64,000 nt of DNA from Pecten maximus (Eukaryota): positions 19,158,001 through 19,222,000 of the forward strand of contig NC_047023.1 in the NCBI RefSeq assembly GCF_902652985.1, written 5' to 3'. The notes beneath the pieces were generated by a model. It made no database searches. It saw only the letters and a list, made by a program, of their open reading frames with translations, and was not told the origin of the DNA. The translations under genes were made by a program, and so were the position numbers. Shown here piece by piece: positions 1-64,000 of the stretch (the first letter of the stretch is position 1; the number at the start of each line of letters is the position of its first letter).

Positions 1-419
1 TTGTACCACAAATTTTGTCTGTTTATAAAATCAAAAGCTTTCTTGTAATCAATAAAACAGCAATATAGTCTTTTCCTATTTTTTAAAATTTTACTTATTA
101 AGGTTTGTAAAACAAAAATGGCGTCTACAGTAGATAAGTTTTTCTTAAAGCCAAACTGAGCGTCACTTAATTTAGAATAATCACTATCAAATTTCATTAG
201 GCGCTCATTTAAAATTGATGTAAAAATTTTACCTAAACAACTAACTAGTGTGATGCCCCTGTAATTATTGGTATCATTTTTATCACCTTTCTTGAAGATA
301 GGTATAATATTGCCTAATGACCATGATGAAGGATAAAAACCAGATTTAAAGATATTATTGAACAATTGGACTAAGCAAGGCAAAAGTACCTCTTTTCCTT
401 TAATAAAATACTCATTTAA
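1..419 (-). mobile_element. Non-LTR retrotransposon reverse-transcriptase fragment (RTE-X/CR1-like), 5'-truncated, runs off the window edge
   Basis: Manual minus-strand translation is open: LNEYFIKGKEVLLPCLVQLFNNIFKSGFYPSSWSLGNIIPIFKKGDKNDTNNYRGITLVSCLGKIFTSILNERL...SDAQFGFKKNLSTVDAIFVLQTLI...LYCCFIDYKKAFDFINRQNLWY. These are canonical LINE RT motifs (PIxKKG, NYRxI, QxGF, FIDxxKAFD). Clade assignment is tentative. Confidence 0.93.
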
Positions 420-1267
420 CCAACTGAGTGACCACCAGGTAAATTCCATGTAAAAGTGGTCAGTCAATTGTAATCGGTGGCCTTGTAATCAATCATTTCA
501 GCAAAATAATAATGATAAGTACTCAACCTCCTTATAGACATTGGAAAAACATTTCATTTTTTTTTATAATCTTATAAATATAATAATGTTATAAGTAATG
601 AAAAAAGTAATCAAATTATAAACATATTTATTTTACCTATTATTTTTAAGATCTAGTCGATGCAGACATTTGGTCTAGCATGACTGTAACTATAATTTTT
701 GTCACTTGGATTTGACCCATACTCTAATACACACAGCTTGGTGACACTTATCAAAACGACAGGTAAACTCACAAGTTTTTGTTTGGATTTTAAAAACCTT
801 TATAATATTATCTCGAAAGTCTTATTATAAAATTATATAAACTTGCAAACCAGTATTTTTATTTCTCAATAATAATCAATAATTTAAACCGGGAAACTTA
901 TATATACACTTATTATGGGTGTATCTCTGAACGCCAACATTTTGAATTTACCTGTAGGGCAGTTTGTTTTGATAGTGATTATAGTCTTTTTCCTAAAAGG
1001 AGTCTCAATGCCAACATGTAAATTTACCTGTAAAAGTTACCTGTTGATACTTACATGGAGGTTAAATTAAGGATTTATAACCAAACATAATGCATTTATA
1101 TGTATATCTAAAATATTCATTTTATCTAATATCTAATTTAAAAATGGCAATACATTATTATATGTGTGAAAATTATTGTATGTCCGGTTTTTATTATTTT
1201 TTTAAAGGACATTTTTAATGCATAAACACATAAGATCCATTCCAACAGATATGATTTACATGCACTT

Positions 1268-1279
1268 ATCATTACATCG

Positions 1280-1312
<33 letters not shown>

Positions 1313-1334
1313 GATCATCATCATCATCATCATC
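1268..1334. repeat. (TCA)n microsatellite
   Basis: About 20 tca units with a few interruptions. Confidence 0.95.
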
Positions 1335-1369
1335 TTTTTAAAATATTTTGATTTATTTTCCATAGGTAT

Positions 1370-2400
1370 ACAAGTGATAATGCCCTGACGCTGGGTAACT
1401 CATAATCGACCGTTTACATAACCAGAATTTATAGATCTGCTTCCAGAAACATTTGAAAAACTCTGAAGTAAATCCATCCGACCCGAGGCTCTTATTATTT
1501 TTCTTGTTTTTAAGTGTTTCAGCTGCCTCATTTAGAGTTATCTTACCTTATAAACAAGTTGCCTTTTCTTCATTTAATTCAGGAATATCATAATTTTCCA
1601 GAAAATCTTCCGAGTTAACCTCACTAATATCACTATCAACCCCATATAATTGTTCGTATGAAGATTTAACCTCATCTAAAATAGCCCCTTGTTCTGTTAT
1701 TATTTCCCCATTATCTCGCTGTAACTTTAGAATTACTTTTGACATAAAGTTCCTATTTTCTAGACTGTAAAAACAATTTGTTAGTTTTTTCACCGTCCTC
1801 AAATCATAATGCTTTTGCTCTTATTATACTTCCCTTAATTCTATTTACTTAAATATTCTCTTATTTTTTCTTACCCAATTTTCCCTAATCTCCATTATTC
1901 TGACTTTCCATCTGCTGCATTTCATCTCTGAGATTGTTTTCACTTAACCTGCTTTGTTTTTTTTTAAAGATGTGTACGAAATTGTTTTTCCTCTAATTTC
2001 AATAGTTGATTGTCTTTAACTAATTGTAAATATCTGTCTGGAATATTATATATTGGGCTTTTATTTCTTTAAGGGTATTATTTATAATATCAAGATAATT
2101 TTGGTCATGTAACAGTGAACTAGTAAATTTCCACAAACCTCTACCTTTTTTAAACTAATTAAATTTCAATGTAATTTCTTGGAAGGAATGGTCAGATCTG
2201 TAACCGGAATATATGCCTGAATCAACAATACTTGGTAATAAGCTTACAGATACTAAAATAATAGAGTATTACCTTACAGATTCTAAAAAAAATTTAGCCT
2301 GGCTTTTTCTTGGTCTACTCTTCTGTTATGTATTTCTTGAAATATCAGGATGTTGCTCTCTGAAGACATCAACTAAATTAAAATTATCCGAGTTTGTATT
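1370..2400 (-). mobile_element. Degenerate L1/Tx1-like LINE ORF2 fragment (end of APE endonuclease plus linker into RT)
   Basis: Ordered minus-strand motifs broken by stops and frameshifts: LVDVFREQHP, ARLNFF, GYRSDHS, KGRGLWKF, FYSLENRNF..I..L....GEIITEQGAILDE...YEQLY (ORF 1548-1802), NNKSLGSDGFTSEFFKCFW. Confidence 0.85.
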
Positions 2401-3619
2401 ACTCAGAAAAAGAAGGATTTTGACCGGTACCGGAGTAATACTTATAGTAAACAGGGTCTTCGAGTAATCAGAGTTCAGGTTAATAAAGTTTGACTGTAAG
2501 TGATTATAAAAATCTTCAAACGTTATAAATAGGTTTTGCTCTTGCATTTTTTATTTATTTCATTACTATTTAAAAAAACAAAAAAACAAAAAAAAAAGGT
2601 TTTTGCCGTAGGTGCTCCAGCATATCGCCCTAAAACTTGCTATATTGCCTTTGCTGAGAGGTACATGTACATGTATATTCATTTTTAACTTTCTCTATAT
2701 ACATTTATATTTCAGATATTTAAACTTTAATGCATGCATGTATGTTGTAAGAAAATACAATTCTGTATGCCGTATGGAACACAGGTAAATCTTAGGTGAC
2801 TGTACAGGTAAAAAAGACAACTTATATGAAGCCGTATATAATTGCCTTCCCATTGTTTCCTGAAACAACACCTACCTATTGTTAAAAAAAATGTTGGCGT
2901 TCAGAGAACACCCCCTTATTAGGTACATACGATAAAAATTAGATAGGGGACTGATTATATATAATTACATGAGTGTTTAGGGGAGGGGTAAGCCATGCCT
3001 GACTAGTGCAGTACCTGTACAGGTAAACCCTTAATTAAGCTTAATGCCCTTTGGCCATGCCCAGAACAGCTGGACTCCTTGTGCCAGATTCCTCAGCTGT
3101 GTTTTCACACCTTTCAACAAAATAATAGTCAAAATCCCATTTTGTGTGATTTACCTGGTCTGGAAAGACTATATACCTGACGGTATACAAACTATAACAT
3201 TTATGTTGCATGTACAATATATGTTTCAATGAAGGCAGAATCAATATTGCTTGATGTTGATCGATTTAATTTTAATTTCAAAACTAGTATATTTCATGCT
3301 TCCTTATTTATAATTAATCTTAATTTAGTGTAAATGCATGGATGTAATGGATGGAATTAATGGTGGAAATAATGTAATATGATACCTGTATTTTGTCAGT
3401 TTTTGTGTATATTCTATTTACCAATACGTGACATGTATTATACTTATATACATGTAATAAACATATCTGAAATAAAAGTAAAATGTACACACCGTCATGA
3501 ACACACACAATATACATGGACTAGTCCCTGTATATATATTTATGAAATTTTGTTTAAATGAAACATTTATATGTTCAAGAGATTATGCATTGTATATCAA
3601 GTACTTTGTATATATTGAC

Positions 3620-3770
3620 TCTAGTGCACTACGATGTTCACTCAAGTGCACTACGATGTTAACTCCAGTGCACTACGATGTGAACTCAAGTGCACTATGA
3701 TGTTAACTCAGGTGCACTACGATGTTAACTGGAGTTAACTTTTGTAGTGCACTGAAGTGCACTAGACTAC
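3620..3770. repeat. Short ~21-bp tandem repeat (agtgcactacgatgttaactc)
   Basis: About five consecutive units visible, then a decayed tail. Confidence 0.8.
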
Positions 3771-3792
3771 CAAGTTTAGTTTGCTCCCAACT

Positions 3793-4132
3793 GTATATAC
3801 ACGTCACACAACCTTGGACATTCTATATACAGTAAACTTCACATGACAATGAACATTCTATATAAACGTCACACGACAATGAACGTTATATATTAATGTC
3901 ACACGACAATGGCATTATATATAAACGTAACACGGCAATGGACATTCTATATACACACCACACGGCAATGGACATTCTACACTGTATATACACATCACAT
4001 GGCCATGGACATTATGCATACATGTTACACGACAATCGACATTTTATTATACCTGTCACACACCAATGGCCATTATATAATATACACGTCACATGGTAAT
4101 AGATATTTTATATACACGTTACATGGTAATGG
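3793..4132. repeat. Degenerate ~30-35-bp tandem repeat (tatatacacgtcacacgrcaatggacatt)
   Basis: About ten diverged units. Confidence 0.7.
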
Positions 4133-5224
4133 GTTTCGTATGTTGATATCAAGATGTGCAGTTTGATGTGCTTTTCATCATCAACCATTACATGGATGAA
4201 TGAACACATAGATCCGAGCCTGTCTACACCAGTATAGCTGTGTATGGCATAGAACAATAAAGGATAGAAATAAGGTAGATGTCAATTTGACTGAAATTGC
4301 TCTGACATGCAAATGAAAGTTAGTTTTTGCAAATAAACATGTTTCTGTTATTGCAGTTTTGTTGACTATACACTCAACACTGCCATAGAGCGTCACGAAC
4401 AACAACGACCTATTTTAATCCTGGTTGGAAACAATTGGGAAATATCTTCCAACAATCGGCAGTCTCATATTACCTTAATTAAAGGGAAATGCGCTAGTAG
4501 CCGTTACCGTATGATAATGACGTTACAAGTCCACTAGCAGATCGGCACGGCAAACTTATGAATAATTAACAGGGCGAGATCGGGACCCTGACTCCGGAAT
4601 CACCGCACAGTGGTAACACAACGCAAAGGGCTTGGGTGGAGGTAACTACAGGGAGGACGAGGATGTAGAATCTCCGATATACATGTGTACATATTGACTT
4701 ATAAATATTTCAACTGTCCACAGCACCACTTAAAACAATCGAATTTGTTTGGGACGTATATTTTGGCACGTGCGATTGCCGTGCAGTCTAACAACAGGTG
4801 GTTAGAGTAGGTACGCACGCTCCTTCAGCTCGTACTACAATAAGTAATTGTCTTCCAGTGCGAATATAGAAAATGCCCTGAACATGTTTTTAATACATCT
4901 ATTGATTACAAAAATTGCTAATCCCATCGTCCTTTGATCTGCGGCGTACGAATAACACATTTATTATCATGGCTTAGTTAGGCCTCAAATAACCAAGCGG
5001 TGTTGTAGTATACACGTGTACGTGTGAGGGGCTCCTAGCCATATCGTTAATATAGAGTATTGACAGCATCGACAATAGATAAACACGCTGGCAAAAAAAG
5101 AATGCACAAGGGTGCCACCAAGTATTAACTATCGACCGATTAATATCGTATACACTTTACATAGTCTATAGTGTATTGTGTCGTAATAAAATGTGTACAG
5201 TGGCCCATAGAAAAACATTTCAAT

Positions 5225-8200
5225 GGTATATCTATACTAGGGGAAACCTGTAAAGGTATGTCTTTACTAGGGGAAACTTGTAAAGGTATGTCTTACTAGG
5301 GGAAACTTGTAAATGTATGTTTATACTAGGGGAAACTTGTAAAGGTGTGTCTATACTAGGGGACACTTGTAAAGGTATGTCTATACTAGGGGACACTTGT
5401 AAAGGTATGTCTATACTAGGGGAAACTTGTAAAGGTATGTCTATACTAGGGGACACTTGTAAAGGTATGTCTATACTTGGGGGAACCTGTAAAGGTATGT
5501 CTATACTAGGGGAAACTTGTAAAGGTATGTCTATACTAGGGGAAACCTGTAAAGGTACATTGTATGTCTATACTAGGGGAAACTTGTAAAGGTATGTCTA
5601 TACTAGGGGAAACTTGTAAATGTATGTCTATACTAGGAGAAACTTGTAAAGGTATGTCTATTCTAGGGGGAACATGTAAAGGTATGTCTATACTAGGGGG
5701 AACATGTAAAGGTATGTCTTTACTAAGGGAAACTTGTAAAGGTATGTCTATACTAGGGGAAACTTGTAAAGGTGTGTCTATACTAGGGGAAACCTGAAAA
5801 GGTATGTCTATACTAGGGGAAACTTGTAAAGGTAAGTCTATACTAGGGGAAACTTGTAAAGGTATGTCTATACTAGGGGAAACTTGTAAAGGTGTGTCTA
5901 TACTAGGGGAAACCTGAAAAGGTATGTCTATACTAGGGGAAACTTGTAAAGGTAAGTCTATACTAGGGGAAACTTGTAAAGGTGTGTCTATACTAGGGGA
6001 AACTTGTAAAGGTACATTGTATGTCTATACTAGGGGAAACTTGTAAAGGTATGTCTATACTAGGGGAAACTTGTAAAGGTACATTGTATGTCTATACTAG
6101 GGGAAACTTGTAAAGGTATGTCTATACTAGGGGAAACTTGTAAAGGTATGTCTATACTAGGGGAAACTTGTAAAGGTATGTCTATACTAGGGGAAACTTG
6201 TAAAGGTATGTCTATACTAGGGGAAACTTGTAAAGGTATGTCTATACTAGTTGGAACATGTAAAGGTATGTCTTAACTAGGGGGAACATGTAAAGGTATG
6301 TCTATACAAGGGGAAACTTGTGAAGGTGTGTCTATTCTAGGGGAAACTTGTTAAGATATGTCTATACTAGGGGAACCTGTAAAGGTATGTCTATACTAGG
6401 GGAAACCTGAAAAGGTACATTGTATGTCTATACTAGGGGAAACTTGTAAAGGTATGTCTATACTAGGAGAAACTTGTAAAGGTATGTCTATACTAGGGGA
6501 AACTTGTAAAGGTATGTCTATATTAGGGGAAACTTGTAAAGGTATGTCTATACTAGGGGAAACTTGTAAAGGTATGTCTATACTAGTTGGAACATGTAAA
6601 GGTATGTCTTAACTAGGGGGAACATGTAAAGGTATGTCTATACTAGGGGAAACTTGTAAAGGTATGTCTATACTAGGGGAAACCTGACAAGGTATGTCTA
6701 TACTAGGGGAAACTTGTAAAGGTATGTCTATACTAGGGGAAACTTGTAAAGGTAGGTCTATACTAGGGGGGACATGTAAAGGTATGTCTATACTAGGGGA
6801 AACTTGTAAAGGTGTGTCTATACTAGGGGAAACTTGTAAAGGTATGTCTATACTAGGGGAAACTTGTAAAGGTGTGTCTATACTAGGGGAAACTTGTAAA
6901 GGTATGTCTATACTAGGGGGAACCTGTAAAGGTATGTCTATACTAGGGGAAACCTGTACAGGTATGTCTATACTAGGGGAAACTTGTAAAGGTATGTCTA
7001 TACTAGGGGAAACCTGTAAAGGTACATTGTATGTCTATACTAGGGGAAACTTGTAAATGTATGTCTATACTAGGGGAAACTTGTAAAGGTATGTCTATAC
7101 TAGGGGAAACTTGTAAAGGTATGTCTATACTAGGGGAAACATGTAAAGGTATGTCTAACTAAGGGAAACCTGAAAAGGTATGTCTATACTAGGGGAAACT
7201 TGTAAAGGTATGTCTATACTAGGGGAAACTTGTAAAGGTATGTCTATACTAGGGGAAACTTGTAAAGGTATGTCTATACTAGGGGAAACTTGTAAAGGTA
7301 TGTCTATACTAGGGGAAACTTGTAAAGGTATGTCTATACTAGGGGAAACTTGTAAAGGTATGTCTATACTAGGGGAAACATGTAAAGGTATGTCTATACT
7401 AGGGGAACCTGTAAAGGTATGTCTATACTAGGGGAAACTTGTAAAGGTATGTCTATACTAGGGGGAACATGTAAAGGTATGTCTATACTAGGGGAACCTG
7501 TAAAGGTATGTCTATACTAGGGGAAACTTGTAAAGGTATGTCTATACTAGGGGGAACATGTAAAGGTATGTCTATACTAGGGGTAACACGTAAAGGTATG
7601 TCTATACTAGGGAAACTTGTAAAGGTATGTCTATACTAGGGGAAACCTGTAAAGGTATGTCTATACTAGGGGAAACATGTAAAGGTATGTCTATACTAGG
7701 GGAAACTTGTAAAGGTATGTCTATACTAGGGGAAACTTGTACAGGTATGTCTATACTAGGTGGAACATGTAAAGGTATGTCTATACTAGGGGGAACTTGT
7801 AAAGGTATGTCTATACTAGGGAAAACTTGTACAGGTATGTCTATACTAGGGGAAACCTGTAAAGGTGTGTCTAACTAAGGGAATTCTGAAAAGGTATGTC
7901 TATACTAGGGGAAACTTGTAAAGGTATGTCTATACTAGGGGGGACATGTAAAGGTATGTCTAACTAAGGGAAACATGTAAAGGTATGTCTATACTAGGGG
8001 AAACTTGTAAAGGTATGTCTATACTAGGGGGAACCTGTAAAGGTATGTCTATACTAGGGGAAACTTGTAAAGGTATGTCTATACTAGGGAAAACTTGTAC
8101 AGGTATGTCTATACTAGGGGAAACCTGTAAAGGTGTGGCTATACTAGGGGAAACTTGTAAAGGTATGTCTATACTAGGGGAAACTTGTAAAGGTATGTCT

Positions 8201-8962
8201 ATACTAGGGGAACCTGTAAAGGTATGTCTATACTAGGGGAAACTTGTAAAGGTATGTCTATACTAGGGGGGACATGTAAAGGTATGTCTATACTAGGGGA
8301 AACTTGTAAAGGTATGTCTATACTAGGGGAAACTTGTAAAGGTACATTGTATGTCTTACTAGGGGGAACCTGTAAAGGTGTCTCTATACTAGGGGGAACA
8401 TGTAAAGGTGTGTCTATACTAGGGGAAACTTGTAAAGGTATGTCTATACTAGGGGAAACTTGTAAAGGTGTGTCTATACTAGGGGAAACTTGTAAAGGTA
8501 TGTCTATACTAGGGGAAACTTGTAAAGGTATGTCTATACTAGGGGAAACTTGTAAATGTGTGTCTATACTAGGGGGAAACTTGTAAAGGTATGTCTATAC
8601 TAGGGGAAAGTTGTAAAGGGATGTCTATACTAGGGGGAACTTGTAAAGGTATGTTTATATAAGGGGAAACTTGTAAAGGTATGTCTATACTAGGGGAAAG
8701 TTGTAAAGGTATGTCTATACTAGGAGAAACTTGTAAAGGTGTGTCTATACTAGGGGAAACTTGTAAAGGTATGTCTATACTAGGGGAAACTTGTAAAGGT
8801 ATGTCTATACTAGGGGAAAGTTGTAAAGGGATGTCTCTACTAGGGGAAACTTGTAAAGGTATGTTTATATAAGGGGAAACTTGTAAAGGTATGTCTATAC
8901 TAGGGAAACTTGTAAAGGTATGTCTATACTAGGGAAACTTGTAAAGGTATGTCTATACTAGT
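5225..8962. repeat. 30-bp minisatellite (ggtatgtctatactaggggaaacttgtaaa), ~125 copies
   Basis: Direct periodicity; explains all the MSILGETCKG ORFs. Confidence 0.98.
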
Positions 8963-9084
8963 TACAGATGTAGTTAGTTAGTAAGTTAGTTAGGCAAGTA
9001 ATTAGGTAGTAAGTGGCCATGTTTTATCGCCTTCATCATTCCGCCTATTGCTAGATTTCGTTTCACTAACAGAGAGAACGGCGG

Positions 9085-9660
9085 AGGAAACCTGTATAGA
9101 GCGGTCATAAAACATCACGAAGATACCAGTACAGACAAAACCTGTATTGAGCGGTCAATGGATAAAACATTACAGAGGTACTGCCCGTATTTAGAGATCA
9201 CTGGAAACAAATAGTAATGAAAAACTGAATAGAGAGCTCGAAGTGGGATAAGACTTTACAAATGTGCCTCGATACCATAAAAAAGCTGCAAAGTGAGATA
9301 AACTTTATTGAGAGATAATTCGAAAATAACCAGTATATAGAGACCATAACTGTAGTCTAATATACAAAGAGGCCTCTTAATAAAACACAACATTATAACT
9401 ATAGACACTGTATAGAGAGGCCACTAACGAAAGCATGGCGATATCATAAATATATATCCTTTACAGAGAGGCCACTAAACAAGGCATGGTAATATTATAA
9501 ATATATTTCCTGTACAAAGAGGCCGCAAAATAAAGAATGGTTGTATTATAACTAAATATCCTGTACAGAGAGGCCACTTACCGAAGCATTGGCAATAGCA
9601 CAAATATAGAACCTTTATAGAGAGACCACAAGGTGACAGAAAACCTGTAAAGCGAGATCG
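9085..9660. repeat. Highly degenerate repeat with recurring cctgtatagagaggcca core
   Basis: Core recurs about ten times at irregular ~50-60-bp spacing. Confidence 0.5.
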
Positions 9661-9689
9661 ATTCGACATAATCATGGTCATGTCGCCAG

Positions 9690-11890
9690 CAGCAATTCAA
9701 AATTATCAAGTAGCCTCAATATAAGCAATAAGACATATTAACAGGACTTCAATAGTAGAAATTCGACTTAAGAGTCCGCAAACAACAGCAATTCGACATT
9801 ATCACGAAACCGTCAACAGTGGCATTTCGACATTATAGACTTGAGTAGAAGGCCGTCAACAACAGAATTTCGACATCAACATTATCAAGAGGCCACAAAC
9901 AACAGCATTACGACATTATCAAGGGGTCATCAACAGCAGCACTTCGACATTATCAAGAGGCCGTCAACAACAGCATTTCGACATTATCAAGAGGCCGTCA
10001 ACAACAGAATTTCGACATCAACATTATCAAGAGGCCGTCAACAACAGTATTTCGACATTATCAAGAGGCCTTCAACAACAGCATTTTGACATTATCAAGA
10101 GGCCTTCAACAACAGCATTTTGACATTATCAAGAGGCCGTCAACAACAGCATTTCGACATTATCAAGAGGCCGTCAACAACAGAATTTCGACATCAACAT
10201 TATCAAGAGGCCGTCAACAACAGCATTTCGACATTATCAAGTGATCGTCAACAACAGCATTTCGACATTATCAAGAGGCCGTCAACAACAGCATTTTGAC
10301 ATTATCAAGAGGCCGTCAACAACAGCATTTTGACATTATCAAGTGATCGTCAACAACAGCATTTCGACATTATCAAGTGGCCTTCAACAACAGCAATTCG
10401 ACATTATCAAGAGGCCGTCAACAACAGCATTTCACATTATCAAGAGGCCTTCAACAACAGCATTTCGACATTATCAAGAGGCCGTCAACAACAGCAATTC
10501 GGCATTATCAGGGGATCGCCAAAAAAGGCAATGAGAAATTATCAAGAGGCCGTCAACAGTATTTCGACATTATCAAGGGGTTGTTAACAACAGCATTTTA
10601 ACATTATCAAGAGGCCGTCAACAACAGCATTTTGACATTATCAAAGGGCCGTCAACAGCAGCAATTCGACATTATCAGGGGATCGTCAAAAAAGGCAATG
10701 AGACATTATCAAGAGGCCGTCAACAATAGCATTTCGACATTATCAAGAGGCCGTCAACAACAGCAATTCGGCATTATCCAGAGGCCGTCAACAACAGCGT
10801 TTTGACATTATCAAGAGGCCTTCAACAACAGCATTCGACATTATCAGGGGATCGTCAAAAAAGGCAATGAGACATTAGCAAGGGACCGTCAACAATAGCA
10901 TTTCGACATTATCAAGAGGTCGTCAACAGCAGCATTTCGACATTATCGATAAGCCGTCAACAACAGCGTTTTGACATTATCGAGAGACCGCCAACACCAG
11001 CAATTCGGCATTATCGATAAGCCGTCAACAACAGCGTTTTGACATTATCAAGGGGTCATCAACAACAGCATTTTGACATTATCAAGAGGCCGTCAACAAC
11101 AGCATTTCGACATTATCAAGAGGCCGTCAACAACAGCATTTCGACATTATCAAGAGGCCGTCAACAATAGCATTTCGACATTATCAAGAGGCCGTCAACA
11201 ACAGCAATTCGGCATTATCCAGAGGCCGTCAACAACAGCGTTTTGACATTATCAACATTAGCAAGGGACCGTCAACATAAGCATTTCGACATTATCAAGA
11301 GGTCGTCAACAGCAGCATTTCGACATTATCGATAAGCCGTCAACAACAGCGTTTTGACATTATCGAGAGACCGCCAACACCAGCAATTCGGCATTATCAA
11401 CATTATCAAGAGGCCGTCAACACCAGCAACTTGACATTATCAACAGACCGCCAACAACAGCATTTCGACATTATCGAGAGACCGTCAACAACAGCATTTC
11501 GACATTATCAAGAGGTCGTCAACAGCAGCATTTCGACATTATCGAGAGACCGCCAACACCAGCAACTTGACATTATCAAGAGACCGTCAACAACAGCCGT
11601 CAATATAAGCATTTCGACTTCATCAAAAGGCCGCCTATAACAGCATTTCGACATTATCACGAAGCCGTCAATAGCGGCATTTCGACATTTTATATATTAT
11701 CAAGAGGCCGTCAACAACAGAATTTCGAAATCACAAACATTATCAAGAGGCCACAAACAACAGCAATTCGACATTATTAAGAGGATGTCAACAGCAGCAA
11801 TTCGACATTATTAAGAGGATGTCAACAGCAACAATTCGACATTATAAAAATGATATCTACGTCGACAATTCGATATTTTTAAGAGGATAT
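9690..11890. repeat. 34-bp minisatellite (atttcgacattatcaagaggccgtcaacaacagc), ~60 copies
   Basis: Period 34 measured at 10141/10175; edges are degenerate. Confidence 0.97.
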
Positions 11891-12204
11891 TAACAGCAGT
11901 TTTCTGTTATGATTTTAGATACACACAACGTCTGCTGTCTTCCGCTGTAAAGTATCTGTTATAAATTGCATATTATGGTTCACTTTGTCCCACTACATGG
12001 TGATCGAAGAAGGCGACGAAAAGTTCTACAATGTTTTCTTCTAAATGTTCTAAATAGGAGAGAACACCAACGTGAAGTCACTTAAGAAAACAAGTTTCTT
12101 GTTGTCTTTTCGTAGTTGCTTTGTCCTTAACAACCGTCCTCAAATGACCTTGACAGTACATAACATGGACATTGAACCCCATGCAACATACAACATGATC
12201 ATAC

Positions 12205-14060
12205 CAGGATATATGACCATACCGGGACACGACATGACAATACCGGGATACGACATGACCAAACCGGGATACGACATGACCAAACCATGATACGGCATGA
12301 CAATACCGGGATACGACATGACCAAACCGGGACACGACATGACCATACCGGGACACGACATGACCATACCGGGACACGACATGACCATACCGGGACACGA
12401 CATGACCATACCGGGATACGACATGACCATACCTCCCGGGATACGACATCCCCATACCGGGATACGACATGACCATACCGGGACACGACATGAGCATACC
12501 GGGATACGAAATGACCATACCGGGATACGACATGACCATACCGAGATACGACATGACCAAACCGGGATACGACATGACCATACCGGGATACGACATGACC
12601 ATACCGGGATACGACATGACCATACCGGGATACGACATGACCATACCGGGATACGACATGACCATTACGGGATACGACATGACCATATCGGGATACAACA
12701 TGACCATTACGGGATACGACATGACCATACCGGGATACGACATACCCATACCGAGATACGACATGACCATACCGGGATACGACATGACCATTACAGGATA
12801 CGACATGACCATACCGGGAAACGACATACCCATACCGGGATACGACATGACCATACCGGGATACGACATGACCATACCGGGATACGACATGACCATTACG
12901 GGATACGACATGACCATACCGGGATATGACATGACCCTACCGGGATACGACATGACCATACCGGGATACGACATGACCATACCGGGATACGACATGACCA
13001 TACCGGGACACGACATAGCCATACCGGGATACGACATGACCATAACGAGGTACGACATGACCATACCGGGATACGACATGACCATAATGAGGTACGACAT
13101 GACCATACCGGGACACGACATGACCATACCGGGATACGACATGACCATACCGGGACACGACATGGCCATACCGGGATATGACATGACCATACCGGGATAC
13201 GACATGTCCATACCGGGATACGACATGACCATACCGGGATACGACATGACCATACCGGGACACGACATGACCATACAGGGGCACGACATGACTATACCGG
13301 GATACGACATTACCATACCGGGATACGACATGACCATTACGGGATACGACATGACCATACCGGGATATGACATGACCATACCGGGATACGACATGACCAT
13401 ACCGGGATACGATATGACCATACCGGGATACGACATGACCATACCGGGATACGACATGACCATACCGGGATACGGCATGACCATACCGAGATACGACATG
13501 ACCATACCGGGATACGACATGACCATGACCATACCGGGATACGACATGACCATACCGGGATACGATATGACCATACCGGGATACGACATGACCATACTGG
13601 GATACGGCATGACCATACCGAGATACGATATGACCATACCGGGATACGACATGACCATTACGGGATACGACATGACCATACCGGGATATGACATGACCAT
13701 ACCGGGATACGACATGACCATACCGGGATACGATATGACCATACCGGGATACGACATGACCATACCGGGATACGACATGACCATACCGGGATACGGCATG
13801 ACCATACCGAGATACGACATGACCATACCGGGATACGACATGACCATGACCATACCGGGATACGACATGACCATACCGGGATACGATATGACCATACCGG
13901 GATACGACATGACCATACTGGGATACGGCATGACCATACCGAGATACGATATGACCATACCGGGATACGACATGACCATGACCATACCGGGATATGACAT
14001 GACCATATCGGGATACGATATGACCATACCGGGATACGACATGACCATACCGGGAAACAA
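12205..14060. repeat. 21-bp CpG-rich minisatellite (atgaccataccgggatacgac), ~88 copies
   Basis: Direct periodicity; the unit is stop-free in one frame on each strand, which produces the 536-aa and 663-aa ORFs. Confidence 0.98.
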
Positions 14061-14299
14061 CATTGCCATACTATACTAGTGTTTTGCCATAATTTGACGT
14101 AACTATAGTTATTGTAGAAAGGTTTTTAGTGACCTGATATAACGGAAATGATCTCGTGTATTTTGATACTATAGTGTTCGATATTGAAAATCGTCGACAA
14201 TACAATCTGACAGGTCGTTTCCTACAAAGGCTCTAATACCTAAGGGTATCCAATATTTGTCTCGGAAACTTTTTTCTATAAATTTCGCATCAGTATTAA

Positions 14300-15600
14300 A
14301 ATGTGTCAGACATCTCAGCAGAATATTTCAAGCACAAAAAGCTTTTGGCTATAAACGGATATCGTCTCTACAGCCGAGGGTTCGCTGTTGAGACACTATT
14401 CTGTCCTGATAAAAGCACATACAAACGTTTTCAACAATTCTCGGAATAAAGGCGTTCGGCAATTTTACACAATCAAATTGTTCCACCATTTTGCCGACCG
14501 CGCTGAACATAGGAAATTGATGACATATTCTCTGAGCCTGTCTTTCGAATCGTCGCCACTCGGGGATGTACGAATACAAATGTACGCATACAGATATTCA
14601 TTTTGTAGGACCAGAAACAAATTAGTTCCAGAAGTATTCTCAAATAACGGGAATCTATATATACGATTCGCGTGGCAGTACAAGCACTTTATTCCAAACA
14701 AGAAGTAGCTATTATGATTAAATTGAATCATATTGAGCCTATATTCCTATTATCAAATTATATTGAGTGTCCACACATTGGCTCACTTTGAGTTACCTTG
14801 GATACCATTATTTTGTTCACGTGTTCATTTTAACAGTCAACTAACGCGATGCTAAATACGGTCGGTAATTGATCGGTCGGTATCCGCATCATCATCGCAA
14901 TGGGAGCGCTGACCAATATTGACCCGATCTTTGGATTATTTCTCCGTAGTCTTGGTTCGAATCCCACCGGAATCGTCAAAACGATAGCAATGCCTAATTG
15001 GATGCGTTAATTGCTTATCAATAATCCTCTACCATCTATTAGCTATTTGACGTGTAAACTTGAAAGGAGCTGATACCAACGACGTTTCGTGTCAGATTTG
15101 TGGATACCTGACACCATAGCGACAGCAGTCCGGCGACATTCACTACCTGTGTGAATTTACCTACTTAAACATACACGAGGATAACAACACATGGCCCCAC
15201 CAGCCGCTGCAACTAACGACACAGCGATTAACATCTCACTGACAAAGTCAAGCCTGACACTAACTGTCCAGCATACTAGTTGACAACACTGGGTAATATT
15301 GAGAAGAGCATATCCGTATGGCCTGATCTACTCGGCATACCCTACTACTATACATAGGCCCGCCATCGACCAGAACCGGCAGGTGACAAAATTCATAATG
15401 TATGTACATGGTGTACGACACTAGCATGGACTAGCGCCGTACGGTGCTCTACACACGATTGGCGCGGCTGAATGCCATTGCATAGCGCGGTCTATGGACA
15501 AGCGAACTGCAAGTATTGGCGGCAAACACCTTGATGAAAGCAATCAGCGCCATAAGAAGCTGTGACTATTTAATTTTACTATCAAGACAATTTATTATCT
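14300..15600. promoter_or_regulatory. CpG-rich promoter-like region upstream of the RasGRF gene
   Basis: Unique sequence with visibly higher CpG density than the downstream intron; inverted CCAAT boxes (attgg near 15458 and 15516). TSS not determinable from sequence. Confidence 0.45.
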
Positions 15601-15995
15601 GTCTTTGTGTGGATTTTAAATTAACTAGATTTTTTGTTATAATTTCATTGAATAACCAAAAAACATGACTTGGTTTTACGGAATTACGCGGAAACATACT
15701 TAACATACCTTGTTTGCGACAGATTATCTCCACGAGAAATGCTTTAAAAATCTATGTGGAAATATTCTTGTGACGAGACTGTAAAGTTTCGGAAGGTGTT
15801 CATAGTGTGTCGTTTTAAGGAGGTTTTTGCGTTGTTGTATTTGGAGAGATTAAAACTTTCAACACCGAGTACGGACAGAAATGGAAACTTTGCATAAATT
15901 AACGTGGATGGTTGTGAGACACAGGAATAGCTACTTAACTTGCTGGTCGATTGGTGGGGATTAGCTATGTAAGGAAGATATCGCTCCCAACTAAG
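15600..15995 (+). other. Putative non-coding 5' exon of the RasGRF gene (start approximate)
   Basis: Donor-like AAG|GTACGT at 15995/15996. The coding exon is preceded by an acceptor-like tgctttcAG ending at 16928, which implies an upstream exon. Confidence 0.35.
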
Positions 15996-16961
15996 GTACG
16001 TATTAAGGAATCACTATCCCCTGTATCCATGTTATCCCCATCATTTGTTTCTTCCTTCTGTGACCTACATGGACAATTATTTTTTCACTTATTTTTTTTC
16101 TCCCGTAAAAATAGCGTGCTTAACAAAAGCATGAGTTCAAGGTGCGTGAGTTCCACGCGCTATAAGGATTTGTTTGGAAGTCGGCCGATGATGTCATTGG
16201 CTGATAATTGCATATCTCCAATTAGCGCGAGATCCGTCTGGTGGGAAAACTGAGAGATTATTTGCAATAGCACGATACATTACTAGATTTCGCCATTTCC
16301 TCGAAGTTCCAGGCGGAAACCAGATAGCAATCTCTAATAGTCACTAAGGAAAGAACACAAACGGTGCTTGTAAACTGGCGACATGGTTTAGTTATCTGTT
16401 TTCTATAATACCGAGAGTAGAATGCAGCCTTCAATGACAGTATTTTTAAATAACAATTTTACTAACTCTAAAAATAAACGATTGTCATAAAAAAAATCCT
16501 TGATGAAAGTTTTGCAGGAATTGTATCTGTTGCGTGCACTAATGAGGTGAAAGTTCACATGACCGACTAATTACTCGTTCGGTTAAACATTAGTCTCTGC
16601 TCTACTTCCCTGCGTATCGACAGCAGTAGTTCCAATTTATAGAATTATAAGATAAATAGATCTAATATGTATATAACCGGTTACACTATGATCAGGTCAG
16701 TTGTACATGTATGTGTTAGGTATAGATTTACTGCGTTGTTTCGCTACATCAGTTGTGATGAATGTTACACAACAGATGCACATGCTAGCTTGGTGGAAGT
16801 TAACTAATTAATAATATCATAAAATATCGTACTGTTCAGGTAGAGTGGGCCAGTCTGTTATATATATAGATATCTTGCTACGCACTGAAATGTAATAGGC
16901 GATAAGATTTTTCACACACTGCTTTCAGATTTCATGAGTTCGCCATCACAGTACTACCACA

Positions 16962-17234
16962 ATGCAGAAGGCGATCCGCTTCAACGAAAACCAACTACTC
17001 TACCTAGCGTCGAAATCGAGGCGGGAGAATACTATAGCTGGGTATCTTCACAAGAAAAGTTCGGACACTGGGAAATGGCAACTCCGTTATTTCATATTGT
17101 ATCAAAATCTATTGTTTTACTTTGAGAGTGAGACCGCCGGGAGACCGTCTGGTGTCGCCCTGCTGGAAGGTAGCTATTGCGATCGAGTTTTGACTCCGGC
17201 TGCATTGAAGGCCGGGAAGGACACCGAGAAACAG
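16962..17234 (+). CDS. RASGRF1: Ras-specific guanine nucleotide-releasing factor (RasGRF1/2 orthologue), first coding exon, N-terminal PH domain
   Basis: MQKAIRFNE...GYLHKKSSDTGKWQLRYFILYQNLLFYFESETAGRPSGVALLEGSYCDR...EKQ closely matches the RasGRF N-terminus as I recall it (MQKAIRLN...GYLSKRSSD..KWQ.KWF.L.QNLLFYFES....RPSG..LLEG..CDR...EKQ). It ends at a consensus phase-0 donor CAG|GTAAGT (17234/17235) after 91 codons. An invertebrate gene would be co-orthologous to RASGRF1 and RASGRF2. Confidence 0.95.
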
Positions 17235-18611
17235 GTAAGTCACGGTAATTGATTAAAACTATTGGAAATATGATGTGCGTGTTAAAATGCATATCGATCT
17301 GAAATCTAAGTCGGCTACGTTTTATTTCAGAGAATACTGATTTAGAGCACACAATGGCCAGATTTGTTCATGCATAACGAGTGTGTGTGTAGTTCTACAC
17401 GCGACAAATCGAACATTCTCTTGTAGAACGATATCGCGAGTTGTTAGCGCCAAAATGGTCGATTTGGTTTGTAAATATTTTGAGTTTACAATTGTCTACC
17501 GCGGGTTGGTTTCCTGTTTCTAAATGGCGTTCACTGTTAAATGAACAGATTACCGGTGTGTTGTATATCTAGGTATGTGGGTGTTATTCATTGTTTATTA
17601 CGGTGGTCAGTTGCGTAGGTATGAACGATGACCAGACTACTACACATGTGATCGACAACACAAATGAAGACAGACACGTGTGACCTCTGTGACCTTGTTC
17701 TTGTTTACATTTGTGAGAACACATGTTTCAGCTTCTGTATAAAGTGACGCGTGTATGAAAAATGTATATATATATATACACACTGTATATCAACATATCG
17801 TTAGCACATTCCCTCAGGTGATGCTGGGTAAACTAGTTCACCTGTGAAGTTGTAACAGGTGAACATGTGGAGCTGTAAATACCATTAAAAACAAAATGTT
17901 TTGCAGCTAAACACACAAAACCTCATCAGCTTATACTTCAAGTGGAAAACTTAGCTGGTGGCTGGTGCTAGCTCTGCCTGGCAATAGTACATGTATATTC
18001 AGTGTGTTATATAAAACATTTACCAGGTACATCCAGTGATATTTTGGGGTACATTTGGGGCCGAATATAGGCCCCTTTCCCTAGTGAGACTTTGTATTTT
18101 CTCAATTTTGTGTTCATATTTTTCCAATCAGAAATTGTTTAAATGTCTATGTACATCAATTTGTATGAAATATTGATCAGTATTTATTTTAAGCAGATGC
18201 ACTTACAGGTATACTGCTAGTTCATATTCATCAAATGTAAATTAAACATAAAAGATATGTTAATATTGCCCCAATCAGCAAACAATATAACTGTATTTTA
18301 CAAAGGAACAGGCCCCTGTAAAATCCCACTAAGGTACACATATTGACTAGGTCACTGAGGAGGTTATTTCCATTTCATGAATGTTTCTGTTCCTGTCTTA
18401 CTTCCAAAAATCATCTTTAAAGGACGGATATTATCTCCCTAAAGGAAGAAAAACTTTACTGATTGTTATGAAATATTCTACTGTTTGAAATAACCATGAA
18501 TATAATTATATATCTGTGCTGATATATATATAGCAGTTCATCATTATTAAAAATCTGTTCATGGGATGTCTTTATCAAACATCCTTGTACAACCAAATAA
18601 AAACATCACTA

Positions 18612-18690
18612 TGTTTTTTTTGCTGGGTTTATTACCCCATGAACAGCCAGTGTAATTTTAAGACAAAGTCTCCTTGTAGTAGTTAGTGAC
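18612..18690 (-). mobile_element. 3' end of a family-A SINE that runs into the 68-bp array
   Basis: Aligns by eye to the reverse complement of 27983-28060. Confidence 0.75.
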
Positions 18691-19830
18691 ATACAACAGG
18701 AGAACTGTCTGTTGTACTCCTGTCCTATTTTGGTTGTCTCCTTGTAGTAGTTAGTGACATACAACAGGAGAACTGTCTGTTGTAATCCTGTCCTGTTTTG
18801 AGTCTCCTTGTAGTAGTTAGTGACAAACAACAGGAGAACTGTCTGTTGTACTCCTGTCCTGTTATGAGAGTCTCCTTGTAGTAGTTAGTGACATACAACA
18901 GGAGAACTGTCTGTTGTACTCCTGTCCTGTTTTGAGAGTCTCCTTGTAGTAGTTAGTGACATACAACAGGAGAACTGTCTGTTGTAATCCTGTCCTGTTT
19001 TGAGAGTCTCCTTGTAGTAGTTAGTGACATACAACAGGAGAACTGTCTGTTGTACTCCTGTCCTGTTATGAGAGTCTCCTTGTAGTAGTTAGTGACATAC
19101 AACAGGAGAACTGTCTGTTGTACTCCGGTCCTGTTTTGAGAGTCTCCTTGTAGTAGTTAGTGACATACAACAGGAGAACTGTCTGTTGTACTCCAGTCCT
19201 GTTTTGAGAGTCTCCTTGTAGTAGTTAGTGACATACAACAGGAGAACTGTCTGTTGTATTCCGGTCCTGTATTGAGAGTCTCCTTGTAGTAGTTAGTGAC
19301 ATACAACAGGAGAACTGTCTGTTGTAATCCTGTCCTGTTTTGAGAGTCTCCTTGTAGTAGTTAGTGACATACAACAGGAGAACTGTCTGTTGTACTCCTG
19401 TCCTGTTTTGAGAGTCTCCTTGTAGTAGTTAGTGACATACAACAGGAGAACTGTCTGTTGTACCTCTGTCCTGTTTTGAGAGTCTCCTTGTAGTAGTTAG
19501 TGACATACAACAGGAGAACTGTCTGTTGTACTCCTGTCCTGTTTTGAGAGTCTCCTTGTAGTAGTTAGTGACATACAACAGGAGAACTGTCTGTTGTACT
19601 CCTGTCCTGTTTTGAGAGTCTCCTTGTAGTAGTTAGTGACATACAACAGGAGAACTGTCTGTTGTACTCCTGTCCTGTTTTGAGAGTCTCCTTGTAGTAG
19701 TTAGTGACATACAACAGGAGAACTGTCTGTTGTACCTCTGTCCTGTTTTGAGAGTCTCCTTGTAGTAGTTAGTGACATACAACAGGAGAACTGTCTGTTG
19801 TACTCCTGCCCTGTCCTGTTAGTGACATAC
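18668..19830. repeat. 68-bp minisatellite (gtctccttgtagtagttagtgacatacaacaggagaactgtctgttgtactcctgtcctgttttgaga), ~17 copies
   Basis: Period 68 measured at 18841/18909; highly homogeneous. Confidence 0.98.
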
Positions 19831-20324
19831 AAGCTTAGGAGAATTTTCTGTTGAGCTTCTGTCCTGTTTTAACAGTGATTGAAGCTAGGTGGCATGGTTA
19901 CATATCACTCGATAGTACCCCAGCTGTCTCTGCTAAGGTTCTTGTTGTGGAGTCTGATATGAATAGCTATCTATATTCCACATTTAATCTAGCCAATGTC
20001 AATGATAATACAAATATCAATATTTGATATCTTAGAGGTAAAAGAATTTGCAATAATTCTTAACAACATTGGTCCAATTTTTTTCTAATTTTAACAGCAC
20101 ATACCAGCTATCGCCCTGTTTTAAATTATATTTTTATTTCAACAGCACATACCAGCTATCGTCCTGTTTTGCAAACAGGATTCTGTTTTGTTTGATGACA
20201 AAAGATAGAGTACTACCCTAATACATAGTTGTTTGTACTTATCTCTGCCGTCAGGAGAGCTTGGTTTAAAGCAGAGCACCAGGCAATGCAGCCGCTGGTC
20301 AAGTATATAAGTATATAGATATCG

Positions 20325-21955
20325 GGCATTGCACCTCAGTTTAAAGTCAATGGAGACCAAGCATTGTAACTTAGAGTTAAGGTCAGTGGAGATCGAGCAT
20401 TGTAACCTCGAGTTAAGGTCAGTAGAGATTGGCATTGTAACCATGAGTTAAGGTCAGTGGAGATTGGCGTTGTAACCATGAGTTAAGGTCAGTAGAGATT
20501 GGCATTGTAACCATGAGTTAAGGTCAGTGGAGATTGGCGTTGTAACTTAGAGTTAAGGTCAGTAGAGATTGGCGTTGTAACCATGAGTTAAGGTCAGTGG
20601 AGATTGGCGTTGTAACCATGAGTTAAGGTCAGTAGAGATTGGCATTGTAACTTAGAGTTAAGGTCAGTAGAGATTGGCGTTGTAACTTAGAGTTAAGGTC
20701 AGTGGAGATCGAGCATTGTAACCTCGAGTTAAGGTCAGTGGAGATTGGCGTTGTAACCTTGAGTGAAGGTCAGTAGAGATTGGCATTGTAACTTAGAGTT
20801 AAGGTCAGTGGAGATTGGCATTGTAACCATGAGTTAAGGTCAGTAGAGATTGGCATTGTAACCGTGAGTTAAGGTCAGTGGAGATTGGCATTGTAACCGT
20901 GAGTTAAGGTCAGTAGAGATTGGTGTTTTAACCGTGAGTTAAGGTCAGTAGAGATTGGCATTGTAACCTTGAGTTAAGGTCAGTAGAGATTGGCATTGTA
21001 ACCGTGAGTTAAGGTCAGTGGAGATTGGCATTGTAACTTAGAGTTAAGGTCAGTGGAGATTGGCATTGTAACTGTGAGTTAAGATCAGTGGAGATTGGCA
21101 TTGTAACTTAGAGTTAAGATCAGTAGAGATTGGCATTGTAACCGTGAGTTAAGGTCAGTGGAGATTGGCATTGTAACCTCGAGTTAAGGTCAGTAGAGAT
21201 TGGTGTTTTAACTTAGAGTTAAGGTCAGTGGAGATTGGCATTGTAACCGTGAGTTAAGGTCAGTAGAGATTGGCATTGTAACCGTGAGTTAAGGTCAGTG
21301 GAGATTGGCATTGTAACTTAGAGTTAAGGTCAGTAGAGATTGGTGTTTTAACCGTGAGTTAAGGTCAGTAGAGATTGGCATTGTAACCGTGAGTTAAGGT
21401 CAGTGGAGATTGACATTGTAACTTAGAGTTAAGGTCAGTGGAGATTGGCATTGTAACTTAGAGTTAAGGTCAGTGGAGATTGGCATTGTAACTTAGAGTT
21501 AAGGTCAGTGGAGACTGGCATTGTAACTTAGAGTTAAGGTCAGTGGAGATTGGCATTGTAACTTAGAGTTAAGGTCAGTAGAGATTGGTGTTGTAACCGT
21601 GAGTTAAGGTCAGTAGAGATTGGCGTTGTAACCGTGAGTTAAGGTCAGTAGAGATTGGCGTTGTAACCGTGAGTTAAGGTCAGTAGAGATTGGCGTTGTA
21701 ACCGTGAGTTAAGGTCAGTAGAGATTGGCGTTGTAACTTAGAGTTAAGGTCAGTAGAGATTGGCGTTGTAACTTAGAGTTAAGGTCAGTAGAGATTGGCG
21801 TTGTAACTTAGAGTTAAGGTCAGTAGAGATTGGCATTGTAACCGTGAGTTAAGGTCAGTAGAGATTGGCGTTGTAACCTTGAGTTAAGGTCAGTAGGAGA
21901 TTGGCATTGTAACCTTGAGTTAAGGTCAGTAGGAGATTGGCGTTGCAACCTCGGT
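20325..21955. repeat. 35-bp minisatellite (gagttaaggtcagtagagattggcattgtaaccgt), ~46 copies
   Basis: Period 35 measured at 20401/20436. Confidence 0.98.
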
Positions 21956-22769
21956 TGAAGATTCGAGGTGTGTGGTTTGATACCTTGTAAGGGCAGTTTG
22001 TGGATTTCCAAAAGATGGGATCATGTACAGCCTTGCAGTGTTTTGTTCTTGGTTCAAATCACTTTACCCCCAATTACTCTGGGGCCTATGTTGTTCAATG
22101 AGGTTGCTACCAGGTATTAAAATTAAGGAGATCTGCCTGTATTTGACTCTGAATGTTCATGGAAGTAACCTGAAGCCAGCTAACAAACTGATTGTGAAAC
22201 ACCTAATTGATTATGGTCCAGAGTAATTTTAATGACAAGTAGAAATGTCATACACATTTTTTTAGCATATCCTACTTTTTTCTTATTGAAGACTTAATTA
22301 GAAATATGTTTTACATACTAAAGATAAAAGTCTAAAGTTTGAAGTTGAAGACTGAGAACTAGAGCTCTCACAATGGTATGATGAATATTAGGTTTTGCAT
22401 ATAGATCAGAGTTTATCTACATTCCATTAAATAACCAGCTGGTTGCATTCAAAAGAAACGTTTCTTAAATGAGATATTGCTTGATTACAAAGCAGGAATA
22501 TTTTCATGCTCATAACATTGCTTTTGTACGATTTCATGTCTTATAAGCGAACCTATGAGCTCGGCACCCCTATTATTTTCCAGAAAGAGGATATATATGT
22601 TTAACTAAACTCTAGGAAAGGGTTGCTGACCTCTGATCTGCCAATGCAATTTTTTTTAATCAAGGACTGTCCCAGAGAAATAAAAAATCTGTCTATACCA
22701 GACAAGGATTGTTTCCCCAGATTCTGATTTCATGTTGAAACTTCCCTTTAAACATGGTTGGTGCAGATG

Positions 22770-23235
22770 ATAAAAAGTGCTGGAATTTGGGTCAGTGCTG
22801 GAAAAGAGCTTGAATTTTGGTTCAGTGCTGGAAAAGTGCTGGAATTTGGGTTCAGTGTTGGAAAAGTGCTGAAATTTGTGGTCATTGCTGGAAAAGTGCT
22901 GGAATTTGCGGTCAGTGCTGGAAAAGTGCTGGAATTCATTGACTTACTTGCTGTAAACATGCTTTTCAGATTCCTTAGAAATCAATGATTCATCTGAAGA
23001 AAATCATCAAAAAGATTTTAATCATCACAATTGTTTTACTTTAAAATTCAAGAGTATGCAGATCTGGTGTTATTACAAATGCTGTCTATTTAAGCACCTT
23101 ACTTACACCATGCACTTTCATTCTTAAAATTGCCTCAATTCCCTGGAAATTTGTTAAAAAATGCACCAGAAAAATTGAGAAAAAGTGCTGGAAAAGTGCT
23201 TTAATTCTGGCATGAAATATCTGTAAAAACCATGT
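22770..23235. repeat. 30-bp tandem (gtgctggaaaagtgctggaatttg...) plus an isolated downstream copy; possible decayed hAT-like subterminal region
   Basis: About six units at 22775-22937; the motif recurs near 23185, followed by tctgtaaaaaccatg. The repeat is seen directly; the TE origin is inference. Confidence 0.6.
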
Positions 23236-23972
23236 TAAATGATGTATTAAATGTACTGGTGTTTTTTTTTTGTGCACTGGTGATATTGTTCTTATTGCAT
23301 ATAGGTGCATTCACTATAATTAATTTTAATTTCAAAATATTTTTACTGCCTCAAAAAGGCCAAACAACCCGGCTAGGAATATCTTGATATGAGCAAAAAC
23401 AATGGAATAAATTTCCAGTGTCTCTATAGATGAAGTATAACGGTTCTTTAACAGAAACACTTGACTTTACCAAAATAAAAATGTGTTTCAAGAACACATG
23501 ATAAAGTAGCAGAGTGGAAAATCCTGTCGGGTGTAAAGCCTCATTATTTTGGGGCGTTTCTGACATATGAAGAATGTCACTTGAAGGTTAAATAGTACCC
23601 CTCAGTCTCTTAGATAAATCTGTCATACCTCAACCCAGTCTCTAAAGATATTTTAGAGGTCAGCCATGCTGAAATTTTGGTTTTAGATGTATCATGTTAC
23701 TGGTTCTGTGACAGAGCATTACCGCTGTGGAAACTATGAAAACAGGTTGGTGATGATAGAGATTTTTGATTTATTTTCTTAAGATGCCATAAGGAAGATA
23801 TAGATGAACTTCTTTTTTCCATAATGGTTTTTTCAATTTTGTAAGAACAAATATTTTCTTTTTGATTCACTAAACTTTCCAGAACAAAATATCAATAATC
23901 TGAGTTATAAATAACTGATCAAAAACCGGCATTTGCATAATTTTTTATCAGTGGAAAATTTGATACATTTAC

Positions 23973-24300
23973 TTAAGCATTGATGTCATTTTTTTTTAGT
24001 TTCATTGGGGTATGAAACAAATCTTACAGAAGTTTGCAAACAAAATTTGTTTCATACCCCGATGAAACTAAAAAGAATGACATCAACGCTTATAATTAAT
24101 TTTTGAAAATGATTTTCTAATTTAAAACATGTTTTATGTACAATTTTACTGGTTTTAAATGGGATTCTTTTTCTCAAATCAATACGCAACATCAATTGTC
24201 GTATTGTGACTTCACATTTTTCGCGCCATTCTCGGAATTTCTTTCCGACCAATCACATTTGAGTATTTACCATGAAAACAAAGAAAAATTAATTATTGGT
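23973..24300. mobile_element. Dispersed element with a ~50-bp-arm internal palindrome (possibly Crypton-like, non-autonomous)
   Basis: aagcattgatgtcat...tagtttcattggggtatgaaacaaat pairs with atttgtttcataccccgatgaaactaaaaagaatgacatcaacgctt. A related inverted copy lies at ~35365-35590. The family name is tentative. Confidence 0.55.
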
Positions 24301-27300
24301 AAATATATTTTTGAAATAGGTTTTGTGTTAATTAAAAGGGAAGCCAATTAGATAATATATAGTATTTGAATTATAGTTTGTTTTATGGTAAATGACACCA
24401 TGAAGATAATACCATATTGTCTGGAGATAAGCCCATGTCTTCTAAATAAGCTCACTCATTGACCCAATGCCAATTATTGTTCAGTGAAAATGCTAGCAAA
24501 AATATTTGAACTATTTCACTGTCCTGCAATAAGTCAATCTCTACTTTGTTTCAATTCACTTTGTGTTAGTCTTCTGTGTTTATTACAGGATCAATTTGGT
24601 ATATAGTATTGTCAGTTTCTCTATTTTTAATTTGTATTTTGAAATTTACAGATTTTTTGAAATTTTGAGTATTTCAGCAGAAAAATGATAAAAGAAACAG
24701 GAATTCAAGTATATGAGATCAAACTTCTTACCTTTAGATAGTCACTGCTGGTCATATGTCTTACCTGCAATATTGCCATGAAGGAACTATGAAAGGAATA
24801 CACAGCATCAAAATGAAGGCTCAGGAATACCTTGACAGGGGAAGTAACTCTAAGGAGAGAAAACTCTTTTTTGCTGCTTCACAAAAAAAGCTGAAAGAGT
24901 TGAACTCATCTTTAAATTGTATTAATCAAAATTGTTGAAGATCTACAGCAGATTGACTATTGACTGAAGACTTCAGCACCAAATGCTTTTGTTTTTCTAT
25001 ATCTTGTTCACACTCAAGTTTCTATGGCAACCTATACATTGTATATGGTGTACATAGATGCTTATACTGTCTGTTGAAATAGTCCCTTAATATTTTCTGT
25101 CTCTTGTTCACATCAAAATTCTATAACGACAATTATTTATACCATGGTACCATAATTCTTACAGATAGTCCTTAAATCCCTTTATTTTTCTGTATCCTTT
25201 TTTCACATTAAATATTCTAGAGACAAATTGTGTATGGCACCAAAATGCTTACAGTCTGTTCTAAAAAAGGTCCCCTTTGTTTTCTGTAATATATGGTACA
25301 ATGGAGAATTTCCCTAGAGATGGACACCGATGCCAACCCTCACTATAAGGTAGTGCTATTTCAAGAGGTCTCTGCTTGGTTCTCTCCTGGCTTGGTGGAG
25401 TTAGGCACAAAACCTAATTACCTATCATATGCTTGAGGACCTGTGGCTCTCAAGGCAGTTTAACCTTTTGTTGGCCATAGTTTCAGCAGATAATCGGGCA
25501 GCCTTAAGGTAACAGATTGATCATTATCTTTGGAGCATTTGGCTAAAGGATAATATGTGGTGCCTGTCATTGATTTTATATTATTATAATAAATGTGAAG
25601 TGAGCACGCTTGATCAACTGATTAACGCTGATATGATAAGCCAGCTACGGGTCTTATGTGCATCACCCTGGAATCCGTGATTATTTCATTTGTGAAATCT
25701 TGATCATTACATTATGAGGCGTAAGTCACCGGGACTGTCCTCAGCTTCAGCTTCCTATCGTAAAGGCAGATCTCAACTGCTAGGGAAAGACCTGGTATAT
25801 ATGCTTTCCTATATGAGACACAAACTGAACAGCGACATTTACATCAAGTGCATTATGGTAATAAATTTAGTACTTTGTAACTAAATGCAGTTTATAGACT
25901 GATCTGGTGACCAATCCAGGGTAAGATAGACTGTTGGAAGTTGTTGCCCTGTAGTCAGAGAGCTTATCTCAGCTTCTCAATAAATATATGGATGGCTGCA
26001 TTGTAAAGGCCATCTTTGACTTTAGAAGAAGAGTTGGTTTTATAAATGCGTGGGAGAATGAGGTTTATGCAGGACTATAAATAGTCCTGAAGACTCCGAA
26101 AATATGATTTTATTACCTTAAATATAGACTTCATTCTCAGAACACTGGACGTATTTTACATTGAGGTTAGGGACAAAAATACATTGGTTATAAGGGGCAG
26201 TATCTCATACACCTGAACAATATAGTGATATATATACACACTCAAACAAAATGACACGTCATAATAAGAATAAACTTAACATTATCATTAGCTCAGTGAC
26301 TATTATTATAGACAAGTTTACAGAATAAGGAAAAATTTATCTTTATAGTTATATATAAATGGTCTCGGTTCTTATATGTTTGATGATCGAAAGTGATTAA
26401 TTTGATTGCTTTGACTGACAAAACAAAGCCATTTGTTGATTATTTGATTAAAGAATAAATGCTAAAAAAAGTATGAGATTTATATTTCCTTTGTGTCTCT
26501 GTTTCCTGTTTTGTACGTAGCTGTTGATTTTCATGTTACCATGGTTACCAGTTGTTTGTCCTTGGGCATGACTGTCCCCCTGACTTATGACATCTCCCTA
26601 GCTGTGGTATCTAAATATAGACTGGTAAACGCAGCACCACGGTGACAGACGGTGACAGACCTTGCCTGCGACACTCTCTGACTGTAACACCGATGATCAG
26701 TCCAGCTCATCCAGCGGTAGGGCCAAATACTCCATCATGAGTCCTAACCTTTTGTGTCTTTGGCCTGTGGGGAGCTGACCTTTATCACAGTGGATTGGAT
26801 TAAAATCACAAACAACATCACAGCAATGTTTGCCCAATATGCACTTACAGAAATATGTTATTACCTGGGAGATATTTTTATTACATATGAATTACCACCT
26901 TCTAAAGCATTGTATTAATGGTTAGAGATACAAATATAGCTTGAAATTACAATGATCCTTAAATAGGCAGTTCATCATTAGTTATATCATACTGTGTAAC
27001 ATTAAACGCTTGTTGTATATAAACTTTCATTGTTTTTATGGTTGCTATGAAACTACAACTATAAATACAATGGATGTACTGCTGTATAAACTTACCGAGA
27101 AAGTTTGTACCCACGAAATAATTTGAATGCTTCAATAAAACCATGAAAAAAAGTACAAACATTCGTTTCATGTTGTAACATTAGATTTTCAGTTTTGTAG
27201 ATTCTATAATGCCATAAAGCCACTTTTCTGGCAGTTCATGACTGCCATCCAATTATACACTATACAAATCACCAGAGGTGAAAAAAACAACAACAAAAAA

Positions 27301-27791
27301 CAAATACCTAAATGATTAATCTTAACCAGTCGAGACAATTAATTTTGTATTTGCAGTTTTTACTGTAATTTTGATCATTTATAGATATTTAAATGATTTG
27401 TTCAATGTATATACATTTTATCAAACATTAAAAATGGAAACTTTAAGAATTGTATAATGCCATTCTAGTTGTTCTGATTATAAAGGAGAATATGTTTTGA
27501 CACTGTTAATAATGTATTGAGAATGGTTAAATGAGGTGAACAGTGCATTAGATTCTTTTCTCCTAAAAGTGTTTGATATTTTTCTGTGAATTCCTAACCT
27601 CTTTTGCTATTGTCTAAAATACATTGTATTGTGGTGAAAAAATTAAAGACATTTGCGAACTCTATTTGGTATTATACGAGTGAATTAACCTTAGGAGATC
27701 ATCAATGATTTTTTAAAACACTTAAACACTTTGCAGTTACAGTTTTCACAAGGGCTGTTTAATATATGTATGGGTTGCTCATTTACATAAA

Positions 27792-28068
27792 GTGGCTAAG
27801 ATAGCTCAGTCTGTAAGAGCACCGACCACGTAACCTCAGGTGAAGATCTGAGGTGCGTGGTTCGAAGCTCTCTACCTGTGTCAGTTTGTGTTTCTCCAGA
27901 CACTGAGAAATGGACTCGTCAGTGTTACCCATAATTGTTACGGATTAGATGTGATGGGTCTCTTGTATGTTTTCAGTGAGGTAGTCACCAACTACTACAG
28001 GGAGATCCGCCTCAAAATGACCCTGGTGGTTCATGGGCGATAAACCCAGCAAACAAACAAACAAACAG
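27792..28068 (+). mobile_element. tRNA-derived SINE, family A
   Basis: A-box-like tagctcagtctg and B-box-like ggttcgaagc head; tail aaatgaccctgg...gataaaccc followed by (aaac)n. A second copy lies at 46335-46655 (-). Confidence 0.8.
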
Positions 28069-28707
28069 ATTCATACAAAACAATTTGCTCGGATTAGTAA
28101 ACAAGATGCCCTATGGGCCTGCGTTTATATACCCTTTTGGGGTATGGACTCTGCTTTCCTCTCCTTTTACATTTGGCACCTGACTAAACGGTCTCATGTG
28201 TGTCTTCTGGGTTGATGACTTTGTTGAAGGAGGGAGGAGTGTAACGGAACGCAACTGGGCTGAACTGGTTAGATCTGAGCATCCATCTGGATTTCAGATA
28301 TCGGGTTTAAGTCCATCAACAAGTCAGGCGATTACATATCAGGAGATGTTAACATTATTTATACAAGGTACCTCCAAGTCAAATATCAATACACTCAGCC
28401 ATAGGGGACTTCATTAAGTAATTCTGAAAACTATAACAAGCTTTTAGCAAATTATAGCACTTGATGAACTTAAATCTGAACCAGCTTCCAAAGTTGACCT
28501 TCCACCCAAATATATTGTGGAAGAAAACATTTCTCAGGACTACAAATGATTTATATAGCAGGTTTTATCAGTTGCCTAGTTCAATAGCTCAATAGGTACA
28601 GTGACCTATGGGCAAGCTGAGAGTCATGGGTTCAATTCTATGTGGAGGCAGGCTACTTGCTTTCCCGTTACAACATACCCAACTTAATCATTGCTCTATA
28701 TCCTTTG

Positions 28708-29028
28708 TTTTTAGGTCACCTGAGACAAAGTCTCAAGTGACCTAGCTATTCTATTGCCTTTTGTCTGTCGTATTGGACCTGTAACATGCTGGGGTGAAGG
28801 GCTATCAAAATTGTTTGAATGAATGACCTTGACCTTCATTCAAGGTCATGGGGGTCAAGTATGCTTAATTTTTAAACAAAGTCTTTTCTCTAAACAAGAG
28901 GCCCAGAGACCTGATATTGAGCCTTAACAGCATGCAGGGGCATTGACCTCAAATTCAAGTCACTCAAATCAAATCTGCCAAAATATATCAAAACTCAGGT
29001 GACCATTAAGGCCCATGGACCTCTTGTT
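28708..29028 (+). mobile_element. Helentron-associated non-autonomous element (HINE/DINE-type)
   Basis: 5' tttttaggtcacctgag with nearby inverted ctcaagtgacct, internal tgaccttga/tcaaggtca motifs, and a 3' subterminal inverted repeat ctcaggtgacc followed by short palindrome aggcccatggacct and cttgtt. Confidence 0.8.
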
Positions 29029-32000
29029 CTGATTACCTAGTCAATGGTTTTAAGATATTAAAATATCTGAAGCCGGTGGCAATGAATGTAGCTAGTTCAA
29101 GGTAATTGAAATCAAGAAACTTTATGGCACGCAAACCTTTAGATATACTAGGTTAATGGACAAATATCAGGACACTAGTTGTTCTCTCAATTTTCTAGAC
29201 GAATCCATCTAAAGGAAAAGGTTGATGGACTGAGTATGGACTGACTGCAGTATTACCAAACCATGGAATCTGATGAACACTCCACTGAGCTAAAAAGGAA
29301 TCTTGTTATTTTTATCAATTACAGCTTCTTTTTTTCAATTCCATTGCTAACAATTATATTCTGAATGAATACAGAGTATTGGTGTGTGTATAAAGGAAGT
29401 GCTGCCTGTATGTTGAGAGCAGTATGTGTTACTGAATGTGTCGGCTGACTGTTGATGGATGTGACATGAAACATGAAGATGTAAGGCAGAGACTTGTACG
29501 CACTCCCTTACCGCTTCTTGGATGTGACATCACTCTAGTTTAATGTTATGACCCAGTCAAGATTAAAACCAAGATCAGTAAAGAACAAATCGGAACTAGC
29601 ACTGATTTAATCCACGAAACATCTTGTATGGCTTCAGCATTTATTTTTATGATTGGATCTAAACCGTGAATTCCTTAATCAAATTTAATGAGTTTTTTGT
29701 TTTTCAAGCATGTTTGAGATACTGTTATCAATTTTCTGTCAGATCGTCGTTAAGAAATCGGCTGTTATCGTATCATGTGGTATTCCTCCTATACTTTTAT
29801 GCTGAGAGTTAAAGAGTAACATGCATATTCATACCTCATGTGTAATTCATAACGGTTCAATTGCCAGCTTAGCAGACCTGATCTTTTGCATTAGGTATGA
29901 AGGTCACAAGGTCACAAGGTCACATCATCAGATATAGACAATTACCAGCATACCATTCAGATTTTGCATGTGTAAAATGCTGATTGTCAAAACATTATTA
30001 TACTTACAAAATACATCATATATATGCATATTATACGAAGAATCCAGCAAGATATTTTGCTTACATGTGACTTAAATCCTTATAGCAATACACACAGACC
30101 AGCTAGTTTATAATTATTAGTGCTCTTGTGGGAGCTGAGTGGACTATATGATTGCATGTGTTTTGTCTGTCTGTCCTTCCATATTTCTGTCCCTTTTCAC
30201 TGTAGCTTGTCTAGGACCTATCTCCTACACAATGTAGCTGAATTTGTCACTGGAATTTGAATACTTGTGACATGTCACATGAGTTCACCTTTAAGTGAGT
30301 TGGTGTGTCAAATGTACAATGTGCATGCACCGTAAGTAGGACACTCTGTCCTACATTTTGAACTTTAACCTACATCAAAGAAAAAGCTTGTCTGGACTCT
30401 ATCTGCTCTACTACTTGTGACTTGTCATACTTGAGGTATGTATCAAAATTAGGTCACTCTGACCTACATTTAGATCTTTGACCTACATCTAGTGGGGGAA
30501 TTGTCTTGATTTGTTATATAATATTGACCATTTTAACATGCAGTATTTACAACAATCGATACATTGTTTTGCTTTATAGAGATAAACAGAAGGATTATGT
30601 AGATGCTGTATCATTATATTGACATAATAATATGTTTTTGATTATTCACAAACTTCATTTACAGACCATTTGGGCATCTTTTAATATAAAGTGATAAAAA
30701 GTGGCATATTGTCTTCATTACATATGTACCAAATTATGGATTTTGTCTCCATTCTGTTCAGCTCTATTTCTAGTCGAACTAAATAGGGAAATATTCAACC
30801 AAAGGAGGAGATTCTTTGAATGTCTTACATTGACAAAGTCTCAGGTAGATTATCTAGAACTTTCTCTTCGTGTAGAGAAACAGATTTGTTTGACCAACCA
30901 GCAAGTACAGATCCTAAAAGTCTCACAGATTGCTCTTTGGTCCGGAGGAATTTCAAAGATTTACTTTGCATTTGATTATTGCATATTTGTGCTGCTGCAC
31001 AGGTTCTGCAAAGTTTGATTTTAATGTAGAGTTTACAAATATCAAGGATATATGAGGCTACACAACTCTATTATAAAACATATTGTTTTCAGAATGCCAA
31101 AGCTACCAAACACATTAATCCCTTCAGGAAATTGTTGTTTCCATGTCTGGTGAAGCTAGAAACGAAGAGATTTGTGGAACATGTGACCTTTCTGTTTTCT
31201 CTGCGTTGCCTTAGATACAATTCCTGAGCGAGTAGTGGCAGTATGATGGGCTCCTGAAAGCTGGGTTTCGTAGGTATATATTGATGGCTGACTGCACCTC
31301 CGTGGTGTTAGTGGTGAGTGGCTTAGGTCTCCCACCCTGCAGGCGGTGACATCTAGGTCTGTCGCAGTCAGATAACATGACATGTTTTGGTGACTCATTA
31401 GCGTTTTCCCTGTTGGTACTTGACACAAAGTGAAAAAAACAACACTGAATCAGAGAAAAACTTCAGAGCATTGCCACTGAGAGAAAACAAACAATATTAG
31501 TGTTGAAACCTAACAACATGGACTCAAAAAGTATAATAACAAGGAACTGGGGATAAACTTTTAAAAATTTAAACTTAAAAAAAAAATTGTCATCATGCAG
31601 AAATTATTCATGCTAAAAATATCACAAAATTGGCTTAAAAGAAAAACTTACTTGACACAAATTTAAAAATCACAAAACTTACATGGAGAAAAAAAATGAA
31701 TTAAGAAGCCTTGTAACATCGACAGAGAAAATTTCTAAACATTGATTCTGTTTAAAATAATTGTCATCAATGGAATAGACTAAATTTTATAAAATTGACA
31801 CATGAGCAAAATAAAAAATCTGGCATGTACACGTATCATTGGACCCACATCGTATTGTGAGAGCTTTAAAGAGTGTGATGAGTCTGTAGCAGTCAGGTCA
31901 AATCATATCCAGACCATGCATGCATAGGTTCGTTATGAACTTCGTGCAATTAATCAAATTTAGGTGTGACATCAACAAAAACTCTATTGCGTAGATTATA

Positions 32001-33564
32001 TTTTCCAGATTTCTTGGTATTTCAATGAGCCAGCAATTTTCCAATTTCATTTGTATTTCCTGGGCTGGCTAACTTATCTTTGTGATTACTAAGACTATTA
32101 ATTCCCTATGACCTATATATTTCACTCCTCTAATGTACAGGAAAATTAATGTTTGCCAAGTTTCTTTTTATTTTAAAGCAGATTATCTAACTGACATCTA
32201 GGGGTGAGGGTTAATAGTATATCAAAATTTAAATATGTCAAGGTGACCTTTACTTTCAATGGATAATCAATATTCTCGTATATGCTTTGTTCTTGTTCAA
32301 ATTTAGTTAAAGGTATTTCATTGTATTGCCAATGTCTTTTTAGCTCATTATGACCTGTATATTATCACTAGTGGATGTTGAATTAAATTTTCATTGTAAA
32401 GACCTAGTCGTATTGGAGGAACATGTATTTAGATTTAATTTCCACATTTACTGCCGGTCCCAGATATAAAATCTTATATGAGCTTTACAAGTATTTACAT
32501 GTACAAGATAAAGCAGTCCATGAAAACCTTACCTAGTAAAAAACATATTAGTCTGGTTAAAGTAAAACAATAGTTAGTCTAGCTTATACACTAAAGTCCT
32601 TGGTTCTTGTTCGCAAAACAATGAAAAGGAGGCTGCAGAATCAAAGAAGTACATAAAATATTCGTACACAGGGAATCTTTATTTCTGTCTCATCAGTCCG
32701 ACCAAACGAAGGAGAATAAAGCTGATATTCTCTATCAACAATTACTCTTACTTTACAATACAGTATTCAGATGTAGAAAATGCCTTTGGCTTGGAGGATA
32801 ATTTCCATGTCTTTACTCCGACCCTGTCGGCTGGCGCATCAGGGAGAGTGGATGACACATGTTGACTAAGGAACGTACACAGTGGCTCCATAGAATGACA
32901 GCCGAGATAATTTCCTTTGCTGTGGGGTCGGAGAAGATTAAAGGAGATTCTGTGTATCTGAATGACGGACTTGCTTATTACCTGTTGTTGGGCGGTAATA
33001 CACCTACATGCTAATTACCTTGTGTCGACCAGCAACTTTGATCTTAATTTGGATCGAGCATCAGGGAAGAAAGGCCACTGAGAGCCGATAATAATGCCCT
33101 GATTGTATGGAGAGTCATGAACCTGACGGATGCGGCAGCTGACGTTTGTTACAAGAGAAATCTTAGGATACTTTTTCAATGAATTCTGTACAAACATCAA
33201 CCTTTATGTTCAGAAACGTATAAGGTTTTAAAAGAAAATATTCAGACTTGCATTTTGTTTGTAGTATGATCACCATGCCTTGTAAAAACATGCAGTCTTG
33301 ATTTATCTACGGATAGAAAAAGTATTTCAATATAAATTTTAATGTACAATATTATGTATATAAAATATCCATGGAATAACACCCCCCATTTTACTGATGA
33401 CAGGATGACACTTATAAGGTGTATTTTGTGTTTTGTTTTCACAATGATTTCATGAAAATTTTATAATTCTAACTTATCAATAAAAAGTGATTATTTTAAT
33501 TGTCATATAGATGACGGCTGCATCAAGATAAAAATGTGAATACAAAAATGCAAACCACTATGTA

Positions 33565-33895
33565 AACTGACATGTCCGTGAGACAGCACTTTATCAAATA
33601 TGACATGTCCGTGAGACAGCACTTTATAAAATATGACATGTCAGTGAGACAGCACTATTAAGTCACCATACATGTCATTGAGACAGCACTATAAAATCTG
33701 TGATATTTCATTGAGACAGCACTATAAAATCTGTGACATGTCAGTGAAACAGTACTATGAAATCTTTGACATTTCAGTGAAACCACAATATAAAGTCTGC
33801 GACATTTCAGTGAGACAGCACTATAAAATCTGTGACATGTCAGTGAAACAGTACTATGAAATCTTTGACATTTCAGTGAGACCACAATATAAAGA
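33565..33895. repeat. ~32-33-bp tandem repeat (tgacatgtcagtgagacagcactataaaatctg)
   Basis: About ten units. Confidence 0.85.
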
Positions 33896-34809
33896 ATGAT
33901 GATATGACATTTGAAATAAAATGTATCAGACTGTTTTAATACTGACATATATTTGTAAGAACAACCAATAAACTTAGCCTCTTGTTCACATTTAATATTG
34001 AGATACTCATGATACAAGTTAGTTGGTTAACTCCTGTACCAATCATATTTAAAAAAAATATTCTAACATGATATTGTCCCTATATTAATTAACATACAGT
34101 TATAGTTAATTATTTTTGAAAATTTTCTTGTCCTTGCCCTTTCATTAATTTCCTCATTTTCCAGCTTTCCAAAAATATCACTGGTGTATCTCTTAATAGT
34201 TTGGAATTTATTTGTAAATTAGGAATAACAGCAGCCCAATCATGGAAGGTTATTGGTTTTCCTCTGGTACAGATTAACTTATTAGCAGAGTAATTGCCAG
34301 CACTACAGCTGCAGACTTGTGGAAGCTTGGAGCATCTGCTCAGATAATCCAGTCAATTTAAAAAATTGAATTTTTGTCACTTCACATGATAATTCTTACA
34401 AATCTGAAATTGACATTTCTCTATAATGCTGTGGAAAATTACCAGTAATAAGTGCTATGATATTTGGAATGAAACTTGTTCCCATGGAGACGGTAGTAAA
34501 ACCCGCCATGATCGAGAACATTGGTTGACATATGTAATACTCGTACAAGGATTGAACTTGTGTAATATTTTTCAACATGGAGAAGTGCCACGGTATTAAA
34601 ATAAATATTGGAGGAAATTAACACTCCAAAGAAATGTTTAATAAAATTCAATACACTTAATGATAAGGTATTAAAGGGGATATTTCGATGATAATTATTG
34701 GTATTAAAATTGTTATTAAGGTTAGGGTCAATCCTGTTGGGCTATAATGGGGGAACTAAGGACATGACTATTAAGACCATGCATGTCAGGGGATAAGGTT
34801 ATAAATGAA

Positions 34810-35045
34810 GGGGAGCCACAGTGGCCGAGTGGTTAAAGTGTCCAGACACTTTATCAATATATATAGATCACTAGCGTTCGATCACCTCTGGGTCGGGAGT
34901 TCAAAAGCCATGTGGGGCAATTGCTAGGTACATGTACTGACTGGTTTTTCTCCGGGGACTCCGGCTTTCCTCTACCTCCAAAACCAGGAACGTCCTTAAA
35001 TACATGACCCTGGCTGTTAATAGGACGTTAAACAAAATAAACCCA
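34810..35045 (+). mobile_element. tRNA-derived SINE, family B (V-SINE-like core)
   Basis: gggagccacagtggccgagtggttaa head, ggtttttctccggggactccggctttcctc core, tail gaccctggctgttaataggacgttaaacaaaa; several copies in the window. Confidence 0.88.
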
Positions 35046-35364
35046 TAAACCCATATGTGTGAGGCTCAGTACTTAAGTGTTTGTGGAGGAATGAAGGGAA
35101 TTTATGAAGGTGTAGGAAGTTTGGGTACATGATGTTCTCTATGATAAGGGACACAGGCATGTATTGATGAAAAGTATATTTTGTAAAAACACAAAATCCG
35201 AATAATAATAGGCAGGTTAATTCATTTAATCTGTACTGGATTTGACAGAACTATTACTGATGGGTTAATCAGGGTGGTTCAGTGTATGCAGGGTTACTCA
35301 ATGTTTCCTTTTATTGAGTTACCATGTAGTTGACTGGTTACCTGGTTTTTTTTTTTTTTTTAGT

Positions 35365-35590
35365 TTTTCTTTTCATTGCACAAAAAAAAAGTGTGAAGTC
35401 ACAATAAGACCATTGATGTTGCATTTTGATATGTTCAAAAGAATCCCTAATATCAACCAAGTAAAATTGTACATAAAATGTGTTTTGACTTTGAAATATG
35501 ACAGTTTCAGAAATTAATTACAAGCATTGATGTCAAATTTTTAGTTTCATAGCCCTATGATACTGGATAATAATGACATCAATGCTTAAA
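35365..35590. mobile_element. Second, inverted and more decayed copy of the 23973-24300 element
   Basis: gtgaagtcacaataagaccattgatgttgc and aagcattgatgtca...tttagtttcat match the reverse complement of ~24060-24220. Confidence 0.55.
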
Positions 35591-36155
35591 TGTTTTACCA
35601 GAACAATATGTAAAATTGGTTTTCAGATAAAGTTTTTGTTTTTTTGTTTTAAGAAATAAAGAAATCAGCTTGATATCTGAATTGTCTGGAATATACTTAT
35701 ACACATGTTCATTAAAAATATAACCACATTAAAAGTGACATGAGATTTAGATATTGGATGTTTTCCAAGCTCTTTAGTTACAGTTAAATTATCCTGTTAG
35801 AGGATGAAGGGATCAGATCTATAGATGAACCCAAGCTACATTTGTGTTCTGGTCTTTACTATGACAGTAATTCTTGGCTGGAAGGAACAGCATTTAGTGA
35901 AATCTGACATACTGGAGGGTTGCTGCCACTGGATAGTATGTCTCCAAGATGTCTCTTATTGTCTTTGTATCCATTGTTAGGACATGGAATATATCTAAAT
36001 ATAGTACTCTTCTGTTCCATGTGGAGAGCAGGTTATATTTCATGGAAATATACCTGGACGCAAAATTAAGGCAACAATTGTCTAAAACTCTAACATGTAT
36101 ATATTTATATACTAGAAATATCAAAAGCTCAGTGTACAGTATTATTATATATAAA

Positions 36156-36330
36156 AATAATCTTAAAACACGTTCATCTGTAAAGCATGAGCGCTTTCAT
36201 TATATTTTCGGATGCTTTACATTGTTAGGCTTACATAGTTGCCTACATATAGTAACAAAGTAAATGTAAAGCATCTGAAGATATAATGGAAGTGCTCAAG
36301 CTTTACAGATCGATGTGTTTTAAGATTATT
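36156..36330. repeat. Inverted repeat: 68-bp arms (60/68 complementary), 39-bp spacer
   Basis: Arms 36156-36223 and 36263-36330 aligned by hand without gaps. Confidence 0.92.
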
Positions 36331-37287
36331 ATTCTTATATACATACATGTATGTAAACAAAATTTTGAACTCTCTCAAATCTGTTTGTTGGTCTGTACCA
36401 CAAAATATGAGTAACTGCATGTAGCCACTTTTTTTTTCATTTTAAACTACATACATTAGTTTTTAGCATTATCTCCCATGTTTTTACCAATCAACATTTT
36501 TTTTCCCCTAAAGAACTTTACAGTGTTGATAAACTGTTCAGAATGTAATAATTTTAATTAATTAACACACAATATTTACCCATTGTTGCATTATGTGAAG
36601 AATTTCTACGACCTCAGATTCGAATACATCTTCAGAAAAGTCAGGAATTGGACGGTGATAATCAGTAACTCTAAGATCACGTCACGTTTTACCAAATGTA
36701 ATTTTTATGTTTTGCTGGTAATCACTTTGTTGAGATTATTTTCTTGTTTACAATAATAAACTGACATTTTTTTATTTTATCAGCCACTGGGGAGCCCTGA
36801 ATATGTCCATTGTTTATGTAGATCGGGGACAAGCCTGTACTCTGAACCATCCCTAAAAGACATTAATGAGATTTAATTTCCCAGGACCCCAGGGATTCCA
36901 ATATAATGCCTTTTATTTGTCCTACTCCTGTATCTGACTGGGGAAGTCTGATTACTTTACTGACAATCAGATGCCGTCAGTCATTTCCAGGTCATACTGT
37001 GTGCAGACCTGACATTTCACTTATAGCTCTCAATGAATACGAATAATGACACATTCAAAACTAAGGTTTTAGATATTTCCATGTACAATATACAATCTTG
37101 CAGAACAAATAATCTCTTAAGAGAACATGTTTTTATAGTAACAGTCTATCAAAAAGGATTTTAAATTTTAACATAGCTAACTCTCATTTGATATGATTCA
37201 AGACTGGTAACATACTTAATATATCTCGATATAATTAAAAGCTTCATGTGTGACAGTTGTCATATTTTTGTACTGGTGTACGTAATA

Positions 37288-38121
37288 TTGAGATTTGACC
37301 ATATCTTGAATCTAGACTTATTAGTTGTCCTTACAAGGTTGAGATTTGACCATCTTGAATCTAGACTAAAGTTGTACCCATAAGGTTGAGATTTGACCAT
37401 CTTGAATCTAGACTAAAGTTGTACCCATAAGGTTGAGATTTGACCATCTTGAATCTAGACTTATCATTGTACCCATAAGGTTGAGATTTGACCATCTTGA
37501 ATCTAGACTTATCATTGTACCCATAAGGTTGAGATTTGACCATCTTGAATCTAGACTTAAAGTTGTAATCATAAGGTTGAGATTTGACCATCTTGAATCT
37601 GGACTTATAGTTGTACCCATAAGGTTGAGATTTGACCATCTTGAATCTGGACTTATAGTTGTAATCATAAGGTTGAGATTTGACCATCTTGAATCTGGAC
37701 TTATAGTTGTAATCATAAGGTTGAGATTTGACCATCTTGAATCTGGACTTATAGTTGTAATCATAAGGTTGAGATTTGACCATCTTGAATCTAGAACTGT
37801 AGTTGTACTTATAAGGTTGAGATTTGACCATCTTGAATCTGGACTTATCATTGTACCCATAAGGTTGAGATTTGACCATCTTGAATCTAGACTTATCATT
37901 GTACCCACAAGGTTGAGATTTGACCATCTTGAATCTGGACTTATATATAGTTGTAATCATAAGGTTGAGATTTGACCATCTTGAATCTAGAACTGTAGTT
38001 GTACCCATAAGGTTGAGATTTGACCATCTTGAATCTGGACTTATATATAGTGGTACCCATAAGGTTGAGATTTGACCATCTTGAATCTAGACTTAGAGTT
38101 GTACCCATAAGGTTGAGATTT
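37288..38121. repeat. 48-bp minisatellite (taaggttgagatttgaccatcttgaatctrgacttatagttgtaccca), ~17 copies
   Basis: Period 47-48; the overlapping ORFs show 16-aa periodicity. Confidence 0.97.
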
Positions 38122-39639
38122 CAAGCAATTTTGTTTTTTTGTTTCTCTGTTATTGGAAAATGATTATAATTAGAATTTTCTCTATAGACTCCAGGAAGGA
38201 CCTCTCTCAGTAAAAGTAATGCCAATAAGCAAACTGGGCATACTGTATCATGTGGCCATCCAAGGTTTTTGAACTGTATTGTAATATAATCTGTCAATGT
38301 TAAAGTAATTCAGTTGTTTTTATTATTATGTCATAGACAATTTGTCAAATTCTATTGAAGGATGAAAAAATCCAGGGACATATCTCTCGGCAAAACTCCA
38401 CAATAGATTCAATTGTCTGTCTGAGGTTGGATGAAAAAGTCAGTAAAACAATGGATGCTTATCAATATGCAGTAAGAGTCACTGAAAACACCTGAGTTTA
38501 ATATGGTCAGTTTGGTTCTGTCACACATAGCATAATAACTTGCTATCTTTTTACCAAAAGAATTGTTTCGAGTCCGGTTCATGTAATTGCTCCTCAAAAA
38601 TTGAATTATCCAAAGTCCTCTTTGGGCATGACATAATATTCAGAAACTGTAAACTACATTTTTTCTGCACAATTGTTTTGAGGCTACCATGATAGAGCCC
38701 AGCGCCATAAGGGGCTGCCAAAGTAGAGGAAATTACACTATAATTATCGGCAGGTAAATGGCACAATCAGCAGCAGGTATACCACACTATAAAATTACAC
38801 ATAAATCCAACGTAATTGTTCTGCAGGCACTACGATGTCTGGCTCAGCCAGATCGGTGGCGGCCATTTTATTACTGATTATACCATCGACCCCTACTAGT
38901 TGGCCACAATGGTCTGTTCCATTGTGTTGATATATGGTGAACTGTACAAATTGCCCACAGGGATTTGAGCATTTAAATAATTTATCTTGGTGTTTGCTAA
39001 CCAATTCTAAATCATCATTTTTCTATGTGGGTTGCCAAAATTAATAAGATTCTGACTGAATCATTGTTTTTGTTAAATAAGGTTATGCGACAAACAGAAG
39101 ACTTGTCCAAATGATGTCAAGTTCCTCCAAGAATTATGGGATTTGATTGAAAAGAACTTGAAAATCTTTGAATGAATCTCAGCAACTATTTTTTGCGTTC
39201 ATTTGAATTTTATGTTCATCTTAAAGATGTACTTCAATGATAAATCCCTGTTCATTATCTAATTTAAAGTGAGATAGTTTTTGTGAAATTTTCCCAAATT
39301 GAAAATTTAATTAAACAATTAAAAATCATTGACATCTGAAAATTAATGTCGGGGGAAATGTTTTTTGTATTCTTTACTTTGTGTACCATAAATATTTTTA
39401 ACGCTCTATGATTTTAATTTTTGTTTTGTAAAATTTGAACACACATTTCACATGAACTGATTCGGAGACATTGCCATGGTTGTTAGCTAATACATTTTAC
39501 TACTTATAATAGGTACATGTATGTATGATGACTCGATCACTACCTAACTATAAAGAAGAAATGGTATTCGAACACTGGAATGATGTCCCAGGAGTTTTCC
39601 TAATTTACATGATTTACGTTTTTATTCAAAATGTAAAAA

Positions 39640-39854
39640 GGGGGCCGCAGTGACCGAGTGGTTAAGGTTTCCCAACATCTTAACACTCAGCCCTCCACCT
39701 CTGGGTCCCAAGTTCGAAACCCACCTGGGGCAATTACCTGGTACTGGTCGTAGGCTGGTGTTTTTTCTCCAGGTACTCCAGCTTTCCTCCAAAACCTGGC
39801 ACATCCTTAAATGACCCTGACTGTTAAAAGGATATTAAACAAAATAAACCAAAC
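39640..39854 (+). mobile_element. SINE family B with TSD
   Basis: Same head, core and tail as the 34810 copy; flanking direct repeat caaaatgtaaaa at 39627-39638 and 39855-39866. Confidence 0.9.
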
Positions 39855-42184
39855 CAAAATGTAAAATTCAAGATATTTTTTGCTATCTCTAATTTGTGTC
39901 TGTACATGATGTTTAAGATGGTTTACGTTAGAGACTTGAGAAATCCTATATATTACTGGCCCTTATTACAGACTAAGTCTCACAGCATAATTGAAAATGA
40001 AAGTTGTAAGCTAGTTAATTTAGTTGGTTTAATGCATCATGAAGGGGCCATGATATATATAATCTAGATTGGGCAGTTTGAAATTCTTTTTTGATCTGAT
40101 GTTTGACGAAGCTCCAACTCTCAGTGAAGGCAATTTTGATCAGGAATGAAGATGTCTAAATTGTTGAATGCAAAAATGAATCTATAGTGTTTTCTAAAAT
40201 ACCCACAAAGTCTTGTAGCTTTAAATTTGTCCACTGATGTGTACAGTTTATGTGATCTAGCATATACTGACATTTACATGTACATTACGCAGGCTATTAT
40301 GTATGTAAGAAACTTGTTACTACCAATAGCTTGTCCCAGAGAATGTAATTTGAAGCTCATGCTAGAAAATGTACATACCTTTAAACCAGGTTGCTGCAAG
40401 GGAAAAGATGTTTTGTTTTGTCTGAATTAAATTGAAACACGGGAGCATCTGAAATTGATATGATGGAGCCACAAATTGTTTTTAATGCTAATGGCAAATA
40501 CGTAACTGTTTTAGGAAGTGGATAGATTCCTGAACAAACATCGGCCGGCGAGAAATGCCAAGGTTGATACATGACAGAGTAAATATTGTATCATGCAATG
40601 CCTGTGGATGTAATTCTCCCGGGAACTGTACTGATACAACTGGTGTTAGGGGCGATGGATACATTGTCTATTAGTTGTGTAAATTTAAACATTTTATTGT
40701 AAAAATTCTGTCCGTGAGAGAAAAGGCCTAATTGAGACCAGGACTTCAAACATATGTTGGTTAAAAATTTACAAAGTGTAAGGTGTGTCAATGGATGTCA
40801 TTTATCGGTTGGTTTGTTTGTTTAATATCGTATTGACAAAATAATGTCATAAAGGATGGTGCCTGCTTGAATAGGACCAACATTTGTAATTAAGGGCCAC
40901 TTTAAATTGACATTTTACTGAAATGTTATCCATATATATCAGGTACATTGACATTTCTCCCCGTCCATTACACTGTCACCAGAATGGGTCAATTCTGTTT
41001 TCTTATATACGTCCCTTACATTGCCCACAGCTAGGGAGCAGCAACTACCGTTACGTCAATGGTGTGTCATCACTTTGGGACTAAAACTTTCCTCACAGGA
41101 ATTGACATTCAAAGGTGTTTCAACAGTTCACCCATAAATCTTTGTCCATCAAAATCTAGCTGAAGGTTACTTATGCAAGCTTGCATCTTAAAAGGATGTT
41201 TGAACACTATTCTGAACTCAACAGTCAAAGGTCATGGTCATATAATGATTCAATTGAATCGTATATGTTAAAAATTTGAGGTATACAGGAAGCACTTGTA
41301 TTTCCTTCAATTAACCATTAGGGTGTTGCTTAAACAGCTTATTTTATAGATGAAAATATGTTAGACGTATGTTTAATCAGTGAAAAAAAGGTCACCAGTT
41401 TGCGACGAAAGTTTTGCATTTAAGATTACCAAATTCACAATGGGTCTAATGCTTAAAACTTCAAACGTCATTATGAGGTTTTAATTAATTTAGTTAAAAG
41501 AACTTATTTAATGTTATAAACACCCTGGCCTGTTTTCATGAGGATGTGTTTGACACTCGTGCTGTAAACTCCTGACAATTGGAAATCATAGGGAGGGGTA
41601 ATTTAGATGAGACAATGGGAGGCAATATACTTTATTGTGGTAACATTTAACTGTACAGAAGATACAAGGATTTTTATATGTAGGCTCATTTCCTAATTGA
41701 AAGCGAAGGTCTGCCGAGACAAATACTGCTTCCATTGACACAGTTAGTTTGTGATCGCATGCCCAGTCCTGGGGAAAGTTTGTGATTGCGTGCCCTGCGC
41801 CGGGTAATTGTTAAGCTGTATCTTGTAGTGTAATGATCTTTCTCTGGAGACTAATGTCAATTTTCTGTTAAAGAAAAAAGGCTTGTAATCACTTAGTAGA
41901 TTCATGTTTGGTGTCCAAACTGATTTTATGAGGTTCACTGTACATACTATTGGTATTTTGTAGTGAAAGTATTGAGTTTAATGGCTTGTTCTGAGTGTAA
42001 CATGGACTGTGTGATGATCAAGTATTGAGTATTATAAACTTTTTGGATTTTGTAATGTTTGAATTTAGTGGTGACTGAATATTGCTGTATTCTGCAAGTA
42101 AATGGCTGCCAATTAATGCACAAATAAGCTCCTTCATCTTAGCAGAAAAATCAATTTTAAAAATGTAAAGCCCTCCCAAAACTT

Positions 42185-42875
42185 TAATATTTTTGGATTC
42201 TGTGGTGATCATAAGTATGAGGTTATTAAAGACTTTTTGGATTGTGTGGTGACTAGGTATTCTGAGATTTATGACTTTTTGGATTGTGTGGTGACTAGGT
42301 ACTTCTGTGATTTAAGACTTTTTGAATTGTGTGGTGACTGGGGTATTCTGTAGATTTATGACTTTTTGGATTGTGTGGTGACTAGGAATTCTGTGATTTA
42401 AGACTTTTTGAATTGTGTGGTGACTGGGTATTCTGTAATTTAAGACTTTTTGGATTGTGTGGTGACCAGGTACTCTGTGATTTCAGACTTTTTGGATTGT
42501 GTGGTGACTAGGTATTCTGTGATTTAAGACTTTTTGGATTGTGTTATGACTAGGTACTCTGTGATTAAAGACTTTTTTGATTGTGTGGTGACTAGGTATT
42601 CTGAGATTTATGACTTTTTGGATTGTGTGGTGACTAGGAATTCTGTGATTTAAGACTTTTTGAATTGTGTGGTGACTGGGTATTCTGTAATTTAAGACTT
42701 TTTGGATTGTGTGGTGACAAGGTACTCTGTGATTTAAGACTTTTTGAATTGTGTGGTGACTGGGTATTCTGTAATTTAAGACTTTTTGGATTGTGTGGTG
42801 ACCAGGTACTCTGTGATTTCAGACTTTTTGGATTGTGTGGTGACTAGGTATTCTAGCTGTGACTTGAGACTTTTC
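42185..42875. repeat. 42-bp minisatellite (gactttttggattgtgtggtgactaggtattctgtgatttaa), ~16 copies
   Basis: Direct periodicity. Confidence 0.97.
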
Positions 42876-43599
42876 AGCTGTCTTTGGATTTCATGATCAT
42901 TGAAATAAACGAAGATAATTCCTTCACATTTAATGATTCAGTGATATTTATAGTATTTACTAGCAGAACTATCAAGGTAAAAAAATCAAGAAAATTCTAT
43001 AAATGTAGAACACATTTAATCATTAGTCTCTCTCTTTACAATCATACCTGTATGTCAGCTATAAAAAGAAAACTCTGATTTATATATTGATTACATAACA
43101 TGGGCTTAACAAAACAAAATTATGCTCATGGTACAAGTGCCGGAAACTGTAAGTGGTGGGAAAGGATATGGTGTGACTTGATGATCCGTTTGTGACTGTG
43201 TACTGCCTATCGGGTTCGTAAAACTCTCAGGATCAATGAAAAACGCTGTTTTGTTCTTTGATCTGGAAACAGAAGTGTAATATTAACAACTACTTCATGT
43301 CATCGGCCATCTCTCTGTAGCTATCTCCTATTACTGTGATCATTTCTATGAAAATCAGAAAACTTCAGGATGATCATTTGTAAGTTACATGTTATTGAGG
43401 GATGAATGCACTATAAAACAATCAAACTGTAACATTTATTACCTCTAAATAACACATTTCAACTGTCATTCCTAATTCAAGTACATGTAATTTGTTGTAT
43501 AATTATAGAGTACCAAGTCAGGTCAAAGGGCCACCTCCCTCTATCCTCTCTATTTCTTGCCTTCAAATAGAAGAATAAAATTACCTTTTCAAAGTAAAA

Positions 43600-44350
43600 T
43601 AAATGCTGATTGACTGTTTTTGAACTAAGATGCTGCTTGACTACATGTTTCAAAGTTAAATGCTATTTGGCTGTTTTGAAGCTATTTATGCTGTTTGACT
43701 GTTTTGGAAATTCAATGCTGTTTGACTGTTTTGGAAATTCAATGCTGTTTGACTGTTTTGGAAATTCAATGCTGTTTGACTGTTTTTGGAAGCTAAATGC
43801 TGTTTGACTCTTTTGGAAGCTAATTAAGCTAAATGTTGTTGGACTGTTTTGGAAGCTAAATGCTGTTTGAATATTTTGGAAGCTAAATGCTGTTTGATGT
43901 TTTTGGAAGATAATTAGATACTGTTGGACTCTTTTGGAAGCCTATTTGACTGTTTTGGAAGCTATTTATTCTGTTTGACTGTTTTGGAAGCTAATTAAGC
44001 TAAATGCTGCTTGACTGTTTTGGAAGCTTATTAAATCCTGTTGGACTGTTTTGGCAGCTAAATGTTGTTTGACTGTTTGGAAGCTATTATGCTGTTTGTC
44101 TGTTTTGGAAGCTAAATGCTGTTTGACTGTTTTGGAAGCTAAATGCTGTTTGAATATTTTGGAAGCTAAATGCTGTTTAATTTTTTTGGAAGCTAATTAA
44201 ATACTGTTGGACTCTTTTGGAAGCTGAATGCTGTTTGACTGACATGTTTTCAATGTTGTATACTTTTTGTCTGTTTTGGAAGCTAAATGCTGGTGGACTG
44301 TTTTGGAAGCTAATTAAATTTATGTTGGACTAAATTTGATGTTTTGGACC
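43600..44350. repeat. ~27-bp minisatellite (tgctgtttgactgttttggaagctaaa)
   Basis: About 25 variably diverged units. Confidence 0.93.
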
Positions 44351-46334
44351 CTGCATCATAAAGGTTATTATTTCCTGCGGTAGATATACCCTAACTCATT
44401 TGTAACCATTCTTACTGTGTGATATTCATACATATAAATATAGATATTATACAAGAACACTATAACATTTAATAATGATTTTGTAGAAAGGTCACAAAGA
44501 CAATACACTTTTAATCTGTTTTATTAAACTTGGGCAATACTGTTAATCTATGTCTCTTTATCTTCACATCTTTTGTTCTGATAAAAATATCTCTTATTTT
44601 TATCGAGATGGTACCTGGCCTTGAACTATTTTGGAGTTCTTTGACAGGAATCAAACCAGGTTCTCCTACTCATGATAATAGGATAATGCATGACTCCTTA
44701 ATTAGGCTGATAAGCCAAAGAGCATGCTTTCGTTGTCAGCTATTTAGTGACAGAGATTGCACTTATTTTTGTTTAAACATTTGCGTAAACTGTTTTTTAG
44801 AATAAACATATTTTTCTTCTTGTTATTTCCCAAAATATTGACAGGTCTACACAGAAGATTTGAAGAATATTCGCAATCACTATTAACTTAAATGTTAATG
44901 GATGATCATTGATTGAAATACTAAAATGTTGATAATGATACGAAAAGATCCAGCTATCTTGGTCGCAGTGTTTCTGACTGATACGTATTGTATAATTAGT
45001 AAACCTGTCGTTTTGGGTATTGTTTTACAGTGATTTAAATATAAAGTTCTTTCTGTCTCTTGTCACTGTCACATTTACAATGTCTACTTAATCTGTGTCG
45101 TTTTGTCCATCGATCTTCCTGGAGTTGTCAGTCAATCCTTTACATATCAAAGTAATTAATGGAAAAAGTATTTAGACTAAAATGATGAAGATGTCTCTGT
45201 TGAAATGGGCAAAAATAGAATCCAGGTGGAAATTTAATTGTTATGTTCTACTTTGTAATGTTCAAACTGTATCAATAATGGATTAGCTTAGGCTCCGAAC
45301 AATCGGACAAACAGGAAGTACTAAGACTCTGTGAAGGTCATCTACCAAAAGGTAATGCATTGCCAGTCACTTATTTAAGAGCAATTTTACCATGTAAGTT
45401 GCAAGTGTAAGTTTTTCTGAACAATTTCAACATATTGATTTGGAACTACTGTAGGTGAAATGTGAGATGTCGGCCCAGAATGACCTGTGGATGTCTGACA
45501 TAGTTCCGCCGATATCGTCACTGTCATGGTTAACTTAAAATGAGGATATATTAGCTGGCTCATGCAGAGCTTGCGTGAGTAGTTACAGAACGTTCACCAG
45601 TAAATTAGCTTGGTATAGAGAAGCATACATTACTATCATGAATCTTTAATGAAGGAGTGCTATAATCTGACTTTGACAAAATATTGATCAAACAGAATCT
45701 CAAAACATTGTTTGTTTTATCAATATTGACTGTCATTCTTTTATTTGTCAGGTCTGGCTCAGATGCAAACGCCATCCCGACACAGAGTGATGCACTCTTT
45801 TCAATTACGCTGTTTTAATTAATTTTTGTGATGTTTCCATAGATAGATATAAATATTGATTTAAAACTGAAAATGATAAAATATTTTGCTTTAAAATGTA
45901 ATCATAGAGACTGAAAACACTCAATTTTAAAAGTACAACAAAAATTAAGAAACATTTTTTTTGTAGCTGTTTGGAAAATTTATTACCTTCAAACATACAA
46001 CGAGGGGTGAACTAATTATTTCACACTGGTACTGCTAATAAGCTACTGCTATATAAGCAAATTGAAGCTTAAGTTAATGTTTTTGAGTAAAACACAGAGG
46101 ATGAAATGTAATATGATATACTGCTGAACTGTATGTACATGGTATAGTAAAAGTTTTTGTATAGCCAGACAGGAGTGATTAGATGTGCTTATACATTAAC
46201 ACTCTTTTCTAATATATTAAATAAAGGCCTAATAGCATAGAAGTTAAACACATACATGTATTACAAACTTTTTATATGTACTGGACTTACTGTTTACTTT
46301 GAATATCTATTGATACTCACTGCATGGTTCTTTG

Positions 46335-46655
46335 CTTTGTTCGGTGTTTGTGGGTTTATCTCCCAGGGGAACAGCCAGGGTAATTTTGAAGCAGTGTCTG
46401 ATTGTAGTAGCTGGTGGCTACTTCACTGAAGATCAAATTTAAGGCCCATCAGATGCCATCCAGAGCAATCAGAGTGAATAACATAGTCCTGTCTTGCCCA
46501 TGAATGCACAACCACAACAGAACAGACTGATCCATTGTACATCTTCCTCCGTTAACACAAACTGACACAGGTAGGGAGCTTCAAACCAATTGCAACTCGG
46601 ATCATCACCTGGGGATACGTAGGCTGATGCTTTATCCAACTCATTTCGAGCACAG
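46335..46655 (-). mobile_element. SINE family A, diverged copy
   Basis: Reverse complement shares caggtgatgatccgag, gaagctccctacctgtgtcagtttgtg, tcagtgaagtagccaccagctactaca and accctggctgttc...gataaaccc with 27792-28068. Confidence 0.78.
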
Positions 46656-46775
46656 CCCACTTGCTTGGACAGTCCGAGGAATGAGGGATTTGTTAGTGGA
46701 ACTTCTTTAGGACATTAAAGTAGATATATAAATCTGGTATGAGAATCATGCAGAAGTATTAAACTATGTGTTTGC

Positions 46776-46831
46776 TGTTTACTTGCCAACTGTTTACTTG
46801 CCAACTGTTTACTTGCCAACTGTTTACTTGC
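46776..46831. repeat. 15-bp tandem (ctgtttacttgccaa), ~3.5 copies
   Basis: Direct periodicity. Confidence 0.9.
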
Positions 46832-47811
46832 AAATATCTGCTTTAACTTGGTGTTGCTTACCTGTCCAAGCAAGAAAGGACATTGTGTTCTGTCTCCTCT
46901 TCTCTTCTGACTCCTGACCAAGATATATTTACTAATATCCCAAGAAATTAGTATTGCTGTGATCTTCTTTACATGCAGAACGATAAGCTCTTACGCTTTT
47001 ACTATACCTCCTACTTAAGAAGTACCCAGATAATTCTTACATCTTTATAGCATAACCTAACCCTCACACATACATGTACATATATATGATATATTAAATC
47101 GAGCCTGAGGATGAGGATTTTGTGGTGATGTAGCTAGGTTATATCTTCATATCCTTCCTTTGGGGGCGTAATTGCTGAAATAAACAACTTTTAATAGGGT
47201 TTTTACAGTGAATATTGATAGTATTTTGCTTTCCTTGGTTTGTATAAAGTTTTCATCACCATAAGATTTTTAGCGATTTTGTTGTCAAATATCATACCAG
47301 TACCTTAGAATCTACTGACATACGTACGTGCCAGTGGTTAATAAATGTTCATCCGTTTTAGTTGGAGTAGGTTGTTGGTTGATTCCCGCACTTCAGGTAT
47401 CTCGCGTATTTTATGAGGGACTCTGCTTTTTTCCTTATTTTGTTGGGAATATCCATGGAAAAGATATGGACAAAATATGGAAAATGGATTTTGCATTTTT
47501 ATGAGAATATATGGAAAAAATGTGGAGAAAATGTGGAGAAAAAGTGGAAAAACTGACTCGTTCAAATTCCTTGTGGAACGTAATTGGACTCAGTAAAATT
47601 TACTAGAATCAAAATACAGAGTCAGGAGTTAGAATATTGGCTATTGTCTTCCTTAAATGGGTTTGGGTCATTATGGAGGAAATTGGTTGTACTTGGTTAG
47701 GGTCTGTGTGAACATGCTCCCTGCATGATCCTACCATTTACATGATACTTAGCATTGTTCAAATTAAACCAAGCCCCTATAAACTATGAACATATAGAAC
47801 ATTCACCTTGA

Positions 47812-48785
47812 ACCTGTAATAAACCAGACTCTGTACAAACCAGACCCTGTATAAACCAGACCCTGCATAAACCAGACCCTGTATAAACCAGACCCTGTAT
47901 AAACCAGACCCTAAACCAGACACTGTATAAACCAGACACTGTATAAACCAGACCCTGTATAAACCAGACCCTAAACCAGACACTGTATAAACCAGACACT
48001 GTATAAACCAGACCCTGTATAAACCAGACACCTGTATAAACCAGACCCTGTATAAACCAGACCCTGTATAAACCAGACCCTGTATAAACCAGACCCCGTA
48101 TAAACCAGACACCTGTATAAACCAGACCCTGTATAAACCAGACCCTGTATAAACCAGACCCTAAAGCAGACACTGTAATAAATCAGTCCCTGTATAAACC
48201 AGACCCTGCATAAACCAGACCCTGTATAAACCAGACCCTGTATAAACCAGACCCTAAACCAGACACTGTATAAACCGGACACTGTATAAACCAGACCCTG
48301 TATAAACCAGACCCTGTATAAACCAGACCCTGTATAAACCAGACCCTGTATAAACCAGACCCCGTATAAACCAGACCCCGTATAAACCAGACACCTGTAT
48401 AAACCAGACACCTGTATAAACCAGACACCTGTATAAATCAGACCCTGTATAAACCAGACCCTGTATAAACCAGACACCTGTATAAACCAGACCCTGTATA
48501 AACCAGACACCTGTATAAACCAGACCCTGTATAAACCAGACCCTGTATATACCAGACCCTGTATAAACCAGACCCCGTATAAACCAGACCCCGTATAAAT
48601 CAGACCCCGTATAAACCAGACACTGTATAAACCAGACACTGTATAGACCAGACCCTGTATAAACCAGTCACCTGTATAAACCTGATGCCCTGTATAAACC
48701 AGACCCTGTATAAACCAGACCCTGTATAAACCAGACCCTGTATAAACCTGATGCCCTGTATAAAGGAGACCCTGTATAAACCGGA
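47812..48785. repeat. 16-bp minisatellite (tataaaccagaccctg), ~60 copies
   Basis: Period 16 measured at 48301/48317. Confidence 0.97.
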
Positions 48786-49714
48786 AATTTTATAAATCAG
48801 AACCGAGGACAAGCAATACCTTGTATAAACAGCTGGATTCTTTATGTCAAGCAGAACTGATCTAAACAGAATGAGTGTTCACATTTGATCTTTGTACTGA
48901 AATAGAGTCTTCCTGAAATGCAGATGTCAGATTATGGAAAAACCATGCTGGCTAGTACAGTTACTGATTTGGAAATGTATCATTCCTTCCTATTACAGCT
49001 GATTTATCAGGTATAGACACGTCATCAGTGTCCTACTGGTGTGTGTACCTGAATGTATTAATTTAAATAAAACTTGTGCTAATAACAATAGCAAGCATAT
49101 GGTGTTATATCTAATATAAATTACACAACTAATGTTTTATATGAAGAAAAGTGACCTCATTACAACGGTTTATTAAAAATTAAAGAAAATAATGTTGGTA
49201 TGGAGTTAATTAAATCTGTCAGGCGTAGACACTGCGGATTGGAATGCATTCTTCATTATGTAATTAATCTTCCATTTCTGAATTAAAAACTCGTAGTATC
49301 AATATTTTATTTAATATGTACAATGGGAAAGTCTGTTTGTCGGCAGAAAATCAACATATCAAGGTAATAAAATTGTATGTAACCAAGATATTAAAAATTA
49401 ATTGTATAGTTTTGACAACATCAATTTTTTTTTATATTTGAGTTGAATAAGTAGAGTAAACACGGAGAACACCATATTGTAAATTATCAGGGAAAGTTTG
49501 GCATGTGATAAAATCAATATCAGGGGGATGCTAGGTTTTGTGTGATACCAGCTGATTTCCGTGTCACGACCATCTCCCCTGCGACCACATTTGTCCATGA
49601 TCACCAGTTAATGACCCTCGTAGGAATACTTTTTCCGCTTTGCAGATCACATGACCAGTTACGACAACAGGAATACTTTTATCCATTGTACAGATCACGT
49701 ACTACTACCAGATC

Positions 49715-49858
49715 ATACGACCACAGAAATACTCAAATTTTACCACTACCTTATCACACGACCACAGAAATACTCAAATTTTACCACTACCTTATCATAC
49801 GACCACTGATATACATGTACTCAAATTTTACCACTACCTTATCACAAGTCCACAGAAA
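49715..49858. repeat. ~41-bp tandem (cgaccacagaaatactcaaattttaccactaccttatca), ~3 copies
   Basis: Direct periodicity. Confidence 0.8.
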
Positions 49859-50360
49859 CAGGGACTATAGGTTTCCTCCCCGTCTGTCTGTCTGTCTGTC
49901 AGTCCGTACACTCCAGTGAGTTTTCCACACTATAGGTTTCCTCCCGGTCTGTCTGTCTGTCAGTCCGTACACTCCAGTGAGTTTTCCACACTATAGGTTT
50001 CCTCCCCGTCTGTCTGTCTGTCAGTCCGTACACTCCAGTGAGTTTTCCACACTATAGGTTTTCAGTCCGTACACTCCAGTGAGTTTTCCACACTATAGGT
50101 TTTCTCCCCGTCTGTCTGTCAGTCAGTCAGTACACTCCAGTGAGTTTTCCACACTATAGGTTTCCTCCCCGTTTGTCTGTCTGTCAGTCCGTACACTCCA
50201 GTTAGTTTTCCACACTTTTCTCAGTATGAGTAGCTACAGTTCAAGCTTGAGTTTTAGGGTTTTTGGATCAAGGTCAAGGTCACTGTTACTATTTTTAGCA
50301 GGTGCAGGTACGTAGGAGACATATGCATTGCTTTAGCAATTAATACCCAGCATGCTTGTT
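49858..50360 (+). mobile_element. HINE/Helentron-type element whose 5' (gtct)n-containing segment is amplified into ~6 tandem ~61-bp units
   Basis: ctataggtttc recurs at 49865, 49930, 49991, 50052, 50093 and 50154; tcaaggtcaaggtcac motif; 3' palindrome attgctttagcaat and terminal gcatgcttgtt. Confidence 0.7.
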
Positions 50361-52248
50361 CTGTTTGATTTTGTTATAGATTTAAAAGAATGATTTTATT
50401 CCCCATTTTTAATCAAAATCAATCACAGCTAATCATGCAGGGTAATTGTTTTAACGTTACTGTTCATTTTTCATGTTGGAAGTTACGGCGATCGTCATAG
50501 CTTGATGACAAAATATGATGTATTGAAATATGGTATTTATCAGCTTCATCACTTTCGTGCAGACCAGTAAGGCTTGTCCTGATGTTGACGCTAATGTTTG
50601 CTACACAAATAAAATCAATATGATTGATAACAAAGGTAGTAAAATAAATATGAAATGAAGCTCTGCTGACTTTTAGCTGCAATAAAGTAAACATGCATTA
50701 GAGCTCAGAAGACTATAAACATGTGTTGGAACTCAGGAAACTATAAATTGGTATTGTACACTTGTATTTTCTATATTCCAGACCTTTATTAGCTAGCTAT
50801 ACGAAACCAGAAGATAGTTTGCACAATTTGAATTGCTATGAACACAGAGCATTTGATAGACTTGAAGGACCATGTTGTCACAATGGTTTTTCCAGACAGC
50901 TGGGGCTAATGGCCGGAGGAGAACGGTGGTCATCCTGGGCTTCAATCAATGGCTACTGATGTTTTTAAGGGTCAGTGTTCACTGACAGCCTATATACCTC
51001 TTTTAGCATTCCTTTGTGTCCATTGTACAAATCTCATTTGTAGGGCGAGACAAATTTCATTTTCTTTTCTGTTCATTAATGCTTAGTTTGGATCTGATTG
51101 ACTGAAGATTTTATCTATCTCTGTCTTTTGTTCTCGTTTAAGAGGATATATCGCCGCCTTTTTAAGGCCTCTGCAGTTTTCTGGGTATGTTTTGAAGATT
51201 ATTTGATACTGTTTAACAGGAAGGTTTTTTGCACATTTTATTGCTTGAACAAGACATTAATGTTGAATTAGCAGAAAAGTATTATAGCCAAGCATTTAAT
51301 AGCACATTTGATGTTCCAAGTTCAAATTCCTGTGTCTTCATTGTGGTGTTCCACTCCCCAGCTATAAATTACGATCATGCATTTAACTATCATCCTCTTC
51401 TAAGGTTTCTCCTCATTATTATTGACTTTAGGCTGAAGATTCATAAATGTTTCCTAAACTTAAGAAATGTCCTTAAATTAAAATTTTCTATAGGAAAAAA
51501 TTACAGAATTTCAGGAAAAATTAGTCTTAGTTAAAGAACCTTCATTAAATTCTGCAATGCTTTCTGTGGAAAAAATTTAAGTTAGGAATAGTGATGAAAC
51601 TGCAGGCACCATGTTAGATTTATCCAGTGCTGTCTGTAGTCTTCTTGTTAACCTCCAGCTTTAGGAATATTACATACAATGAATAAAATTAAAGTAATCG
51701 AACCTCTTGGTGATTTCACAGTGTCAGTCTACTTCTGTCTCGAATGTAGAGTTAAGTGTATGTCAGTAATGAATTCACAGATTAGTGAAACTTGATTTGA
51801 AACCAATTTTCCAGATTGGTGTTAAGTTACAATTCTACAATATATAGGTCATCTATGTCATAAATATACATGATCATGTCAAAGCTTAAGACACTGAAGA
51901 CCTATGGTAGTTTTTTCCAAAATGATTCAATGTCCGAATTTTTTGAAACCTTTCTGCATGATGTGCCAATATTATTTCACTTTAATCCCAAAATATATAG
52001 GTTTCTATTTCCATGTGGAACTCTTTTGAAGAGGTAATAGCAAATTAACAGTGGGCTGTATCTAATACATTGCTATTAAAGTCCATGTTTTTTCCTTTCT
52101 GATTTTGATGTCGGAGTTTATAAAGTAACATACAAGAATGTCCTATATTTAAATGTACCATATTGATCTACTGTACATATGTGGCAGGTTTTGATTGAAT
52201 AGTGTTCATAGTGATATAGTTGCCTTCTAGCTTCGCACTACGAGGAAT

Positions 52249-52318
52249 TTCCCTTTAGCTTAGTCGGTAGAGCGGCGGACCAGTAAGCCAAGGGTTGCTG
52301 GTTCAATCCCTGGTGGAT
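52249..52318 (+). pseudogene. tRNA-like sequence (Thr-AGT-like pseudogene or SINE head)
   Basis: tagcttagtcggtagagc D-arm/A box, cAGTaa loop, ggttcaatccc B box; the acceptor stem pairs poorly. Confidence 0.6.
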
Positions 52319-54036
52319 CGATATCAAGGGACACTACTCTCGTTCCTGTTACTCATATACTGTAGGGACTATAAATGACAATAAACATACAAATGTATGA
52401 TGTATCTTGAACCTAATAAAAATAAATGCAGATTCTCATTTCATGAATTAAAAAACGAGTGCTGAAATGATGTTTTAATTTTCTTTCTCATTTTCAAAAA
52501 GTAGGAATGCTGAAGTTGACATATAATAAAATTGGTGTGACCTTTAATATATCCCCGCATTTTAATAAAAATCCAATTAATGACCGACTAAAATTAATAT
52601 CTCCACAACATGATAAATATTACCTGTTCGCGTTATTGATATCTAAGGTATTTGTAATAATGGTTCACAGAGTGTTATACTTTTTGTTCCAGTGCACGGC
52701 ACTACCCGACCCGAGTTCTTATTATTATATATAAAGATTGTCACCATAGAAACAGCTTTGATGTAAACATCATTGGTGACGTATATGTCTATGAGCATAA
52801 CATATAGACAGATATTCACTAATAACACTTCCTCATGCGATATTGGAATAAAACTGATGAAGAGTGTAAAACTTTGATGTATCAATCTGTTAATCTTTGT
52901 GTGTGTATACTCGTAAATAAAATATAAGTACAATGGTATTGGCTCCATTGTCAGGTACAATATTATATACAAGTGAGGAATCAATGTCTGTCACGGAGTG
53001 ACAGGATGTTGTGTCGGTTATTATAGTAGGTCTCCTCCGGCAACTCAGGCTTGGTAGGACACGGACAAAGAGAGCTCGGAAAACGTCGCCTGGCTACAGG
53101 AAACTCGCTGACCCACTAAATCCTCGCTATGAGGTGTGAAATGTATTTGCATGATAGAAAATCAATCTCCATTCATTTCATATATGTTATGAAAATATGA
53201 TCACTAATTTGACGTGAAATTATTTTGAATAAATATAAAAAAAGAAGACATGCTGGTGTACCAACTGAACTCTGTCTCATGAGAATATTCTTCTATCGTC
53301 AACATTAGTATAAGATTAAACAATTGACTAATGTTTATTTCGTTGAATAATTTAATAGATTGAGGTAATAAAGTGTTTTCAAAAGAAAATATCACAATTA
53401 CCGTTATTTTTGAGAGTCAAAATTTTTAATATTTATTTAAGATAAAAGAAATAAATCTTAACGATTTAGGATTTTGCGGATAATTTTTACCCATGTTTTA
53501 TTATTTCACAAATAAAATTTTTGACAATGTGTCAATGGCTTGCGAAATAGCCAAAATATTATTCCCATGAAAATAACCAGTAATAAAAAATTATGGCAGG
53601 TTTTCGACAGATCAGGGTGTGACTTTGAATGCATGCTGTTTGCCTTTGTCCATTGTCAGTTATGAGCTTAAAGTCTATAAAACTATAATTAAAGGACAGC
53701 TATATAGCACTATTTGACCAGTATAAGTACATGTACAAGGTCACAATTTTGACCTTGACCTTCATGTAATGTCTAAGGTGTTAAAACATATTGATTAATA
53801 TATGAGTTAAGCTCCAAAAGGCCATGATATTTGGTCAGAATAAAGCAGGATGGAGATCGAACTCTCAATTATGTTGAAATGAATAAACCTGGCCTTCTAT
53901 TGTGAAAGGATCCAAATACATTAATTAAAATCTTTATCGATTGTGGATATTGAGGAAATTCAGGGTTGTGCTATTCAACCTGTAGATAGTCATACCATTG
54001 ATCTTCATTCATGCAGAGGAATGAAAGTAAAAATTG

Positions 54037-54239
54037 GTTTGGTTCATTTTTTTTAATGTCCTATTAACAGCCAGGGTCATTTAAGGACGTGCCAGGTTTT
54101 GGAGGTGGAGGAAAGCTGGAGTACCCGGAGAAAAACCACTGACCTATGGTCAGTACCAGGCAACTGCCCCACGTGGGTTTCGACCTCGCTACTGATAAAG
54201 TGTCAGGACATCTTAACCACTCGGCCACTGCAGCCCCAT
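54037..54239 (-). mobile_element. SINE family B with TSD
   Basis: Reverse complement of the family B consensus; taaaaattg duplicated at 54028-54036 and 54240-54248. Confidence 0.9.
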
Positions 54240-55352
54240 TAAAAATTGAAAACAATACAAGCACGTCTTTTTATGAATCATGATGGCCTTATAAAATACT
54301 GACATTAGGTATAAGGCATTGGTAGCTAAAATGCTTACTTTGGCATGCATGGTTACAACAGTTTTTGCAGGGGACAAATCTGTTTAAACTTTATTTAAGC
54401 AATACAAATTATTTGAGATCTACTTCCGAATATTGTGAATACTCAGTGTAACATGTAGACATTTTCTAATAATGTTGTTTAAAGTACGGCCATGATCAAC
54501 TTTGTGACCTGCCTTAATTAAATGAGTTAAATGTCAATTAGTGTTGAAGCTTAAAACATGTTTATCACTACTCATCAAGAATGGTTTGCTAGATTTCAAT
54601 TAAAATTGTTTCTAGTCACTGGTATAAGGAAATGTTTAATTGAAATGAATGCTTCTAAGGGAAAATGGTCTAAGCAGGGACGATGTGACTGTAATTTTAC
54701 TGCAGTGACTAATCCTCAAGAAATGTTTGAGAAATTTTAATTCAATTTTATATATAATATGATATCATGAAAAAGGAAGGATCACGCATGGTGGTAAAAA
54801 GTGAAACAATAATTCAGGTTTGGATGTATGGATAACCATGACTGTTTAACACAATACAAGGAAGTGGAGGACATGTAATATGACAAAAACTTGGATAACG
54901 AGCGGAGCAAACGAGGTAATGATTAGATAGTTAATTATATAAACTGTCCTGGAAAATAGCCATGATTCTCCTCAGGACTATTAGAACAGACTATACATAA
55001 ACGCTAATGATACTTGAAATATATGTGAAATAGCTATACATTATGTACTTAAAAGAAACTTCTAGAAGAGGCAATATGAGTGTGATAGCTTAAGTGAGAA
55101 ACATTTTTGATGAAAGAGATGTGCTAGCTGTTAACGCCTTGACTTTATATTCAAACAGTAGCTATCAAGGAGCATTCCTTTCCCCAGGAACAAAATCTAG
55201 CTGCAGAGCTTTTTGGATCGTTTCTAAAATCTCCTGTCGTTTGGTTTGTTTGGTAAGGGCAGGATATGTTAGCATTATGGGGTAAATACTTTAGTTGTAG
55301 AGTAAATTAATTTTATTTTAGTTTTGCTTATCAATGACGGTATACAGTATTT

Positions 55353-55595
55353 GGGTGGTGGGGTGGCACAGTGGTAACACACTTGCCTTTAACCTAGGCG
55401 GCCGGGTTCTATTCCCCGATTGTACGTGAGAAGGTATGGGGTCACCTGCCCGACCGTGTGGGTTTTTCCCAGGTACTCTGGTTTCCTCCACAGTAAGACC
55501 CCAGCACGCTTCCATCCGGGCCAACAAGCGTGATTAATATAAGTTAATATAACTTGTTTTGCAATTGCTGTAAAATAGATAAAGTTTACATTTTT
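55353..55595 (+). mobile_element. tRNA-derived SINE, family C (V-SINE-like core, different head and tail) with TSD
   Basis: ggtggcacagtggtaa head, ggtttttcccaggtactctggtttcctccac core; tacagtattt duplicated at 55343-55352 and 55596-55605. Confidence 0.82.
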
Positions 55596-55689
55596 TACAG
55601 TATTTATTTAACATTGTTAATTCTATCTGTACATGCCTGGTAAAGCCTGGTAACAGATGCAAGATTTGGAGAAAGAATATGCCTCCTGT

Positions 55690-56085
55690 ATCTCACTGCA
55701 GGTTGTAAGAGGTGACTAATTGTAGAGCTCCCTGCAATTGGGGGTGGTTTTCCCTTTTTTGTTCTGATCAGAGGTCATTGGAGAGCCCAAAAATAAGGCC
55801 CACTGTATCACAATCGTCCTTTATTGTAGATGCTAGGCAACTAACATGGGCTCCCTGAAGAATTGTGGATTTTCTTCTGTGTATTCTATTTGGGGGCATT
55901 TAAGAGAACGAAATAAATCTGCTAACCCCATTGTAACACTTTGGTTCTGAAATCTTTCTTTCTTTTCTCACTACTTTGTCTTTCTGTGCTTTATTTTCCT
56001 CTCTAGGTGTCTATCTCCTTGACACCTGTCCTCATCATATGACCTGGCTGTTGTGAGGACCTTTATATAAACCCGTAAAAACAAA
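55690..56085 (+). mobile_element. Decayed SINE with Meta-domain-like motif
   Basis: ggttgtaagaggtgactaa resembles the Meta-domain core, and the tail atgacctggctgttgtgaggac resembles the other SINE tails here. Confidence 0.45.
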
Positions 56086-56098
56086 CATGGTAAACCAT

Positions 56099-56316
56099 TT
56101 GTTTGTTTGTTTTGTTTAATGTCCTATTAACAGCCAGGGTCATTTAAGGACATGCCAGGTTTGGAGGTGGACGAAAGCCTGAGTACCCGGAGAAAAACCA
56201 CCGGCCTACGGTCAGTACCTGGCAACTGCCCCACGTAGGTTTCCAGCCCACAACCAAGAGGTGAAGGGCTAGTGATAAATTTTCGGGACACCTTAACCAC
56301 TTGGCCACCGCAGCCC
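56099..56316 (-). mobile_element. SINE family B with TSD
   Basis: Reverse complement of family B; catggtaaRccat duplicated at 56086-56098 and 56317-56329 with one mismatch. Confidence 0.9.
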
Positions 56317-57187
56317 CATGGTAAGCCATACTATATGCACAGTGACTATGCATACATGCTGCACACACTGCATGTACATAGATCGTGTTTTATGTGATTG
56401 GTGTCTGGCAGACATACAACTGGATGTGTGACAGAGTCGACAGCTGGTCTGTCTGAATAAAAGTGATTGTGTCCCGCCAGTATATCGACACTGTAGATAT
56501 AAATTTACCCTTGAATTATTTATACGAGGAAAATATCTGGAGTAAATCATTACCACAACATCTAGTCTTGTGAACAAAGTTTTGACATTTCATAGTTAGA
56601 AAAAACAATTTTTCCGATGTCATGAGATTTTGAGGTTGATATTTGCAATGAGACAATTAAATCTAAAAAACTAAGAGGGATAGATCAATGTAAGTCTATA
56701 TCTAATTATTAATTCACTGAACCTATAAACATAAATTTGACAAAAAAAGAAATGCATACAGAATTTAAATTATGCAATCAATAAATTCGGAATGTTTGTA
56801 CAAAATTTGATATCAGTAGAGAGACAAATCTTGACTTTACAATACTGTAAAAAGAAAGTTTGTAATGCTACTTATGTTAATTTTGTACATAATTATATTA
56901 ATTTTGTCCGTATTCACTCCAGAAGGGATACCCAACGCATAGAAAAAGACATTTCAGTACCAGGTGCGGGCACCTCTTACAAAAATTCCTGAACAGATTC
57001 TCTTAAATGCATTGAATTCATTAGGTCATTAATTTGCCCCAAGGGAATGATCGATGTTTAATTCCTCTGTCAATGCTGCTATCAGTTTGCATGGTTAGTT
57101 TGAGGGTTCTGATGGTTTCAGATTTGTCTATCAAGCTCATTCCAAAAATGCTCAACAGCAGACATTACGACTGAAAGGAGGCCGTTA

Positions 57188-58151
57188 GGAGTGTAGGACA
57201 AAAGCCCCCCCAGACATTAGCCCCCCCCCCCCCCCCCCCCCCGGACATTAGCCCCTAGGACAAAAGCCCCTCCAGACGAAAGCCCCCCCCCCCGGACATT
57301 AGCCCCCCCCCCCCCCCCCCCCCGGACAAAAGCCCCTTCTTTATAAATTTAGCTGGTATACTTTATATAAATGTGTACTTATATATTGTTGTTTTTATCT
57401 CTGAAATTTGGAGAATAAATGTGTGGAAAATGAAGGTCCTTGGTTCAATGTCAGTGTAGCATTATATGTCTGTGGTTTAAACATCATAATTTATTTTTTC
57501 AAACTTTATATTATTAAGTAAGCTAAAAATTTCAGGAGAGTTCTCCATGATGAACAAATTGTTACTGATTACACATAATTTTTGACTTCCTAATATACTG
57601 CAAATATTGATAATCAAAGAAATGTCTACAAAAGCAATAAACATTTGATCCCTATTTGCAGTGTCTCAAATTATAATATAATAAGTACATAATGTACCTA
57701 ACCAAACATGTTGCTCTGTGTTGTAATACGTTTAATTTTAGGAATACAATGTAATTAAAATCAAAGAAACAATGAAGCCATTAATGGTATATTTCTTTCC
57801 AGGAAAATACAATATCAATGAAAAACCTACCAAACACATGTGTAACAGTTTATTGTTTATGTAACAGTTCAAGTAGTTGTTTTTCGAACTGGTTGTTTAC
57901 ATTGCAGAAGCAACTGGTGACTGAAGTCACTTACATATATATGTAGCACTTAATATAACCACTGCTAAAACATATGTTGTAATTTAAAAAAAAATGAATA
58001 AATAAAAACATAAAAAATAAAAAAAAAAATATAATATTTTTTTTTTATGAAGGGGCTTTTGTCCACTTTTTGATTAGTGTGAAGGGGCTAATGTCCGGGG
58101 GGGGCTTTTGTCCTAGGGGCTAATGTCCGGGGGGGCTTTTGTCCGTACCTC
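57188..58151. mobile_element. Non-autonomous foldback-like DNA transposon (964 bp) with modular inverted ends and an 8-bp TSD
   Basis: GGCCGTTA at 57180-57187 and 58152-58159. Left end has ~7 ggacaWWagcccc modules, right end ~5 inverted ggggctWWtgtcc modules; the middle is AT-rich and non-coding. Confidence 0.88.
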
Positions 58152-58413
58152 GGCCGTTATAGAGGCTGAACAGTATGTACTGTTAGAAAAATCATAGCAC
58201 TAATCTGGACTCTGGCAACATGTGGTCGAGCATAATGTCTTGCTGAAAAAAAAGGTTTGGATGTCTCAGAAATGAAAGGACATGCATTTGGAGGATCTGG
58301 ACTCTATAATTTTTCATTCAGGACCAATAAGGAGGATTTTACTCCATGTTCCAGAGGAGATGCCCCCCCCCCCCCCCCCCCCCCCCCCCAAGCATTACAC
58401 TCACCCCCATTGT

Positions 58414-58485
58414 CATACTTGCCAACTTTCCCGATTTAGTCGGGAATTTCCCGATTCCAGACTCCCTGCCCCGTCTCCCGATCGT
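58414..58485 (+). mobile_element. Probable left terminus of a hAT-like element (catacttgccaactttcccg...)
   Basis: Terminus-like motif followed by repeated tcccga/tcggga subterminal motifs; no partner end found in the window. Confidence 0.4.
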
Positions 58486-58857
58486 ATAGATAAAACATAG
58501 TGCCGATTTTGGAGAATATGTCTTGATAACCCCGTATGGAGCCCCTATTCATCTTGTTAGATTCACTAAGGCCTATGACAGGTAACGCTTGCTGGCTGGT
58601 GAAAGACATATGTGTGGGGCATTGGTCAGTTAATATAACTGACCTGCTCACAGACCGTAACGAAATTCTGACACTTCACTGACTGCAAGGGTGACAATAC
58701 CCCGATAAATAAACAATTAATTAAAACTAATTAAGCTGAGGACGCGTGGTGATGGTTTTGTAGCAGGTCAGTCATGGTTGATTGAACGCTTGTAAATGGC
58801 TTCGTATACTGCCTTTGATGTCAAGCGCATAAACGACCTCTACTTGACAGTATATCT

Positions 58858-59317
58858 GGCCTCAGACCACAATTAATTTCCCTCTATGTTATACCAAAGA
58901 AAAATAAAAATAAAAATATTTCAAAACATTGCAAAAAATCTAGTTTTCATATATGTTGTAGAACTGTTCAATCTGAATCTGCAGTGAGCTGGAAAGTACC
59001 TCATGACCGGCATTTAAGAAAGATATTTTTATTTAAATGCCACCACCCCTCTATATTATGGGAAAATCCGGAAAATTACAAAATATCACTACTCAAACCT
59101 TATAACTCCCTGTGTCCTTCCTCACAAACAAACATGCAAATGGTGTCAAAACAAAATTCTCCCACTAGAATAGATATTGCACTACAAATATATGTTAAAA
59201 TTATGAACATATCTGTAATAGCTAAGTCAGGAAAAAATATTTAGTAACATACCTGAAATTTACTTATGTACTACATTCGTGTACAACGACCCGGAAGTGT
59301 AACTGTGGTCTGAGGCC
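58858..59317 (+). repeat. Left long terminal direct repeat (460 bp) with its own TIRs
   Basis: Starts ggcctcagaccacaatta and ends taactgtggtctgaggcc (14-bp perfect, 17/18 inverted match). Confidence 0.97.
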
Positions 59318-60033
59318 TGTATATATGTATTTTTTAGAGATACAATTTTCTGGTTATATCACCACATTTGGCATACAATAACACATGTTATTGCAAATTA
59401 TTGTGAAATTTACTTCATAAATGAAAAAGTTATATCATTTTCAGTTACCCTACCCCCATCCTCTGTAAAACTCTACTCTGCCAATGAGACTTCTGAGAGA
59501 CCCAATATGTAAATGGCTAATTGGGCCATCAATATTCAAGTAATATATCAACATCATATATCAAATTAAAGCTTATTCAATACTTTTCTGAAATTTATAT
59601 GTTGTTTTTCAATTTTCACAAAAATGAACTTTATAAGGAATTTTTAATAATCCATGTAAAAAAATACACTTTTCAACACAATTTTTTTCAGTAAAAATGA
59701 AACAGTTTTTTTTTCAAAAATCACAGCCTGTCTAACTTTATACCACTGTATACAGGAAGTTTCCCCCTATAAAATGAGTGTAATTGAAACTTTATAGCCC
59801 AATTAATTAATTAGTAAACACATGACAAACACACCCAGGTAGGCAGGTGCCCTCTCTTCATTGGTCAGCACCAGGGGGATTTGGGTATGAGATATCCCCT
59901 TCCTGTGGGCTTGTAATCCTTATTAAGTGGTGTATATATTTAGACCATATGTGTTTTATGTAAGTTCAGGTAAAATAAAGGGTTTTGGATATATAGGGGT
60001 CAATTTTAGAGGGATATTTGGCCTGACAGCACC

Positions 60034-62058
60034 ATGAAAGGGAGGAAGAAAAGACTAAAATCTGCTTTCCAGTATGGTAACACACCACATAATAAGGGTA
60101 AAACAACTGCAGGACATGGGGTAAGTAAGGTTTTAACTAAAAACGAATCAGGCACCTGGAAACGATTGAGTCCCAATGTCTTTTCTTTAGTTACAGTAAC
60201 GCGCCCTGGTAGCAACTTTCCCAGCACTTCTGACACCGAAGGTAACCCTGGTAATGTGAAACTCCTTAGGCCCAGAAAAACCAAAGCGACTGATCTAGAG
60301 GCTTTAGACCTACATGAAAACATGAATAAAAAGCCTAGATTACAAACTCGTATCAGAAATCAGGGTAATCGATTAATAAATACAGAGAAAATTGGAGACC
60401 TCATGCAAATTATCTCCTCACACAGGTGTGACAACCCAGATGTTGATATTTACAATGAGATCAAAATAGGAGTAACATGTAAATTTCAAGTCTCATGTAA
60501 AACATGTGGTTGGGTGTCTGATACACATAAGATGTACAATGAAGTTCAATCCCCAAAAAGGGGACCAAACCCTGCAGTACCAAATCTGACAATGCACGCT
60601 GGCCTCCAAGAAACACCTATGGGGCCAGCAGGTGCACGGCGTTTGTTTAATTCAATGAACTTGGTTCCCCCCTGCCGTAGTGGTATGCAGAGAAATGCTA
60701 ATATGGTGGGAGAGAAAATAATATCACTAAATAAAGAGGATATGGCTAATAAAGCAAAAGAGGTAAGGGAGATATGCGAGTTGAGGGGAGACCCCAACAT
60801 GGTTAACGTACAAGTTGACGGAAGATATAATAGGTCAACAATAACCTTCCGTAACAAGCCTGGTACAAGTGCTGTACAATTAGCACTAATAGCGCGTGAG
60901 GACATTACAGACAAAAATTATATCTTGGGAATAGCCGTCCAATCACAGATATGCTGGAAGGGTAAATGGTTACGGCTCAAAGGGTTTGATGCTAAATGTC
61001 CTGGTGGCCACATTGACTGTAGTGCTACAATAGGGGAGGGGACACCGCTATCCGAGTTCGAAGCTGCTAAGCTTGTGGGTGAGCAATTGTACCAACAGGA
61101 TCTTATTGTACGGTACGCAACATCTGATGGAGACGCGAGATCTGTCGCAGGTCTAGATGCGGCATATAAAAACTTTATACCCATGTGGAAAGTCCAACGT
61201 CTAGCTGATCCCACCCATTTAGGACAAGCTCAATTTAGAAAATGTATACGAGCACATTTCAGCTCAGACATGTTCCCCGGAATGAGCACTAGAGAGGGAA
61301 AAACTGAATCACAAAAAGTTCTGAGCAGGGACATAAAAGCTCGATGTAGTTTGATTTGTAAAGAGCTCACAAAAGATTGTACCGGGGAAACCAAAATTAT
61401 GCGTGAAAAACTACCCCATGTGCTAGATGCTACCCTCAGGTGCTACAGTGGGGATTGTTCCCGGTGCAAAAGATACTCCTATGTGTGCAATGGTGGAGTT
61501 GGTAGTGGTACTTGGTGGAACAGGTCCATATTCCTGTCTAAACATAAACTATTTAGCTTGAACCTAGATGAAAATGACAAACAGCTATTGCTCGAGATAC
61601 TGAAAATGAAATTAACAGATGAATGTATCACAGGAATGTCTCTTGGAGCAAATACCCAAAGATGCGAGGCTTTTTTCAGGCTGCTTAACAGCCGCTTACC
61701 AAAAAATGTGCTATATAGCAAGAATATGAATGCACGATTCAATGGAGCTGTCCACACAGCAAATAATGGGGTGGGAAATTCCCTCATGAAAAAAATGGAG
61801 TGCCTCGGTGCAGCAGTAGCACCTGAAGTGAGGCGCTCTCTGCGACAAATGCAGTCAGAGCAAAATTACCACCAAGAGTACCAAAAAACCCCAGCTTTTA
61901 AGAAAAGGACTCTAGAACTGAAAGCAGAAGCTATTCAGAGGCACATTAAAAATAAGGGAGCTAGATCTGATTATAAAAAGGGACAGCTTGACACATATCC
62001 TGACCTCAGCACCAGTAGACTGAGCTCCAACAATGATGAACACAACTATCACAAATAG
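60034..62058 (+). CDS. DDD/E transposase, Kolobok/Mutator-like fold, 674 aa
   Basis: Uninterrupted non-repetitive ORF. Basic NLS-like N-terminus, Zn-ligand-like HRC...CKTC, candidate catalytic D262 (VQVDGRY), D365 (TSDGD) and E545 (NTQRCE), with DPTH (392-395) in the C/DxxH position. Catalytic assignments are by motif inference. Confidence 0.9.
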   Translation: MKGRKKRLKSAFQYGNTPHNKGKTTAGHGVSKVLTKNESGTWKRLSPNVFSLVTVTRPGSNFPSTSDTEGNPGNVKLLRPRKTKATDLEALDLHENMNKKPRLQTRIRNQGNRLINTEKIGDLMQIISSHRCDNPDVDIYNEIKIGVTCKFQVSCKTCGWVSDTHKMYNEVQSPKRGPNPAVPNLTMHAGLQETPMGPAGARRLFNSMNLVPPCRSGMQRNANMVGEKIISLNKEDMANKAKEVREICELRGDPNMVNVQVDGRYNRSTITFRNKPGTSAVQLALIAREDITDKNYILGIAVQSQICWKGKWLRLKGFDAKCPGGHIDCSATIGEGTPLSEFEAAKLVGEQLYQQDLIVRYATSDGDARSVAGLDAAYKNFIPMWKVQRLADPTHLGQAQFRKCIRAHFSSDMFPGMSTREGKTESQKVLSRDIKARCSLICKELTKDCTGETKIMREKLPHVLDATLRCYSGDCSRCKRYSYVCNGGVGSGTWWNRSIFLSKHKLFSLNLDENDKQLLLEILKMKLTDECITGMSLGANTQRCEAFFRLLNSRLPKNVLYSKNMNARFNGAVHTANNGVGNSLMKKMECLGAAVAPEVRRSLRQMQSEQNYHQEYQKTPAFKKRTLELKAEAIQRHIKNKGARSDYKKGQLDTYPDLSTSRLSSNNDEHNYHK

Positions 62059-62107
62059 TTATATATAAATATATATGTGTGTACATAAAATGAAATCATC
62101 AAAAACA

Positions 62108-62626
62108 TTAAAAAAAACCAAAATAAAACAAAAACAAAACAAAAACCAATAGAAATAACCATGATTGAGATGTATGAGATGAGCCGAGCTTGAGCCGTGC
62201 TCTGTGCAAAATGTACATAAAATGTTGATGCATATATTTCAGATAATGTACCTGTATATATTCTAATAAACAATCTGGATATTCCCCATGTCCTGTGCAA
62301 TTATTACAGTTTTTACAATGAATTCTGTTGTTGTTAATAACATGTGGCTCCAAACTGATATGGTCAACAGTTGTGCATAAATTATTATGACACAGGTGTG
62401 ATGCATCAAAGTGTGCAGGTAATTCTAAAACTTCCTTATCCAGCATAACACAGAAACGGTGTGCGGTAACCGTTTTCCAGACACCTGTGTCCGGGTGCCG
62501 GTATCTTACAATGCCATATTTTTTGTTGTTAGACAGTGGTCCCATCCATACCCTGCACCTGCTGTTCGCAGAAATCACAGATTTCTGGGTTACCATTTCC
62601 CTATATTTCACAAGAAAATTTTCCAT
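62108..62626 (-). CDS. His-Me finger (His-Cys box, I-PpoI-like) endonuclease; conserved domain is aa 1-~120 and the C-terminal tail may be spliced out
   Basis: CRVWMG...YG...AHR...DASHLCHNNLCTTVDHISLEPHVINNNRIHC...C.GH...PDCL. H77, C79, C84, H89, E93, N98, R101 and C104 keep the same gapless spacing as I-PpoI H98, C100, C105, H110, E114, N119, R122 and C125 (I-PpoI numbering from memory). Confidence 0.9.
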   Translation of the reverse strand: MENFLVKYREMVTQKSVISANSRCRVWMGPLSNNKKYGIVRYRHPDTGVWKTVTAHRFCVMLDKEVLELPAHFDASHLCHNNLCTTVDHISLEPHVINNNRIHCKNCNNCTGHGEYPDCLLEYIQVHYLKYMHQHFMYILHRARLKLGSSHTSQSWLFLLVFVLFLFYFGFF

Positions 62627-62927
62627 TTTCCTGTATCTAATTAAATTTTAGATGTTCATGAAAGTGAAAGTACGTATACTGAAGTAAACATGTGCTTTGC
62701 TGACAACCCGGCTCAATATATAAGACTTTATCAAATTTTAACATGAAATTTTGCTAAAATCATAGAAAAAGTGATGTAATAAGACAAATAAAATATAAAT
62801 TCATTCATAATTTACACTGACACCTAGTACAAACCTTCAACTTCAATATCCCAGCCTGTCAAATGTCTACTTCAAATGTGCCGACTACAGCGGAAGTTTT
62901 AGACGGGGTATAACTCTAGCCTATGCA

Positions 62928-63387
62928 GGCCTCAGACCACAATTAATTTCCCTCTATGTTATACCAAAGAAAAATAAAAATAAAAATATTTCAAAACATT
63001 GCAAAAAATCTAGTTTTCATATATGTTGTAGAACTGTTCAATCTGAATCTGCAGTGAGCTGGAAAGTACCTCATGACCGGCATTTAAGAAAGATATTTTT
63101 ATTTAAATGCCACCACCCCTCTATATTATGGGAAAATCCGGAAAATTACAAAATATCACTACTCAAACCTTATAACTCCCTGTGTCCTTCCTCACAAACA
63201 AACATGCAAATGGTGTCAAAACAAAATTCTCCCACTAGAATAGATATTGCACTACAAATATATGTTAAAATTATGAACATATCTGCAATAGCTAAGTCAG
63301 GAAAAAATATTTAGTAACATACCTGAAATTTACTTATGTACTACATTCGTGTACAACGACCCGGAAGTGTAACTGTGGTCTGAGGCC
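62928..63387 (+). repeat. Right long terminal direct repeat (460 bp) with its own TIRs
   Basis: Identical to 58858-59317 by eye except T59216 versus C63286. Confidence 0.97.
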
Positions 63388-64000
63388 ATCTCGGACAGAA
63401 AAAGTGAAAACAACACTGGCAATGTTATCAACGGAGTATCAAATTTGACAGATTACTTATTGAAATGTTATCTACATTTAAACATTGGCTGATCTTTAGA
63501 TAATTAGCACAAGGAAATAAATTCACAATAACGACCATACAGACCGAAGGCCTGGTTGCCGGTAGGTAACGTCGTTTCAATCACCGTAGCATCACCATAC
63601 TTCGTGTCAATTAACAGAGACTTATTTTGGCAGAAACTTTCCCAATTCACATTTTGAAAGACAGAAACATGTCCACAAATACTCACTTTCTTCAGAGACA
63701 TATATCTCTGCTTTCTTAAACTAAATACTGTCATGTTAAAACTTTGAATTTGATTGTGTTCAACCATGCATGCATCTGCAAAATGCTCACTTCATCTGTG
63801 GTATTCCCTTTTTCTCCCATCTGTGCAATACAGAGAGAATCTAGTCTCGTCCTTGGGAACATCTCATGTCCCCATGGACACGAACCGAACCTATTCGAGC
63901 TGTATGTCGATGCATCCAATCAAGACGCACTTGCATCTATAAGGTGGCCTAACATTAGGACAGTTGTCTCGGCATGCAAGTGATTCCTGGCAGTTTATTA

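What the first reader, a model, noticed from the sequence alone, without database searches (positions are those of the whole stretch)
58858..63387. Intact composite-like eukaryotic DNA transposon pairing a DDE transposase with a homing-endonuclease-type nuclease between two self-contained 460-bp direct repeats
Seen in sequence: ATCT | 460-bp repeat | 3610-bp internal region | 460-bp repeat | ATCT. Each repeat has its own TIRs (ggcctcagaccaca...tgtggtctgaggcc), so each looks like a MITE and the whole resembles a bacterial composite transposon or an LTR element without RT. The internal region holds a 674-aa transposase (+) and a convergent His-Cys box nuclease (-). The TSD surrounds the whole unit, not either repeat alone, so it moved as one piece. 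Established, from memory: this is the KolobokP architecture (Kojima and Bao 2022, Mobile DNA; bivalve-rich, LTDRs ~450 or ~660 bp). The system class is therefore probably described; this family or host may not be, and the mechanism is, to my knowledge, untested. It lies in what appears to be a RasGRF intron.
Basis: partly seen in the sequence, partly recalled or inferred. Interest (0 to 1): 0.92.

Follow-up and report, generated by a model that had tools for sequence, protein, structure and literature searches.

The report
Known KolobokP transposon copy in scallop
This is an intact copy of KolobokP-1_PeMa, a composite-like DNA transposon of the great scallop that Kojima and Bao listed at exactly these coordinates in 2022, so the structure is real but not new.

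Summary
Two 460-bp direct repeats (LTDRs, 459/460 identical), each with its own 18-bp inverted ends, flank a 3610-bp internal region (INT). A 4-bp duplication (ATCT) brackets the whole 4530-bp unit. INT carries an intact 674-aa DDE transposase (+) and a convergent I-PpoI-like His-Me nuclease (-).

The interpretation as KolobokP is supported, but the element is already described. The genome matches Pecten maximus xPecMax1.1. Kojima and Bao 2022 (PMC9587614) name the family KolobokP-1_PeMa, and their Data S2 lists this very copy (LR736846.1:19216858-19221387).

New here:
- All five genomic copies are 99.7-99.9% alike, keep the transposase frame, and have their own 4-bp duplications.
- At least 12 paralogous empty sites in a host repeat show that the unit inserted as one piece.
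- dN/dS is about 0.1 for the transposase and 0.18 for the nuclease core.
- Two copies carry a private substitution in both LTDRs, so the pair evolves in concert.
- A related non-autonomous family, absent from the paper's scallop lists, forms arrays of nine or more units.

How the nuclease acts remains untested. Interest is low.

The parts
58854..58857 (.). Left copy of the 4-bp target-site duplication, ATCT
   Evidence: In at least 12 paralogous copies of the host repeat the two flanks abut and share exactly 4 bases.
58858..59317 (+). Left long terminal direct repeat (LTDR), 460 bp, with its own inverted ends at 58858-58875 and 59300-59317; termini GG...CC
   Evidence: Listed as KolobokP-1_PeMa-LTDR at LR736846.1:19216858-19217317. 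Its 86-aa ORF (58984-59244) has no Pfam family and is broken by stops in related LTDRs, so the LTDR is non-coding.
58998..59041 (.). Best-conserved internal LTDR block, containing an imperfect palindrome (GGCATTTAA ... TTAAATGCC)
   Evidence: I1; positions 58998-59037 are 90-100% identical to the Mizuhopecten LTDR, against 79% for the LTDR overall. Its function is unknown.
59318..62927 (+). Internal region (INT), 3610 bp. It starts TGTATATATGT and ends CTATGCA. These ends extend the LTDR inverted repeat to 24 nt with 2 mismatches in all
   Evidence: (I2). Listed as KolobokP-1_PeMa-I. The same INT ends occur in the unrelated INT of the non-autonomous family and in related elements of other samples.
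60034..62058 (+). Intact, intron-less 674-aa DDE transposase. Motifs: D262, D365/D367, E545; CCHC finger C307-C322-H326-C329; DxxH at D392-H395; zinc finger C470-C475-C478-C485; N-terminal H130-C132-C155-C158
   Evidence: PF20700, E 1.3e-57. These residues are invariant in 31 homologues. AlphaFold2 model has pLDDT 77.8 with an RNase H-like strand/helix order. Best fold matches are the ISCth4 (IS256), P element and Hermes transposases. dN/dS is 0.09-0.11. The ORF is intact in all 5 copies.
62261..62626 (-). Conserved core (aa 1-122) of the I-PpoI-like His-Me (His-Cys box) nuclease
   Evidence: PF05551, E 5.5e-8. A family profile hits I-PpoI chains as the best PDB matches, E 4e-5, aligning the SHLCHN...C...H...E...N...C region. 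Invariant residues are C24, S76, H77, C79, C84, H89, E93, N98, C104, C110, H113, C119. dN/dS is 0.18.
62108..62260 (-). Unconstrained C-terminal tail of the nuclease ORF in this copy
   Evidence: Homologues stop after about 118-128 aa. The tail length differs between copies because of an indel at 62117-62118. Tail dN/dS is 0.78.
62800..62927 (.). Strongly conserved non-coding block at the right end of INT, upstream of the nuclease gene
   Evidence: Positions 62801-62897 are 81-90% identical to three related pectinid elements, against 47-60% for the neighbouring 62627-62800. Whether it is a promoter or a cis-acting site was not determined.
62928..63387 (+). Right LTDR, 460 bp, with inverted ends at 62928-62945 and 63370-63387
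   Evidence: Listed at LR736846.1:19220928-19221387.
63388..63391 (.). Right copy of the target-site duplication, ATCT
58414..58853 (.). Left part of the older interspersed repeat into which the element inserted
   Evidence: 235 first-look candidates, and 40 scored copies at 96-97% identity.
63392..63750 (.). Right part of the same host repeat
   Evidence: 193 first-look candidates at 90-97% identity, contiguous with the left part in paralogues.
16962..17252 (+). Context: first coding exon (PH domain) of a RasGRF-like gene. The element lies about 41.6 kb downstream on the same strand
   Evidence: PF00169 PH, E 3.5e-9. RasGEF-domain exons lie on the same strand at C9:19344233 and C9:19349525, 122-128 kb beyond the window end. 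The N-terminal likeness to RasGRF rests on my own knowledge.

Best explanation
The feature is one of five full-length, near-identical and coding-intact copies of KolobokP-1_PeMa. This is an autonomous KolobokP element (Kolobok superfamily of DDE DNA transposons) of the scallop Pecten maximus. It inserted as a single 4530-bp LTDR-INT-LTDR unit into an older interspersed repeat, inside a probable RasGRF intron.

Shown:
- The architecture, and the 4-bp duplication around the whole unit.
- The single-piece insertion, from paralogous empty sites.
- The DDE/RNase H-fold transposase with all Kolobok/KolobokP motifs.
- The I-PpoI-like nuclease with a complete catalytic and zinc-ligand set.
- Purifying selection on both genes.
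- Solo LTDRs of this family, and long (LTDR-INT)n arrays of a related non-autonomous family.
- Concerted evolution of the two LTDRs of a copy.

Inferred:
- The transposase binds the conserved GGCCTCAGACCACA ends. When it pairs the two outermost ends it moves the whole composite and makes a staggered 4-bp cut at loosely A-N-N-T targets.
- When it pairs the two ends of one LTDR, it moves that LTDR like a MITE.
- The nuclease does not choose insertion sites. It most likely cuts within the LTDR or at LTDR junctions, so that repair between the direct repeats yields solo LTDRs, multimers and homogenised LTDR pairs. This is the induced unequal-crossover / circle model of Kojima and Bao.
For: - Identity: Table S1 and Data S2 of PMC9587614 list the family and this very copy. 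The genome has 918,306,378 bp in 3983 contigs, and the coordinates of all five copies coincide with those listed.
- Architecture.
- Five copies, each with its own 4-bp TSD: ATCT, AGAT, ACAT, ATAA, ATGT in element orientation.
- At least 12 paralogous empty sites in which the flanks overlap by exactly 4 bases.
- Transposase: PF20700 E 1e-57; invariant D/D/E, CCHC, DxxH and zinc-finger residues; RNase H-like model matching IS256, P element and hAT transposases; dN/dS about 0.1.
- Nuclease: PF05551; I-PpoI is the best PDB match; core dN/dS 0.18.
- Recombination-type products: solo LTDRs at 92-100% identity; arrays with a 2522-bp period of 9 or more units on C184, 7 on C3466 and 6 on C13:30.54 Mb at a ~2.5-kb period.
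- The copies at C10:1.19 Mb and C9:31.47 Mb each carry a copy-private substitution in both LTDRs, at LTDR positions 98 and 391.
- The ends are conserved from scallops to the abalone Haliotis, while the rest of the LTDR is not.
Against: - No step of the mechanism has been tested experimentally, here or in the literature.
- Transcription is shown only weakly: two short contigs in one RNA-labelled run, which could be contaminating DNA.
- Insertion polymorphism could not be shown. The 'empty' joints in reads are most simply paralogues of the host repeat.
- Pfam names the transposase family 'Mutator-like'.
- The autonomous family has no multimers in this assembly.
- The homodimer prediction for the nuclease gave no verdict.
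Confidence: 0.95

Rival explanations
1. A chance composite: two independent insertions of a 460-bp MITE happen to flank a transposase gene, and the unit never moved as one piece.
For: Each LTDR has its own inverted ends, and solo LTDRs exist.
Against: Five copies at unrelated loci have the same LTDR-INT-LTDR structure, each with a different 4-bp duplication outside the outer ends. Paralogous empty sites lack the whole 4530 bp plus one TSD copy. Neither LTDR has a duplication of its own: the inner junctions read TGCA and TGTA.
Confidence: 0.01
2. A Mutator-like (MULE) element, as the Pfam name of the transposase family suggests, rather than Kolobok.
For: PF20700 is named 'Mutator-like transposase'. 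The best fold match is an IS256-family transposase, the prokaryotic relative of MULEs.
Against: The TSD is 4 bp, not the 8-11 bp of MULEs (my own knowledge), and the termini are RR...YY. There is a zinc finger between DxxH and the last E, plus a CCHC finger after the first D; the paper gives these as Kolobok/KolobokP signatures absent from MuDR, P and hAT. The authors' phylogeny places this family in KolobokP. Kolobok, MuDR, P and hAT are sister superfamilies, so the fold matches are expected.
Confidence: 0.03
3. The element is a dead relic. The ORFs are open only because the copies are young, and the nuclease is a passenger without function.
For: The copies differ only by private substitutions, so selection within this family cannot be measured. 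The nuclease ORF has a variable tail. One Mizuhopecten copy has a broken nuclease.
Against: Between families, dN/dS is 0.09-0.11 for the transposase and 0.18 for the nuclease core at dS of about 0.8-1.4. All catalytic and zinc residues are invariant across homologues. The two-gene arrangement is kept in independent contigs from other samples.
Confidence: 0.1

Closest known systems
KolobokP-1_PeMa (Kojima and Bao 2022, Mobile DNA 13:24; PMC9587614)
   Same: Everything matches: host assembly, coordinates, 4529/4530-bp length, 460-bp LTDRs, 18-bp inverted ends, 4-bp TSD and five INT copies.
   Different: Nothing. This copy differs from its four sister copies at seven private sites (six substitutions and one extra base), and the paper scores it 0.998 identical to the consensus.
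KolobokP-1_MiYe and other pectinid KolobokP families
   Same: Same architecture, the same terminal motif, and INT ends of the TGTAT... / ...CTATGCA type. Transposase is 81-84% identical and the nuclease 58-60%.
   Different: Different species or family. The LTDR is 79% identical. The Mizuhopecten copy examined has a satellite array inside its left LTDR and a broken nuclease.
I-PpoI and other His-Cys box homing endonucleases of nuclear group I introns
   Same: Catalytic Ser-His, the Asn, and the Cys/His zinc ligands have the same spacing through the core. I-PpoI is the best solved-structure match.
   Different: This gene is carried by a DNA transposon, not an intron. The protein is shorter (about 122 aa core). 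Its target site and dimer state are unknown (one search gave no verdict).
Bacterial composite transposons (Tn5, Tn10, IS26 pseudo-compound elements)
   Same: Two terminal modules, each with its own inverted ends and each able to move alone, bracket a central segment. The whole unit is flanked by one TSD.
   Different: The modules are non-coding and always in direct orientation. The transposase sits in the centre, and the arrangement is an old, conserved lineage trait rather than an accident.
LTR retrotransposons
   Same: Long direct terminal repeats, solo repeats, tandem arrays sharing a repeat, and near-identical repeat pairs within a copy.
   Different: There is no reverse transcriptase, integrase or primer-binding site. 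The repeats have inverted ends and the enzyme is a DDE transposase of the Kolobok type.

Membership tests
KolobokP | LTDR-INT-LTDR architecture with LTDRs of about 450 or about 660 bp | tested here: met
   LTDRs are 460 bp, 459/460 identical, and INT is 3610 bp.
KolobokP | Each LTDR has its own short inverted ends (11-18 bp), with termini 5'-RR ... YY-3' | tested here: met
   18 nt with 1 mismatch; termini GG ... CC.
KolobokP | TSD of 3-5 bp around the whole unit, without TTAA specificity | tested here: met
   A 4-bp TSD in 5 of 5 full copies and in solo LTDRs. Empty paralogous sites confirm a 4-bp duplication.
KolobokP | DDD/E transposase on the direct strand with a C/DxxH motif, a zinc finger between that motif and the last E, and a CCHC finger after the first D | tested here: met
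   D262, D365/D367, E545; C307-C322-H326-C329; D392-H395; C470-C475-C478-C485. All are invariant in 31 sequences.
KolobokP | RNase H-like catalytic fold | tested here: met
   AlphaFold2 model with pLDDT 77.8. Foldseek top hits are the ISCth4, P element and Hermes transposases, probability 0.99-1.0.
KolobokP | Downstream His-Me finger (His-Cys box) nuclease on the complementary strand | tested here: met
   PF05551 above the cut-off. The profile matches I-PpoI at E 4e-5. The gene is convergent with the transposase.
KolobokP | Solo LTDRs and (LTDR-INT)n multimers occur | tested here: met
   Solo LTDRs of this family were found. Multimers were seen for the related non-autonomous family and for a Haliotis element, but none for the five autonomous copies.
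KolobokP | Placement in the KolobokP clade / identity to a catalogued family | tested here: met
   This copy is listed by coordinates as KolobokP-1_PeMa, 0.998 identical to the consensus. No tree of my own was built.
Classical Kolobok | TTAA-specific 4-bp TSD | tested here: not met
   The TSDs are ATCT, AGAT, ACAT, ATAA, ATGT, AGGT. The paper reports the same for KolobokP.
Mutator-like elements (MULE) | TSD of 8-11 bp and long TIRs (my own knowledge) | tested here: not met
   The TSD is 4 bp and the inverted ends are 18 nt. Only the Pfam family name points to Mutator.
His-Cys box homing endonucleases (I-PpoI group) | Catalytic His and Asn plus two Cys/His zinc sites | tested here: met
   Invariant S76-H77, N98, C24/C79/C84/H89 and C104/C110/H113/C119. 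These are aligned to I-PpoI.
His-Cys box homing endonucleases (I-PpoI group) | Encoded in a group I intron and homing to an intron-less allele | tested here: not met
   The gene sits in a DNA transposon, and its insertion sites show no common long target. Sequence-specific cleavage is not testable with these tools.
Bacterial-type composite transposon | Terminal modules are autonomous insertion sequences that encode the transposase | tested here: not met
   The 86-aa ORF in the LTDR has no family and is broken in related LTDRs. The transposase is in INT.

The most novel reading that the evidence does not exclude
The two LTDRs of a KolobokP copy are not independent passengers of a plain cut-and-paste event. 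Either they are regenerated from one template, or they are quickly homogenised, for example by nuclease-induced repair or by re-integration of a one-LTDR circle. The evidence is that two of the five copies carry a copy-private substitution at the same position in both LTDRs.

In addition, the 7-11 bp INT ends (TGTATATATGT / CTATGCA) are shared by an otherwise unrelated non-autonomous INT. The same motifs flank several 'solo' LTDRs. They may therefore be part of the cis-acting junction that the transposase or the nuclease recognises. Neither point is discussed in the 2022 paper.
Probability: 0.3. Interest if true: 0.45.

Novelty: already known. Interest (0 to 1): 0.15.

Why it matters
As a discovery it does not matter: the class, the family and this very copy are published.

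Its residual value is practical. KolobokP-1_PeMa is a young family with five nearly identical copies, open frames in both genes, and both genes under purifying selection between families. That makes it a good natural candidate for the first experimental test of a question still open in 2026: what a homing-endonuclease-type nuclease does for a eukaryotic cut-and-paste transposon.

The concerted evolution of the LTDR pairs and the array-forming non-autonomous family seen here are the kinds of products that the published unequal-crossover / circle model predicts.

Tried and rejected
- A single-sequence search of the nuclease against PDB found only chance hits. A family profile was needed to reach I-PpoI.
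- The nuclease homodimer prediction (core residues 1-125, two copies) gave no verdict. It counts neither for nor against dimerisation.
- Reads: the joint 58853->63388 (skipping 4534 bases, with 4 shared letters) in three runs first looked like an empty allele. But the flanks belong to a repeat with hundreds of copies, and the joint contigs are deeper than unique sequence. They are most simply paralogues, so I do not claim insertion polymorphism.
- Contigs that end at 60311 with unlike continuation looked like a splice. The genome has no GT there and the continuations differ between runs, so I did not read this as splicing.
- All runs laid were Logan contigs, so no expression level or transcript ends could be read. 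Only two short contigs in one library recorded as RNA match the transposase ORF.
I did not try to obtain those letters another way; only counts of explicit patterns were made.
- I tried to explain the TGCA / TGTA flanks of some solo LTDRs as a longer element with a TSD further out, or as a 2-5-bp TSD reconstructed from satellite periodicity. This gave no single consistent rule.
- blastn found no similarity between the non-autonomous INT and the autonomous INT beyond the terminal bases.

Full report
**Observation.** The repeat finder and a pairwise alignment show two 460-bp direct repeats at 58858-59317 and 62928-63387. They differ at one base. Each repeat begins GGCCTCAGACCACAATTA and ends TAACTGTGGTCTGAGGCC, an 18-nt inverted repeat with one mismatch (I8/I9). 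Between them lie 3610 bp. ATCT stands directly outside both outer ends. The internal region holds a 674-aa ORF on the + strand (60034-62058) and a convergent 172-aa ORF on the - strand (62108-62626).

**Identity.** The window is C9:19158001-19222000 of an assembly of 918,306,378 bp in 3983 contigs.
- Its Table S1 lists KolobokP-1_PeMa from Pecten maximus xPecMax1.1: 4529 bp, LTDR 460 bp, TSD 4 bp, TIR 18 bp, with 17 LTDR and 5 INT copies.
- Its Data S2 lists LR736846.1 19216858-19217317 (LTDR), 19217318-19220927 (I) and 19220928-19221387 (LTDR). These are exactly window positions 58858-63387 in genome coordinates.
- The other four full copies I found (C2:51.98 Mb, C9:31.47 Mb, C10:1.19 Mb, C17:5.98 Mb) are listed there at the same coordinates.
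- So the class, the family and this individual copy are already published.

**One-piece insertion.**
- In element orientation the five copies carry the duplications ATCT, AGAT, ACAT, ATAA and ATGT. Solo LTDRs carry AGGT and ACAT.
- The window copy sits inside an older interspersed repeat, with 235 and 193 first-look candidates for the two flanks.
- In at least 12 paralogues the left-flank match ends exactly 4 bases after the right-flank match begins, for example C1:11231233-11231678 and 11231675-11232012.
- These paralogues serve as empty sites. They show that 4530 bp plus one ATCT were added in a single event.

**Transposase.**
- Pfam PF20700 ('Mutator-like transposase') matches at E 1.3e-57.
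- In an alignment with 30 homologues of 33-84% identity the invariant residues include D262, D365/D367 and E545. They also include a CCHC set after the first D (C307, C322, H326, C329), DxxH (D392, H395) and a four-Cys finger before the last E (C470, C475, C478, C485).
- The paper gives these as the Kolobok/KolobokP signature, absent from MuDR, P and hAT.
- An AlphaFold2 model (pLDDT 77.8, pTM 0.74) has the RNase H-like order of strands and helices around these residues, with an all-helical insertion before E545.
- Foldseek ranks the ISCth4 (IS256 family), P element and Hermes transposases first.
- dN/dS against three related elements is 0.09-0.11 at dS 0.8-1.2.
- The ORF is open in all five copies.

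**Nuclease.**
- Pfam PF05551 matches at E 5.5e-8.
- Homologues are 118-128 aa long and end just after the second zinc site. Only residues 1-122 of the 172-aa ORF are conserved.
- The tail differs in length between copies (172/188/191 aa) because of an indel at 62117-62118. It evolves almost neutrally, with dN/dS 0.78 against 0.18 for the core.
- A profile of the family finds I-PpoI chains as the best solved structures (E 4e-5), aligning the Ser-His, the Cys/His ligands, Glu and Asn.
- A dimer prediction gave no verdict.

**Products of recombination, and relatives.**
- The 14-nt terminal motif occurs 450 times in the genome, against 0 for the control.
- Besides the autonomous family there is a family whose LTDRs are 88-89% identical. 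Its INT of about 2062 bp shares only its first 11 and last 7 bases with the autonomous INT.
- That family forms about 20 chromosomal monomers. It also forms tandem arrays with a 2522-bp period: at least 9 units on C184, 7 on C3466, 5-6 on C1669 and C1742, and 6 on C13:30.54 Mb at a ~2.5-kb period.
- Its coordinates are not among the two P. maximus families listed in the paper. I could not consult Repbase.
- Solo LTDRs of the autonomous family exist (C3:33.92 Mb, C7:24.45 Mb and older ones).
- A Haliotis cracherodii locus found through the transposase is a multimer with 100% identical units. It has the same terminal motif but an otherwise unrelated LTDR.

**Concerted LTDR evolution.**
- The five copies differ at 35 of 4530 columns.
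- The C10 copy has a private G>A at LTDR position 98 in both of its LTDRs. The C9:31.47 Mb copy has a private C>A at position 391 in both.
- The same change arising twice independently is very unlikely. So a change in one LTDR reached the other, either by conversion or crossover, or because both derive from one template.
- The paper does not discuss this. It fits the paper's recombination and circle models.

**Mechanism.** The architecture, the target duplication, the catalytic equipment, the selection and the recombination products are shown. The rest is inferred:
- The transposase pairs either the outermost ends, moving the composite, or the two ends of one LTDR, moving it like a MITE.
- The nuclease plays no part in target choice, because the targets share only a loose A-N-N-T pattern. 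It probably cuts in or beside the LTDR and so drives repair between the direct repeats.
- A 2026 review states that this model still awaits experimental confirmation.

**Reads.** All four runs laid were assembled contigs.
- They show the family in an independent DNA run.
- They also show two short contigs in one RNA-labelled library (60125-60311 and 60966-61126). This is weak evidence of transcription.
- The joints that skip the element are most simply paralogues of the host repeat, so polymorphism remains open.

**Context.** A PH-domain exon with a RasGRF-like N-terminus lies at 16962-17252 (+). RasGEF-domain exons lie on the same strand 122-128 kb beyond the window. The element is therefore probably intronic and in the sense orientation.

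**Verdict.** The novelty class is 'already known', and interest is low. The additions made here are: the integrity and selection of both genes, the reconstruction of the empty site, the concerted LTDR pairs, the array-forming non-autonomous family, and the conserved INT ends and blocks. These are leads for testing the published model, not a new kind of system.

Noticed in passing
G000 C184:8987-29628; C3466:1768-16933; C1669; C1742; C13:30544040-30560647; monomers e.g. C5:47506032-47509017 (L022/L023): A non-autonomous KolobokP family. Its LTDRs are 88-89% identical to KolobokP-1_PeMa. Its ~2062-bp INT is unrelated to the autonomous INT except for the terminal TGTATATATGT / CTATGCA. It occurs as about 20 monomers and as tandem arrays of up to 9 or more units (period 2522 bp). 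It is not among the P. maximus families listed in the 2022 paper.
   Followed up: partly
L004, L011, L014, L021, L024, L029 and the monomer L023/L022 (G000 C3:33921577, C7:24451388, C9:12040474, C16:1430426, C3:5470358, C12:2091913, C5:47506032): Several 'solo' LTDRs and one monomer are flanked by (TA)TGCA on the left and/or TGTA(T) on the right (five of each kind among the fetched loci). These are the same bases as the INT ends, but with no INT beyond and no clean TSD. Several sit inside satellite arrays. Reconstruction from the satellite period gives overlaps of 5-6 bases whose left copy is changed towards TGCA (ATGTA>ATGCA in L021; TGTGTA>TATGCA in L004). Genome-wide, 199 of the 450 exact ends have these flanks. 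This remains unexplained.
   Followed up: partly
window 58955/63025-equivalent and 59248/63318-equivalent positions in L034 (C10:1.19 Mb) and L033 (C9:31.47 Mb): Copy-private substitutions are present in both LTDRs of the same copy, which means the LTDR pair evolves in concert.
   Followed up: partly
window 62800-62927: A non-coding block 81-90% identical between pectinid KolobokP families. It is better conserved than the nuclease gene next to it.
   Followed up: partly
window 59318-60033 and the LTDRs: Non-coding parts are 72-79% identical between the Pecten and Mizuhopecten elements, although dS of the transposase is about 0.95. So the non-coding parts are either constrained or were exchanged more recently than the genes.
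   Followed up: no
window 58414-58857 and 63388-63750: The element sits in an interspersed repeat of roughly 780 bp with hundreds of copies (96-97% identical on the left part, 90-97% on the right). The repeat was not classified.
   Followed up: no
window 58852-58853 / 63388: Contigs of two runs (X4, X6) hold a second element-free form. In it the T at 58853 is replaced by 15 letters (AACAGACACCGTAAT), one base from the target ATCT. It could be a paralogue variant of the host repeat or an excision footprint; this was not resolved.
   Followed up: no
window 59997-60311: In two runs, contigs match this stretch perfectly and then continue with unrelated letters after 60311, different in each run. 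One has much higher depth than the rest of the ORF. There is no GT at 60312. The cause is unknown: a graph artefact, a chimeric transcript or an unassembled rearranged copy.
   Followed up: partly
L062 (Haliotis cracherodii JAJLRC010000004.1:9486735-9496732): An abalone KolobokP multimer: 450-bp LTDRs and a 4062-bp period, with units 100% identical over 3.1 kb. The internal LTDR is flanked by TATCA on both sides. The terminal ~20 nt are identical to those of the scallop element, although the transposases are only 45% identical.
   Followed up: partly
L061 594-3089 (Mizuhopecten yessoensis NEDP02004568.1): The left LTDR of this scallop element is split by a 145-bp satellite array of about 15 or more units.
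   Followed up: no
window 6694-8586, 12078-14079, 37361-38008, 47777-48639: Long ORFs made only of short tandem repeats (minisatellites). They are not genes.
   Followed up: no

What the first reader, a model, noticed from the sequence alone, without database searches (positions are those of the whole stretch)
62252..62626. Transposon-borne I-PpoI-like His-Me finger nuclease with a complete catalytic and zinc-ligand set
Seen: the SHLCHN-x2-C-x4-H-x3-E-x4-N-x2-R-x2-C motif plus a C-terminal C..GH...PDC cluster. Established: His-Cys box nucleases are typical of group I intron homing endonucleases in protist and fungal rDNA, not of cut-and-paste transposons. Inference: the putative general base (H77) and metal ligand (N98) are retained, so it may be an active ~125-aa nuclease. 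It could nick or cut target or empty sites, or stimulate LTDR-LTDR recombination that would yield solo LTDRs, circles or tandem arrays. It is also a compact nuclease candidate.
Basis: partly seen in the sequence, partly recalled or inferred. Interest (0 to 1): 0.8.

Follow-up and report, generated by a model that had tools for sequence, protein, structure and literature searches.

The report
Known KolobokP transposon nuclease, rediscovered
[quoted passage not shown] It is the accessory gene of KolobokP-1_PeMa, a scallop DNA transposon family published in 2022 whose supplementary data list this exact copy, so the finding is correct but not new.

Summary
The minus-strand ORF from 62626 carries the full SHLCHN…C…H…E…N…R…C motif. 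It passes Pfam zf-His_Me_endon (33.5 bits, cut-off 27). A profile of it finds I-PpoI in the PDB (E 2.7e-6). It folds confidently (pLDDT 90.9) onto I-PpoI (Z 8.9 over 112 residues).

It lies in a 4,530-bp element (58858-63387) with these parts:
- two 460-bp direct repeats (LTDRs), each with its own GG…CC inverted ends;
- a 4-bp target duplication (ATCT);
- a convergent 674-aa DDE transposase.

This is KolobokP (Kojima & Bao 2022, Mob DNA 13:24). Their supplement lists this very copy as KolobokP-1_PeMa, at LR736846.1:19216858-19221387 in Pecten maximus. A 2026 review says it is still untested.

Added here:
- five intact copies, each with a perfect 4-bp duplication;
- between-family dN/dS of 0.17 for the nuclease;
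- 18 invariant residues, including both catalytic residues and all eight zinc ligands.

The 125-aa end is not supported. There is no stop codon or splice at 62252, and the frame runs on to 62108.

Side notes: a perfectly conserved 25-nt block between the two genes, further uncatalogued KolobokP families, and a histone-type stem-loop in a foreign relative.

The parts
58854..58857 (.). Left target-site duplication, ATCT
   Evidence: The same 4 bases lie at 63388-63391. The four other genomic copies have their own perfect 4-bp duplications: AGAT, ACAT, ATAA and ATGT.
58858..59317 (+). Left long terminal direct repeat (LTDR), 460 bp, with its own terminal inverted repeats (GG...CC ends)
   Evidence: 99.8% identical to 62928-63387. 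The ends are inverted copies: 14 perfect bases, or 18 with one mismatch. Listed as KolobokP-1_PeMa-LTDR at LR736846.1:19216858-19217317.
59318..62927 (+). Internal region (INT), 3,610 bp
   Evidence: Listed as KolobokP-1_PeMa-I 1-3609 at LR736846.1:19217318-19220927, 99.8% identical to the consensus.
60034..62058 (+). DDE transposase ORF, 674 aa, intact
   Evidence: Pfam PF20700 at 1.3e-57, matching the full model length 1-357/357. Invariant in 7 relatives: D262, D365/D367, D392-x-x-H395, E545, the zinc-finger set C307/C322/H326/C329 and the set C470/C475/C478/C485. Intact in all 5 copies. This copy has two private changes, at positions 272 and 511, both at variable positions.
62252..62626 (-). 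Conserved part of the His-Me finger (I-PpoI-like, His-Cys box) nuclease ORF
   Evidence: Identical at the nucleotide level in all 5 genomic copies. Omega is 0.17 against the nearest foreign relative.
62108..62251 (-). Open-frame tail of the nuclease ORF. Low-complexity, variable in length between copies, and probably not functional coding sequence.
   Evidence: The tail is 47 to 66 residues long depending on the copy, because of indels at 62117-62118. Relative L041 stops before it. No splice was seen at 62252.
62178..62202 (.). 25-nt block in the spacer between the 3' ends of the two genes. It is two tandem 11-mers, TGAGCCGWGCT on the + strand.
   Evidence: Identical in the window element and in two foreign relatives that are only 77-80% identical overall. 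It ties for the longest 3-way-identical run with the TIR junction. In this genome it occurs only in the 5 copies and one relic.
62928..63387 (+). Right LTDR, 460 bp
   Evidence: Listed at LR736846.1:19220928-19221387, 100% identical to the consensus.
63388..63391 (.). Right target-site duplication, ATCT

Best explanation
The ORF is the accessory nuclease gene of one full-length copy of KolobokP-1_PeMa. This is a published family of the KolobokP lineage of Kolobok DNA transposons, in the great scallop genome. The element is LTDR-INT-LTDR. INT encodes a DDE transposase on one strand and, converging on it, a small His-Cys box / His-Me finger nuclease related to the group I intron homing endonuclease I-PpoI.

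Shown here: the identity of the element, recent transposition with 4-bp duplications, the I-PpoI-like fold, a complete catalytic and zinc-ligand set, and purifying selection.

Inferred, not shown: the protein is an active, metal-dependent, sequence-tolerant DNA endonuclease. My preferred role, at about 40% odds, is that it cuts KolobokP's own DNA (an LTDR, or abutted TIRs on an LTDR-INT circle). Repair from the sister chromatid or from a circle would then create or restore LTDR-INT units. That would explain the solo LTDRs and the (LTDR-INT)n arrays seen in this genome. This is Kojima & Bao's 'induced unequal crossover' model.
For: Identity of the element:
- The 460-bp LTDRs have their own GG...CC inverted ends.
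- All 5 of 5 copies have a perfect 4-bp duplication, and pairwise differences are 0.2-0.4%.
- The transposase carries D, D, DxxH, E and both zinc fingers.
- The nuclease lies downstream on the complementary strand.
- The paper's Table S1 gives KolobokP-1_PeMa as 4,529 bp with a 460-bp LTDR and a 4-bp TSD. Its copy list contains LR736846.1:19216858-19221387, which equals window 58858-63387 given the window position reported.

Nuclease:
- Pfam hit above the gathering score.
- Profile hit to I-PpoI with residue-for-residue motif alignment.
- Model pLDDT 90.9; I-PpoI Z 8.9 over 112 of 125 residues.
- 18 invariant residues across 11 relatives of 34-61% identity. They include H77, N98, C24/C79/C84/H89 and C104/C110/H113/C119.
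- Omega is 0.17-0.18 against L040 at dS about 1.4.
- The same convergent nuclease-transposase pairing is found in 5 of 5 foreign relatives examined.

Consistent with the recombination role: solo LTDRs and multimers of related families in this genome.
Against: - No biochemical or genetic test of any KolobokP nuclease exists. A 2026 review states that the model awaits confirmation.
- No target site is known.
- The protein lacks a counterpart to the C-terminal roughly 20 residues of I-PpoI. The structural alignment ends at I-PpoI residue 141 of 162. From my own knowledge, not a tool result here, that tail makes the domain-swapped dimer in I-PpoI.
- Within the family there are no substitutions in the ORF, so within-family dN/dS is uninformative. 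About 2.9 variable sites were expected and 0 were seen, Poisson p about 0.06.
- Transcription of the nuclease is not shown. Only contigs of runs guessed to be RNA cover it. The one certain RNA-seq run covers only parts of the transposase.
- In this family the ORF lacks the usual stop after the domain.
Confidence: 0.9

Rival explanations
1. The nuclease is a transposition accessory rather than a recombination trigger. It might cut the second strand, or linearise or resolve a circular LTDR-INT or TIR-TIR junction intermediate. The DDE transposase and the nuclease would then complete excision or integration together, as TnsA and TnsB divide the work in Tn7.
For: The gene is kept next to the transposase in every relative examined. 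Abutted TIRs would form a 2 x 14-bp perfect palindrome, which suits a symmetric I-PpoI-like enzyme (TIR sequence). The paper reports excision footprints reminiscent of copy-out-paste-in circles. Two 100%-identical solo LTDRs here carry 5 bases of the INT end (ATGCA) on one side.
Against: Other Kolobok lineages transpose without a His-Me nuclease. The paper found some KolobokP families that appear to lack it. No circle junction was observed here.
Confidence: 0.25
2. The protein is a sequence-specific DNA-binding factor that no longer cleaves, like the SMAD MH1 and NFI domains, which share the His-Me fold. It might regulate the element's transcription or recruit host factors.
For: SMAD MH1 (Z about 5) and NFI (Z about 4.5) appear among the structural matches. 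The 25-nt block between the genes is two tandem 11-mers, not a palindrome, which would suit tandem binding.
Against: The catalytic His and Asn, and the S/E/R residues around them, are invariant across relatives of 34-61% identity. I-PpoI scores about 3-4 Z units above MH1 and NFI.
Confidence: 0.07
3. The ORF is a decaying passenger with no current function.
For: In this family the normal stop after the domain is missing, and the frame runs into low-complexity sequence of variable length. Expression is unproven.
Against: Omega is about 0.17 and dS about 1.4 against the nearest relative. The ORF is intact and identical in all five copies. All ligands are invariant. The lineage has been retained across 7 animal phyla.
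Confidence: 0.03

Closest known systems
KolobokP-1_PeMa, KolobokP lineage of the Kolobok superfamily (Kojima & Bao 2022, Mob DNA 13:24, PMC9587614)
   Same: Everything that defines it matches: the LTDR-INT-LTDR layout, the 460-bp LTDRs with their own TIRs and GG...CC ends, the 4-bp TSD, a total length of 4,530 bp against the 4,529-bp consensus, the DDE transposase with DxxH and two zinc fingers, and the His-Me nuclease convergent and downstream. This copy is in the paper's own copy list.
   Different: Nothing of substance. This copy differs from the other four genomic copies at a handful of sites, including two private transposase substitutions at variable positions.
I-PpoI, His-Cys box homing endonuclease of the Physarum rDNA group I intron (PDB 1A73/1A74/1CZ0)
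   Same: It shares the SHLCHN catalytic strand, the His general base, the Asn metal ligand, E114 and R122 equivalents, two zinc sites with identical spacing in the core, and the overall fold (Z 8.9 over 112 residues).
   Different: Identity is only about 20%. The conserved domain here is about 120 aa against 163 aa, with no counterpart to I-PpoI's C-terminal tail beyond residue about 141. It lives in a DNA transposon, not an rDNA intron. The target site is unknown, and dimerisation was not supported or refuted.
Mutator-like elements (MULEs), as suggested by the name of Pfam PF20700
   Same: The transposase matches PF20700 'Mutator-like transposase' at 1.3e-57. Kolobok, MuDR, P and hAT share the C/DxxH signature.
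   Different: The TSD is 4 bp, not the 8-11 bp I recall as typical of MULEs (my own knowledge, no tool result). The ends are long direct repeats with short TIRs, not long TIRs. Repbase and the paper place the family in Kolobok. The Pfam name should not be read as a superfamily assignment.
Bacterial composite transposons and IS26 translocatable units
   Same: There are two self-contained, TIR-bearing repeats around a cargo. LTDRs are mobile or removable on their own. There is a possible one-repeat-plus-cargo circle.
   Different: The transposase is in the internal region, not in the flanking repeats. The element is eukaryotic. It has an added homing-type nuclease.

Membership tests
KolobokP | [quoted passage not shown] | tested here: met
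   460-bp repeats at 58858-59317 and 62928-63387, 99.8% identical.
KolobokP | Each LTDR has its own short TIRs (11-18 bp), with termini 5'-RR...YY-3' | tested here: met
   Ends are GGCCTCAGACCACA and its inverted copy, 14 perfect bases or 18 with one mismatch, and GG...CC termini.
KolobokP | Target-site duplication of 3-5 bp | tested here: met
   Perfect 4-bp TSDs in 5 of 5 copies: ATCT, AGAT, ACAT, ATAA, ATGT.
KolobokP | DDD/E transposase with a C/DxxH signature, a zinc finger between DxxH and E, and a CCHC finger after the first D | tested here: met
   D262, D365/D367, D392-P-T-H395, E545, C307/C322/H326/C329 and C470/C475/C478/C485 are invariant in 7 relatives of 37-84% identity. Pfam PF20700 is matched over its full length. 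Which Asp residues are catalytic is inferred from position, not tested.
KolobokP | Small His-Me finger nuclease encoded downstream of the transposase on the complementary strand | tested here: met
   ORF 62626-62108 (-) converges on 60034-62058 (+). The same layout occurs in 5 of 5 foreign relatives.
KolobokP | Catalogued copy of a named family | tested here: met
   Supplement file 4 lists LR736846.1:19216858-19221387 as LTDR / I 1-3609 / LTDR of KolobokP-1_PeMa. The window is C9:19158001-19222000.
[quoted passage not shown] | Family profile match above the curated threshold | tested here: met
   33.5 bits against 27. A profile of relatives finds I-PpoI at E 2.7e-6.
[quoted passage not shown] | Catalytic His (I-PpoI H98) at the end of the first strand and metal-ligand Asn (N119) in the helix | tested here: met
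   H77 and N98 align to H98 and N119. Both are invariant in 11 relatives. H77 ends strand 73-77 and N98 lies in helix 95-106.
[quoted passage not shown] | Eight Cys/His ligands forming two zinc sites | tested here: met
   C24, C79, C84, H89 and C104, C110, H113, C119 are all invariant. C79/C84/H89/C104 align directly to C100/C105/H110/C125. Assigning C24, C110, H113 and C119 to I-PpoI C41, C132, H134 and C138 is by order and invariance only.
[quoted passage not shown] | Beta-beta-alpha-metal fold resembling I-PpoI | tested here: met
   pLDDT 90.9. Foldseek's top 4 hits are I-PpoI with probability 0.93-0.99, although E is only about 0.01. VIA-align gives Z 8.9, rmsd 3.8 A, 112 residues aligned.
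[quoted passage not shown] | Homodimer held by a C-terminal tail | tested here: inconclusive
   There is no counterpart to I-PpoI residues beyond about 141. The homodimer prediction returned no verdict.
[quoted passage not shown] | Encoded in a nuclear rDNA group I intron, with homing into an intron-less allele | tested here: not met
   The gene lies in a DNA transposon with TSDs at five unrelated loci. It is a relative of the homing endonucleases, not a homing endonuclease in the genetic sense.
[quoted passage not shown] | Metal-dependent site-specific DNA cleavage | not testable with these tools
   No published assay exists for any KolobokP nuclease.
Mutator-like elements (MULE) | TSD of about 8-11 bp and long TIRs | tested here: not met
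   The TSD is 4 bp, and the ends are 460-bp direct repeats with 14-18-bp TIRs. The MULE criteria are from my own knowledge.

The most novel reading that the evidence does not exclude
The 25-nt block at 62178-62202 is two tandem 11-mers lying between the convergent 3' ends of the nuclease and transposase genes. It is as conserved as the TIRs and is not mentioned in the KolobokP paper. The novel reading is that it is the nuclease's own recognition or cleavage site. The enzyme would then break the element inside INT, and sister-chromatid or circle-templated repair would drive unit gain and loss. A milder version is that it is a shared 3'-end or regulatory signal specific to this clade.
Probability: 0.1. 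Interest if true: 0.55.

Novelty: already known. Interest (0 to 1): 0.15.

Why it matters
As a discovery it does not matter: the lineage, the family, this copy and the proposed mechanism were all published in 2022. It still marks a real open problem. No KolobokP nuclease has been assayed. Its target is unknown. It would be the first homing-type endonuclease shown to serve a eukaryotic cut-and-paste transposon. KolobokP-1_PeMa is a good test object, with five nearly identical intact copies and a conserved nuclease domain of about 120 aa, smaller than I-PpoI. The conserved 25-nt block and the TIR-TIR palindrome give two concrete substrates to try first.

Tried and rejected
- Single-sequence phmmer against the PDB found no I-PpoI hit, only two chance hits at E about 0.09. 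The profile search was needed.
- Foldseek alone gave no hit at E <= 0.001, although its top four hits were I-PpoI. VIA-align settled it.
- The homodimer prediction (2 x 125 aa) scored 0.01 against a mark of 0.32, which is 'no verdict'. It is not evidence for or against dimerisation.
I used between-family pairs instead. Only the pair with L040 has unsaturated dS; the other pairs give omega well below 1 but with unreliable dS.
- Splice at 62252 (CAG|GT): there is no joint in any run, and contigs X1#7, X3#15 and X4#21 pass through it. I rejected it as unsupported. These are contigs and cannot exclude a rare isoform.
- Expression: the runs that cover the nuclease are only guessed to be RNA. The certain RNA-seq run (X9) has two small contigs, both in the transposase. 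No claim is made.
- MULE classification from the Pfam name: rejected on the TSD and the end structure.
- The 25-nt block as a histone-type stem-loop or a stable hairpin: no Rfam hit and weak folding (z -1.5 and -2.6). Rejected.
- The 25-nt block as a dispersed host target: it occurs only inside the element copies and one relic. Rejected.
- The private substitution at transposase position 272 (Phe here, Cys in the sister copies) as a zinc-finger lesion: the position varies among relatives (C/S/G). Rejected.
- The large representative-protein search was not run, because Pfam, the word search and the literature left nothing open.

Full report
**What is at the coordinates**

The minus-strand ORF begins with ATG at 62626. 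It reads S76-H77-L78-C79-H80-N81, C84, H89, E93, N98, R101, C104, then C110, G112-H113, P117-D118-C119.

Pfam zf-His_Me_endon (PF05551) matches at 33.5 bits, above its gathering score of 27. A single-sequence search of the PDB found nothing. A profile built from the ORF and ten relatives (alignment A1) finds I-PpoI chains at E 2.7e-6 to 3e-4. It aligns the catalytic strand and helix residue for residue at a constant offset of 21: H77=H98, C79=C100, C84=C105, H89=H110, E93=E114, N98=N119, R101=R122, C104=C125.

AlphaFold2 on A1 gives pLDDT 90.9 and pTM 0.81. It shows strand 73-77, strand 90-94 and helix 95-106, the beta-beta-alpha-metal core. Foldseek ranks four I-PpoI entries first, though weakly (E about 0.01, probability 0.93-0.99). 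VIA-align gives I-PpoI Z 8.9, rmsd 3.8 A over 112 residues. That is well above I-HmuI (6.0), SMAD MH1 (about 5) and NFI (about 4.5), which all share the fold.

**The element around it**

The ORF converges on a 674-aa ORF at 60034-62058 that matches Pfam PF20700 over the full model (1.3e-57).

Both ORFs lie between two 460-bp direct repeats, 58858-59317 and 62928-63387, which are 99.8% identical. Each repeat has its own inverted ends with GG...CC termini. The bases ATCT flank the whole element on both sides.

The window's genome holds five copies whose nuclease is 100% identical. I fetched the other four. Findings from comparing them:
- All five copies are 4,528-4,530 bp long.
- They differ pairwise at 8-18 sites.
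- Each sits in unrelated flanks with its own perfect 4-bp duplication: ATCT, AGAT, ACAT, ATAA, ATGT.
- All five transposase ORFs are intact.

This is a young transposon family that inserts with 4-bp duplications.

**It is already published**

[quoted passage not shown] The paper defines KolobokP by:
- LTDRs of about 450 or about 660 bp that carry 11-18-bp TIRs with RR...YY ends;
- 3-5-bp TSDs;
- a DDD/E transposase;
- solo LTDRs and (LTDR-INT)n multimers.

It proposes that the nuclease cuts LTDRs or abutted TIRs, and so drives unequal crossover or circle integration.

Its Table S1 lists Pecten maximus xPecMax1.1 KolobokP-1_PeMa as 4,529 bp with a 460-bp LTDR and a 4-bp TSD. Its copy table lists three adjacent segments on LR736846.1:
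- 19216858-19217317 (LTDR);
- 19217318-19220927 (I, 1-3609);
- 19220928-19221387 (LTDR).

The window is C9:19158001-19222000, so this is window 58858-63387 to the base. The other four copies I found are in the same list. A September 2026 review says the model 'awaits experimental confirmation'.

**Membership checks made here**

In an alignment of seven transposases of 37-84% identity, the following are invariant:
- D262;
- D365/D367;
- the D392-x-x-H395 signature;
- E545;
- the CCHC finger after the first D (C307/C322/H326/C329);
- the finger between DxxH and E (C470/C475/C478/C485).

This matches the paper's description of KolobokP transposases. The Pfam name 'Mutator' is only a label. The 4-bp TSD and the end structure are not MULE-like.

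**Is the nuclease under selection?**

The ORF is identical in all five copies. About 2.9 variable sites were expected from the element-wide rate and none were seen, which is not significant.

Between families:
- Against the nearest foreign relative (L040, 62% aa identity), dN is 0.23-0.25, dS about 1.4 and omega 0.17-0.18.
- More distant pairs have saturated dS but omega well below 1.
- The transposase gives omega 0.09-0.11.

Eighteen residues are invariant across eleven relatives of 34-61% identity. They include both catalytic residues and all eight zinc ligands. All five foreign relatives I looked up have the same convergent nuclease-transposase layout.

The nuclease evolves about three times faster in dN than its transposase (0.23-0.29 against 0.08-0.10). 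Three-way nucleotide identity drops from 0.7-0.8 in the transposase to 0.36-0.55 in the nuclease.

**Where does the protein end?**

There is no stop codon there. The frame runs to 62108 in this copy (172 aa). In sister copies it runs to 188 or 191 aa, because of indels at 62117-62118 in a low-complexity tract.

Most relatives stop 2-6 residues after the last Cys. One, L040, shares the read-through. Contigs from three runs cross 62252 without a joint. I therefore treat residues 1 to about 122 as the functional domain, and the tail as probably tolerated junk. The true C-terminus is open.

**Expression**

Only Logan contigs were available. Runs guessed to be RNA cover the nuclease. The one certain RNA-seq run covers only two short stretches of the transposase. 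I make no claim about expression.

**Dimer**

The homodimer prediction gave no verdict. The structural alignment stops at I-PpoI residue 141 of 162. The tail that holds the I-PpoI dimer together (my own knowledge) therefore has no counterpart here.

**Mechanism**

Shown: the element's identity, its recent mobility, the fold, the ligand set and selection.

Inferred: catalysis. My odds for the role:
- about 40% for the published induced-recombination role (cutting the LTDR or a TIR junction);
- about 25% for a direct role in transposition or circle processing;
- about 7% for binding without cleavage;
- about 3% for a dead passenger;
- the rest unknown.

This genome shows the products the model is meant to explain. 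There are solo LTDRs of this family. There are arrays of sister families with and without LTDRs between units.

**Things noticed beyond the paper**

1. A 25-nt block at 62178-62202 consists of two tandem 11-mers. It is identical in this element and in two foreign relatives that are only 77-80% identical overall. It ties with the INT/LTDR-TIR junction and one upstream block as the longest three-way-identical run. About 0.01 such runs are expected at the overall three-way identity of 0.617. It is absent from other clades. In this genome it occurs only inside the copies and one relic. It is not a strong hairpin or a known RNA motif.
2. This genome holds KolobokP families beyond the two listed for it: a third nuclease-bearing family and an abundant non-autonomous family of about 3 kb.
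3. One foreign relative has a bona fide histone 3' stem-loop just after its transposase stop.

**Verdict**

Interest is low as a finding. The untested biochemistry remains a worthwhile experiment.

Noticed in passing
window 62178-62202 (also L040:909-933, L041:980-1004, L042:786-810): A 25-nt block between the 3' ends of the nuclease and transposase genes, made of two tandem 11-mers (TGAGCCGWGCT on the + strand). It is identical in three KolobokP-1-clade elements that are only 77-80% identical overall, so it is as conserved as the TIR junction. It is absent from other clades. In this genome it is found only in the 5 copies plus one relic at C18:4660911. The KolobokP paper does not mention it. 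Its function is unknown.
   Followed up: partly
window 62108-62251 (-): In this family the nuclease frame lacks the usual stop after the last Cys. It reads on into T-rich low-complexity sequence. The tail length differs between copies (172, 188 or 191 aa in total) because of indels at 62117-62118.
   Followed up: yes
L035 (C844:1-10000), L036 (C13:20431000-20440999), L037 (C18:38000-47999), L039 (C14:6753000-6762999): A third KolobokP-like family. Its nuclease is 49% identical to the window's, it has a 667-aa transposase ORF, and it shares no DNA similarity with KolobokP-1_PeMa or KolobokP-2_PeMa. It is not among the two families the paper lists for this species. On C13 and C18 it forms arrays with an LTDR between units (period about 4.1 kb). 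On C844 it forms an array of at least 5 units at period 3,667 bp, with INTs abutted and no LTDR. On C14 there is a 3,175-bp deletion derivative.
   Followed up: partly
L051-L053 (C5:47505832-47509217, C8:30268172-30271553, C3:45842024-45845405): An abundant non-autonomous relative, with 591 first-look LTDR candidates. Its 460-bp LTDRs are 88% identical to KolobokP-1_PeMa's and have identical 14-bp TIRs. They occur in pairs 2,522 bp apart, giving a monomer of about 2.98 kb. Its INT is unrelated to KolobokP-1_PeMa's except for the terminal bases (TGTAT... and ...TCTATGCA). One copy has TSD ACAA. Two copies continue into further INTs, so they are multimers.
   Followed up: partly
L054 (C3:33921377-33922236), L055 (C7:24451188-24452047): Two solo LTDRs are 99.6-100% identical to this family's LTDR. 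Each carries the last 5 bases of INT (ATGCA) on one side and has no clean TSD. L054 sits in a satellite-like repeat, where the expected left duplicate (GTGT) is replaced by ATGCA. This fits the LTDR-excision or LTDR-mobilisation footprints described in the paper.
   Followed up: partly
L043:4059-4104 (-) and L043:1185-1230 (-): Rfam Histone3 3'UTR stem-loop (RF00032), 41.5 bits against a gathering score of 34, E 5e-9. It lies 44 nt downstream of the stop of the transposase of a foreign KolobokP relative (ENA ERZ23498740 scaffold_7715). This suggests a replication-dependent-histone-type mRNA 3' end, and perhaps S-phase expression, in that family. It is not present in the window's element or in six other relatives scanned, and the KolobokP paper does not mention it.
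   Followed up: partly
window 62252-62626 compared with 60034-62058: The nuclease evolves about three times faster than the transposase of the same element. dN is 0.23-0.29 against 0.08-0.10 with respect to L040 and L041. Three-way nucleotide identity is 0.36-0.55 against 0.7-0.8. The predicted DNA-contact hairpin (residues about 37-57) is nearly unchanged between the window protein and P0001.
   Followed up: partly
window 60311: Contigs from three runs, including the one certain RNA-seq run, match the element up to 60311 and then continue into unrelated letters that differ between runs. There is no canonical splice signal at that place. The bases 60300-60310 resemble the TIR with 2 mismatches. 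Unexplained; it may be an assembly-graph branch.
   Followed up: partly
window 54039-54192 and 56102-56254: Two copies of a dispersed repeat of about 155 bp, 86-92% identical and 2,062 bp apart, upstream of the element. Not examined.
   Followed up: no
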